From the NCBI GenBank assembly GCA_013265495.1, contig MU058065.1, positions 6,076,302-6,140,301 of the forward strand: 64,000 bases of DNA. Direction: 5' to 3'. Under the pieces are notes generated by a model. It did not search any database, was not told the DNA's origin, and was given only the letters and a program-made list of their open reading frames with translations. The position numbers and the translations under genes are program-made. The stretch is from Vicugna vicugna. Lineage: Eukaryota. Of this stretch, positions 1 to 64,000 are shown one piece after another. Numbering within the stretch: position 1 is the stretch's first letter; the number at the start of each line of letters is the position of its first letter.

Positions 1-1408
1 GAATCTGGTTAATGTGAAGATTAAAGAGTCCTTGAAGAAAACAGAAAAACGTGAGATACAGAGGCCTCAGAACAGGACGTGCGTGGTGGGAGCAGCTAAC
101 GCCAGGTCTTGTGCTGAATTCCTCCGATGCGCTGCCAATTGCAGCCTATGTGCTGGCCACATTTTAAACTCCTCCCCTGCCCACAAAGTGAAACACCGTA
201 CGGTTTGAGGATCCTGAGCTTCCAGGCTTTCCGAAGTACAAGCTAGGATAATCAACCCAATTTTGGTGACTCTTAGAGTGCACACCATGGAGTTCCTGTA
301 GGGGAGAGAAGGGCTTGACGACTTGCGGTTTGTGACCTTTGGCAATGTGGAACTCTGGTCCGGTGAAGACTAGTTTAAGCATTCCAGGATGGCCTCTTCC
401 CAGTGGGAACATCAAGTGGCAAGTATGACTGAAATACCACCCTCCAAACACAAGCTTTTGAGGCTGCTGCAAAGAAAAAAAATACATATATATATTTTAT
501 ATATATGTATTTTTTTTTACCTGTCTAGTGACTGTACAAAGTCTGTTACAAGGCCGTGATTCAAAAATGAGATGGTTGGAATAATAATGGCTTAGACTAA
601 GTTGGAAGTGACTGGAAGAACAGAACTGTGTTGACCTATTTAATGAAATCCAAGGATTCCTATTGTTTATTTTCTAAGATCCACCCTCTTCCCAACTTCA
701 CTTTTGTATTTATAGACTGAAATAATGAAGACAGTTATATCACATTTTTTTTTACCTGCAAGAAAAATGATAAAACTGCCTGTAAAGTAGCCATAGTTAC
801 TGAACATCTGCTAGGTTAAGGCTACACACACATACATATATACATTTAGGGAATATATATATTTTAAAATTCTGAGAACTTCCAGAGTTTTGTTTTTAGA
901 TAATGATCAAATAATTTGAATTTCCTGCCCATGGCACTTATGACTTACGATGTTTTATAAAACAAGAACTATTCCTCCTCTTCCAGAAGTTCTAGAAAAG
1001 GATAGCATTGACATATTTATTAGGAATGTGATAAAGATGCAACAAGAATGGTTTAGGTTTCCACGTTGTTATATTATTAGAAAACAAGAACACTGTTCCC
1101 AATATGCTGAGGCTTAAATGTTATAGAAGAAGCAGAAATTTTATGTCCTCTAGGAATTTAATAGAGGGGGAAAACCCCTCCAAATTATAAATAGATTTTT
1201 AGTGGCCAAGAGGTAGTCAGGTTGATGCTCAGCTGGTTGGCAGGGGGCGGGGGGAGTGAGGGGGCGAAGTGGAGTGGGGAGAGAGGAGATAGAATGTAAA
1301 TCTATGCCTTCTGTCTTATTAGGGAGGATTTTCACAAGACTTATTTGATATAGAACTGTCTGGGTAGTGTTCCCCCAGGCCTACAGTACCCTGGCGGCAC
1401 TTTGCTAA

Positions 1409-1666
<258 letters not shown>

Positions 1667-2010
1667 TAGGGGATGTTAATGTCAACCAGCTTGTTAGCCT
1701 GTAGGTTGCCAAGAAAGGTCAATTCCCATTGATGTTATGTTCTGCACTTTTACCTATAGCCCTGGCATCTTTCCATGTGTGTGTGTTAGTTTCTGTACTG
1801 CATACAGCAGAAGGCAGAATTGCGAAGTAGGCCAGTTGATCTCTCTTCTTTTTGTTTTCTTTTTTCTTGTTCTGATGTTTTTATCTTCCCTTCCCTTCTC
1901 CTCCTGCCTGCTGTCTTCATGTTAACCAGAGTTTCCCTTTGCTGTCACTTACGAGGGAGTCAGTTTCCTTTTAGCACTGTCACTCTGTACAACCCCTGCT
2001 GTCTTTTTAG

Positions 2011-2223
2011 GAACTGAACAAGCGCCTGACTGCCCCACCTGCGGCTTTTCTCTGTCATTTGGATGATCTGCTTCGCCCATTGTTGAAGGCCACTGCTTGT
2101 CCTGGCAAAGCTACATTCTCCTGTGAACGTGTGGCAGAGGCACTGACCCTACGGGTGCGGAGTGAGCTCTCTGGTCTCCCATTCTATTGGAATTTCCACT
2201 GCATCCTAGCTAGCCCTTCCCTG
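2011..2223 (+). CDS. NHEJ1: NHEJ1/XLF coding exon 2 (aa 60-130, [10 protein letters not shown]...[21 protein letters not shown]; head domain with the XRCC4-interface residues R64/L65/L115)
   Basis: Acceptor gtctttttag|GAA, donor CTG|gtaagt; 213 nt, in frame with the previous exon (cumulative 390 nt). Confidence 0.98.
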
Positions 2224-2449
2224 GTAAGTGCAATTAGAATACAGGGTGGGGAAGGGGTGCCCGCTGCTTCCCCTTCTCCAAGCTTCTCAAATGGAACTTT
2301 CAGTGTTCTTTTTTTTTTTTTTTGTAAATTTCATTTGAAATTCTCCAATTAGAAAAGTTTCCTTGATCAGACAGAGGCAAAAGGGATTCTGGACTGGTAC
2401 AATTCTTTCCTTGCAAAAGGAGCAGAGTTTGGTTCTGCATGCTTTGTTG

Positions 2450-2950
2450 AGTATCTATTCATCACTTTACTTATTCAACATTTATTAAACATCTTCTATG
2501 GGTTAATTGTTGGTGTCCAGATCTAAAACAATATAGCCTATTCCTGGAGTTCATAATCTAATGAGAAGGCAGACAGACAGGAAACAGCATAAAATATGGT
2601 ACATTTTTGAGATAAGCCCAGGATGATTGAGGATCTGAAAAACCTTTTTGAAGAGATAGTTTCTGAGCTGAGTTTTGAAGATGTGTAGGAACTAATTAGG
2701 AAAAAATAAAAAGGTCATTCTAGTGAAGAATGCATTTTGAGAGGTGTGGAGATGTATAAGTGTGGGGCAAATGGGGAACTTCATGACCTCAGGGAGCCAT
2801 GAGCAATGAGGTAGACAGTGTCCAGACCTTGAAGGATTCTAATGAGTTTGGATTTTATACCCAAAACAACAGGGACTCATTGAAAAACTTTAAGCAGAGG
2901 TTTAATGTGATCTGATTTGTAATTTATCAACATCACTCTGGTAGTAGGGT
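2450..2950 (-). mobile_element. L2 LINE 3' fragment
   Basis: ttattcaacatttattaaac (reverse of the L2 3' end), followed by degenerate L2-like sequence. Confidence 0.6.
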
Positions 2951-2964
2951 AGGGTATATACCAG

Positions 2965-3150
2965 TGTTAGGTACCTTTCTGAACATTATCTTGTCATTTC
3001 ATCCTCCCAACTTATCCCAAGGTAGGTATTATTATCCCCATTTTTCAGAGTAGGAAACTGAGACTGAAGATAATTTGTTCCAAGTCATCCAGTTTATAAA
3101 TGAGTGAGCTGGAATTTGACTCCTGGATAGATCTGATTCAAGAACCCATT
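2965..3150 (-). mobile_element. MIR SINE
   Basis: MIR core attatccccatttttcagagtaggaaactgagact. Confidence 0.8.
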
Positions 3151-3718
3151 TCCAGGGTCTCAGAGGATAACGTCCTCTGCTCACTTGTAGCGTTCTAGGC
3201 CCCAAGAGCTTTTATTAGAGATTAATTAGTTAAGCGTGAAGAACTAGCTTGTGGAATTAACTGTTGCTGGTCCCTTCTACCCTTCTGTATAAATAGAGCT
3301 TGTTTTATCCTTAGAGGACAGGGTCTTGGCCAGGAGGTCTAAGGGTGTAGGTTTACCAGCAGAGAGATCTGAGGACAAGGAGGCATCATTTTCCATCTCT
3401 CTTCTTTATTCTCCCACAGGTGGTGTGATGCTTTGGCATCAGTAGGGTGGATGGAACAAAGTGCTTTTTGACAAACTGGTTTTCAAACTGGTTCTCTGGT
3501 GTTTATTTTTGATCTGGTATTTTTGATCCAGTAAAGCTAGACTTGAGTGTTCGGAGAATTACTGCTCATTCACCTCTGAATTCCTAAGGCCCATCAGTAG
3601 TGCTTAGCAGATAACAGTCATCATGTTTGTTGACTTTAATTGAACTTTCTGTGAAAGTCCATCTTGCTCTAGATAGAATTTATCTACTTTGTTTAAAACC
3701 CCTGTAACTTTTTCTGAG

Positions 3719-3737
3719 TAACACCAGGGGGCACTGT
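3719..3737 (+). promoter_or_regulatory. CTCF-binding motif
   Basis: ACACCAGGGGGCACTG matches the core CCASYAGRKGGCRS except at the first base. Confidence 0.6.
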
Positions 3738-4279
3738 TCCCTCAATAATGCTTATTCTGGCACCAAAACATCTGGGAGGCCTTGGGGAAGCCCTAGCAAT
3801 AGCTAGTCTCATTTTGTACCACACAGCCCTGGAAATTCAGAAGAGTGAGCTTGGTGATGCAGTTCTCTTTGGAAGCTGATGGGCTCTAATTTTTTTCTTT
3901 AAACGAATACAGTAAAGAACGCATATAATGATATTATGATTGAAAGTAATATGTAAAGAAAAAGCTGGCTATTCTAGGCAAATTCCTTTAATTGGGGCGC
4001 TGCAATTAAAACAGAGGCAAGTACTTGGAGGAGACTGAGTCTTGGTTGCTCGTGGGAGAATTTAGCATTGAACAATTGCTTAATAGTTGTACTATTAAAA
4101 TTATATTATTAAAAGAAGAAGAACGCCATCCCAGGGAAACCCCTGTACCTGAGGAAGCTTTATAGGGAAAAAGTTAGAGCCAGTGGACACTGGCAAGGAT
4201 GTAGGTGGATACTATTTCAGGGTTGTGTGTGTGTCTGTGAGGTCACACAGTCATAATTTTTGTTACTCATTCTTGTCAT

Positions 4280-4950
4280 AGTTTTTATTTAATTCTTTTT
4301 GAATGAGTAACTCATGCAAAAGGCAAACACTTCAAATAGAATTTAAGGGTATGCAGTGAAGAAATAGGTGTTCTTTCTACTCCCTTTCCAGCCCCTATTT
4401 TCCTTCTCTAAAGCAACTACTGCTGTCACCTTGTGAATTTTTAAGAAAAGTTATATATGTTTGTGTATGTATATATGTATGAATATACTCATACAATTAA
4501 ATACATACCTGGGTATGTGTATGTATTTTCACGAGTAGCAGCATGCTGTTTACATGTTTACTACCTTTTTTCACTAAATTATAGAACTTAGAAGTCATTC
4601 ATAGCAATACATTTAGAAGATCTACCTTCATATTTTTTAATGGCAAATAGCATGTTGATTAATGACTATATCAATATGTATTTAATTGATCTACTGATAG
4701 TAAACACTTAAGTTGATTCTTTTCTTTGGTTGTTATATATAGTGAATATCCTTGTATTTACTTTTTCTATGTGTAGATGTGTGAGTAATTCCTAGAAGTG
4801 GAATAGCTGAATCAAGGAATATTTGCATCTTAATCTGCCTAACATAATGTCATATTGTCTTCCGGAGAGATTATGCTGTGTAACTCCTCCCAGTTGTATA
4901 GGAGAGTAGGAGAGTGCCTGTTTCCCCACACCCTCTATCACATGGCATAT
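4280..4950 (-). mobile_element. Old L1 (L1M-type) 3' fragment
   Basis: ttcctagaagtggaatagctgaatcaagg...gagagtgcctgtttccccacaccct, typical antisense L1 ORF2 end/3'UTR. Confidence 0.7.
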
Positions 4951-5239
4951 TCATGTTAATAATTCAATAGTTTTTATGCCTCTGCAGGATATTCAGTTCT
5001 CTGCTTTCTAATACTGAGCCCATTTCCACCTCTGGGCAACCGCTCATCATCACCTCTTCCTCCTTCCCACTATCTACTCTTTCTAATATCTACTGTAATT
5101 TGTTTTGGTTGTTGTTATTGTTATCTTTTTTCCCTAACGTAATTCTTAATATTCCATAATTTGATCTTCAAATTTGTCACCTTTTGGGCCATTTTATGAT
5201 TCCTAGGAGTCACATCCAAAGGTGTTTTTGTGTTTTTGT

Positions 5240-5430
5240 GGTGGAAAGAGCACAGGCTTTGGAACCAGCAGACCTGCATTTGTAACTCAGCTCCACTACT
5301 TTGAATACTTGTATCACCTCGGATAAGTTACTGAATTTTTATGAGACTCAGTTTCTTCATCTGTAAAGCAGAGATACCAATCATAGCCTGACTGTGGAGC
5401 TATGAGGATTCAATAAGAGAACATGTATAA
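5240..5430 (+). mobile_element. MIR SINE
   Basis: gtggaaagagcacaggctttgg...ctcagtttcttcatctgtaaa. Confidence 0.8.
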
Positions 5431-7058
5431 TATTACTTTACCTTAGAGTTATAGTGGACCCGTGAGAGCAAATATTCCAACTCTATAATTTTTCTTTTTA
5501 AAAAAAGACAAGGACCATGAGAGTACTGGGGGTCAAGCCATTTTCACATCTAGGTGCTATCAGAGCCAGGGATGGAGTCTAAATCTCCTCATTCCCAGTC
5601 TGTTACTCTTTTCATTATATCCAAACATGATATGATTCATCTTGGGATTAATAACTGCCATCCTGCTCTTCTGCCAAGGACTTGTGAACATTTCTATGGG
5701 AAATCTGAAGACAAAATTATAAATAGCTTTTCCTCTGGAGCAGATTGGTGACTCCTGCTTCTATATCCACCACACTTCCTGACTTCCTTAAGTGTTGTGA
5801 GCTCTGTGAGGGCAGAGGCCTCACAGGGTCAGAGCACATATTCAGCACCCAGTAGGTATTTGTTGAACTGACTTATTGAACTGCATCTTTTCAGATGTTG
5901 CTGCATGTAAATGAAGGAGATGGAGTGTGTCTGTTCTCCTAAAGCACTTCCAAGATTTTTCCTTGCACGGTCTGTGAATTTGCTTTGAAATCCCTTACTT
6001 CAGCCACTACGCCTTATTCTAATTAATTGATCTAAGTTAGCCTTCAGCTAACTTTGGAATGAATTTTACTCCAATGATTCATAGTGTGTAACCCAATCCT
6101 ATGAAATTATTCAAGAAGTTGAAATATTTAATGATAAGAAGCTTTTTTTAATGCTATATGGACATTGGAGTTGTATCAATAATTTCAGGTGCCTGGTATG
6201 GCATTACCGTATTTAATTGGACATGACATTGATTAAAACCTGTTTCTCATCATGTTTCACGTAGTTGTATTTAATACTACTCAAAGGAATTGCTATGAAG
6301 GTGGCTCCCCCAGAGGGAGGTTTGTTCTTAACTTCAGGAGTTTCTGTTATTTGAGTGCTGCCACCAGATGGATGGGGATGCTGCTTGGTTAGCAGTGGCA
6401 TTATTTTCAGTTCAACCCACTGAACACTGACTTGCTTTCATAAAAGTATTTGCCTTATTTCCCCCCCCCCCGATCTTGCTTGAAGAGGACCACACTTAAA
6501 ACAATTCCTAGAAAAGAGGATTGAGTCTAGAGCAGCTAAAATTTCCCAAAACAGAGCTTCTGCCACGTTCTTAACATTACTTCCTGGAGGTTTAAGTTTA
6601 TGCTAAGGACAGAGCTGGGAGACAGTACTGTGTTGGAATGTGCTGTATGACAGGAAGAAGTGATAGGTATCTATAGCTGGATTTGATTGCTGGCCCTCCA
6701 CTCTGCACTGTTACTCCTACATTTCTTGGATCCTGGTGCTGGTACAAAAGCTGCTGCCACTACCCACTAACCTCCCCCAACCCCAGCACATACGCACTGT
6801 GTATCTCTTCTAATCTATCTTTAGAGAAGGAAATCTTCTCCTCTCAGTTTGAACCACAAGACACTTGAAGTCTTTAGTAATAAGTTTTACTAGAAAATTA
6901 ATGGAAGTGAAAACACAAAAGTCTGAAGAGTCCTGACTCCTGATCCTGATTCAGAGGAATCTGGCTTGCACATCTTATGGGACACTTTAGTACCTTTTCC
7001 TCACTTTAAGCTGGTGTGGGCTTATCATGTCTGAAAGTTCTCCTTTTTAGGTCTAGGG

Positions 7059-7268
7059 TAGGGGTTGGCATACTGTGGCCAGTAGGCCACATCTGGCTTA
7101 CTGCCTATTTTTGTAAAGTTATGCTGGAACCCAGCCACTCTCATTTATTACACATTGTCTATGGTTGCTTTCCTGCTGCAACAGCAGAGTTGAGTATTGT
7201 GACAGGGACCGTATGGACCACAGGGCTGAAAATACTGACTTTCTGGCCTTTACCAAAAAAGACCTCTG
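7059..7268 (+). mobile_element. hAT-Charlie MITE, MER58A-like
   Basis: Colinear with MER58A as recalled (cagccactctcatt...ttgtctatggttgcttt...cagagttgagta); 8-bp TSD gtctaggg (7051-7058) / atctaggg (7269-7276). Confidence 0.85.
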
Positions 7269-8135
7269 ATCTAGGGCATTTTGTCTCAGTGCATCCTTTA
7301 GTTCATCTCCTTGGAGGAAGGGAAAGGAACTCTCATAATATTCCTTAGCCACAATTTTATCGATTTTAGCTTTTTTTTTTTTTTTTTGGACAGGCTGTCA
7401 AACACCTTGTTTAGCTGAATGGAGTGGTTATTCCATAGAACTGTGCGTTATCATATGAGAGCATCACCCTAGCTGCACTACAGTGCGGCTATGTTTGCAC
7501 CCTCCTTACCTCTTGTTAAGAGCATGCTGTGTGGATAGGTGGTTTATTCCTTCCGAAGGCTGGTCTCTGGGTGACTGGCTTGCTTCTACTGCAACCTTGA
7601 CCTTAGACTGCTGCATTTGTGGGAACAGACTGAAACTCTGGCCTCATTCTGGGCTGTCATCAGCCCTGAAGTGGTTCATAATTAGTGTCAGGGTCTAATT
7701 TGACTTTCTACGGTCTTGACTTTCTATTGATATTTGTCTTCTATTACACTCCAGCTAGCATACTCTGTTTTAGCTGCACCTATCTTCTTGAAGGTTACCT
7801 GGATCTTCTGCTTTTGTCTGTCAATTTTTGCTGAGAGTTGAGTCCACACTTACCTCTTATCAACTGTATCACATCCTTCTCTTTATATCATAACTCTAGG
7901 TTATCTGTTCATAAGTATTCTCCTTTATTCTACCCATCCTTTTATCTATGTCACAAAGACAGTCCTTGAACCTCTTTTGTATACTTACTTAACTATTAAT
8001 ATTTGTGTTTACATTCATAGAAATGGGTTGCTGGCCTATGAAACTACAATTCCTGTGAAAGCATTTGTTTTTCAGTATTTTTTTCTAGTACCTTATATAG
8101 TCTTAGGGAGTAGTTTGTGTGTATCTGTTGGCTAA

Positions 8136-8378
<243 letters not shown>

Positions 8379-8882
8379 TAGAGAGGTACTTCTTTGGGGG
8401 TGGGTGCTGGATACTGATCAGGAACTGGAGACTAGATGACACTTCTTTTGCTCAAGTGCCTGGCCAGGGCCCAAGTGTATAATAGAAACTGTAACTGAGT
8501 CCAGACATGCCCTTGGCAGTGGCAAGGAAAGACTCTGGAAAGGGGCCAACAGCTATACAGAATTGCATGAGGGCAACACAACTTGGGTCTTCAGGAGACT
8601 GCGGAGCTCCAACTTCAGAATAAAAATTCCATGTGCCCTGTCTTTGTGGTGGGAAAACCTTCTAGAGCAGATGCTGCCACCACACCTGTCACTTACTGCT
8701 AATTATTCTCTCCTCCTCCTATTTGTCCACATACTGAACCCTCTTCTCCCACTCGACTAGATGTTGCTGGGTGTTGCATCTTTATCCTTTTCCCCAAGAA
8801 GTCCTGGGCTCTGTTCTTCCAGCTCATAAGTAGGAAGCTCATTCTAAGACTCATATTTCTTTTCTGTATCCCCTTATTACAG

Positions 8883-8941
8883 ATCGGTTGAAGACAGAGC
8901 CATTTGAAGAGAATTCCTTCATGGAACAATTTATGGTAGAG
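8883..8941 (+). CDS. NHEJ1: NHEJ1/XLF coding exon 4 (DRLKTEPFEENSFMEQFMVE)
   Basis: Pyrimidine tract then tacag|AT completes the split Asp codon; donor GAG|gtagag; 59 nt (cumulative 588 nt). Missed by the ORF track because it is short. Confidence 0.95.
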
Positions 8942-10229
8942 GTAGAGTATTTGTTATTTTCTTTCTGTTTGTGCATCTTTGTTTTACTTCCTCTTTCCAG
9001 GTGCCTCAGTGGTGACTTGCATTTTGGGTGTTAGGTTGCTTGCATGGTTGGAGAGCCCTTTCTCTGGAAAAATCACCTATAGGAAGTCTGATAAAGCTTG
9101 AGATGTGCATGGGGAAGATGGGGAGAGGTAGGGGAAAAGATGTCAAAAGGCAAAAGTGGGCTGATTCACATTTGTAAAACATCTTTGTTAAATTCCCTAG
9201 GAATTTCATTTGGAATTCTCTAACTTTGGAAAGCTTAGTTGACCAGTTGCTAAATTTTTGCTTGTTGAGATCTGATCCCAGGTCTGGATTGTGGAGCGGG
9301 GGGCTAGTCATTATTACTTGTCCAGTCCCCTTCAACATCCCACAGTAGAGGAAGGTGAAAAGCGCAGGGCTACCATTTGGGGACTGTTTTGTGGGCACAG
9401 TAGGCTGTGGAAAATCACAGTGTTTATACAAGGGGACTGGCAAAGGAATGAATGGGGAGTAGATAATTGTGGCCTGTCAGAAGCTCCTGCCTAGGTTTCC
9501 CTTCTAAGGATTGAGCTTGGCCAAAAGAAACAACTATTAAATGCCAAACAGGGGGAGTATTAATAATAGTGACCTTTGATAATACCAGTCAATATTGATC
9601 TTTTTCTCTAACTCTTTTGGGACTTGTTGCTTGTACAGTTAGTACCCTGGTATTATTGCACTATTTTCTAATTATACACGTTACCCAAGTTGGTACTTTA
9701 TTGTGTAAGTAAATAATGCTGTTATAATATTGTGTTATGTATAGATTGTCTTTTAGGCTAATTTGTAAGCTCCTTGTGGACAGGGACTGTGACTCATACT
9801 TCCTTCGAACCTGAAATTAGTCCTTTTCACAGGGCTAGGCAAAAAGCAGGTGTTCTTGATTTGGAACCTTCTGTTCTGCCTCTGTCCATTGACTGAGCAA
9901 TAGCCACATAATGCTTGAGGTCTTACCAGTGAGAACAAAACATGTGAGTTGAGTGCTCAGTCCATCTATTGAAGCAGTTGTATTTCTGGAGGAGAAGGAA
10001 GGCATGCATTTCCTTGCAGTCCATGCAGTCCTGAAACAGAATAGGTTTCAGGTCTTCACAGGGAAAGAGAGACCATTAACCGTAAACTTGTGACAGATTG
10101 AGATTTCCTAGGCTGCTTTTCTCTTGGGTAGCCCCTCCTGTCTATCGGTTTTGGTATTGAGGAGGTTAACATAGGCCAGGGTGACATACTAGTTCCCTGC
10201 CTCAGCCCCTTAGTTAAACAATGTAAGAC

Positions 10230-10735
10230 TTATTCTTAGCTCAGCAAGGAGGTCTCTTCCAGATCTAGTGCCTGCATACCCATCCAGCTTGGTTTCTCGA
10301 CCTTTCTCTCTGTGTATTTTATGCTTTAGCTGCCATGTAGGATGGCTTCGAATTGCCATAAATGCTGTTTTCTCCAGCCTTTGTGTCTTTGCACACATTG
10401 TTGCTTTACCTAGAATACCCAATGTCCTGGGCTTATCTACTTGTAAACTTCTATTAATCTTCCAAGTGTCAGCTTCAACTTTTTTGGGAGTCCTTTCCAG
10501 ACTCTCCTGTAAAGATAATCCTTTCCTGCTGCTATAGTACCTTGGTTCATGCCTCTATTTTACTAGTTATAACTTTGTAATAATGCTGTTTGTATGTCTG
10601 CAAGACTGTGTCATTTTCCACTGATCTGTGGACTCTTTGAAGGCAAGGACCATGTTGAATGTGTTTCTATAACCCCAGTGCTAAACATAGTGCCTACAAG
10701 TAATAGGTTCTCAATAAGCTTGTGGGTGAATATGT
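10230..10735 (+). mobile_element. L2 3' fragment
   Basis: gaaggcaaggaccatg...gttctcaataagcttgtgggtgaa, the L2 3' end. Confidence 0.65.
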
Positions 10736-11089
10736 TGATAAGTCTATGCTAGAGGGATTTTATGAAAATTGTGGTGGTGTGGCCTGTGGATACAGTGTTG
10801 CTTGTTAGACCCATATTTGGGATCTTCAGTTATTCTCCTGATTTATTTTGTGGCTTTGGATACATCACTTCTCTCAGAGCCTCTATTTTCTCATTTGTAA
10901 AATTGGAGGCTCATTTCTTTCATGCTGTTGGAGTGGGGGAAACACTGCAGAACTGAATGAAAAGGATATAGAATCCAGGTGCTAGCCTAGGAAGGGGTTT
11001 GGCATTTTGGAACCAAACTACTTCAAGAACACTGGTCTCTAGGTTCTGAATGGATCACATCCAAACCGCAGAGACTTGTAGAATTTTAT

Positions 11090-11260
11090 TGTATCTAGAA
11101 AGGATCTGAGAGATAGACAGTTGTAGCTGTCCATTTCATAGATTAAGAAATTGGGCCTCAGAGAGGTTAAGTGACTTGCCTAAGGTCATATGGCAGTAGC
11201 TATATGTTCAGGACCTTCCATGCTTCTTGACTCCTAGTCTAGGATTATTCCTATTTTGCT
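11090..11260 (-). mobile_element. MIR SINE
   Basis: cagagaggttaagtgacttgcctaaggtcata. Confidence 0.75.
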
Positions 11261-12519
11261 TTGCTACTTTTACTGCTTATACACACCAATTAGAGGAGAG
11301 TCGAGGGCTAGGATAGTGTAGAATTCTTGTGACCTCTGGGATCACTGCACTGTCCTCAGAATGTTCTGCAGAGCTGCTAGAACTGAAAAATTTCCTACCG
11401 AGACTGCAGACTTTCTTATGGCCACTGCATCTTTTCAGTTACTTTGCTTGCCTGGGGTCCTACAAACAGGACACAGAAGGGTCATGGGGTCACCCAAGAC
11501 TGAGCTGAAAGGATGTGCCATCAAAATAAGCAACATAGGAAGATAAACAAACCAGGGACAGAGAGCTTGGGATGAAGGTGCAGGGGGGCCAGGGCTGATG
11601 TCAGAGGGCCATGCGGTCAGTGCCTGAGGTCTGTTTTTCCTAGTTCTCATTGGGGCTATTGCTAGGCAAGAGGCCATGGAGATAGGGCATAAGAGGCGGT
11701 GGGATGGGAGGTTTCTAGGATACTAAGGCCAGGAAAAATATTTAAAGATTGATCAGAGGTTACTTCTCCATATTTAGTCCTTTTGTTTTTCTTCTCCCCC
11801 TAAGAGCCTCTGATGTCTCAATTGCAGGAAGCCAAGGGGGCCAATCGATGGTGGCCTAACTCGAGGGGGAATACTGCAATGCCCATCCAAGTCAGGGCTG
11901 GCTCTGTTCTCACAGAGGACAGCATCCCCATGTAGAGTGTTTCCTGAGACTAGGTGCTGAAAGGCACCTTTAGGAAGGGAAGACGAATCACGGAATTGGG
12001 GACTATTACTACTTGTCAGTAGAACTGTGTTAAAGACGAAGTTTAGGATGAGTGGGCTGGCATGGCCCATGCTCAGCGGGGTCCACTGGAGAGAGTTCCT
12101 TCCCCTGGCCCTGTCCATGCCTCCCTCTCTTCATCTGGTTGCCATCAGGCTGTGCGGCTGCTGGCCTGCTCTTTATTTATTTATCCCAGTGTAATGGGGT
12201 GAGGAGGGAGCTGGCCTAAGGCTGGCATTCCGAGGCCTTGCCACGAGCCACAGGCGGTTTGCATGGGTGTGTGAGTCACTGGGGCTGCATGCTGCTCAAA
12301 CCAGACGCGGCCAGGCTCAGGGACAGCAGGCAGCCCAAAATAGAGCCCCGCCCTCTGCAGCTGGCAACCCCTGGCTAGGAATCAGCCCTTGACACCAAAA
12401 CCTGGGCAATTGCATGAAGTTGGCTTCCTCCAGGAGGGGCGCCTTAGCAGAGAGAGAGATTTTGCAGTTCTCTCCTGTGTCTTCAGAGGAGAGTATTCAG
12501 CATAGCAATCACTCCTATT

Positions 12520-15450
12520 GCTGCATTCTGAATGCCTTGTAAGACTTAAGTGATCTATTCTGTGTAATACCTTAACCAATTTCTCGGATGTCATTAGTAG
12601 ACCCCCGAGTACCAGTTTTTTTTATCTCCACTATGTTTCAGGCCTATATTTCAATATGCCAAATGCATATTTGACATTTCCACCTGGATGTCCCACATGC
12701 AATATCCTAAACATGTCTAAAATTAATCATCTACTCCCTCAAATCTATTTCCCTTCTTATATTCTTTATCATGGGGAATTGTACCATGATCCATTCATTT
12801 TTCTAAGCTAGAAACTTGGGAGTTACCCGTTTTTTCTTTTTGTCCTTACTTCCAGAGCCTAACTTGTTAACTTTGTTTTGAATCTTGCCTTCTCTATTCC
12901 AGCTTCCATTGCCTTAGATAGCTGTTTTGGTCTGACCATGCCACAGCCTCCTAACTTGTCTCCCAAGTCCATGCTTATTTCCCTCCAACTGAACTTGCAG
13001 TTATGTCAGAGTGATCTCCCTGAAACAGAAACCTGATTATGTCACTCTCTTGCTTAAAGTTCTTAAGTGGTTCTCAACTGCCTGCAGGATAAAGTTCAAA
13101 ACTCCTCGCATGCCACATAAGCTGGTTCATAATTTGGTCCTGCTGACCTCTTCAGCCTGATCCTCTGCCACTCCCTGATAGCTCCCCACCGTTTCATCAT
13201 GCTCAAGTATTGATAGCTTCCTGCCCACATGTCTCTTGACCCATTTGCCTGGTAGTCTCTTCTCTCTTGTCCTCATGGCAGACTTCTGCTCAACTTCCCC
13301 AAATCTGCACTGGCACCATCCCTCTTCTGAGTCTTCCATGACCGTTTTTCCTTTCCTCAGTCTGCTCTCCTTCCTCCAGGCATAGGTACACTATCTTGCT
13401 AACCCCACAGCCTCCTGTACATATCTCTACTGTAGCATTTGTCATCAGGGAGAATGTAGAGATGAAAAGGGAGGGTAGGGAGGCAGAGGATAATCAAGTT
13501 GGCATTTGGCTGATCCTTTCCCATTTAGATTTTTCCTTTATTATGCTTGTCAATTCCTTCACCTCAATATCCTTTCTTAACATGAATTACATAGCACAGT
13601 ACTCTCTGGTTTCTTCCCATCTCATTGGTTGCTCCTTCTCAGAATCTTCTGCTGGTCCTTCTCCCTTACCTCTTAATGTTAGAGTGCCCCAGGACTCAGT
13701 CTTTGGTGCTCTTATCTTTTTTCACTCTTTTAGTGATCTCATCTAGTCCCATGGCTTTAAATATCACCTTGTTATTTCTCGCAGAATGCAGAGGGAAAAA
13801 GAGAAATAAAAAATTTAAAGTGAACAATGAAAAAAAATCACCTCTTTGATGAATCCCAAGTTTAATCTTCATTCCAGATCTTGCCCCCAACTCTGGACTG
13901 CCTGCTCAACATTTTTACTTGGAAGTTTAATAGAATCTCAAATTCAGAATGTCCAAAACTAAATTGCTAATCTATCCCCAAATTTGCTTTTTCTAAAAAC
14001 CCCCTCCCATGTTGGTGGAAAGTTCATCCATTCACTTGCTAGGGCCCAAAACCTTGGAGTCATCCTTGACCTCTGTCCCTCTTTCGCATCCTGCATCCAG
14101 TTCATCAGCCTCTTGGCTCTACTTTCAAAGTATACCTGGCATTCCAACTCTGCTGCTATGACTCTTGTCTGAGCCACCATTGTCTCTTACCCACATTTTT
14201 GCAATAGCCTCTTTATTAGTGTCCTTGTTGCTACTTCTGTTTCCTTCTGGGCCCATTACCAACAAAGTGATCTTATTAAAACACAGATCACATCATAATA
14301 CTCTCCAGCTCAAAGCCCTTCATTGACTTCACATTTCACTTGTAGAGTAAAACCCAAAGACCTTATGATGGCCTGCAAAACCCTATGTGATCTGGACCTC
14401 ACTGCCTTTCTGACTTCATCTCCTCCTCCTCACTCCACTGCAGCCACATTGGCCTCTTGCTGTTTTTCTGACACTCTAAGCATCACATCTTTTAGGCCTA
14501 ATTTATACTATTCCCTCTGCTTGGAACGCTTTTTCTTTAGATATTTGTATGGCCAACTCCCTCAATTCCATTATGTCTGTGTTAGTTAGTTTAACACATT
14601 ACCCAAAACTTAGTGGCTTTAAACAACAAACATTTATTATCTCACATGGTTGTTGAAGTTCAGGAATCTAGAAGCAGCTTAGCTGGGTGATTCTGGCTTA
14701 AGGTCTCTCTTGAAGCTGTAGTCAGGATCTTGGGTGCGAAGGCAGTCATTGTTAAGGGGCTGGAGAATTCGCTTCCAAGCTCTCTCATGTGGCTCTTGGC
14801 AGGAGGTGCCATTTCATTGCCACATAGCCTCTCCACAGGGCCACTCACATGACATGGTCCTGGCTTCCTCCAGAGCCAGTAATCTGAGCGGCAGACCGAG
14901 AGACCAAGACCAAGACCAAGATGGGAGCTGCAGTCTTTTTATAACCTGATCTCAGAAGTGACATCCCATTACCATCTTGCTGTATTCTCTTCATTAGAAG
15001 TGAGTCACTAAGTTCAGGCCACACTCCAGAGGAGGATAATTAAGCTCCACCTCTTAAGGAGAGGCATGTCAAAAAGTGTGTGGACATATCTGTGTGGACT
15101 ACAATCATGTCTTTGTTCAGATGTCACCTTCTCAGTGGATTTATCTGCCTATTCTACTTAAGATCATAAGCCACATTCCTGCCCCTCTGTCCCTGGCACT
15201 CCCATTTCATTTTACCATGCTCTACTTTTTATTTTTTCACTATAGCACTTATCTTCCATATTACCATCAAATTTACTTATTTTATTATACTTATTGTTTA
15301 TGGCCTGTCTTCTCCCTGCTAGAATCTATAAACTCAGTGAGGACAAAGATGTGTGTTTTGTGCACTGGTTTATCCAAAGTGCCCAGAGCAGTACCTCCAC
15401 ACATATAGGCACTCAGTTACTCAGTAAGTATTTGTTGATGGATGAAGGAA
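12520..15450 (+). mobile_element. Cluster of L2 fragments, interrupted by an MaLR LTR
   Basis: L2 motifs ccacctggatgtccc, aaaaccttggagtcatccttgac, gatcacatcataatactct; 3' end agtaagtatttgttgatggatgaa. Confidence 0.75.
14578..15107 (-). mobile_element. Solo MaLR LTR, MLT1-type
   Basis: ccaaaacttagtggctttaaacaacaaacatttattatctcac...caggaatctagaagcagcttagctggg is typical of antisense MLT1; atgtc on both flanks is a possible 5-bp TSD. Confidence 0.8.
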
Positions 15451-17177
15451 TCATATCTTCCCACTCTTCATTATTTTTACTGTCTTATGAATAGGCCAGG
15501 AAACTAGCACCTGTTGGTAGCCTGAGACTCAGACAGCCCTACTGTAAACAGATGAGTAGCCTATGAAGAGGACCACTGTCAGATTGCCATTCTACTGCCT
15601 GCCTTGTTTCATTGACACTTACTTTACTGGATGATAGTTCCAATTTGCGGATAAAATATAAATAAACTTTGAATCTTTTATTATTGAGAGATCCTAGAAC
15701 CTTTTTTTTTTTTTAGATCCAGTTAAGAAATTAAGCATCTCAAAACCAAAGGAATAAGAACCTGACCAAATCCTGGAAAGAACATTAGTCATAGAACCCA
15801 AATAAGATATTGTTTTGTCCTTCCTCAGTCTTTCCTCTCTCTGTGCTCTACTTCCAAGGTTCAAAGGGCTGCTTCTCTACTGTATACCTGTTGTTCAATA
15901 TGTAGAGAAATGTACAGCATTCAAGGGATGTTTTTTCAGTCTTTTTCATGGGCATCATAAAGAAGGCTAAGTCTAGATGTGTGAGAACATCCTCCTTACC
16001 TTTGTGTGTGTCAGTTGAGAAACTTGCAGCTAGTTCATCCTTCCAGTATTCAGTATCATGCACATGTACTATGCTGGGTTCTATGAGCATTAATGATAAT
16101 ATTGCCATCAAAGGACTCACTGTGTTCAGTGAATGGTAATAGGTACCACAACAGTGGAGTGATTGGAAAAAGCTTCCTATAAAAGGCAGGACTTAAACTG
16201 AACTTAAATATTTTTTTCAGATTTTGCTGAGGAATATGTGGAAGGCATTTTAGGTGGGAAGCACATGGGCAAAAATATAAAATAAGAATAAGAGTGGGTG
16301 AGGATTAGCAGAAAATAAAGTTAGCCAGATAATAACTTGAGACTAGATGGGGGTGGGAGGGGACCTTAAATGCTGGACTGGAAGATTGGTGCCTTTGTTC
16401 TGAAGATAAATGTTTTTCAGCTTTTTTCTGCGTGTAATCCATTTATTTGCACATTTTGGTCCAGTTATTAACATCTATCATTACAGGCAGTGGTTTTCAA
16501 ACAGGGGCACGTCTCCTAAGAGGGAGATGGAGCACTTCCTTCTTGCAGTTAATTACTGTTACAGATAGTGGGAAACCATTGGAAGTTTTGACCGGAGAAG
16601 TAACATATGAAAGTGATCTTTTAGGGAGATCAGGCTGTCGGTGGTATGCCTATGTGATCTGAAGAATAGTGGTGTCATTGACAGACTGGGAAAATCATGG
16701 GTGGGGCTCAATTAAATCTAATCTTGGGCATATAAAGGAATGGTTTTCCTTATTTAAAACACAAGTCCACCAGTATTCGAGCTCTGGAGTGAAAATCTCC
16801 AGGGAGGAAGAGATGGCTGTACATATTTCTCTTAACCATATTCCTTCTGAATTTTGCCTCCCCTTTGGGGTTTTCTCACTGAGATTCCTGTAGTCACCAT
16901 CAAGCCCTGTGCCAGGGGTCACCTCTTCTTTTCTTTTTGGCCCAATAGTGTATAAAAAGGCCTCTTTCTTCATTTTCCTTTTACACAGCTTTATAAGGGC
17001 TTATACTTTCAAAAGAAAATTTATTAAAAATCTGAGGGAAAACTAAAAGGAAATCAACATAGAAAATACAAATGGATTAAAATGACTCATTTCCAAAAGA
17101 TAGGCTTCTGATTCTGGGCATCCCAATAGTAAAGGGCTTTATCACATTTAAATTCTCTTATCCTAAAACACTCCAAA

Positions 17178-17360
17178 CAGGTGTTACAAACTCAGATGAC
17201 TACAGGGGATAGGTATATAACATAAACAAGTGTATCAGGCTGGATAAAAGACAATAGAGATTTGCAGGGGCCTGTGGAGAACTAAATCGTGCATGTCTAG
17301 ATACAGCTAGACCCAGATCGGCTGGCACAATTTAACAGACACTGCTGTCGGGGTGAAGTG
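17178..17360 (+). mobile_element. hAT-Charlie fragment, MER102-like
   Basis: caggtgttacaaactcagatgactacagggg...aagacaatag resembles the MER102 5' end. Confidence 0.55.
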
Positions 17361-18084
17361 GGGTGTGCTTGTTACTTCATTCAAAGGAAGTTACCAACTC
17401 TTCTAAAAGGAAAACTTTTTTTTCCAGTTTAGCTTCACCAAATCCACTATTAGTCTCTCATTTGGTTTTAGAGATCCACTTAGTTCAGAATTGAGTAGTG
17501 AGGCAATGATCATTGATGCTGTATTTCTGGCAAATATGTAGTCCTTTTAGGTCTAACCTATAAGCTTCATATACCTCTGGGACATTTTGCCATGACTCAC
17601 ACAGTTGAGTCTCCCTCCTATTCCCCTTGGTAAAGGAAGGGTTTCATAAAAGTCCATTCATTCCAGTATGACCAGTTAACGATGCCTTAGCTTATTAAAA
17701 AAAAATTGATAGCTTATGTATAATTAGAGTTAATTTAAAAATATAAGATGAAGCTATTTTTCAAGACGTGTTGGATTTAAATTGATTGTGGGACATACAA
17801 GGGGAAATGTTCAGGAAAGAGTTAAAAAAAAATAGGATTGAAGCCTAAGTAGAAAAAAAAGACTTACAGAAATAGATTTGGGAATCTTCTGCAAAGGAGC
17901 AACATGTGAAGGCATGAGGCTGGATACATCTTTTGCTGGGAATAGTATGGAGAAAAGAACAAAAGTCCAGTCGTTGAGATTTGGGGAATTATCATAACTG
18001 GAAGGTAGCAATAACCAGTGAAGGAAATGTGAGTGACATAGGAAGAGAATCTGGATAGAGGAGTAAATTAGCTAAGAAAGGGGA

Positions 18085-18290
18085 GCTGACAATTATCAAG
18101 TACATACTGTGTGTGTGCTAGACACAGTGGTATGTGCTTTAGCTATGTTATAACTTTTAATCCTTACAACAAACTTATGAGGTTGGTGATACTGTCCTCA
18201 TTTTAAAGATAAATAAGCAGAGGCTCAAGGGCTAAGTAATTTGCTTCAGGTCATTTGAGGTCACAGAATTTGTCTTTATTCAAACCCCTT
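18085..18290 (-). mobile_element. MIR SINE
   Basis: tttaatccttacaacaaacttatgaggttgg...cattttaaagat...gaggctc. Confidence 0.75.
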
Positions 18291-18490
18291 CACTAAGGAG
18301 GGTAATCCACCATGTCACATGCTGGGGAGAGACCAGACTGCCTGCCTGAGGAAAGATCATCAGGCAATTTGGGATCTTGGTCAGTATCAGCAGATGGTAG
18401 GCAGCTAAAGAAGGGTCAGTTGATAAGGAAATAGAGACAATGAGTGTAGAACTCTCATCGGTTAGTTTCCCGATGAAAAGGAAATGAGAC

Positions 18491-18937
18491 TTACTTCATT
18501 TAGTAATCTTGATAATCTCTAGGTCCATCCATGCTGCAAATGGCATTATTTTATCATGATATCACTTACATGTGGAACCTTAAAAAAATGATGCAAATGA
18601 ACTTATGTGCAAAACAGAAACAGACTCACAGACATAGAAAACAAACTTATGGTTACCAAAAGGGAAAGGGGGTGGGGGATGGATAGATTAGGAGCTTGGG
18701 ATTAGCAGATACAAACTACTATATACAGAATAGATAAACAATAAGGTCCTACTGTATAGCACAGGGAACTATATACACTAGCTTGTAATAACTTATGAAA
18801 AAGAGTATATATATATATAAAACCTTTTTCATTAGATAGATAGATAGATAGATAGGTAACTGAATCACTATGCTATACACCAGAAACTAACACAACATTG
18901 TAAAACAAGTATACTTCAATTAAAGGGGAAAAAAAAA
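18491..18937 (+). mobile_element. 5'-truncated, 5'-inverted cetartiodactyl-type L1 3' end with internal (GATA)n
   Basis: cagaaacagactcacagacatagaaaacaaacttatggttacc...tagcacagggaactata; A-tail; TSD aaaaggaaat(a)agag/gaga. Confidence 0.9.
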
Positions 18938-21900
18938 GGAAATAAGAGCTAGCTGGAGAGTTCAAAGTAGCTTAAGTAAAACCCCCTTTTTAAAATAGGA
19001 AGACATATATGTGTTTGAAAATAAAGGAGAAGCCACTGGAGGAGGAGAAACCTACACTGGTGAAGAGAAATGATAGTGTGAAAGCAAGGACCTGTGGAGT
19101 GGAGCAAAGTGAGGAGATAGGCCTTCCTCTGGCATTTGCAGGTAGCATGAAGGCACAGGACATATTTTGAAGATAGATTACTTGGTTTCTGCCTATTTCC
19201 ATCTTCTTTCCTCAGGAGATGTAGCCTTTTCATCTAGGAATTTTGCAATCCTTTCCAAGGGACATTTAATTCTCCTACTTAACAAGAGAATCAGGTGGTT
19301 CCATGACGTTTCTGTTATGTCAGAAATAGTGAAATGGACAGAAATCAAAGTATAAGCTATATTCTTTCCCTCTTCTGAGCTCCCACAACACCTTGTATCT
19401 TTCCTGTGTCACATATCACTTTGGCCTTGTACATAAGCATTTCTATACCTATCTTCCCTGTTAGATGATAAACTCCTTCAGGGTAGAACTATCTTGATCA
19501 TTTTGTTTCCTCTTCTGCAGTGTCCTGTAGTAGGAGGTATATAATAATGAGTGCTTGTAGCTCAAAGGCCTTGGCATTTGAGAAGTTCCTCACACTGGTA
19601 AATGTCAGAGCAAAAACAAAAGTATCAAATGACTTACCTTTAAGCTTTTCTGATCTATTGACTTTATAACTTTAGCCTTATACCTAAAGTGTTCTCTTAT
19701 GCTGGCCTGCACTTGTGGGTGAAATCTCTTTTGGATAGTGAGCCGCATTGAGAAGGGAGAGTGAGCCGGAGTTCTGTAGATTGGCAGCTTAGCTGTCCAA
19801 TGTTTAGGAACAAGGTGGTAGGATCCATGGGCATCCTTTGTTAGCTCCCAGAAGGGTGCTGTCAGGGAGGAAATTGCCCCAGAGCCCCAGAGTCTCTGGA
19901 AGTTGGTTTTTTTTTTTTCATTTTGTGTGGGAGACCTTTGGTCTATTTGTTTTTTATTTAGAAGTTTAAACTCTATGTGGACAGTACTTATTAAGCAGCA
20001 GTGAAAATATTAAACTCCGTGGAGTCATACTGAGAAGTTAAAACATGGTTTCTGCCCTTGAAAGATGGTCTTCTGAGAGAGATTAGATCACTGGAATTTA
20101 CACATATACAAAAAGTAGTCTAAATACATAAAATATATATTGTCTGAGAAGAGGAAGGAATAGATTTGTTTGGATGGGATCTGGGGTTCATACCAGGCTG
20201 GTTTGGGTCAAGTTATTTCTGGAAGAGGTGAATCTTGAGTTGAGCATTCAGAGGGATTTTATTTGGTGAATGGCTGTTGAAGGGAAGACACAACTAGGTA
20301 TTTTATCCAGTTACACAATCTGAGAGACTCCCCCTTAGAAAGGTGTTTTGAGGGAATCCTTCAAAAGCTCTTTGGCATCAATTACTCATATGCTTGAAGT
20401 CTGAGCAGTTCTGATGCTGTACATTGTCTTCTTAGGAACTTTTTCTCCAAAGAACTCCTTTTAACTTAGTGTGAGTGAGGCTAGGAATGAGGAGAAACTT
20501 TGAGACAAGGATGATTATACCGCTTGGGGTAAAAAAGGAGTAGTCAGTGATCATCTTAGCATTTAGTTTTCTGCAGCCCCCAGCAGCCGAGGGAAGAGCA
20601 GAGTGAAACTGCTGAAGTTAGTGGATACCTAAGGAGATGCAAGTCTCACACAGAATTTCTCTCCCAATTTGGGATCACCTCTGATACTGAGATAAGTAAG
20701 AATCAATATAAAATGGAGGAGATTAGCTGTCTACAGAAGTAACTCACCCAACTGTTTGTAAATATATTGCTTATGAGATTAGATTACAAATCTCCAAGGA
20801 CCTAACCTTAAAGAGGGAAATCATGGTATCTCAGATACCTTGTACAGACAGTTAGAGCCATAGAATTGTATAAGCTGGAAGGGACTTTATAAGTCTAAGG
20901 ATATATCAAGCTTCTGTTTTACTTATGAGGAAATTAGGGCCTACAAAGATAAATAGAACTCTTATGTAGAGAAACAGCGGTAGAATTTGGCACCAGGACC
21001 CAGAGCTCTGAACTTCCATCCCAGTATTCTTCCATCACGTCCCATTGCCTTGCCACATGTTATACAGCTACACCTGGAACTTTCTCTGGGCAGTAGGCAA
21101 GACAGGCCTGTCTGTGAGCAGTATGGAGACCTAACTTAAAAGATAGGGAAGTGGTCCATGGCTAGAGAGCTCTGCCGCATGTGCTGCCTCATTTCTTACT
21201 CCACATCCCTTTCTTCCAATTCTTGGTCTTGCACAATCTCTAGGCTCTTATAAGCAATTTGAAAAAAACTGTTGTATATTAATTCATGAGGTCTGAGGAG
21301 ACCTACTGGCAGAGGAGCAGAGTTGTATAGAATTCAGGAAAAGAAAAACCAGGGAATAACAATTGATTAATTTATCTAGCACAGTGCCAAAGTGATGCTA
21401 TAGTAGAATGAGGTGAATGGCTGGCTTTTTCTGCAGTGTATGTGAACTATCCCATAAATTCATTTGTTGTTTTTGCCTTTTTTTACCTGTGTTTAGCAAG
21501 TAGCACTCTCAGTGTTTATTTAGCTTCCCAGGAAAAATCGGCTGAAAATATATCAGTCATTGGAATGGTATAGCTCCCACCTTATAAACTAATAAATTCA
21601 CACATTAATTTCTAAATTGATATTTTATGATTTTAGTTAGCATCAATTAATCCTCTAGAATCTGATTATCCCTAAGTTAACTAATGAAAACCAGAGACTC
21701 TGAACTTTTGGTTACACCTGCAAAATATAGCCTCTCCATGAGATGCTGTTTCAGAAGCCACTCAGGGTCTCTCAGTCCGGGTGTCTTTTTCCCTCCCCCA
21801 ACATTTCTTATTGAAAGCCCTGAATTCTGTGGGCTTCTCTCACTCCCTCTTGGAGTATCAAGCTGAGTTTAAAAGCATCCCAGATCAGTCCTCAAAGAGT

Positions 21901-24302
21901 GCTTATTGGATGCTGTGCCTTTTGTTTAGTGCAGTAAGTGGACTTGACCACATGACCCCTTTCATCGAAACTAACATGTACAGTGAGAAGTCCTCCTATT
22001 AATTTGGGGGCTTTGCCCAGCTGGTGAAGCCCTTTGGATGGTGGGTGAGAGGTGTGGAAGTTCTAACTGGGAGGGGGTCTCTCTCAGTGCCCTCCTAACT
22101 GATAGCTTTCCTTTGTTTGACTTCATCCACTAGTGAAGGAGGGAAATATTGGTGCCCCTTTGTCTCTCTTTGTTCTCTCACACCCATTTTAGGAAATTTA
22201 GTGTCAGAGGACTTCCCGGAATTTTGTTCCCCTGATTTAGAGAGCCCTAATACCTCAGAGTTGGAGCATTGGTTCTGGCTGTACTGATCTAGTCAGAACC
22301 TCCTGAATCAACTAGCAATGGTCTGACATACAGACCAATAGCCTCTCCCTCCTGAATCAAATGGCCATTGTACTAACCTCGTATCAAGCCTCAGAATGTC
22401 AGTTTCCAGCTTGTCCTCATATATAAATATAGGTCTCTCTAGATATAAAAAGTGAGAGAGTCTGTAAGTTGCTTTTTTTTTTTTCTATACCCTCTTTCAT
22501 GGGTAAAGCTAATGAGATGCATATCATTAAAGACCCAATGTTTTGTGGGACGGAGCCTTTTAAACTGGATGTGCCTGGCTTAGTCATGGCAAATATTTAC
22601 CAAAAAAAAAAAAAGGGACATACCATATAAAATTAGAGTTCTGAAAATAGTACTGAGAAAGGGAGAAAGAAAAAAAAAAAAAAACCAGGACAGAAAATAC
22701 AGGCCAGTCTGTTTGGGGAAAAGGGAAAAAGAGATAAAATGAGAGAAACCTCGCAGTAAAAACAGCATCTTGGTAAACAGACTATAAAAAAAATTGTGAC
22801 CTGCTTTCTGGCAGCCCTGGCGGCTGTCGAGCGGGTGAAGGTGGCGGAGCTGGCGTCTGTGTGGACACACGGTGCCCGGGGCGCACGGCTCCCCTGGCCG
22901 CGCAGGGCGTTAAATTTAGCCACATAATGATGGGCCTGAGGACAGCCTCTTGTTGACCACACCATAATTACTGCTTCGCTTTATGAATTTTATTTTGCTT
23001 ATTCTGTTTCCTCCTTCTTTGGCATGAAGGAGGCCTAGAATGGGGGGAGTCCCGCCCCCACACCCCTCCCTTTACTGGACAAATGAGTCTTCATAGAAAC
23101 TTGGGCTTTTGAGCCATCAGGATAAAGAGTAAGCTCCCTTGATTAATCAGGAAGGGAGGAAGGTACACTGGTCCCAAGGCTCTCAATTTATCATAGTAAA
23201 GTTGTGTGTGGGGCTTGCCAGCCCCACTTCTCGGAGCTCTTAGAGAAGATGTCCTGAAGTCTTTGGTCTTAGAAGGCAATCTTGTGTGAGTCTGAGAGGT
23301 TGACACTCTTACTGTGTTCATACCTCAAGAGCTAGGCTCCCAGGTGTTGTCAGATTTTTTGACGTTTGGTCCTAAGCTGCCTAGCTAGCTACTACAAGTT
23401 TAGTTTTAACAACATTCTGCATCATGAAGAGTGCATTGTGCACATAGTTCAAATAATGCACATTGTTTTTATGTGTCTTGGTGATAACTGGATTCTCGAA
23501 GCTGAGAATCTAATATAATCAAGTGTCTGTTCAGGTAACATAAAAATAGTTGTTCAGAATATAAACCTCAAATGTTGTTCTTCTTGGGAACTTGGGTTGA
23601 TGCTGATCTTCTTGGTTTCAGAGTTAAAATAGCATAGTTTGCTAGAGCATACCATGACCTTTGTCAGAGTGGTGCTCTGAGGCTCAGCTTTACTTACAAC
23701 TCTAGGGAAGGGGCCTGAAGCCCTTAGTCTCAGACCAAAAGGGCCATACTGGGGAAAGAAAGTAGGCTGTAGAAAGGGTGTCAGAAGCATTGTATGGAGT
23801 AGGTACTGGGTCATTGGGGGTGAAGTTCTTCAGTGGTGACCTAGGCTGGCAGCTACCTATGGCCCCACAGTGGCCCTCCAACTGAGGAAGTGGTGGAAAA
23901 GAAAAAGCAAACAGGGATTGTGGTCAGGGTGCTGGCTTGTCCCTCATTGGCTAGGACTGTCCTGTTTGTGTGTCAGGGGTGGTTGGGCTTCTCCTGAAGC
24001 CAGGCAAGAACGTGTCAAGGAGAGGCTTCTTGTAGCTCTTGTTTTCCCAAAACAAAGGAAACTCCTTGCATTGCTGGAAGTCGCGTGCTTGGATGCTGAG
24101 TTTGTTATTGCCTGATAACCTGGCCACCAACTCCTGCCCTCCTCTTCACCCCTTACAGCCAGTGGCTTAGAGGGAGCAGTTTCCTGTTCCTCATCCTAGG
24201 CAGCAGATTCACTCTCTATTGTACCCAGAAGGAGGGAAAAGAGGAGAGCTGGCTCTCCTACTGCAGACCTCTCCTCTTCTCTTCCCATGGAAACTTCTAG
24301 AG

Positions 24303-24579
24303 CAGTGCTTTTCAAAGTAATCTGACACATGGTCTTACTGTGCACAAGTCATATGCAGCATGTGCCACATGTGACAAGGTCAGTAATGCTCAAACTGTTT
24401 TATACCCTGTTTATTGAGATGAGTCCTCTGAACCTGTGTTTGGAGGTCATGGCAATGACAGGTTGCAATAAAAGTTTTCAAATGCTTACACTCAGTTTCT
24501 GTTCTTATCTCATCGTAAGCTGGTAACAAAAAGTTCATGGACCAGGACCAGTTTGCTGATAACACTTTGACTAGCGTTG
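24303..24579. mobile_element. hAT-Charlie MITE
   Basis: Imperfect TIRs cagtgcttttcaaagt / actttgactagcgttg; TSD ttctagag / ttctagaa. Confidence 0.7.
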
Positions 24580-25264
24580 TTCTAGAATCTTAAGTCCTAG
24601 TGAGTTTGAGCTATTCCCTATTAGACATAGAGATCCTACCCTAAACCTGTTCAGTTGGGGGTGGATATAAAATGAATTCTTAAGGAAATTTCAGGCAATA
24701 TTCAATAATCTGGTCTTAATTGCCATGTCATGCCAAAGAGCTCTGACACTCAGGTGGAAGGCTGGACTAGAGGATTAAAGGTTTCTTTCCTAGTGCTAAG
24801 GTTCTTCAATTCTAAGGTTAAACGATGAGGCCAAGAGATAAAGTTAATGACCATGATGATTCTCCCTTAAGGTGTTGATTCTAAGCCTTACTTTGCGGCT
24901 CTAGGTGACTTAATGAGATAAAGAAAGAAAAGGGGTGGAGGTTTTTCGTAAGGTCCATTTACTAGTGTCATTATCATCCAGACATGAGGTCTTTCTTATA
25001 CAGATCGATCATGTGTTTGGGCAGCATTATCTCAGTCTTCTGTTAGGAGGCGACCAAATTGTTTCTGGAGGTTGAAAGTTCTAGGATTGAGGAGAAAAGT
25101 AAATATTGGGAGAGTTGGTGGAATTCAAGTAAGAGATAAGAAGTGGGCCTTGGATTAGAAATGTGGACTATTGGCTGGGTTACCTGACATCCCTATTGGA
25201 GAGTAGTGGAGGGGAGGAGGGGGGAGGGTAATATTCAAGAAAGGGAAAAAAAAACCAGATGGAA

Positions 25265-25865
25265 GCTCCTGATTAAAGTAAATCTGGTCACATGTCCCTA
25301 CTTAAAACTGATCGGTGGTTTCCTGTCGACCTTAGGATAAAGTCCAAACTCCTTAGTAAAACCATTAAGGCCCTTTATGCTTTGGTGTCTGCTTTGTTTT
25401 CCAGCTCATCTCCCACTTTTCTGCTAGGCCACACTCACCCCTAAATTTACAGTTCCAAAACTACACCCACAAACCCATCCCAGGTCTTCACTTCAGTCAC
25501 AGTGAACTGCTGTCAGTGCCTGGAGCCCCTCATTTTCTCTCATCTCTAGTTCTGGGCATGTACGCTTCCCTCTGGAAACCCCCTGCCAACCAGCAGCAAA
25601 ACTTTCTCACCTGGATAACTCCTGTTCACTGTTTGGATTTCTGTGAAGATGTCACTTCCTGCAGGGACTTTTCCCTGGCCCTCTGAGTTCAGTTTAGTTG
25701 CCCTTCTTATACATTACTTTATTTGTTCTATCATAGGCCGTATCAACACTGCATTGTACTTACTGGTTTTTCTGGCTCTTTCCACTGGATGGTAAATTCC
25801 TCGAGGGCAGGGATATTATCAATCTTGTTTAACTTGTCTGATCCATTGTAAGTACTCACTAAATT
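25265..25865 (+). mobile_element. L2 fragment
   Basis: aaatctggtcacatgtccctacttaaaa...aggataaagtccaaactcctt...gagggcagggat. Confidence 0.7.
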
Positions 25866-28800
25866 CTGAGGTGCTGTATATTCTGCAGACAATTTTTTGC
25901 CTTTGTTATTTAATTTGATTCTCTTAACTATCTGGTGAAATGAGCAGGTTTTATTGAGGAAAAGGCAGCCTAAATATATTGATCACCTACTCAAATTTTT
26001 TTAAAAGGCTAAAAAGAAAGAACACATTTACATACATTTTTTTTTCATTCCACTAGTGCCATTTCAGGATAAGGAGATATGATGAATTGGCTCAGAGAAA
26101 TTAAGTGACTCTGCGTCCCACAAATACTTGCAGTTGAAACCAGAACCTCATCCTTCGACTTTCTAGGACAGAGCTTTTTTCCACTATCTCACACTGTCTC
26201 AGAGGCTCAGCTCTAATGAAATATATTTGAGAAGGGAGGATACTCAGAGAGTAAAAAGCATTCCTGTAACTCTTCTTAAATCTGCCCATTGAAACATAGA
26301 TCTGAAATTATAAAAAAAAAAAAGTGGCCAGACACCAAACTAGAGTATTATCACATAGGTCAAGGAAAAATGTTAGAACCATGGGACATGAACTGAGTTG
26401 AGACACAGTTGGAGGGGAATACTCAATCTTGGAGAAGGATCTGAGAAACACTGACATTTTCAGATGCCAGAGTGTTTCACTTGGGGCTGCCCTGAGAAGA
26501 GGATAGTCAAGTGGGATGAGAACAGAACTAGGGGGAATACTTGCTGGCCCTCTTCCAACTCTTAGTTTCTCAGCCACTGAACAAGTAAGGTAGATGAGCT
26601 AGAACCTTTAAGGCTGCCTCTCAGCCCTTTTTATCCTTCAGCTCTTGGAAGCTGGAGGGAATTGGTCTCACTCAAATCAGTGGAAACTTAGTCTGTAGGC
26701 AGAGCTGGCCACAAGGCCAGGTTCAAAATTATTCCTGTGCCCTGGCCTTTGGGCAGAGAAGAGCATGGCCCAGGTTCTCTCACCAGCAGGGATCCGTAAA
26801 TTCTAGCCATACAGGACCCAGACGCTCTTTGTCCAGCAATGTTTTCCCAGTGTCTCCTGGGGAGTGATTCAGGGCCAAGGTGACAGTGGGTTTGGAGCTG
26901 AGATGAAAGGATCGCAGGGACCACAAGACAAGATCCCTTGTGTGGTGGCCGACTGGAAAGAGGAGGGAGTGAGTGTGTGTGGAGGTCAGTGACGCAATTC
27001 CCCTGGCTTGCAGCGATGGAGGAGGAGAAGGCTCGCGGTGTGTCTCCTTATAAAGAGGCCCTTACCACATGAAGCAGGGGTGAAGGTGATCCCACTGTGA
27101 GTCACCCAGGAAGGGACGCCGTGTGCCCAGAGCCCAGAGGAGAGGACTTGTGGATTTCCCACTCTTTCCTTCTATGATTTTATGCGTAATATGGATTGGT
27201 TTAGTCACTCAAGCTGTGCTGCCGTCTTCGAATCCATTCTATCTCCTCACTCTGTGCTATCCCTGATATGTGTAGGTTTTAAATCTATCAATTTGCTCGT
27301 GATTTCTAGTAGTTTTATTTTTTAATCTGAAGTTTGACGTCTGTTGATTTCCAAAAACCCAGACCATACTAATTATGTTTGCCTTTGAGAAGATGGCCTG
27401 GTGGCTCTTTGCCAAGCTTGGTTGTTCTTAGATTGTGTTTGCTTTTCTTCTTATCTTTAACCAAGGCAGGTTCATATCCTGGACTGGAATCTGAAGGGAT
27501 TCTAGGGGGCTTCTGGATCCAATTGCCCCTCAGTTGAAAGTGGCTCTAGTCTGGCCTTTATTGAGGTCTGGGACTGCAGAGAGCTCTGGGGAGTGTCCCT
27601 GTAATCAGCCAGCCACCAACCCCACACTGCCTTGTAATAAAGCAGCTCTATATTTGTTCTGTTTATAGTCTCCTCTGTAATAATGCCACAGCCCTCACTG
27701 CTCTCTCTTTGGGGAGATTTTCTGGGTAATAGAAAATTTTGAGATGTTAAAGAGGGCTGTAGATTCAGAAAATGTTTTTATCTAGGATGTGTCTTAAGTT
27801 GGGAAGATGCCCAGGAAATCCAGGTAGCCAGTGAGTGCTCATGGGGAGGAGTGCACTGTGGCAGGCAAGTCATTGTGACACATTGTGGCCGTCAGGACCA
27901 TGCGTGAGAAGGGGAGGTGTGGGAGACGCTATGTGGTTGTGGGTGTGGACCGCACTGTGCTCGTGGTGGCTGCAAGTGGCGCATATGGTTGGAATGGGGA
28001 GTGTGAGAGGTGTGTAAGTGGCCAGTGCAATGATGGAAACCTGGTTTTGGCAAATTTCGAAGCCGTCAGGTATGTTGGATGGTGAGACCTAGTCTAGCCT
28101 CAGAATAGAATCTTTTAGAGCTCACATTCCATTCATTCTTTCAACTGACGTCCCCTTTACTCTGCTCCCCAGCCTCTTCAGGCCTCCACACAGTTCTGCT
28201 GACAGTCCTTCCTCCTTCCTATTCCTTTCCATTTCTCATCTCTTTGTTAACCAGGAAGAAGTGAGAGACAGACTGTTCTGGAGAGGGGGTGAGGAGGGAG
28301 CCACCTTGATCTGGGGTAGTGAGAGCAAGCCCAATGGCCCAGGCTGCTGGCTTTGAAGTTGAGAATACTGGGGGTTGTTGTTGCCAGGGTTCTTGCGAAC
28401 AATTCTGATTCCTCCTTTTTCCCTCCCCCTTCTCTACCTCTTGCCTACCCTCACCCCTCAGATTCTATAAATACTTTATTATATGGCACTAGTAAAACTT
28501 CAAGTATTTCTTTTTATTAGAGCTACATAATATGGTAATTGTGTGACAGAACACAGCTCCGTGAGTAGCCCCCACCCTCTTCCTAGGTGTGGCCTCTCAC
28601 CACCTCAGCTGGGGCGAGGCCCACAGACCTCTCTGTTCCTCCGGAGTGTGTGTGAAGGGGGCTGGGTCAGATTTGCAGACAGAGGAAAGGGGTCAAGGCC
28701 TTTGAGTAGGATCTGGCGAGTGGAGTAAAGAGGTGCTTTTCTAGTTTTAAGCAAAGTCTGTTTTGTTGTGTGAGTACAACAGAAATCTTATTATTAGCAT

Positions 28801-31800
28801 TAATTCCTATCCCTGCATGGGGCCACTTAAGCTGCCTTTCCTTTTAATAGTGTTGTCCTGTGCCATAGAAGTAGGTTTTGAACTTAGACCCAGGGCCAGG
28901 GGTGCATGGATTTCTTTGGTCGACTCTGATTCGCTGTATTTCACCTTTAATTATTTGTTTCTAGTAACAGTCATCATTCTTTCTGATGTCTCCTGGGTTC
29001 AGAATCTGTGGGTGCTAAAAAAAACTTGATTCTCCTATCTCTTGTTCCTTTAACATTAGAACATCTTTTCTCTTAAACCTGAGTCACTGGTCTCTATGTC
29101 CGCTGGTCTCATGGAAGGTGTGGGGCTGAAATTCCATAATCTGTAGGTCTTTCATTACTGTTAATGCATGATGGGCTAACTGTGTATTTTATTGCCTAAT
29201 TGAGCCTTATTATTTGATTCTGGTTTTTGTCCAGTGAGACGTGACTTTGAACCTTCCCTACCCCTCTACTGTAGCTATTGAACTAGGTCAGTGTATCCCT
29301 ATCACTTCTCAGAATTGAGTAGGACTTGATTTCTGCATCCTTATTTCTGCAGAGCTTGAGACTTGGGGATTTCTGCCTGGGCAGCAGCTAACAGAGCACT
29401 TGGTGCCAGGGATGTGGGCACAATGTTTAGTCCTTTCTTAACTGCCCTTGTGCCCAGTGTTTGCAAAGGGGCCAATCCCCAACTAGACTCTGCCATTCAC
29501 TCCTTACTCCTCATGGAGTTGTATGGGCATATGCTCTTCCCACCTTTTGGGACTAGCCAAGGTTAATATTAGACCTTCTAGCTGGGCTGCTGTTCCCGAA
29601 AGCCACAGGGTGTTGTTAATATTCATGTGACCGCAGAGGCTCATCAATATTCATAAGGTATCTGCAGCTTTCCTTTGGGCCCTTAGCTTGGAGAAAACAG
29701 GAATGATTAGAGTTTCTAGAACTTAAAACTAACCATATTTCCTGGAGTCTCTTGAGGAGGAGGCAAACCTTAAGAGTAAATGTCTGGGCCAAGAGAAGAA
29801 GGAATTTTCATGCCAATATCCTGAACTGGTCTGACAATTTAGTGGAGTCGTGCTGGATGTCTGGTGTTCATGTCATCATCCTTCTCCAGTGTTTATTGAA
29901 TAGTGCTGGGTTTAGGTTCTTGTACGAGGTCCTCTGGGGGTAGGAAACGAGCATTGATTGGTAAGTACTTAGTGAGTGCTAGGGATACAGCAGTAACTGA
30001 AGTGATTCCTGCATCAAGAAGCATGTGGAAGAGAAGAGGAGACAGTTAGGTGTATGCATACTTATCATCCAAAGTGAGGGTGCTGTTCTAGAGATGTACA
30101 CAAAGCACTGAGCAAAGACAAATGAGAAAGTCATTCTCAGGGCGGAAATCAGTGAAGGATTCCCAGGGAGCTCTTGAAAGGAAAGTAGAGTTTTCTGTGA
30201 TTCCTTTAATAACTCTCAACAAGGCATAAATCCCCTTTAAATGCCCTGCCTGGGCACCCTGCTTACCAACCTTGTCTGATGCTCCTTTTATCAAATGCTT
30301 CAGCTATTCCAGTATCTTATTTAACAGAACTTCTTCCCTCTATAAAGCATCCTTCTACTTCCTAGGTGGGAAATTTCCCACACTTTTTTCTGAAAGATTT
30401 AACTAGTAAGAGCTCCCAACTGCAATACAGTCTTTGGCATAGTTTGGATATTTAAAAAGATGAACATAATTCCAGCTTGTATAATTAAAAGAAGAGCAGG
30501 TGAGCCTGAGGCTACCTTTCTGTTGTATTGAGCACTAGTTGGCCACTTAGGATTTTGGTGTCATGTTTGAAAGATGCTTGGGACCTTAGTACCCACAGGA
30601 AAATCAAGACAGTAATAAAAGGGATGGAAACAGAATTTTTAAAAAAGTATCCAAGGAAAATGGGATTAATTGAGAGAGTAGATTGAGTGGTAGCTCGTTC
30701 TTTTAAATATGAAAACTTAGCACCTGTAGGATGTGCTTTTCTGCATTTCATTCAAAATACTACAAGAAAGGACGAACTTGAATTACAGCAATAAGGATAC
30801 AGATGAAGTAGTGAGAAGAATTTTCTGCCAGACTAGAATTTTACCAAGGGAAGCTTTGGAAACTCCCTCCCTAGAATTCTTTAAGATTCTCTCCCTAACG
30901 ACAGGTGTAGTCTAGCCCTGCTGGAAACAGTTGGAAGGCAAGATTAGGATAGGTCATGGCTAGTCCTAAGATTCTGTGGTTAGCTCTCTACTCCCCTCAA
31001 TTTCCTGGTTCATGCTAAGGCCTATCAGAAGCTTCTTCCTCTTCTACCAGATGACAATACTTTTTATGGAGCCCCACATATTTCCTGTGGTGACATTTGG
31101 GAAAATAACTTGTATATGTCAATCCCAGGCATCCTCCCATACTTTCTACTAAATCTTGAGGTCTGAGGAAGCTGACCTTGGAAGCTGGCATGCAGTTCCT
31201 AGAGTTAGGTCCAGGAATGGGTTTTAGGAAAAAACACTTCTTCATAAGGGATTGAGGAAGGAATACTGTTGACAGTTCTTTTTCTGTACACATCCATTGA
31301 CCCACACTGTATATCCTTCCTTTTGTATCCTCTTATATTTCTTCATTCTGTCTGTCACAAAGTTTGTTTAGATTTTTGATCTTTGCTGTTCACATAGATA
31401 TTCTTTAAGATGAGTGAGAATTGCTCAGCTACCTTAAAGAATCAGATTAATGATGCTAAAATGGAGGCTCCGTTAAAGTTGTAAACCTGGATGTCTTATT
31501 TACCACTGTACCTTCAGCTTGTGCCCGGTTCATAGTAGGTGCTACAGAAATATTTGTTAAATGGATGAACAAATGTTTATATTTGTGAGATGAACTGACT
31601 TCTCAATGAGCGTATTGCTTATTAGAATGTTTGCCCAGACCATAGTGAGGACCACAGGAATGGCAGAGCAGTGTGAAATATCTAAGTCATTGCTCATTGG
31701 TGACACTGCTTTCATTCTACTGTTTAATGACAAAGGATCATGTCATCTTGGTGCAAAATTAGAATTCCTACCTAAAACCAAGAAAACCAAACAGTGTTAT

Positions 31801-32167
31801 ACAGAAATAATTTTAAAACGTATTGAATTTTATTAAGTAGAGAAAGCGCTTGTTGAGTTTTCACAGCTCTCAGATCAGCAAGATTGGTGGAGAAGGAACT
31901 TCACAGACTAATGGTTGCTAGGACTGGAACTCAGAACCTGGTGAGAAGGTTCTAGCTGATTGGAATTCCTAAGATGTCGATCCCAGGGAATAGGAGAAGC
32001 TTGGAGCATTGGATTTGTCCATTGCTTCCCATGGAGTTATTCCCTTTGGTAGAAGTTATGGTTTCTTTTCTCTTGGATTCCATTCCTTTAGGGCTTACCA
32101 TGAGTTAAAGAAGGTGAATTTGATGTCCATTCAGTTTTAGAATCTAATCTACTCAGCTGTCAGGAGG

Positions 32168-32186
32168 AGACAGCAGGTGGCGCCAT
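32168..32186 (+). promoter_or_regulatory. CTCF-binding motif
   Basis: ACAGCAGGTGGCGCC matches the core consensus except at the first base. Confidence 0.55.
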
Positions 32187-33874
32187 TGTCCTACTTCTGC
32201 TGGCTTGGAAAGGACAGGAGATGGAGAGAGGGAAGGGTTCTCTCGGGGACAGGGAGAGGGGACTGGGAACCCCAGCTGTTGCTCAGGTAAGAAATCCTTG
32301 CGGGTTCCGTGTCTGCTTGCTCCCTGTCACCCAGGGTCTGTACCTCCAATGTCCTACTTTGGCTAGAGGATTGGTGAGGAGAGGGGGATACCAGCAAATC
32401 CAATCGTGGAAGAAGAGCCCATTCACTTTCTGTTCCTGGCATGATTATGTCTCCTTCAGGGCCTGATTCTATCAGATGCCATGGTTTCTGAGGCCCTTGC
32501 CTCATTCTATGAGCCTCTTTTTTCTTTCTGTGAATTTCTTTCTATCTTTTGACGAATATCCATCTTAGGACACATTTCTTGTTTCAGAACACTTTCTTCA
32601 TGGATAGATCTCTTTTTTCCACCTGCTTCCACCCTGGTTTCTCTGGGAGGCTGGCAGAGGGTTTCAGGGAGTGGGGAATGGAGAAACACTGGCCCCTGGA
32701 TGAATTGAAACTCCAGAGGTGCTGATCAGGAGGGCGGAGGAGGACAGGGAAAGCTGGTTCATTAGAGGCTCTTTGGTTCTGAGAAGGAAGCAGGACACTG
32801 TCCAGACTGTAGGACACCAAAACAGAGTGTGAAAAGTCACCTCAGGATCTGCCAAAACTGAGGCTATCTCTTTGGCGTCCACGTGCTAGAGCAGGCACGT
32901 CTCCCCAAGTCCGACTGGTTCCCACAGCCTGGTTGTTAGCTCTCTTCTCGCATTGTCCCTGACGCCCCTGACTTCCCCACTCCCTTTGCAGACCCGCCGG
33001 GCTGTCTCCATCCTTCATTCCTTGAGCTTGTTCCGTGGGCCTCCCCCCTTCCCTGGGGCGGGTTTAAGGGCTGGGCGGAGCTGTCCGCCTGAATCCCCTG
33101 TGGCCCCTTTGGTTCCTGGTTCTATATATATCCCTGTCCTTCTCTGCACAGGGTTTGATACGGCTTTATGGGCATTTCCATCCGCTTCACAGGCGCAGCC
33201 ATCACAGAGGCGTGTTTCACCCGAGAAACCTCAGCGGAGCCTGGCCTGTGGCGGACTCAGTCTGGCCCCTGAATCAAGGCTCTCTTCTCTCCCTGCCCTC
33301 CCCCGTCCCTCCCCCTCCGTGTCCCCACTGCCTACCCCCAAGTGAATAACAGAGCTCTGGGGAGCACTCAGCCTCATTGGCAGAGCATTTTGGAACTCCA
33401 GAGACTCATGGAGAATTCTTTAGTGTCCCTTTCTCCACTGAATTAGTCGGGGCAGGTATGAACCCTGACTCCTGGCTTAGACTCTGCTGTAAGAGGGGAG
33501 TCAGGTATTTCTTGAAAAGAAGGAACACAGTGGGTGCTGGCAGGTTCTCTAGAGGTGTAAGAAAAGAGAGAAGAGCCTTTACGAACTGAGGCTGGAGGAG
33601 CCAGTGGCAGCCTAGTGAGGAGGGTCAGAGGCAGAACTGGTCATGAGTTCAGAGTGATAAAGGGACCAGGGTACTCAAGACAGTGGATAGGAAAGAATAT
33701 TCCCCCACAGGTCTGTCTTTTGGCTTATTCTCTGGCAAAGAGAGGAAACGGTGGACTCTGGTTTAGAAAGGGAAAGTTTTCTTGGAATAAAGGGGAAACC
33801 TGTTAAATAGGTTAAAATTTGCATGGGCAAGCAATAGACCCCCCCTCCCCCAATTTTAGGATGTTTAATAATTA

Positions 33875-34130
33875 TCCCAAATAATCATTATAGCTACTGG
33901 TTTGGGGGTACCTGTTGAACACGAGGCCCTCTGACTATACATCTCGTTGTCGCTCTTCACTACCTTTTTATGAGTCTGTATTTCCCTGGTACGGAGAGTG
34001 AAACTGAGATTCGTGGCATGTAAGTTTCCCAAAGTCACATAGCTAATAAATAAGTGATGAAGCCAGCTTTCAAAGCCAGTCAGCTAAATCCAAAGCCCAT
34101 GCTCTTCCCACTACGCTGTGCTACCTCCCT
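33875..34130 (-). mobile_element. MIR SINE
   Basis: gaaactgagatt...cccaaagtcacatagctaataaat...ccaaagcccatgctcttcccact. Confidence 0.75.
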
Positions 34131-37100
34131 ACAGAGCCCATAAGAAGGTGACTGAGCTGATTCTGACTTAGTTTGTGGTCTGAATAATGTTTAGTCTCTT
34201 TCCGTTATTTAAAACTTCGCAATTCCACGTGGTTCCCTAAACCTGACACCTGTGTTTACTCGTGAGTTTCCCTGACATTTTGGCTGATCTTTGAGCCTGG
34301 GAATTCCCAGGGCACCAGGATGCTTGGCTGTGCCTCATAAAGGACTGGCATGTCTATGTGTGCATCTCTTTGTTATTATCCAGCTGAGCTCAGGCAAGAA
34401 GGCAGCTCACTGTTGTTGCCTAGAGGCCTTCATCCCTGGCTTAGAGACATCGGTCCATTTGTGACTCTGCTGTCCAGAATGGCCTGGCTAAGTATTTTTT
34501 TTTCCCTCCGATGTTTACTGTTCTTTCGTGGGATTTCAGATTTCCATGATGGCGGAAGGCTTGTAAAATGCAGGGGTGGGGAAGGGTTACTGTGGCAGGA
34601 GCCTGGGCCAGGCCAGGTCGAGCCAGCAGCACAGACAGCTTTTATAATAGTGTGCAGGGCTAGGAGGCTTGTAAAGGCGATGCAGGCAGATAGGGGGATA
34701 AATCATGCAAGCAGCGGGCAGGGTGGTGAGCCGAGGTTAGGAATTAACTTTGTGTTGGATGGAGCCCAGGTTGTGGGATGGGAAGAGAGGCCTCTCCTCT
34801 TTTCCTCTCCTCTCAGCTCTGTTCTTTGCCTCTCCTTTCTGTTGGCCCTATTCACTGCAGGCTGTGACATGTTTGCCCTAGCCCTTCCTGTCCCTCCTCC
34901 AAGTTGCCTGAACTAAATCAACAAGGGAGAGGGTACCCCAGAGCAAGGGAAGAAAGTACTTCATGCTTCTATCAATCAAACTGCTTTGTTCTCTTGCAAA
35001 TGTGGAATGGAACTAGCTGACCTCTTCCTTCCCATAGCCATGTGTATATTAGGGTACCCATCCCTAGGTCCTTTTGCTTGTTCTCATGCGTTATGGTTTT
35101 CACCTTGGAAGTGGACCTGAATCCTTTGGGATCATAAAGAAAGCAGAAAATACCTGTCTAGCTATTCTGAGGTTCTCCATCTGCCTGAGCTGGGGTGTAG
35201 CCCTTGACTGGATTCTTTTGAGGGCTGAGGCGAATCCAGATAGCCTCATTCTGGAAGTACATTTGGATGACCTCATTTTCTCCTGGGGGTCTCTGTGTCT
35301 CATGTGTGGAAGTGAGGAGGGAGCTGGGAGCAATGCAGAGAGAGGCCACATGAGCGGTCAGAGTGGACTTTGTGTATGAAAGAAGTTGAAGTTAAATTTT
35401 CTCTGGAGACCTGTGCATGTGTATATAGTGGCTGAGAGTTAAGAGGTGGGTGCTTATTGCAGGGATAGTGTTTATATGGCTCTTCAAGTCAGAGCTATAT
35501 CTATTACAATCTTTATTCCTCTGCACAGCCCTTCATGGGATGCTTTGCAAATTGTGAGGGATCAGTGAACGCTTACAACTATCTGCTTTGGCTCTTGATT
35601 GGCACAAGCAGTCAGCCCCTAGGCCCTCTTCTATTGCTCCCTCCCCATCAAACATCTCCCACCATAAACTGTCCCTCTAATCATCACAGCTTTCAAGTGG
35701 ATGGCTCAGCCCAAACGAAAGTCACTGACTGCATTTCTTGCTCCCCAGATCTGTAGCACTGCCACTTTTCTTTCTAATTGGGCCCTAATTGAAAACTGGT
35801 TGCATTTGGACTTTTCTCCTTCTGTTCTGCTTTTTAGTTCCAGTGGTGGAAAACATTCAGCTGAGGTTTGGGTTTTTCCTTTCTTTCTCCCCCTCATTTT
35901 TCCTTCTCCTTCTGCTTCTTTCTTCTTTTTCTTTTTTTTTCAATATGGTGGGATTCTTTTGAAAAGGCTGTCCCCAGCCTGTTGGATCCCCACTCACAAA
36001 CCCCAGCCTTCTCCTAGAAGACCGGATCTTTTCAAGTGGTTTGCATTGAACACGTCGGAGGCCCCCAATGCCTGTGACAGTTTCTGTTAATTATAGAGGC
36101 TCTTTCCCCCTCTCACATTAGTCAAAGGAGTTTTGTGTGTTTTAACAGCGTTTTCCCTTGGCTTGAATAAGACTCTGTTCAGATGTTTCCTAGGGCTGGT
36201 GAGTCGGCAGCACTCACTGGTACCCGGTAGCAATGTTTCCTTATTTACTTCTCTGGGGCTTCAAAGATTACTGGGGAAAGGATGCTTCCTAGTGTGCTTG
36301 AAATTTAGTTGTTTCTGGGTTATAGACATCATTCTTACACAGTTAAAAACTTCTGCAGTGTCTGAGCCTCAGATAGGAGATAGATGTGCACTTGTGTGTG
36401 GAGGTGTTCTCCAGTCTGTAGGCCTCTGCTTTGTGCTTTCACTCTGCTCCCAGACTTATCCAGGCCTGTGGAAGAGTCCCCTTCTTGTCCTTGTTGTTGG
36501 GCTACATCAGAGCATTTCTGGGGACCCTGGCTGCATTTTGTATTTCTTAGGCCTATGTAAGCATTACCCTTTATAGGCCTTTGGAGCATTTGCAGTGCTG
36601 TCATCTTCAATCTTATGTGCCCTTCTGTCTGGAAGCCCCCAAGAAAGACATTTTGCTTGTTTAGTCAGACCAGGGCATTCTAAGTAGGCATCAGCTGTGG
36701 TGCATGAACTGTTTAGGGACTTCTGAGAGGTCAGTCTACCAGCTTGACTAGGAGAGAGCAGGAGATCACTGAAACAAGCAGTATTCAACTAGAACTCTAT
36801 ATGGGGCTGCATTTTGCTGCATTTTAGGAAGCCTGGATTTAGTCTGGGAGGGGGTCAGTAGGGTCTCACAGGTGGAGCTGTGGGTAGAGGGTCATGAGAC
36901 TCCTCAGGCAAAGCATCTTTGGACATGTCACTTCTAATTGTTGGTTAATAATCGCTTGTCCCATTGTGGGCTTTATTGTTTTCTCAGAGATTTACTTAGC
37001 TGTGAATTTCTCCTTTAGAATATTTTGCTTTTGAAGATGCTTATATTTAATTCCTGCACCATTTTCTGAGCCTACACACCTCCCTGTCTGAAGCATTGAT

Positions 37101-38679
37101 TTTATTTGGATGAGAACATTGAAGCAGGAGGATCTTGAAGAGTGATAGATTGACAAGTTCTGTACAGGGCTTCTCCTAGGAGTTTGGCACTTAGAGTACG
37201 GTTGGACTTCTTTGAAATGTTATATGAATGACAGTCTTAATTACGATAACTCCTATTTCCCTTTTTTCTGGAAGTACGGAATACTTGAAAACAATATCAG
37301 TTCTGGCAATAGCTTAAAAGGTAAGGAATCTTAGGCCCCTACAGAGAAGGTCCACTAGCTTGGCTTCTCCAAAGTTCATAGAAGATGGAAATAAAACTTA
37401 CAGAGGGGGAGTCCTTTGCTCATGGGAAAGATCGGGGTAGAGTGAGGCAAGTACTCTTTTCTGTGAAAGAATAACAAAAGCTCCTAGAGGCCCTGAGTGG
37501 CTGGACCTGGGGGCATGTCACTTCTCTGGGGCCCCTGCAAAAGGACAAAGCCATAGAAAGAGGGTTATGGAAATTCATGATGATTCCATTTTAAAATAAA
37601 TTCTTGGATCAGAATTCAGGGAAGCTGATTCCCCATATGGAGTGTAATTTTCCCATTCTCTTCCCCTTTTCTTTCCTGTCTGCCTCCCCCTCCCCAATTT
37701 GCTTGGAGTCTCTGGCTCAGCACATGTTTGGGGCACCAAATGCAAAACATCTTCCTGTCCTGTGACCACAGAGACTGCAGCGTTGGAAATTCTTCCTGAA
37801 TTGCTGACATGGTTGTGCTGTACATTGTTTATATTTTATGACACACGTTTAACAATATAAACTGTAATATATTAAGGTAAAACATTGAACAAGTGAAGCA
37901 GAGTCAAAAGATACTAGTGACTTCTGTTTGGTTAGCACTGGGGAGGTAAAGGACTTTAATTTCTTGTTTGCTGAAGTGATAGACGCTTGTCTATCCCATA
38001 CTTTTAAGGCATGGAGTGTAAACAGAGTACCACATAAAGGCACAGGAGCTTTCTTTAAAAGTGGTGACTAATTTCGGCAAAATCTATTTATGTATTGTTC
38101 AAAGTTGAAATACTTTCACAATTGTGATTCTTGGTGGCACAACTTGTGGGGAGGATGCTGCCATGCCCTATGGAGAGATTGGATCCAGACCTTTTACGTT
38201 TATTATTATTGATCAATTACTGATTTATTTTTTAAATGTGGAATCCAATTTTAATTTACATTATATTCATCCAAACTCCTACACAAATACTCAACATCAA
38301 CAACTTGTGAAAGTCCTGAGTGTAAAGGAAATTCTAGAAGAGGGTGAAGACATCAGAGGTTCTGTGATATTTGTTCCTGAAAAACCTTGGGTTGCCAGAG
38401 ATCCGCTTTCAGGGAAATAGTATTGGAGTCCTTTCTCCTCCTGCTTATCTGGACCTTTTGCAGCTGTGAGTGTGGCTTTTGGAGCCTACTTCAGCAAGCT
38501 GGCCTCCCTGTTATTCTGCAGCAAGGGGAGATTATGTTTATGCCTTTAGGAAGCTTTTACACGAGTTCAGGGGAAGCTCAAGCTCTCCCTCTGACCACTG
38601 ATTTTGCTCTTAGACTGCAGTTTACTGGCAGTTTGGAGCATAAAGATGCAAGTTAGCTAGGGTAGAATTAATAAAAGTA

Positions 38680-38890
38680 ATGATTTATATCTGTGCGGTG
38701 TTTGTAGTTGGCAAAGTGCTTACACTTCCACTGTGTTTTGATTGTGGTCTTTGTAAATTAGGACAATGTTTTTATATTATTACCCCAATTTTATAGATGA
38801 GGAAACTGGGGTTCCTGAGTTTCCCAAGGTTACATAACAAGTAAGCAGCAGAGCCAGGACTCAAACCAGGTTCGTTTAGATTGTTCCACT
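38680..38890 (-). mobile_element. MIR SINE
   Basis: ccccaattttatagatgaggaaactgggg...cagagccaggactcaaaccagg. Confidence 0.85.
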
Positions 38891-40281
38891 AGGTTAAGTT
38901 GGTCACCTGGTCTTCTACCTTATGACTCTTGGTTTGATCAAGGGCCAGGGTTCAAAAGGATAAGCTCCCCAGTGTTCTCTCCATTCAGTTTCAATCTCTG
39001 TTGTATTTCTGACTATTTTCAGCATTTTTTTTCTTTCTGACACTTCCTTTTCCCTCTCTATCCCTACTTTTCTGACCCCCTACTTTCAGAGACTGCCTTA
39101 TTTGCTTTCCTAGAAATTCCTCTTTTAAGGCTTTTGGGAACTTTGACCTACCAGTAGTAACTACATTTAAGAGAGTGTTTAAAATGTCTCCTGCCCCCTC
39201 TCATTCATCCCCCACCCCCAAAGTGTGGCCTCGCCCCATCCTGCCATCATGCTGGCCAAGCGCGTGGGGCAGCTGTGGTCAGTCCCATTTATAAAACTGG
39301 TAAATATGGGACCGGTTTCTGTCCCCTCCAAAGGTCAATATTTGTGCAGAGTTTAATTTTAACTTAACAAGCAGTTGTTTTCTGCAGCTGCCCTGGTGTG
39401 TTGTGTTGTGTGTGCTTTCCTTTTCCCTCCTTCCCCCGACTGTGTGCGCCTGTGTGTGTATGTGTATCTGTATCCACATTGTAGACTTGGTCTGGTCTTC
39501 AGACCTGCAGCCCGCTGGCTCAGCCAAGCCCTGTCTCATAAAGGACATTTGGCCTGAAGAGAGCTCAGTAAAGGGCAGTGAGCCTAGCATGTGGCGATAA
39601 CAGACTTTTTCTAGGGGTCAGGGGACAGAGAACACATATTTAGTCTTCAGCAGTGCTAATGTCACCATACCTTCTTTTGCAGGAGAGATTCTAGAAATGC
39701 GAGATTTGAGAGAAACAGTCCTTTTTTAAAAAGTCTACATTATCCCTCCTCCTTGGCTTTCTAAGGAGTGTTAACCCCTTATCCAAGAATCCAGGATTCT
39801 AATTTTGGTAGCTACTTCTTGGATAAGATGAAGGGAACACATAAGATAATCTCTTAGGGCATCTGCAGCTTTGAATATTTGATGGTTTTGTGAATAATAC
39901 AGCATCAGACTGGGTATCAAGAGTAAATTCTATTCCAGTTTCTCGCTTTAAAATCATTTAACAGATGATTTTTGAACTAGCCATTTTCCCCTCTGGTCCT
40001 TAGTTAAGGGGATATGACCTTTATTCCTTAGAAGGATTTTGTGCAAATGGATGAGATTTTATCTAGAAGAACTCTGAGCTGTTTAAGTACAGAGAAATAC
40101 TTTAATACTAAGCTCGTCTTACCTACCTACCTGTGCCCCCTTTCACCAAGGTATTTAAGTTTTTTCTGCTTGTGAGCGTGTTCCTGGCTTGGACAATTTC
40201 ATCCAACAGGTGATCAGCCCAACTCCTCAGAGCTGCAGGATCTGGAATGGAGGAGGAGCTCCAGCATAAATAGTAGGATGT

Positions 40282-40730
40282 ATGCTCCAGCCTCAGTGGC
40301 CACCTCCTTACTCCTCCTTGAACATCCTAGACGTGTGCGACACCTTAGGACCTTCGCACTTGCTGGTCCCTCTGCTCAGAATGCTCTTATCCCAGATACC
40401 TGCATGCCTGGTTCTTCCTTTTCCTCCAGGTCTTTTTCTGTTCTGCCTTCTAGCTGAGGACTTCCTGGCCACCTTAGCAAAAATTTCACCCCTACTTCTA
40501 CTGGTACTTTATATTGCCTCTCCCTGCTCTTATTTTTCTCCTTAGCACTTATCCTAACCCAACATACCACAGATTTTACTTTTTTATTATTTTGTTTTCC
40601 TCCCCTGTGAAGGCATGGATTCTCAATGAGGGCAGGGATTTTGTGTGTTCTTCGCTGGCTCCCCAGTGCCCCTGGAACAATGTCTGGTACATATAAACTC
40701 TCAGAACGTATTTGTTGAATACATGGAAGG
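40282..40730 (+). mobile_element. L2 3' end
   Basis: ccttaggaccttcgcacttgctg...atgagggcagggatttt...tatttgttgaata. Confidence 0.8.
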
Positions 40731-40748
40731 GAGTGAGGGAAGGAGAAA

Positions 40749-40984
40749 TAGGTTCTCTAAACTGATGATTCTTCACTGGGGGTACAGAACCCATAGAGGA
40801 GGTGATCAGAATGATTAGAAGGCCTTTTCAAGCATTCATACCCTTATAGAAAAAATTCTAATATATGCCCCCACCCCCACCCACAGGATGGCTAAGTATT
40901 ATTGCATAATGACGTGTAGTTACCGATGAAAATATTTAGTATGCCTCATGTATGTTGGGTGGAAAAAAAGTTGAGAACCACTGT
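40749..40984. mobile_element. hAT-Charlie MITE remnant
   Basis: Termini ggttctctaaact ... aaaagttgagaaccactg are Charlie-type TIRs. Confidence 0.5.
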
Positions 40985-43267
40985 CCTAGGCAGGCTGACA
41001 GGCTTGTCCCCTCCTGGCTTGTGAATTGTAGGCAGCCCTCATGGTAGGAGGAGATTTGTTGTTTTTCTCCCCCTTCCCAGCTTTCCCTACCTCCTATATG
41101 CCCACAACCCATGCTTCCTTGCCCCTCCTCTTTCCTTTATTCTCAGCCAGACACCCACCCAACTCCAGCACACAGAGGCTGCCTACATTGTGAGTAGTTG
41201 TAGTTAGGACACAGAGAGCCCTTGACGGCAGCAGGCACTTCTTGTGACATCAGCTCTGTGGCTTTAGGGGGAAGGCTGTGGCTCCAGGTCCCCAAGGGAG
41301 GGGGCTGTTTTCCTCTTCTTGATAGTTCACGTTGGTGCCCGTCTGACTTATAAACTTTAATGGCCAGTTTTAAAGGTTACTGCCATGGGGCACCTTTGTT
41401 GCCAGTTTTAGTTTTTTAATTTGGAAACTTTTTTCCCCTTGTGGTCTTGGTAGGAAAGATTTGGGGCCATTTGGGGCTGGGAATTGGTATTTGTGGGTGA
41501 TGATGAGATAGCACTGCAGCATTCTGGTTCTGGCTCCAATAACCAGAATCTCTGGCATATTATCCAGTGGCCCAAATGAACCCCAAGATGAGAAGGGGAA
41601 GACTGACATTGGGATATATAGTCTTAGGCAGTATTGGCCAAGGATGTAGAGGGTTGGGAGCTTGTTGAGCTGTCTGAAAGAGTGATAACCATAGTTTAGG
41701 CACTGGAACACTGGAAAGGAAGCACTTCTCCCTTTTATTCTTAAGCCTCTTACCTCTTCCTTCACCTCTAGTCATAATCCTTTGCTCTGAATGTGACATC
41801 ATTGACAATGGTCAGGTTTAATTGGGATAGAGACCAGGCTTCAGATTAGAATTGATAGTTGACAGTGCGGGCCATTGGTGGTTGCCCCAGTGTGGCATGG
41901 ACACAGAACTAACACAGAAGACTTCACTGAGTCTTTTTGCCAAGTCTTTTTGCTATTAATCTTTGTGAATTTATTGAAAACAAAAACCAAAAACCCCTTT
42001 TCTCCACTCAGGATAACCTCACAAAACTTCACATGTCAAAAAAAAGGTCATTCCCCTTCTCAGAATCATCTGCATTCCTAGGGGAAAAGCCATATTATAG
42101 AATAATATGCAAATAATAGCATCTTGGAATCAGAAGGGATTATTCATAGAACTCTAATAAAACTGAGAAGTATTTGGGTACTTTTCTTATTGTGGAGTAG
42201 TAATACAAATAGATGGGTAGATAATCTAACAAATAGACCCTAAGAAGGGGCAAGCATGCCAATCCATGGATGCTTAGACGCTTACTCAAAGAGATATGCT
42301 CTTTATGGACTGTTGGCTGGTGTCCTTGATAGCTAAAACCCACATCTCTCCTCTTTAGTGTTTGAATGGGTTAGCCTGAACTCAGGATTCAATTTTGGAT
42401 GAACTTAAAATAATTCAGGAAATGATGCTGCTATAGAATAAAGGGATGCTCAGCCCTCCAAGATATGCAGTACGAGGGGAGACCCTTCAGTACAATTTTG
42501 ATACCTTCCACAAGGCATATAGTTTAGGGTCTTGGATTCAGATCTTACTCCTGGCTGTTCTTCCTGGGCTGGACAAAGCTGGATTGGTTTCTTGTTCCCT
42601 GTGTTGCAGGGCGGGGGAGGAGGTGTGGGGGTTGGCTCGGGGCTGGGCCACAATTAGTGACCTGGAAGCTGGGTTGGGCACCCAGAGGCTATAAATAGCA
42701 GACATGGAGCAGTCGCTGAGCGGACTCAAGCCCAGCCAGACTAGCCGCGTTTCAAGTGGTCTGGGTGGGATTTTTTTTTTTCTCTGTTAACCATTTGTAC
42801 ATCTGGTTTCCTCAGTGTTGGTGGGGGCAAAGGAGGAGGGCGGGATTGTGAGCAGAACCAGAAGTTCATGTGTGGAGTAGCTTTTTGGTTAGTTTTGCCA
42901 TATGTGTATCTTGAAGCTTTTGGGGTCCTTAGGGCTAATAGGCATCTGGGAATAACAACGGTGGCTGCCGGAAGATAATGTCTCAGAGCAGGACATGTGG
43001 TATGAGAAATGCAGAAGTCCTAACAGGGCCCCCGTAGGTAAAGCATGCTGGGTGTTCCTGAAGAGGGAGAGAAGTGGAGTCTCACGTGGAGCCATTCAGA
43101 TTATTTGGGAAAAGATTGGGGCTTCTTAGTTCCCAATACTTGATGAAACAGGCCCTCTGTTGCATCCAAGCCAATCTGCTCACCTTCCTCCATACAGGCA
43201 TTGCTAATTCGTGCTTAGCTGCATTTGTTCTGTCTTCTGGCTTGGACTTGAAGTCAGAATACTTCAG

Positions 43268-43832
43268 GTTTTTTTATTGTTGAAATATAGTTGACATACA
43301 GTATTATGTTAGTTTCAGGTGTACTATGTAACGATTGACATTTGCATACATTATGAAATGATCACCATGATAAGTCTAGTAACCATCTGTCCCCATATAA
43401 AGTTATTACAATATCACTGACTGTATTCCTTATGCTGTATATTGCATCCCCATGGCTTATTTATTTTATAGCTGGAGGTTTGTACTTCATAGTCCCCTTC
43501 ATCTATTTCTCCCCCCCCCTTACTCTTCTCCCCTCAGGCAGCCACCTGTTTGTTCTATTTACGAGTCTGTTTTCATTTTGTTTGTTTTGTTTTTTAGATT
43601 CCATGTGTAAGTAAGATCATATGGTTTTTGTCTTTGTCTGACTTATTTTATTTAGCATAATACCCTCTAGATCCATCCATATTGTCTCAAATGGCAAGAT
43701 TTTATTTTTATGGCTGACTAATATTCCATTATATATCTATACCACATCTTTATTCAGTCATCTATCGATGGACGCTTCAGTTGCTTTCGTAACTTGGCTA
43801 CTATAAATAATGCTGCAATGAACATTGGTGTT
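43268..43832 (-). mobile_element. L1 3' end (L1MA-type)
   Basis: ttgaaatatagttgacatacagtattatgttagtttcaggtgtac...taccctctagatccatccat...aataatgctgcaatgaacatt. Confidence 0.9.
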
Positions 43833-45214
43833 ACTTTTGATTTGAATTTCAGTTCTTCTACTTATTCATATGTCACTTGGGCATATTATTTAAGCTCCCT
43901 GGGCTTCTGTTTAATTCATCTGCCAATGAGCAATTTTGCTAGAATAAGTTTCTAAGTTTCCTTCTAGCTTTTGTTAACATGTGCATTGATTTCAGTCAAT
44001 CGATTTCTATTTTCCTTCTTCAGGAAGAAAATTCACCTCTCCCAGGAAGCCTTTTCTGTATTTATCAGTTCAGTCTTACCTTCCTCTTACTTCATAGACC
44101 ATTAGCAGTTACATAAATAATTTATCCTGTTTTCTCCAGCATATATCATATGCTTCTTTGCAGTTATTTTCTTGTTATTTTCATATATTTATATTTTGTC
44201 TCTTCAAGTAGATTACAAGTTCTTTGAAGCAGGAAATTATATCTTCTCTATCTCTACCACTCACCGCACTTAACTATGAATGTTTTAGGCAGCATGGAAG
44301 CCCATGAACACTTCTCTGAGAGGCTGGCAGGCAGACTTGGAGGGGAATGGGAATAGGAAGCAATGAATATGCTTTCAGCAAACTCCACTTTGAGAGGTGA
44401 CTTTGTTAGAGTAAAATGGGAAACAGCAAATGAGAGCACAGATGGGAGATTTCATGTGTTTTACTGAACCACAGAATTCCAGTCTGATGCTTTGCTAATT
44501 CTCCTCCCTACCTTTTCTTCTTTCATCTTCTCTTGAAGGTGCTTTTACTTATGGGTGCAGTCTAAATCAGTGGGTTTTGGGACACTGCTTTAATAACACG
44601 GAGTATGGGGCTATATTTTTGCATAGTGGTAAAAGGACTTTCTGTTCCATGCATAGGCACTTTGTATTAGGTTTCAGTTCTAGTGTCAATAATCCATCTG
44701 TTTGTAGACCTCCTTTATGCCTAAAGATGAGGATAATAACACTTGTTGATATCTGTGAAAATGTATATGATATTGTTTTCTCAGTCCAAGGAGAGCAGTG
44801 TCTCTCCTGGTTGGCTTTCCCATCCCAAGGCTTTGATCTTCCTTCCCTCATTTCATCCTTTCTCCTACTTTTAGCTCTTTGGACCAGGCTAAACAATTCC
44901 TCCCCTCTTGGGTGTTTACACTCTCCCAATGTTAGCAAAAGGTTATCGTGTCCAGTCTCAGACATTACTCAGGCCATCTGCCTGGCTTAAGCCCCTAATC
45001 GCTCCTTTTTCATGCTTTTCTTCCCCACCCCAAGTTACTAATGTGACTCTTCCTGAAACTCCCCCAAACTTATCTCTACAGTTTTGGTGCCAGAATGCCC
45101 AATACTGGGCACATGAAACAGACAAGAAAGAGGCCATTTCTCTAATTTAAAGACACCTCCCTGCCCTGGGATTTGAAGCAAAGAAGTTAGTTTTCTTGGT
45201 ATCATTTTTCTTTC

Positions 45215-45860
45215 AGTTCATTCACATAATTAACATTTATTGAGCACCACTTATATGACGGCTTCTTGTTAGGCACGAAGAATATCATTCTATTTTATTA
45301 AACTTAGAAGATGTTTAAGTAATGACTATTTGGAAGGTATTATGTTATAAGATGGGGGTTCAAGAATAACTGAATCCAGAACTTTGCCCTCAAGGAGCTT
45401 ATAACCCAGTAGAAGGGTCCCAGATTCATAAATACTGAACTATAATGTGGTGCAGAATGAAATGAGAGCAAATATGGGTCCAAAATGTGCTTTGGAAGAA
45501 AAGAATAAAGTAGGTTTGATGTTGGCTCTTTGAAGGAGGCAGGGTTGTGGACTGCAGGAAGGGATCAGGAAAGACTTTGAGAAAGAGAAGAAATTTGAAC
45601 TGGACCTTGAAGGATAAGAATTTCCCTAAGTAGAGAATGTGAAAAAGGACATTAGGCAGAGTGAACAACATTCATTCTTTCTTTCCAGAAGTATTTTTTG
45701 AGAGAATGGGAAAGGGGCATATTAAACAGAATAGCATTTATTTGTTCTTTTATATATTTTTGAGTGCCTGCTATGTGCCAGTCACTGTCCTAGATGCAGT
45801 GATGGAGCAACGACCAAAACAAAGTCCTTGCTCCCATAGAATTGACAGTCTGGTGAGGTG
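45215..45860 (-). mobile_element. L2 fragments
   Basis: acatttattgagcaccact; gccctcaaggagcttata; tgagtgcctgctatgtgccag. Confidence 0.65.
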
Positions 45861-47094
45861 TCAGAATGAATGTGGCATTTTTTGCCTCTGTCCCCTTGCT
45901 AATATCACTCATTATACTTCTTACTGTACTAAGTCCTTTGAACTAAAAAAGATCATGTCTCTTAACTCTCTGAGCATTGTCGTCTCCGTACTTTGTGCCA
46001 TCTACATCCTTCTAGATTATTTCTTTTTAGCTAGATCTTTGACACATCAGTAGTAACTGAGACCAGATTCTGCACAAGCTTTAGACAGTAGTGATGATTG
46101 ATACCTTTGATGAACACCCCATGTCATTGGAAGATTGAGGTATTTTATATTTTATTGTTATTTTTATTTTACAACATACTTTCAAATTCTTTGAAAATTG
46201 ATAATCTGCATATGTAACAAATGGTAAATATTAAACTAGAAAATGTGATAAACCAGAATATTCCCTTCTCAATCAAGCATGTCATTGATAATCCCATCAT
46301 GTTACCTTAGCTGAATCTTCTCCATTTCTTTTAGTTACTGTGCTGATTCTCAGGGCCCATCTTATACCCGGCTGATGTGTGTTTCTGTTTTATCCATGGT
46401 CTCTTCATGGCTTTAGGCCATTTTAATTTGGTCAAGTTAAGCCTTTCTTCCCAAGTCTGCAATTGCCTTTGCCTCAATTCTAAGAGAGGCTGACAGTAGG
46501 AATGAATCCAAAATTCCATTCATTTTATATTCACCACATCTGGGTTTCTTTTAGCATCATTTTTCCCCTTGAGAACATTTTCAAGGTTCTCCTAATTTTC
46601 TAGTGTTTTTTTTTGGTGGGGGTGGCTTTTGTAAGATTACTAAGAAGTTTCCAGGACTGATTATCTAGTCTTGAGTCTGTTTATGTGTATTCCCCCTTCT
46701 CTACCACCTTCTCTAGTTTAGTAAAATCATTTTCTTTCCTTTCTTCATTTACTCTGTAGTCATCTTATTCTTGAGACCTGAGATGTGAGTGATACTTATC
46801 CTCTGTTCCCCTTTGTTTCCTGGGGAACCATTGATTCTCCAAAGAGTAGTTCTAATATATCTCGCATTCTCTTATAAGGCAACCCTCTAGGTAGAGAAAG
46901 CAGCAATTAGTTTTCATGTCTCTGGATTTCACTACAGCAACTACCCTAGTTCCAGCAGTTGTGAAGATCTCTAGCTAGACTTTTGCGGTTGTTAACACCA
47001 TTCTCAGCCACTAGGGGACACACCGTTTCCCTTAGCTCTTGTGGCCTAATTGTGGGAGAAATCTCCCTTTTCCTTTAGTCGGTCTGTGTCTGGT

Positions 47095-47200
47095 CCTGGG
47101 GTCACCAGATTCGGCCCTGCAGGTTGTGTACTGCACAACTCTAGTGAGTTCCATTCATATAAAGTATGATGCCCTGGAATCATGCAGTGTAGTGGCTCTG
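47095..47200. mobile_element. hAT-Tip100 MITE, MER91-like
   Basis: tgcaggttgtgtactgcacaactctag...ccctggaatcatgcagtg, the internally palindromic MER91 signature. Confidence 0.65.
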
Positions 47201-47379
47201 CCTTTAGTTCAGCCAAGACAATCTCAGTATTTTTTTTAAACCTTAGATAAAACAGAACCCAAAATACCAAAACCAGAACCAAAAAAAAGTTTAGGTAGGA
47301 ATTAATTCTTTCCCACACTATCGTATCATTCATATAAAGAATGTAAGTTCTACTAAACAAACAAATGTCTTCCATTTGT

Positions 47380-47700
47380 CTGCTCTGGAGTTAGACGGAC
47401 CTGGGTTCAGATCTTGACTGTATCACTTATTGGCTGTGTAACTTTGGCTGAGCAAGTTACTTTTAAGTTGTCTGAATAGGGGCTCCAGAGTCGGGTGGTC
47501 TGGGTTCAAAACCTAGTTCTACTCAGTTACTAGCTGTGTGATTTGAGAAAGATACTTAACCTATCTGGCTTCAGTTTCTTTTTCTGTACCATGGGCATAT
47601 TAATGCAATCCATTGAGTTGTAAGAGCTCAATAAGATAATATATTTAGTTGCTTTTCATGGTGTCTGGCCACATAATTAACACTCAAAAGTATTGGTTAT
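47380..47700 (+). mobile_element. Two adjacent MIR fragments
   Basis: gctctggagttagacggacctgggttc and ggtctgggttcaaaacctag...tactagctgtgtga...cagtttc. Confidence 0.75.
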
Positions 47701-48247
47701 GTGTGTAGTTATTTTTATTCTCGTGTTTCTTTCCCTTTAGCAGTCAGTATATTTAATAAAGATGGTATCCCCTTGGTTCAATATTTATGTGTATAAACAA
47801 ATTTTGAATTCATTTTCATTATTCTAAAACTGACATATCCTCCCCCTCCAAAACAACCAAACAAACAAAACAAAAAGGAGTTCACATTAAAACAAGAGTG
47901 GATCTTCTCCTACCAGTTGGCAAAAATTAAGATTGATTATTATAGCTTTGGCAAGAGTATGGGAAATTGGGCATTCTGTACATAATTTTATTGGGAAGGT
48001 AAATTGATACATTATGTTTGGAGGGCAATTCTGGCAGTATCAGGTATATCCTTTAATCCAGGAGGTAGGAATGTAATCCGTAGAGATTATATTAACATGT
48101 GAAGACATGTACAAGAGTGTTCAAAGCAATGTTATTTATAATAGGGAAAATTGGAAACAGTTTAAATGCCTGTTATATAAATATGAAAAAGTTATGGTTT
48201 GTCCATTTAGTGTAATACAAGAAAGGCATAAAAGGAATGAGGTAGTA

Positions 48248-48384
48248 GTGGGGAGATTATAGCTCAAGTTGTAGAGCACATGCTTAGCATGCATGAGATC
48301 CCGGGTTCAATCCCCAGGATCCCTTCTAAAAATTAATAAATAAACCTAATTAATTACTTCTCCCCCCCCCAAAAATAATAAAAT
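48248..48384 (+). mobile_element. tRNA-Ala-derived SINE (camelid Vic-1-like)
   Basis: tRNA head tatagctcaagttgtagagcacatgcttagcatgcatgagatcccgggttcaatcccc (A box, AGC anticodon, B box); AT-rich tail; TSD aatgaggtag / aatgaagtag. Confidence 0.9.
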
Positions 48385-48642
48385 AATGAAGTAGACCTGT
48401 CCATACCTTGACAAGATGGCCATGATATACTATTAAGTGAAAAAAGCAAAATGCTTAAGAATATGTGTAGTGTGATCCCATTTTAGAGGGAAAATCACCT
48501 CTGTGTATATATGTTTATATAAGAATAGAAAAAAGTCTGGGAGGATATATACCAAATTGTTCACAGTGGTTACCACTGAGGAATGGATTGAAGATGAAGA
48601 GAAAGGGGTCTTTGACTTTTACTTACATACTTCTGTAGTGTT

Positions 48643-48679
48643 TAAACTTAAGTGTTAAGTGTAAACTTAAGTGTTAAGT
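48643..48679. repeat. Short tandem duplication (taaacttaagtgttaagt x2)
   Basis: Identical 18-mers at 48643-48660 and 48662-48679. Confidence 0.9.
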
Positions 48680-49960
48680 CAGTATGTTTTCTTGTAATTT
48701 TTTTAAAAAGAAGAAAAATAAATGGATGAGTTTACCCAGCACCAACTCCTTATCCTGCAAGAGTTCTTGGCCTTTTCTTAGCTTGGTTAGTTTAGCTTCC
48801 TGGGCTCACTGGTCCTGGTTCCTTTTCCCAACCCTGTCTGGCTTGGCAGGTATCTTGAGGTTGGGGGTAATTCTCAGTCCCTCTGGGAATTTATATTCTA
48901 ATTCTCTTCCAGAGTGTAAGCACTAGATCAAGTCCTCTGGATTCTTGGCCATATTTCATTGCTCTTTTAGATCCCCTCTGGCTCCCTTAGATGGCCATAA
49001 TTTCTAATCTTCTAATGAGGAAAACACTTTCCTCACTGGCCCCAAGAGTTCTGCTTAGGGCTTTAGGCCTATATGCTCTAACCTTACACAAACTTCTCTC
49101 TTCTTGAAGATTTCCTTAGGTCCTGAACCCCTGAAAACCCTGTTTTCATCTCCTGAAAGATATGTGTCTGTCTGGTTGACCTCCTAATATTAAAGCTGGT
49201 GCTTTTCTTTGGCGAAGCTTAGAGACTTATCCTTTTATTCTAGACTGGTTCTAGCCTAGGGTTGTTAGTTATAGCGTGACTCCTAGTGGCATGTACCATA
49301 TTCCCAGCAGATTCTTACCTTTTGTCCTCCTTCCTGACAAAATAACAGAAGGCTTCCTTCTTCTCTTGTTTTGAAGATTTGTGTCCTCTATACCACCACT
49401 CCCCTTAGTGGACCTCCCACTGGATTCTACCTTCCAGTTTGAGGAACACATCTTGCATTTCCTTATTATCCCTTTACCTCAACCCTTCCCTAGTTCCTGA
49501 ACCCTTCCACTGAGCCTTCTGGAATTAACAGTCCATCAGCTGCAGAATCTTCTTTATCTTCAGCCTCTCTTTGGGCATTTCTTTCTCCTTCTTGCTCAGA
49601 AACCTGGCTTTCCCCTGAGGATGTTTCTTTTTTACATCCCTCTCACATGGTGGCTGTTTCTTCTCCCACGGTCCTCTTACCACTGAGTATGAAGGTGAGA
49701 TATGTGTCCTCCTCACTTCTCCTTGCTGCTTTCTCATTGTTCTCCCTCTTCTTCCCTAAAAAGCCTAGCTTTGAATCTCATGTCATGAGTGGTATCATCC
49801 ATTATTCCTCATTGTTGTTGTAATGTACTGACTCTTAGTCATTCCACCTCATTTCTTGAGGACTTTAGCTCCTGAGTCACTGCCACTTTCTCCACTCCTC
49901 TCTCATTATCTTGACTTCTGCTCTGTCTCATTCACTGATTACTGTGGACATAATCTAGAG

Positions 49961-50179
49961 CACTGATTCTCAACAAGGGGAGATTTTGCCCTCAGGGAAC
50001 ATCTAGCAATGTCTGGAGACATTTTTGGTTGTCACCATTTGTGGTGGGGGTGCTACCGGCATCTAGTTTAGTGTGTAGCATCCAGGGACACTGCTCAACA
50101 TCCTATAGTGCGCAGGATGGCCCCCAAGATAAAGACTTGTCTAGTCCAAAGTGTCGGTAGTGCCACTGTTTGGAAACTG
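49961..50179 (+). mobile_element. MER20 hAT-Charlie MITE
   Basis: gattttgccc...gcaatgtctggagacatttttggttgtcac...tgctaccggcatctagt; TSD atctagag / ctctaggg. Confidence 0.9.
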
Positions 50180-51023
50180 CTCTAGGGTCTACTCTGGTCT
50201 TTGTCATTGCCAATAATCTCAATCCCTCCATAATCTCAATTTTATACATCCTACATTCCAGCCATTTCCTTTTCTTATCATTCCAGCTCTTTTTCTCTAC
50301 CTTGACTCAGCATTCCTTTAATTCCACAGAAACCTTCAGTCCATTGATCTTACCCTCTTTTTCATTGTCCTAATTCCTTTGATGTCCTGCTTCCTTTCCT
50401 TACCCAGCTTTTATGGTCAATCACTATAATCACTTCCTTAAATGCACTCTTGATTCTATTGCCCGTGCCTTGTGTTGTGTACTGTTAAACCCAACTTTCT
50501 ACCTCTTTCATAGCTGCATTTTCACCCAAATGTAGTCAGAAAAAAAATAATAATAAGCATGCTGACTAGTGTCATTTAAATTCTTGACCAAGAACCTCAA
50601 ATGTACCCTTAATACTGCTGGGCAGTCATATTATATTTCCCTAATCCCCATCATTCTAGATGACTGTTTTACACTTTCTTCTCTTTCCTTAAGTTTCCAT
50701 CACCTTAAACTTGTTTCATATTTTGCTGGGGGAAAAAAGAAGAATCAATACAAAGTGAACTGTAACAGACTTACCCCTCCGCCTCTACTTACTGCAAACA
50801 TCTTATATACCCTCTGATACACTGCCTTTCTATTTGTTTGCATGTATAAATTAGCCATCTGCCTATCTAAAAGTGGCCTCTCTATTTGTGAATTAAATTC
50901 CATGTCACCTACCAAGGAAATTGCTCCAGTAACCTTCCCTTCTCTAACTTTTTGTTTTCTGTAGGTTTATCATATTAACATACAAACGTGCTATTATTTT
51001 TCCTATCTTAAAAGTTCTTCTCT

Positions 51024-51756
51024 TGGTGCAGCCACTATCGAGAACAGTATGGAAGTCCTTTAAAAACTAAAAATAGAGTTACCATATGATCCAGCAATCC
51101 CACTCCTGGGCATATATCTTGAAAATATGGGAACTCTAATTCGAAAGGATAACATGCAATGTTCATAGCAGCACTATTTACAGTAGCCAAGAAAGACATG
51201 GAAGCAACCTAAGTGTCCATTGACAGATGACAGATGAAGAAGATGTGGGGTTTGTGTGTGGGTGTATGTGTGTTTGTATTACTCAGCCATAAAAAAGAAT
51301 GAAATAATGACATTTACAGCAACATGGATAGACCTAGATATTATCATACTAAGTGAAGTGAGTCAGACAGAGAAAGACAAATATCATATATCACTTATAT
51401 GTGGGATTAAAACATGATATAAATGAACTTATTTACAAAACAGAAACAGACTCACATAGAAAACAAATGTATGGTTACCACAGGGGAAAGGATGAGGGGG
51501 ATAAATAAGGAGCTTGGAATTAACAGATACACATTACTATATATAAAACAGATAAACAGCAAGGTCCTACTGTATAGCACAGGGAACTATATTCAATATC
51601 TTGTAATAACCCATAATGGAAAACAATCTGAATATATATATATATATGTATGTATAAAACTGAATCAATTTGCTTTATACCAGAAACTAACACAACACTG
51701 TAAATCAGCTATATGTTAAAGAAAAAAAAAAGATTTAGGAAAAACTGAAAAAAAAA
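51024..51756 (+). mobile_element. Cetartiodactyl-type L1 3' end
   Basis: tggtgcagccacta...aatagagttaccatatgatccagcaatcccactcctgggcatata...gcacagggaactatattcaatatcttg; A-tail. Confidence 0.93.
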
Positions 51757-54560
51757 TCCTCCTCTTAATACCTTGCTTGCTCAGTAGTTACTACCCTACT
51801 TCTTTGTCCCCTTTGCTGCAAAACCTCTTTCAGGAACTTTCTATTTCCATGATGTTTAACTCCTCTTTTATAGTTCTCTCTTAAAAACCATTTCAGTGGG
51901 GTTTTGACTGTCATGCTACTAAGTCATTCTTGAAAAGGTCACTACGGGCTTTCTCGCTTTCTCAATCCAAAAGCCAATAGTTAGTTCTTGATTCTCTTCT
52001 TTTTTAGTCTATAAGCAGCCTTTGATACGGTTGGTCACCCAGTCCTTCCTGATACACTTTCTTCATTTGGCTTCCAGAGCTGTGCGCTTCCTGACTTTAT
52101 TTTCTACTTTCTAACCAGAAAGTCTCCTTTGCCAATTCCTTGTCTTCTGCACTCCCTCCGAGGCTCAGTCCTTGGTCCTCTTTTATTCTCTACCCAGTTG
52201 GTGATTGCATCCAGTGTCATGGCTTTAAATGCCATTTTCACACCTATATCTCCAGCCCAGATCTTCCCAAACCCCAGACTTGTGTTTCCAACTGCTTGTT
52301 CAGCATTTCCACTTGAGAGTCTAATAATAGACATCTCAAACTCAATTTATTCAAATGGAATATTTCCTTTCCATTCTCAGCTTTATTCTCCCACAGATCT
52401 TGCAAAAGCCACCTCTGTAATTAGACTCAGTGGGGAAGAAAGAAAGTTGATTTGGCCAAATGTTTCTTTAACTTTTCTCCCATGTCTACTGCCCACGTTC
52501 CCTTTCTAGGAAGGGACCAAAACAGCCTTTCACATCCCTTGGTCAGTCTTTTCTTTAGATACTTAGGTGCCCTTCTACTCTGGCTAGTGGCCTTTAGGGT
52601 GGAGTTGGGGGTGGGGGTGGTTTTTCCCTGGGATGGCTATCAGAGGGAATAAAATTCTTCTCCCCTCCTCTTCCTCTGTTTTGGTGGGTTGGAGGGCCAA
52701 AGCCTTGACAGATAATGTTTTATTATCAGCAGGTGTTCCAGATGCCCTGTAACCAGAGCCTAGATTTAGGCCTTCCTTCATCCCCTCACCTGGAGATGAA
52801 CCCTGAAGTAGCTGTTCTGTTCCCTAAGGTCAGCCTGGTGTCAGGGCTGCCTGTTCTCGCCTCCTAAGTGAGCCTGAGGATAAGGGTTTAGCAAACTCAG
52901 TGGGAGTCTTAAACCCACAAGATTATGGTTTCCTGCAAGGAAGTGGAGAGTGTATCTGTTAGGAAATACTTAATTAGGCAACCAGGGCATTCTCTCCTCC
53001 TCTGTGAAGCCTGGATCCAAAGGAGTGTGAGATGTACTGTACCTAGAAATGATCCAGACATCTTCTAGTCCCTGGACTGCAGCTGGGAGAGCAGACAAGG
53101 AGTGCAGAAATCCTAGGCTCAGGGACTAAGTGTCTCGAGGAGCAGCTTTTAGCCTCAAGCCTGATCACATCTATTTAGGAAAATTCCCTCCTTATCAGAC
53201 CTGTCTTGACTCCTCTGCAGAGTCACACTGCTCTCTTTCTCCAGAGCTCTCCTCCCACCACCACCCTCAGCTCCCCAGTTGTGCAGCCACACTCCTGAGT
53301 CAAGGTCTGATTGAAGTGTATCTTTAACCTCCACTTTTTCTCCTTGTATTCCATCTTTTTCTGGTATCTCTTTAATGCCTCGTTAGGCCTGCTTAGTTTT
53401 CCTTAGTCACTGGATTTTATAATCATTGTTGGACAACTTTGAGTCCCATCCCTCCATCACCACCCAAGCCATGAGTGAGACAGGTACCTTGTTGTGAATG
53501 AGTATTTTGAGCTGAGCTGGTAGCAGATAACTCAGGCCTAGCAATTAACCTGCTAGGACTTCAACTTCCTAACCCTGAAGCCAGCCAGGCTTCTTGGCTT
53601 TCTGGGAAGTGACTTCATAGCCAGAATTTTTTTTTCTTAGAACCTCAGACTTCTTGGAATCGGTGCCCTTCTTTAAACTCAGGGTCCAGGGTGGCCAGGT
53701 GCTGGTACAAGTCTGAAGAACGTTTCCCTCAACGAGTTTGCCATGCTTGGACTTTAATAGTCACTGCGATATTGTGTTAAATATGTTTTACTTTTATATT
53801 TGGATGTTTGATTTGATTTGGTTTTCACTGTCTTTTAAAATTTTTTACTATAAAATATTTAATACATACAAAGAAAATATATGGCATATATAAGGAATAA
53901 AGGATAATAAACACCATGTCTCTGCTACTTGCTGCATTTTTAAACATTAAACAATAATATTCAGTTCCTTGTCCCCTCACTTCTCCTTTCCTGTTTGCCC
54001 TCAATGGGATGATTAAAAATAGTGGAAGAGCAATGGGAGAAGCCTTGACGGTCATTCTATTCCCTTATTCTCTGAAAGTGGCCCCAGGCCTACGTCTATC
54101 CAGTGGGAATTTAGGCATTGACCATTGGTGTTGCTTTTGTAACAGGAAAGCTGTTCAGGACACAGTTTATCCCCCTCAGTTCTCCCCCCTCAATAAAATA
54201 GAATATCTCTTGAAGATGCATCTTCCAAGCAGATCTCTGACAGCTTTGTTTTCTTCTTCTGGCCATTTTTACCTCCCTCTTGCCCTTGCCCTCCCTAAAC
54301 TTAGAGTTCTACAATGATTTAGATGGTACCAGGACTACTTCACTGATTTTTTTAATCCTAATCCATTTCATCAGGCTCCCACCAGCTCACTGTCTAAACT
54401 GCCCTGGTTTGCCTGCCAGGTTCAGCCACATGGGCAGAAGAAAGGCAGCTTTCCCTCCTCCCTGGGTGTGTTTGATATTAGTAGTATCTGCTACAGCAGG
54501 CTCATGGAAATCAGCAGCTATGGGCTTTACAGAATTAAGATTATATGTACTCTGAACTCT

Positions 54561-54650
54561 TTTTTTTTTTAATGGAGGTACTGGGGATTGAACTCAGCAT
54601 CTTGTGCATGTTAAGCACACACTCTCCCACTAAGCTGTACCCTCCCCCTG
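54561..54650 (-). mobile_element. tRNA-Ala-derived SINE (camelid Vic-1-like, short form)
   Basis: Poly-T followed by an antisense tRNA head; 14-nt TSD tactctgaactctt at 54548-54561 and 54654-54667. Confidence 0.9.
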
Positions 54651-55073
54651 ACATACTCTGAACTCTTAAGGAATTTATAACCCAGTAGGATGTTAATATA
54701 TACAAATAAACATAGTATATTATAAACATGTCTCAATAAGCTCATTTATTTAAAGGGTTATCTCAGTAATTAACTGTAAGGAAGAAAATTAGCTTAAGTA
54801 AAAAGGAAATTTACTGAAATGGCACAGGGAGATCTGTCAATATCTAATTTCAGGCCACCTAGCCATGTCTCACAGGATCTAGAAAGGTAGCATCTTTCTC
54901 TGGGATCTTAAGATTGCTCATCCCTACCCCTCACAGCGACCTGCTCGCCAGTTTGTTTCTGCCCCTACAAGCTATTAACTGACATGTGGCTTTGGCTTAC
55001 CTTTTTGCTAACTCTGACTAGATCTGTGTGGCCTTTCTAAGTGAGCATCCACTGTGTCCAATGAGAGTCTTTC

Positions 55074-56385
55074 CAGCAGGAATTTTTTACCCTGGGGTGT
55101 ATGGATCCTTTGAGAATTCATGTTTAGAATTCAGGGTCTCACAAACTGGGTTGGGGGAAAATTGCATCTTTATTTTGTTAACCTATAACTGAAGTTTAGC
55201 ATTTCCTTCTGTTACAAATGTAAGCAAGATCAGAATAGCTATCATCCAAAAGTCTACAAATAATAAATGATAGGGAGAGTGCGGAACAAAGGGAACCCTC
55301 TTAGATTGTTGGCAGGAGTGTAAATTGGTGCAACCACTGTGGAAAACAGGAGGTTCCCTAAAAAGCTAAAAATAGAGTTACCATATGATCCAGCAATTCC
55401 ACTCCTGGGCATATATCCTGAAAATATGAAAACTCTACTTTGAAAAGATACATGCACCCCAATGATCATAGCAGCATTATTTACAGTTGCCAACACATGG
55501 AAACAACCCAGGTGCCCATCAACATACAATTGGCTTAAGAAGATTTGGTTATATGTATACACAATGGAATATTACTCAACCATAAAAAGAATGAAATAAT
55601 TGCTATTTGCAGCAACATGGATGCACCTAGAGAATATCATACTAAATGAAGTAAGTCAGAGAAAGACAAATATTATATGGTATCACTTATATGTGGAATC
55701 TAAAAAATAATACAAATGAATCTATATACAAAACAGAAACAGACTCACAGACATGGAAAACAAACTTATGGTTACAAAAGGGGAAAGGGAGGGTGGGGAA
55801 GGATAAATTAGGAGTATGAGATTAATAGATACAATCTACTATACATAAAATAGATAAGCAACAAGGATTTAGTATTTAGCACAGGGAACTATATTCAATA
55901 TCTTATAATAACCTGTAATAGAAAGTAATCTGAAAAATATATGTTTAATGGTAACTTTTCTGTACACCTGAAACTAACACAATATTGTAAATCAACTACA
56001 TTTCAATAAAAAGTAATAAATATAAGTAAAAACTACCATGTCAGCAGTATCTGTGACTTATTCGTCAATAGAAATCACAGCTATTTTCATATCATTTTAT
56101 AGTTGCTGCAAGTATCATGAAATATAGTTCATGCTCACCACTACTTGAAATTATCGTGGTTATTTGACCCACTACTAGATCTGGTAATGTAATGTATTAA
56201 TAAAGAAGTACATGTATTGTATTGATGTATTATTCTGTTATACATTTAAAAAATATTTGAATACAGCATTTTAATTTGTTTCCTTTGTAATCATATATTT
56301 TATTGTATGCATTTAAAAAAGGTCCCAGCCTTCACCAGACTGCAGAGGAGTCCATGGCACACACAAAAAGCTAAGAATCCATGCT
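55074..56385. mobile_element. hAT-Charlie element (Charlie4a-like) split by an L1
   Basis: cctggggtgtatggatcc...taactgaagtttagcatttccttc before the L1; atagaaatcacag...cttcaccagactgc...gtccatggcac...aagaatcc after it. Confidence 0.65.
55228..56017 (+). mobile_element. Cetartiodactyl-type L1 3' end (ORF2 C-terminus + 3'UTR)
   Basis: aagggaaccctc...gtaaattggtgcaaccactgtggaaaac...aataaaaag; TSD aaatgtaagcaa / aaatataagtaa. Confidence 0.93.
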
Positions 56386-59119
56386 CTATGACTTTTGGGT
56401 CACACTTCCAATGTAGAGAATCTGGTTGGTCTAGAGATTGACTTCTCTTGGGTCAGGTGTCCATCCTTGGTCTAATTAGTTGGAGCCAGGGGATCAGGGT
56501 TGCACAGTATAGATATGATCCCCTCATCTTGCCCTTTCAAAGGGGACTATTAGTGAATAGGACATACTTCTAAAGAAGGGAGCTTAACTGAGTTGGCCAC
56601 CTTATTTACTTCATAGTCGTTTGTCATTAGTATTTCACATTCAGAACAGTTTTCTCCCATAGTCATATTGTACCATCCACCTAGAAAATAGGTGCTATTG
56701 ATCATCAGTTGAACCAGGCAACAGAGAGGGTAGATCAGTATGAATCTAGAAAGAGCCCTACTGATGGTACCAAGTAGCCTCATATTAGTGTGGTAAGAAA
56801 ACACAGTTGGTAATTGGAATAATAGCAAAGTTTTGATGTTGAATGAAAAAAATATACTCTCCTCTCCCTTCCAACCCAGGATCCTGGATCCTGGAAGAGC
56901 TACTCCTTCCACACTCATTTTCTCCAAATTATAGATTGTTTCATGTCGAACCTGTCATGAGTAGGCCCAGGATATTCATCTAGGATATGCAGAGTACCAG
57001 GAGAACAGCATGATACTTATACTTGCTCAAAGAAGGGCAAGGGAGATTAGTGCTGAGGATATATGCATTCTTCTAACCTGGGGCTGAGTTAGGAATTTGA
57101 GTGCAGAGATTTCCAGAGAATCTCATTTTCCTGGGATAAACACACAAATGTAGTTGCAAAACATCTTTCCCCACATGACACTGCTTCTCCTTGCCAGCTT
57201 GCCTATGGTTGTGTCATTAATTCTGATAGGTCTGGAGGCACTGATTTGGGCTGGGGCTATTAGTTGGCCGGTTCCTATGGATTTACCTTCTATTTTTCGA
57301 TTCAACATGCTGTTCTTCAGTAAAAAATTTTAAAAAATGCGGTTCTGATTTAACAGACATACCTTTACCCCAGCCCCACCCCCCCAGATCCACCCCTGGC
57401 ATTGCTTCTGTTTGCCTCTAAGAGCAGGGAGTTTTGAAGGTGGGGCTGGGAAATCAGACAAGAAAAATCCTGCCTGCTTTCTGCTGTTCTCTTCAGAGCA
57501 AACTGTGCATAGACCTTTATCATAGAACTGAATGCATTTTGCCAAACCTACAATCATTCATTTATTGCTTTGGACCTAGAACAGTCTGGCTTAGAGAAGG
57601 TGCCAAGTTAGTGATTCTTGAATGAATAAATGTGTTTGTTTCTGTGGCTTGAGACTTTTTCCCTGATTCTACTTTTCAACTATTAATGATCTCCTGCTAT
57701 TAAAGGATTGATTCCGTGTGTGTCTATACATACACCCTGTTCATTTAATAAAGAATTTGAAGCAGCTTTTGAAATAATCCTTTCAATTTTATTATCTCCC
57801 AGTCCTGGAAAACAGTGTCCCAGAGAGTTTGCTACTGAATCTATTTACTGTAGTCTAATGTAGCATCCTAATGTAGTCCTCAGTCCGGCTGCAGCAGGAA
57901 GCAGCCTAGGGATGGCCAGGTTCAATGAGGGAGAAGCTCAGACTACAGGAAGCGGCCATCTGAGAATCTCAGGGCACTGGATTTGAAAGGTGCTGAGGGC
58001 TCAGCACTTCCAGGGGTGCTAGTTATTCCTTCTCTGCAGGACTTAAGGAGGCTCTTGCCTCCCTATCCCTATCTCCCACCCAACCTCCATCCCAGTATGT
58101 CCCTTGCCCAACACTGACTGTTCTTGCTTTTAGAATGCTGATATGAATAGCTTTATAAGGAAAGAACTTGCTGAAATGGCTCTGAGGCTGTGCTGTTTGC
58201 CCTAGCTTAAACTCTGCTGGGCTGTGAGCATGGGAATCTAGGACTGCAAAAGGGAGAACTAAGATGTCCCCAGAGTTCCAATCTCTTGCTTTTCGGACTC
58301 AGTGAGAGATTGGCAGCCAAGGATTCATCTCTAATTGGGCTAGTTGGAGAGGGTCCTCAGCCAGGACTGGGATAAACCTCTATCCCAAAGCTCTGCAGCA
58401 AATATAGCCTATAACCTCCACGAGGCAGTGGCCATGTCTGTACCCCCAAACTGAATTCCTAGCACATACTTCAGGGCTGGGCACGTAGCAGATACTCAGT
58501 AAATATTTGCTGAATGAACCTGATCTCTAGGAGCTCACAGCCTAGTGGGAAAGATAGGAAACAAGTAAACAAATAATTGAAAATTATTATGACTGTTTTA
58601 AGGGAAAAGAATAGAGGGCTATAAGAACAAGTAGATGATGTGGTGAGGGGGCCAGAAGAAGTGACATTTAAACTGAGGTCTGAAAGCTGAGAAGGAACCA
58701 GCCACTTGTAGAGTAGGAGGAGACAGATGCATAGACGAGACCCTTAAGCCCCTGGCCAGTGATTAGTAATACTGAGGAGGAAGTCTAAGTCTGCCTGCCT
58801 GTTTATCTAGATTCTTGTAGGAGATTTGTAGGAAAAAAGAAGGGGTCTACTGTTGATTCATGGTTCGTCTGTTCACCACTGCCCCCACCCCACACCGTCC
58901 CTTACGTATCCAGGTTGGGTTTGTAATGCCTTAGACCCAGTGTTACTAACTGGGAATCAAAGGCTCCAGTGTGTGCCTGGCCATAAGAACAATTACTTGT
59001 TTATGTATCTGACTCCCCAGCCAGACTATGAGCTCCTTGAAGGCAGTGAACTCCATCTTATCCTTAGGACACAGCATACTATCTATAGGCATAGTTCACA
59101 GTTTTGTTTAATGGCTGAA

Positions 59120-59560
59120 TTAATAATAGCAGTTAATATTTATTGAGTGCTTTCTATGTACCAGGTGGTATACTGAGCACTTCACCAGCATTACCTCATT
59201 TAATCCTCTTAATTACTCTCAAATGCAGGTAGTGTTCTTATTCCCATTGTACAACTGGAGAAACTAAGGCTTAGAAAGGTAAAGTAATAGACTTGGGATC
59301 TGAGTGCAAGCAGTTCAACTCCAGAGCCCACGCTCTTTTGCCAGATTAAAATGCTTCTCTGATTCCCTTCAAGTAGCTGATTTCCTTGGAAATCTCAAGG
59401 GAGTGGAATTAATGTCACATACATGATCTCACTAAACAATCCTCACAACCACCTTCGTTGATAGAAGTTATTCTACTCAAAATTTATAGAGAGAAAATTG
59501 AGACTCGAAGAGATTAAGACACTTGACCAAGATCATAGAAAGAATATGTAAGTGATGGGC
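59120..59560 (-). mobile_element. MIR fragments
   Basis: atatttattgagtgctttctatgtaccagg...ctcatttaatcctc...gaaactaaggcttaga; second copy aatcctcacaacc...gacacttgaccaagatcat. Confidence 0.75.
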
Positions 59561-59561
59561 T

Positions 59562-60058
59562 TTTTTTCCCATCTTGTGATACAGCCACTTTATTTTTTAA
59601 AATATTTTTATTGAGTTATAGTCATTTTACAATATTGTGTCAAATTCCAGTGTAGAGCACAATTTTTCAGTTATACATGAACATACATATATTCATTGTC
59701 ACATTTTTTTTCACTGTGAGCTACCACAAGATCTTGTCTATATTTCCCTGTGCTATACAGTATAATCTTGTTTATCTGTTTTGAAATCCCAGTCTGTCCC
59801 TTCCCACTCCCTGCCCCCTTGGCAACCACAAGTTTGTATTCTATGTCTATGAGTCTGTTTCTGTTTTGTATTTATGTTTTTGTTTTGTTTTGTTAGATTC
59901 CACATATGAGCGATCTTATATGGTATTTTTCTTTCTCTTTCTGGCTTACTTCACTTAGAATGACATTCTCCAGGAACATCCATGTTGCTGCAAATGGCGT
60001 TATGTTGTCGGTTTTTATGGCTGAATAGTATTCCATTGTATAAATATACCACATCTAA
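59562..60058 (-). mobile_element. Relatively young L1 3' end (camelid-type)
   Basis: ttattgagttatagtcattttacaat...ccctgtgctatacagt...catccatgttgctgcaaatggc; perfect TSD TGATGGGCT (59553-59561 / 60059-60067). Confidence 0.9.
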
Positions 60059-60282
60059 TGATGGGCTCATTTTTAGAGCCAGGCCCTTGTGACCTGGAGC
60101 CTGTGCTCTGCCTCCATTCTGTGCTAACTCCAGTCACTCAGCCACGAGGCAGGAGTCTGCTCCACTGGCTGTGCTAATGTCCTTTAAAAGTCGTCCAGGC
60201 CTGTTGAGAGCCTGAGATAGATTCCTGAAAGAGGGAACAGAGTGGAGAACAGGCAGAAGAGAGTGCGGGAGTAGAGACTTTA

Positions 60283-61850
60283 TCTTTTATTTTTTAATCT
60301 TTTTGAAAAATTGAGATATAATTCACATACCATAACATTTAGCAAAAAGTATACACCAAAAGTGTACAGTTCTGTGGTTTTAGAATAGTCACAAGATTGT
60401 GTAACTATAACTACTGTCTAATTCCAGAGCCTTTTCATCACCCCCAGAAAGAAGCCCTGTACCCTTTTGCAGTCATTTTTCATTCCCCATATTCTTGGAA
60501 ATCACTAAGCTGCTTTCTGTCTCTATATGGATTTACCTACCCAGAATATTTCATATAAATGGAATCATACAATATATGGTCTTTTGTGTCTGACTTCTTT
60601 CACTTAGCTTTGTTTTCAAGGGCCATCCATTGAAGCAGGTATCAGTCCTTTATTCCTTTCTAAGGCAAAATAATATGTCATTATATGAATGTACCACATT
60701 TTGTTTATTCATTTGTCAGTTGATAGTTGGATTGTTTCCATTTTTGGATTATAATGAATAAAGCTGCTATGAATATTCATGTGTGAGTTTTTGTATGTGC
60801 ATATGTTTTCAGTTCTCTGGGGCATATACCTAGGAGTGCAATTGCTGGGTCATATAGTAACTTTATTTAACTTTTAGAGGAACTGCCAAATTGTTTTTAT
60901 TCCATTAATAAACTTTTAAAATCAAAGTATAAGATGCATACAGACAAGTGCTCATATCATAAGCATACAGGTTGATGAATTATTACAAAATGAACACAGC
61001 CATTGTAATCAGCACCCAAATCAAGAACTAGAAAGTTTCTAGTACTCAGTACATACTGCCTCCAAAGGGTCACTTTTCCTAACTTCTAATATGGTAGATT
61101 AATTTTATCTTTTGAACTTCATATAAATCAAATTATATGATACATACATCATATATATGATATATACTCTTCTGTGTCTGACTTCTTTCACTCAACAAAA
61201 TTTTTTATGAAATTCATTGATGTTAGCAGTACTTTGTTAATTTTCATTTCTATATAACATTTTTTGGTAAGACTATACCACAATTTATTTTTCCATTTGT
61301 GTAAGATATGTACATAGAAGTGGAAAGATTGCTTGCATATGTTTAGATTAGTAGATCTTGCCAAACAGTTTTCCAAAGTGACTATATCAATTTATACTCA
61401 CATAAGCAGTACATAAGAGTTCTGGTTGTACCACATCCTTGTCAACACTTGTGTCATCTGTCTTTTTCCTTTTAGCCATTACAGTGAATGTGTAGTGGTA
61501 GCCTATTGTGGTTTCTTAACTTCCCTAGTGACTAATGAGGTTCTATACATTTTCATGTATTTATGATCATTTAGATGTGTCCAAGCCTTTTGTCAATTTT
61601 CTACTGGGTTATTTATCTTTTTCTTACTGACTTTTCAGAGTTCTTCAAATATTCTGTAAATGAGTCCTTTGTTGATTATATGTATTGCAAACATTTTCTC
61701 CCACTTTATAACTTGCTTTTTTGCTCTCTTATTGTATCTTCTAATGAACGGAAGGTCCTAACTTTGATGTAGTCCACTTTATCAATCTTTTCCTTTATGA
61801 TTTGTGTTCGATTAAGAAATCCTTACCTACCCAAGGTCATGAAGATTAGG
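60283..61850 (-). mobile_element. Nested older L1 fragments (L1MB/L1MC-type)
   Basis: ttgagatataattcacataccataa...catataaatggaatcatacaata...cctaggagtgcaattgctgggtcata...aagaaatccttacctacccaaggtcatgaaga. Confidence 0.85.
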
Positions 61851-62415
61851 CCCTTACCGTGAATGTGTGTTATGGGGAGATGGTGCATCATCACCCTACA
61901 GAGTAAGATTTCGAGGGGAAGAGAGGACACTGTGTCACCCTACAAGGAGCAGGCAGCAGGCGGGGTAGGAGTGGGGAGCCCATGAGATCACAGTCTCCAT
62001 GGGCTGTGTTCCCAGCTGTCAAGCGTGTAATGGGGAGTGAAAGAAAATCCCTTTGGTGGTAGAGATCCTACAGATAATACTGCCGGGTCCTCTAAATCAC
62101 CTCTGTGTCCTATAGACCCAGCTGACTGTCCTCTCTTCTCCACTAAAACAGGGGGCAAATGAAATGTGCAGTCCTGCATAGTGCTCATGCACAGGGCAGG
62201 GATCATGAGCTTTCAGAGCCAGATGCCTGCTCTGTAGCTGCGATTTTCTTTTTGTTACTAAACCTGATGCTTTTTTCTTTTTGGTTTTCACCACCTGGTT
62301 TCATTTCCATTTGAAGAAAGGATGGTGAGGTGGCTGACTTTGAGAAACAGGCTTAACTATCCTCCAGACCAGTTGTCCCCTAATAGGCTGGTTGGAGCCC
62401 CCTCCCTGAGCCAGA

Positions 62416-63778
62416 GCTGACAGGAGCTGCTTGTTCTTCTTGGGAAAGGGGTGGGAGTAGAGAAAGAAGGAATGAGAGTTGCTACTGCACTTTCTGAGGG
62501 GCTCTGAGGATTCCTCCCCCCAAGGAAACCACTTTCGTTCCCCCAGCCCCTTTGCTGCTTGTTAGTTAGAAAGCCATGGTTTGTGCTGGGGCTGGGTGGA
62601 GCTTCGGGGACAGTTTGGGCTCTGGCCCTCCAAAGGGGAGGGGTTGGTTATGGAGCAAGCAAAGGGTCACAGCTTAGGCTGTACCATTTGCTTGTCACCT
62701 TGAGAAGTTCCACCTTGTCTAGCAAAACCTCCTTTCAGAAGCAGCCACCACAAAGGGCTCTTATGAGTGCAGCGGCCCCTGCCCCCACCTTCACTTCCAC
62801 TCCCTTTACCATTATTTTTCTTTTGGGGCAGAGCTGAGGGGCCTTCCTGCTATGACTTTGAGGGGCTGTACTTGTTTTAAAAGGAGATTTAGCGTCTGGA
62901 GCCTCCCCATACCAGAGATTCATTATTCTGATTTTCTAGTTAGAGGACACTCAAGGGGTTAAGTAAAGCGTTCCTTCTCTGGGGCAGGGGGTGTTTTGTC
63001 TTTTCCCCTCTATCAGTCTCTTGAGCTATTTGAAGATTTAAGAAAGAAAGTGAGAGAGTTACATTCTAGTACCACTAGGTCTCAGAGCAGGAATCAGCCT
63101 CCTCCTGGGGAGTGAGAGGTGGGGGATGGGAGGGAGGACTAGATGTCTCACTGGGTGATTTTAAGATGCAGTATAGTGTAGTGGTTGAAGTGTATGTTCT
63201 GAAGTTCAGCTTCCTGGGCCTTCTACTTCCCCATTTTTTAAAAAGATATTAAAAAAACTATTCAGTTTCATTAATTAACATACATTAATTAAGTTCATAA
63301 ATTGTCTAAATAAAGCCTTTCACAGTGAAATGTATGATCCTAGATCAAAATACAGATTACAAAAATTCAGAAACGTTCTTGTTCTTCTGATATAAGAATC
63401 TGAGAATTATGATTTCTATGGTTTACAAAATAGAGGCTAATTATTTGGTAAACATGGATATATATTAATTTTATGACCTTTTAGAGAAGGGTTACCTATA
63501 CTTTTCTTGATTATCTGTGAAGATGTCTTTATTTCAACCATGTCAACTAATATTAATGAATTCTATTGCTTTTATGAAAATACATAGGATTTTAATGAAC
63601 AGCCCCAGCACAAACCATGGCTTTCTAACTAACAGGCAGCACAGGGGCTGAGGGGTCAAAAGTGGTTTCCTGGGTGGCAGGAATCCCCAGAGCCCCTCAG
63701 AAAGTGCCATAGCAGCTCTCATTCCTTCTTTCTCTACTCCCACCCCTTCTCCAAGAAAAACAAGCAGCTCCTGTCAGC
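62416..63778. repeat. Inverted repeat: 179-bp arms 62416-62594 and 63600-63778, 1005-bp spacer
   Basis: Arm 2 reverse-complement aligns to arm 1 without gaps, with about 16 mismatches by manual count (~91%). Confidence 0.97.
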
Positions 63779-64000
63779 AGTCTTTTTATCCTTAAAAAGC
63801 AGTGACACAACCATGTAAAATTTAGAGTGGTCCTCTTTCTTACCTTAATGCAAAGAATGATTCCCTGAACACTTAGCTAGTGGTTGTCAGTAGCTAATAT
63901 CATACTTTTTAGCTGTGGCCTTGGTCAAGTTTCATAACCTCTCTGAGCCCTTGTTTTCTCATATGTTAAATGAGAATGATTTTAGTGCCTCCCTGACAGG
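63165..64000 (+). mobile_element. MIR pieces at ~63165-63230 (5' part) and ~63900-64000 (core)
   Basis: gcagtatagtgtagtggttgaag...cctggg and tagctgtggccttggtcaagtt...aacctctctgagcc. Confidence 0.65.

What the first reader, a model, noticed from the sequence alone, without database searches (positions are those of the whole stretch)
62416..63778. 179-bp inverted duplication of non-repeat intronic DNA (long stem, 1-kb loop)
Seen: two 179-bp arms in opposite orientation, ungapped, ~91% identical, with sharp ends and 1005 nt apart. The arms do not resemble any SINE, LINE or MITE I recognise, and I see no TSD. Inference: a local fold-back or template-switch duplication. In the NHEJ1 pre-mRNA it could fold into a ~180-bp dsRNA stem (potential ADAR substrate or splicing loop-out). 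In DNA it could mediate inversion of the spacer. The arm carries TEAD-like (GGAATG) and RUNX-like (AACCAC) motifs. Copy-number gains of enhancers in this intron are known to alter IHH output, so a duplicated enhancer fragment is plausible.
Basis: partly seen in the sequence, partly recalled or inferred. Interest (0 to 1): 0.72.

Follow-up and report, generated by a model that had tools for sequence, protein, structure and literature searches.

The report
Backward copy scar in NHEJ1 intron
Two mirror-image 179-base copies sit 1 kb apart in a long intron of a llama-like camelid's NHEJ1 gene; the right one is likely a backwards copy of the older left one, likely made by a single DNA-copying or repair slip, and although it is predicted to fold the unspliced RNA into a long hairpin, no sign of a useful role was found.

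Summary
The arms are 62416-62594 and 63600-63778: 179 nt, 16 mismatches, 1005 nt apart, two copies in the window, in camelid NHEJ1 intron 5.

Direction is resolved. Spurious-ORF proteins from unnamed, more distant assemblies run straight through left flank, left arm and spacer; none of the 9 that cover the arm continues into the right-hand flanks. The right arm abuts the window's most AT-rich stretch, inside about 670 nt that appears to split an old MIR-like SINE. So the left arm is the original and the right arm is a one-off inverted copy, roughly 12-58 million years old. The likely cause is a template switch or fold-back during repair. No transposon hallmarks were found.

Function is unsupported. 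Sense-strand mismatches show no bias to keep pairing (4 G-U, 6 A-C). The longest identical tract is 35 bp, well below typical recombination thresholds. Most of the arm is poorly conserved; the better-conserved block (about 62565-62780) lies mainly in the spacer and was barely copied. Incidental ADAR editing is plausible but untested, because no reads or genome were available. This is an ordinary member of a known kind.

The parts
62416..62594 (+). Left arm: the original, single-locus sequence and inferred donor
   Evidence: Homologous spurious ORFs are collinear across its left junction (P0121, P0126) and its right junction (P0122-P0126, P0128-P0131). No GC step at either end.
63600..63778 (-). 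Right arm: inverted copy of the left arm, inferred to be the derived copy
   Evidence: 91% identical. 0 of 9 arm-covering homologues extend into its flanks. The GC step of 0.34 at 63599/63600 is reached at 0.09% of window positions.
62595..63599 (.). 1005-nt spacer (loop of the predicted RNA stem), in ancestral orientation at least to about 62960
   Evidence: Homologues are collinear with left arm plus spacer to 62960.
62565..62780 (.). Better-conserved non-coding block, a candidate regulatory element; only its first 30 nt or so were copied into the right arm
   Evidence: Codon-level identity is about 80-100% here against about 52-63% with many indels at 62416-62564 in P0122/24/25/31. Arm versus spacer Fisher p 0.002-0.03. 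Indirect evidence from proteins.
62386..62398 (+). 13-bp direct repeat, copy 1 (12 of 13 identical to copy 2); ancestral, so not a target-site duplication of this event
   Evidence: Compatible with P0121 and P0126, with one change each.
62590..62602 (+). 13-bp direct repeat, copy 2, overlapping the last 5 nt of the left arm; 204 nt from copy 1
   Evidence: Compatible with P0122, P0123, P0125 and P0126. Such a pair was found around 1 of 1500 random 179-nt segments.
63166..63230 (+). MIR-like SINE 5' part (head) without its core
   Evidence: 53 of 12036 control windows score as high against 8 other heads in the window. Head plus core aligns end to end to the copy at 34125-33930(-), and 1 of 1000 random heads did as well. 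Profile hit alone is weak (E 0.13-5.4). Family name recalled.
63231..63599 (.). Segment A: AT-rich sequence (24.4% GC) of unknown origin, the lowest-GC 369 nt in the window
   Evidence: No second copy in the window, no Pfam match in 12 short frames, no TIR or TSD.
63779..63899 (.). Segment B: 121 nt, 35.5% GC, origin unknown; may be the continuation of A, with a CAG repeated across the inserted arm
   Evidence: A 3-mer recurs in this way by chance in 5.7% of trials; a GC difference this large occurs between 13.5% of adjacent blocks.
63900..64000 (+). MIR-like SINE core without its head
   Evidence: E 4.5e-10 with a profile built from other copies in the window. Family name recalled.
8873..8941 (+). 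NHEJ1 exon 5, the last exon in the window (context: intron 5 starts here)
   Evidence: tblastn with P0002.

Best explanation
The left arm is collinear with its flanks in homologous DNA from other assemblies, and the right arm is likely a one-off backwards copy of it, likely made in a camelid ancestor when a broken or stalled DNA strand switched template 1 kb upstream and then rejoined, and the two copies have likely drifted neutrally since. Proposed steps: synthesis or a break end at about 63599 switches to the same region at 62594, copies 179 nt in reverse to 62416, and returns at about 63779 (four-point type 3-2-1-4). The landing site was AT-rich DNA (segments A and B) that itself interrupts an old MIR-like SINE. 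SHOWN: the two arms; donor continuity in homologues; composition steps only at the right arm; private changes in both arms; no pairing bias. INFERRED: the template-switch route, an age of about 12-58 Myr, that A and B were one older piece, and neutrality. PREDICTED: the intron RNA folds the arms into a stem that ADAR may edit incidentally, without consequence.
For: (1) P0126 aligns over 62159-62615, through both left junctions. P0121 aligns from 62532 to 61991. P0122/24/25/28-31 run from the arm into the spacer. On the right locus all 9 arm-covering proteins stop within 63600-63777. (2) P0121 and P0126 share a state at 62440 that both arms lack, so the duplication postdates the split from them. 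(3) The GC step at the right inner junction is in the top 0.09% of positions and the outer one in the top 6%; the left junctions are unremarkable at 76% and 95%. (4) A split MIR-like element surrounds the right arm. (5) A CAG recurs across the inserted arm, as expected for microhomology (weak, 5.7% by chance). (6) Mismatches are unclustered (p 0.16-0.40), with 4 G-U, 6 A-C and 6 other on the sense strand (p 0.83). (7) Of 16 differences I could polarise 7: 5 changed on the right, 2 on the left (p 0.45). (8) Types 1-4-3-2 and 3-2-1-4 are the majority of short-range switches in great apes and leave single inverted repeats (PMC7954356, passages).
Against: The outgroup evidence is translated spurious ORFs of unnamed organisms in 5 clusters that cover the arm, not DNA alignments. 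None covers the right-hand locus, so the empty site was never seen. The short-range switches in PMC7954356 reach tens to hundreds of nucleotides, shorter than 1 kb. The 13-bp direct repeat around the donor (1 of 1500 controls) is not explained by a plain switch. A and B differ in GC (Fisher p 0.019) and could have arrived with the arm. The arm is well conserved against P0121 (2 changed residues and one frameshift over residues 2-45), which does not fit 'poorly conserved' for that lineage. The 5:2 lean, though not significant, is what constraint on the left arm would give.
Confidence: 0.62

Rival explanations
1. One multi-template repair patch. A break inside the MIR-like SINE was filled in a single event by distant AT-rich DNA (A), the inverted local 179 nt, and a third piece (B), as in 'local-distant' clusters or class 2 templated insertions. 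It is also neutral.
For: A is the lowest-GC 369 nt of the window and has no local source. The whole 669 nt shows no TIR, no TSD of convincing length and no poly-A signature. A and B differ in GC. The structure type is described in PMC7025897 (passages) and PMC5110952.
Against: The CAG recurrence suggests A and B were once adjacent (weak). A GC gap this large occurs in 13.5% of adjacent blocks. Old insertions into MIRs are common (own knowledge). No donor for A could be sought without a genome.
Confidence: 0.2
2. Captured loop or circle. The ancestral 13-bp direct repeats 204 nt apart looped out or excised the donor as a microDNA-sized piece, which was then ligated backwards into a break 1 kb away.
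For: The repeat pair is ancestral and rare (1 of 1500 random segments, 0 of 277 GC-rich ones). One end of the copy lies inside repeat copy 2 and the other 17 nt from copy 1. Slippage at short direct repeats and 100-400-bp microDNA from unique DNA are described in PMC9527254 (passages).
Against: The repeat was found post hoc among several junction scans, so the real odds are nearer 1 in 100. The copy is not circularly permuted and lacks the 25 nt that would hold the circle junction. A single case cannot separate this from a template switch helped by the same repeat.
Confidence: 0.08
3. Selected function. Whatever its origin, the pair is now kept as an edited RNA stem or as an extra IHH-enhancer fragment.
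For: The predicted sense-strand duplex is -330 kcal/mol with helices of 42 and 39 bp, above the medians for edited non-repetitive human dsRNA (144 bp, 30 contiguous, -184.8; PMC11838218 Table 1). The intron holds IHH enhancers in human, mouse, dog and chicken (PMC10425348, passages). The arm touches a conserved block, and AACCAC is compatible with all five clusters.
Against: No G-U bias and 12 helix-breaking mismatches. No clustering of mismatches. The nearest annotated exon in the window is 53 kb away. About 150 of 179 nt lie outside the conserved block, and GGAATG is not kept in the P0122 and P0124 clusters. Conserved human dsRNAs are typically short and weak rather than long and stable. The i8 variant lies 18.1 kb into the human intron, far from 53.5 kb; positions of the other enhancers were not seen.
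Confidence: 0.06
4. The arms are two copies, or the long terminal inverted repeats, of an unrecognised transposable element.
For: No genome-wide count was possible. A 13-bp direct repeat brackets the left arm like a TSD.
Against: All 15 homologous proteins (P0121-P0135) map collinearly to the single left locus, and none joins the arm to foreign flanks. The spacer is ancestral host DNA. The 13-mers are ancestral. No tRNA-like head in the arms, no tail, and no TSD outside the pair.
Confidence: 0.03

Closest known systems
Template-switch events of four-point type 3-2-1-4 (PMC7954356; passages)
   Same: A reverse-complement copy of upstream sequence is inserted downstream and leaves one inverted repeat; the donor stays in place.
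   Different: Here the fragment is 179 nt and the jump 1005 nt, whereas that study searches tens to hundreds of nucleotides around a mutation cluster. The ancestral empty site was not seen here.
Local 2-jumps and local-distant clusters (PMC7025897; passages); class 2 templated sequence insertions (PMC5110952; first quarter of text and passages)
   Same: Copy-and-paste patch without TSD or poly-A; size within the 73-414 bp range of experimental insertions; possibly a distant piece (A) beside a local one.
   Different: Those are somatic or recent human events, and TSIP donors are distant. Here the donor is 1 kb away, the event is old, and no donor for A is known.
L1-mediated local inverted duplications (bioRxiv 10.1101/2024.12.14.628481; passages)
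   Same: An inverted duplication of nearby genomic DNA, primed by a folded-back 3' end with very short homology.
   Different: No adjacent poly-A or L1 insertion was found at the junctions, and that paper links duplications to small hairpins, not a 1-kb loop.
Non-repetitive intramolecular dsRNAs of the human dsRNAscan catalogue (PMC11838218; passages and Table 1)
   Same: Intronic, non-repeat arms; length, contiguous pairing and energy resemble the edited class.
   Different: Editing is not shown here. Only 4,597 of 497,429 predicted non-repetitive human dsRNAs were edited, and the conserved ones are short.
IHH enhancer cluster in the NHEJ1 intron, i8/i9 (PMC10425348; passages)
   Same: Same intron; a conserved block lies next to the donor.
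   Different: i8 is about 3.1 kb long and 18 kb into the human intron. This copy is 179 bp at 53.5 kb and takes only about 30 nt of the neighbouring conserved block.

Membership tests
Template-switch / fold-back inverted duplication | Insert is the reverse complement of nearby sequence that remains in place | tested here: met
Template-switch / fold-back inverted duplication | Donor copy is the ancestral one | tested here: met
   Homologous ORFs are collinear across both left junctions; 0 of 9 extend into the right flanks. Indirect, protein-level.
Template-switch / fold-back inverted duplication | Microhomology at the switch points | tested here: inconclusive
   CAG recurs across the insert; 5.7% by chance
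Template-switch / fold-back inverted duplication | Ancestral empty site seen in an outgroup | not testable with these tools
   No genome, no runs listed, no protein candidate across the right junction
Transposable element (MITE, SINE, LINE fragment or TIR pair) | Many genomic copies with unrelated flanks | tested here: inconclusive
   Two copies in 64 kb; all 15 homologous proteins map to one locus; no genome-wide count possible
Transposable element (MITE, SINE, LINE fragment or TIR pair) | Target-site duplication created by the insertion | tested here: not met
   None at the right arm or outside the pair; the 13-mer at the left arm is ancestral
Transposable element (MITE, SINE, LINE fragment or TIR pair) | Element-specific interior or ends (tRNA head, A tail, transposase, non-host interior) | tested here: not met
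   No Rfam hit in the arms; no Pfam hit; the spacer is collinear host DNA in homologues
Class 1 TSIP / L1-mediated insertion | TSD of 5 bp or more, poly-A tail downstream of a signal, endonuclease-type target | tested here: not met
   No signal-plus-tail at either end of the arm or of the 669 nt. One 8-mer recurs at 63238 and 63792 but does not bracket either unit.
Class 2 TSIP / local-distant patch | Inserted piece maps to a distant genomic donor | not testable with these tools
   The arm donor is local. A has no source in the window; no genome.
ADAR-edited intronic dsRNA | Both arms in one transcript, able to form a long duplex | tested here: met
   Both lie in NHEJ1 intron 5; predicted stem. 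Prediction only.
ADAR-edited intronic dsRNA | A-to-G changes in RNA reads on both arms | not testable with these tools
   No run listed
Selected RNA structure | Bias to pairing-preserving or compensatory change | tested here: not met
   4 G-U versus 6 A-C on the sense strand, p 0.83; small sample
NAHR inversion substrate | Uninterrupted identity of roughly 134-232 bp or more | tested here: not met
   Longest tract 35 bp; thresholds from PMC2583991, which also reports events on under 50 bp between close repeats
IHH enhancer | Sequence conserved across mammals | tested here: inconclusive
   Last 30 nt or so conserved; the rest poorly conserved in distant homologues but well conserved in P0121
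IHH enhancer | Open chromatin, histone marks or reporter activity | not testable with these tools
   No such data in the tools

The most novel reading that the evidence does not exclude
The right arm is a germline fossil of a microDNA-sized piece. Ancestral 13-bp direct repeats 204 bp apart defined the donor, which was looped out and captured backwards 1 kb away. This placed inverted repeats on both sides of a conserved block in the IHH enhancer intron. If direct-repeat-bounded donors of about 200 bp prove common among such duplications, small excised DNAs would be a real source of inherited genome change.
Probability: 0.08. Interest if true: 0.55.

Novelty: new member of a known kind. Interest (0 to 1): 0.17.

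Why it matters
As read here it matters little. It is one more lineage-specific inverted-duplication scar, and it is useful as a presence/absence marker for camelids and as a clean, polarised example of a 1-kb template switch. It would matter more in two cases. First, if donors of such copies are generally bracketed by direct repeats about 200 bp apart, which would test whether microDNA-type fragments re-enter the germline. Second, if the copy or a spacer flip altered the neighbouring conserved block's effect on IHH, a gene whose enhancers in this intron are dosage-sensitive in human and mouse (PMC10425348, passages). Neither is shown.

Tried and rejected
No whole genome is held, so there is no genome-wide copy count and no donor search for segment A.

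The one search for sequencing runs, limited to PacBio libraries, listed none. That is no evidence either way; it leaves editing, inversion polymorphism and the state in Camelus untested.

Look-ups of earlier notes by sequence gave 0 windows for the arm but also 0 for a control L1 end that must be multicopy, so they say nothing on copy number. The hit for the insert (3 of 131 words, a bacterial locus) was dismissed as chance. Look-ups by place and by words were empty.

The metagenome scan gave 1 locus of 509 candidate stretches (L001). Its best DNA match to the window is 31 nt at E 0.099, rejected as chance. Plasmid and phage blastn gave no match. Rfam gave nothing in the finding. Pfam gave nothing in 2 arm frames or 12 short frames over A and B (low power). 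The protein search with the frame crossing the right inner junction found no candidate (weak).

'Left arm is the insert, with a 13-bp TSD' was considered after and rejected, because both 13-mers and both junctions are present in more distant homologues. 'Inversion of the spacer with duplicated ends' was rejected because flank, arm and spacer to 62960 are collinear in homologues. Gene conversion: no clustering signal. The MIR-head profile alone was not significant (E 5.4 in the window); only the joined test supports the split. One search folded the antisense strand; one search is the relevant one.

The mouse enhancer-cluster paper by Will et al. is not held, so positions of enhancers other than i8/i9 were not seen. 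No supplements were read. Searches that listed no paper on this camelid structure: 11 of 11 listed; 2 of 2; 15 of 6,320; titles and abstract starts only.

Full report
Observation. The pair is real and at the stated coordinates: 62416-62594 and 63600-63778, 179 nt, 16 mismatches, no gap, 1005 nt apart. There are 10 transitions and 6 transversions, K2P 0.096. No third copy was found in the 64 kb. The window holds NHEJ1 exons on the + strand up to exon 5 at about 8873-8941 and none after, so the pair lies about 53.5 kb into intron 5. The exon-3 peptide is identical to an alpaca protein and differs by one residue from wild camel, so the genome is that of a llama-like camelid. No whole genome is held.

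Anatomy. From left to right: GC-rich flank; 13-bp repeat copy 1 (62386-62398); left arm, whose last 5 nt overlap repeat copy 2 (62590-62602); GC-rich spacer; a SINE-like head (63166-63230); segment A (63231-63599, 24.4% GC, the lowest 369-nt value in the window apart from windows overlapping it); right arm; segment B (63779-63899, 35.5% GC); and a SINE-like core (63900-64000). The core matches a profile built from other copies in the window at E 4.5e-10. The head alone is weak against such a profile (E 0.13-5.4). It ranks above all but 53 of 12036 control windows, and head plus core aligns end to end to the copy at 34125-33930, a score reached by 1 of 1000 random heads. I call this element MIR from recall; MIRs are the main camelid SINE in PMC8605555 (passages). 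So about 670 nt, including the right arm, probably interrupt one old SINE.

Which arm is the copy. Composition gave the first hint. The GC step at the right inner junction (0.34) is matched at 0.09% of positions and the outer one at 6%, while the left junctions show no step (windows overlap, so these are ranks, not p-values). Against this, the 13-bp repeat around the left arm looked like a target duplication; it occurred around only 1 of 1500 random segments. Homologues settled it. A stop-free frame across the left arm found 1 protein among 1.84 billion, P0121, an unnamed spurious ORF. It follows the window from 62532 through the arm's left end to 61991, with 140 of 173 codons identical and several indels, about 9% at DNA level by simulation. 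A second frame found 6 proteins of 24 candidates and 8 more cluster members. P0126 runs from 62159 through both repeats and the whole arm to 62615. P0122, P0124, P0125 and their cluster members run from the arm into the spacer, and P0127's cluster covers 62763-62960. All 9 proteins with real arm coverage (5 clusters) stop within 63600-63777 when aligned to the right locus, and none joins the arm to foreign DNA. P0122, P0124 and P0125 are far more diverged in the arm (about 62-67% of codons) than the arms are from each other, so they split before the duplication. Flank, arm and spacer are therefore ancestral and in their original order, the 13-mers are ancestral, and the right arm is the copy. 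The organisms are unnamed; that they are non-camelid mammals is my inference from divergence.

Age. Both arms share a state at 62440 that P0121 and P0126 lack, so the event is on the lineage leading to this genome. One rate is 1.4e-9 per site per year (7e-9 per generation, 5 years; PMC7331169, passages, where a second passage gives the rate per year instead). With it, K 0.096 gives 34 Myr (19-58). A recalled general mammalian rate of 2.2e-9 gives 22 Myr (12-37). The camel-llama split is about 16.3 Ma (PMC12337305, passages), so Old World camels probably carry the copy too; this was not tested.

Mechanism. The layout equals a four-point template switch of type 3-2-1-4: leave at 63599, copy 62594 back to 62416 in reverse, return at about 63779. 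This type and its mirror are the majority among short-range switches in great apes and leave one inverted repeat (PMC7954356, passages). A fold-back of a resected break end gives the same product. The first three bases of the insert, CAG, recur at its end, as if A and B had been adjacent with 3 nt of microhomology (5.7% by chance, so weak). The main rival is one composite patch in which A, the arm and B arrived together, as in local-distant clusters (PMC7025897, passages) or class 2 templated insertions (PMC5110952). A has no source in the window, no TIR, no TSD and no Pfam match, and its origin stays open. L1-mediated inverted duplication (bioRxiv 10.1101/2024.12.14.628481, passages) lacks its hallmark here, an adjacent poly-A insertion. 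The 13-mers 204 nt apart remain unexplained. They may have looped out the donor, as proposed for microDNA (PMC9527254, passages), but the copy is not permuted and the repeat was found post hoc.

Function. The pre-mRNA strand is predicted to pair the arms along their length, with a duplex of -330 kcal/mol and helices of 42, 39, 20 and 20 bp. That exceeds the medians for edited non-repetitive human dsRNAs (144 bp, 30 contiguous, -184.8; PMC11838218 Table 1), so incidental editing is plausible. It is untested, because no run was listed. Signs of selection are absent. On the sense strand the 10 transitions give 4 G-U and 6 A-C pairs (p 0.83), the antisense duplex is slightly more stable (-339.5), and the mismatches are not clustered. 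Of 16 differences, 7 could be polarised: 5 changed on the right and 2 on the left (p 0.45). The other 9 were unresolved, one of them with conflicting outgroups. For inversion, the longest identical tract is 35 bp, while a fall from 232 to 134 bp already cuts recombination 20-fold; events on under 50 bp are reported for close repeats (PMC2583991, passages), so flips would be rare but are not excluded. For the enhancer idea, in the distant homologues 62416-62564 keeps about 52-63% of codons with many indels, whereas 62565-62780 keeps about 80-100% (arm versus spacer Fisher p 0.002-0.03). The copy took only about 30 nt of that block. The query favoured hits in the spacer, and the arm is well kept in P0121, so this is indicative only. 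GGAATG is not kept in two of the five clusters, and AACCAC is compatible with all five. Both motifs occur together in 3 of 346 control segments, but they were picked after the fact. The human i8 variant lies 18.1 kb into the intron (PMC10425348, passages), far from here; the positions of the other enhancers were not available.

Comparison and verdict. It works like a template-switch or repair-patch inverted duplication and meets the testable features of that kind. It fails the tested features of a transposon and of a class 1 L1-mediated insertion, and it is not an efficient recombination substrate. Earlier, unchecked notes list several similar non-repeat inverted duplications in the same genome; these are leads only but suggest the kind is not rare. 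Three paper searches listed nothing on this camelid structure (listings only). Verdict: real, a new member of a known kind, probably neutral; interest 0.17.

Noticed in passing
window 62565-62780: A block better conserved than its left neighbour in distant homologues (about 80-100% of codons). It is a candidate conserved non-coding element in the IHH enhancer intron and now lies mostly between the two inverted arms.
   Followed up: partly
window 63231-63599: The most AT-rich 369 nt of the window (24.4% GC), with no local source, TIR, TSD or Pfam match; origin unknown.
   Followed up: partly
window 48253-48324 (+) and 54573-54644 (-): Two tRNA-like Rfam hits (35.4 and 40.3 bits) that also form a 73% inverted pair; probably heads of tRNA-derived SINEs.
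   Followed up: no
window 18583-18945, 51056-51745, 55355-56032 (+); 43274-43831, 59605-60056 (-): Copies of one L1-like 3' end (family recalled) in both orientations, 71-90% alike and 3.6-12 kb apart; further possible pre-mRNA duplexes in the same intron.
   Followed up: no
P0092: An unnamed 594-aa protein joins an NHEJ1 sequence to Hedgehog domains (PF01085, PF01079), suggesting an NHEJ1-IHH read-through transcript or a chimeric contig. Several other hits join an SLC23A3-type domain (PF00860) to NHEJ1.
   Followed up: no
window 345-425: An upstream coding stretch matching the N-terminus of alpaca NHEJ1 isoform X5 (26 of 27 residues), an alternative first coding exon.
   Followed up: no
window 63873-63897: A perfect 7-bp inverted repeat with an 11-nt loop in segment B, just before the SINE-like core (seen); may be chance.
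   Followed up: no
window 48643-48679: An exact 19-bp tandem duplication, the only Tandem Repeats Finder hit in the window.
   Followed up: no
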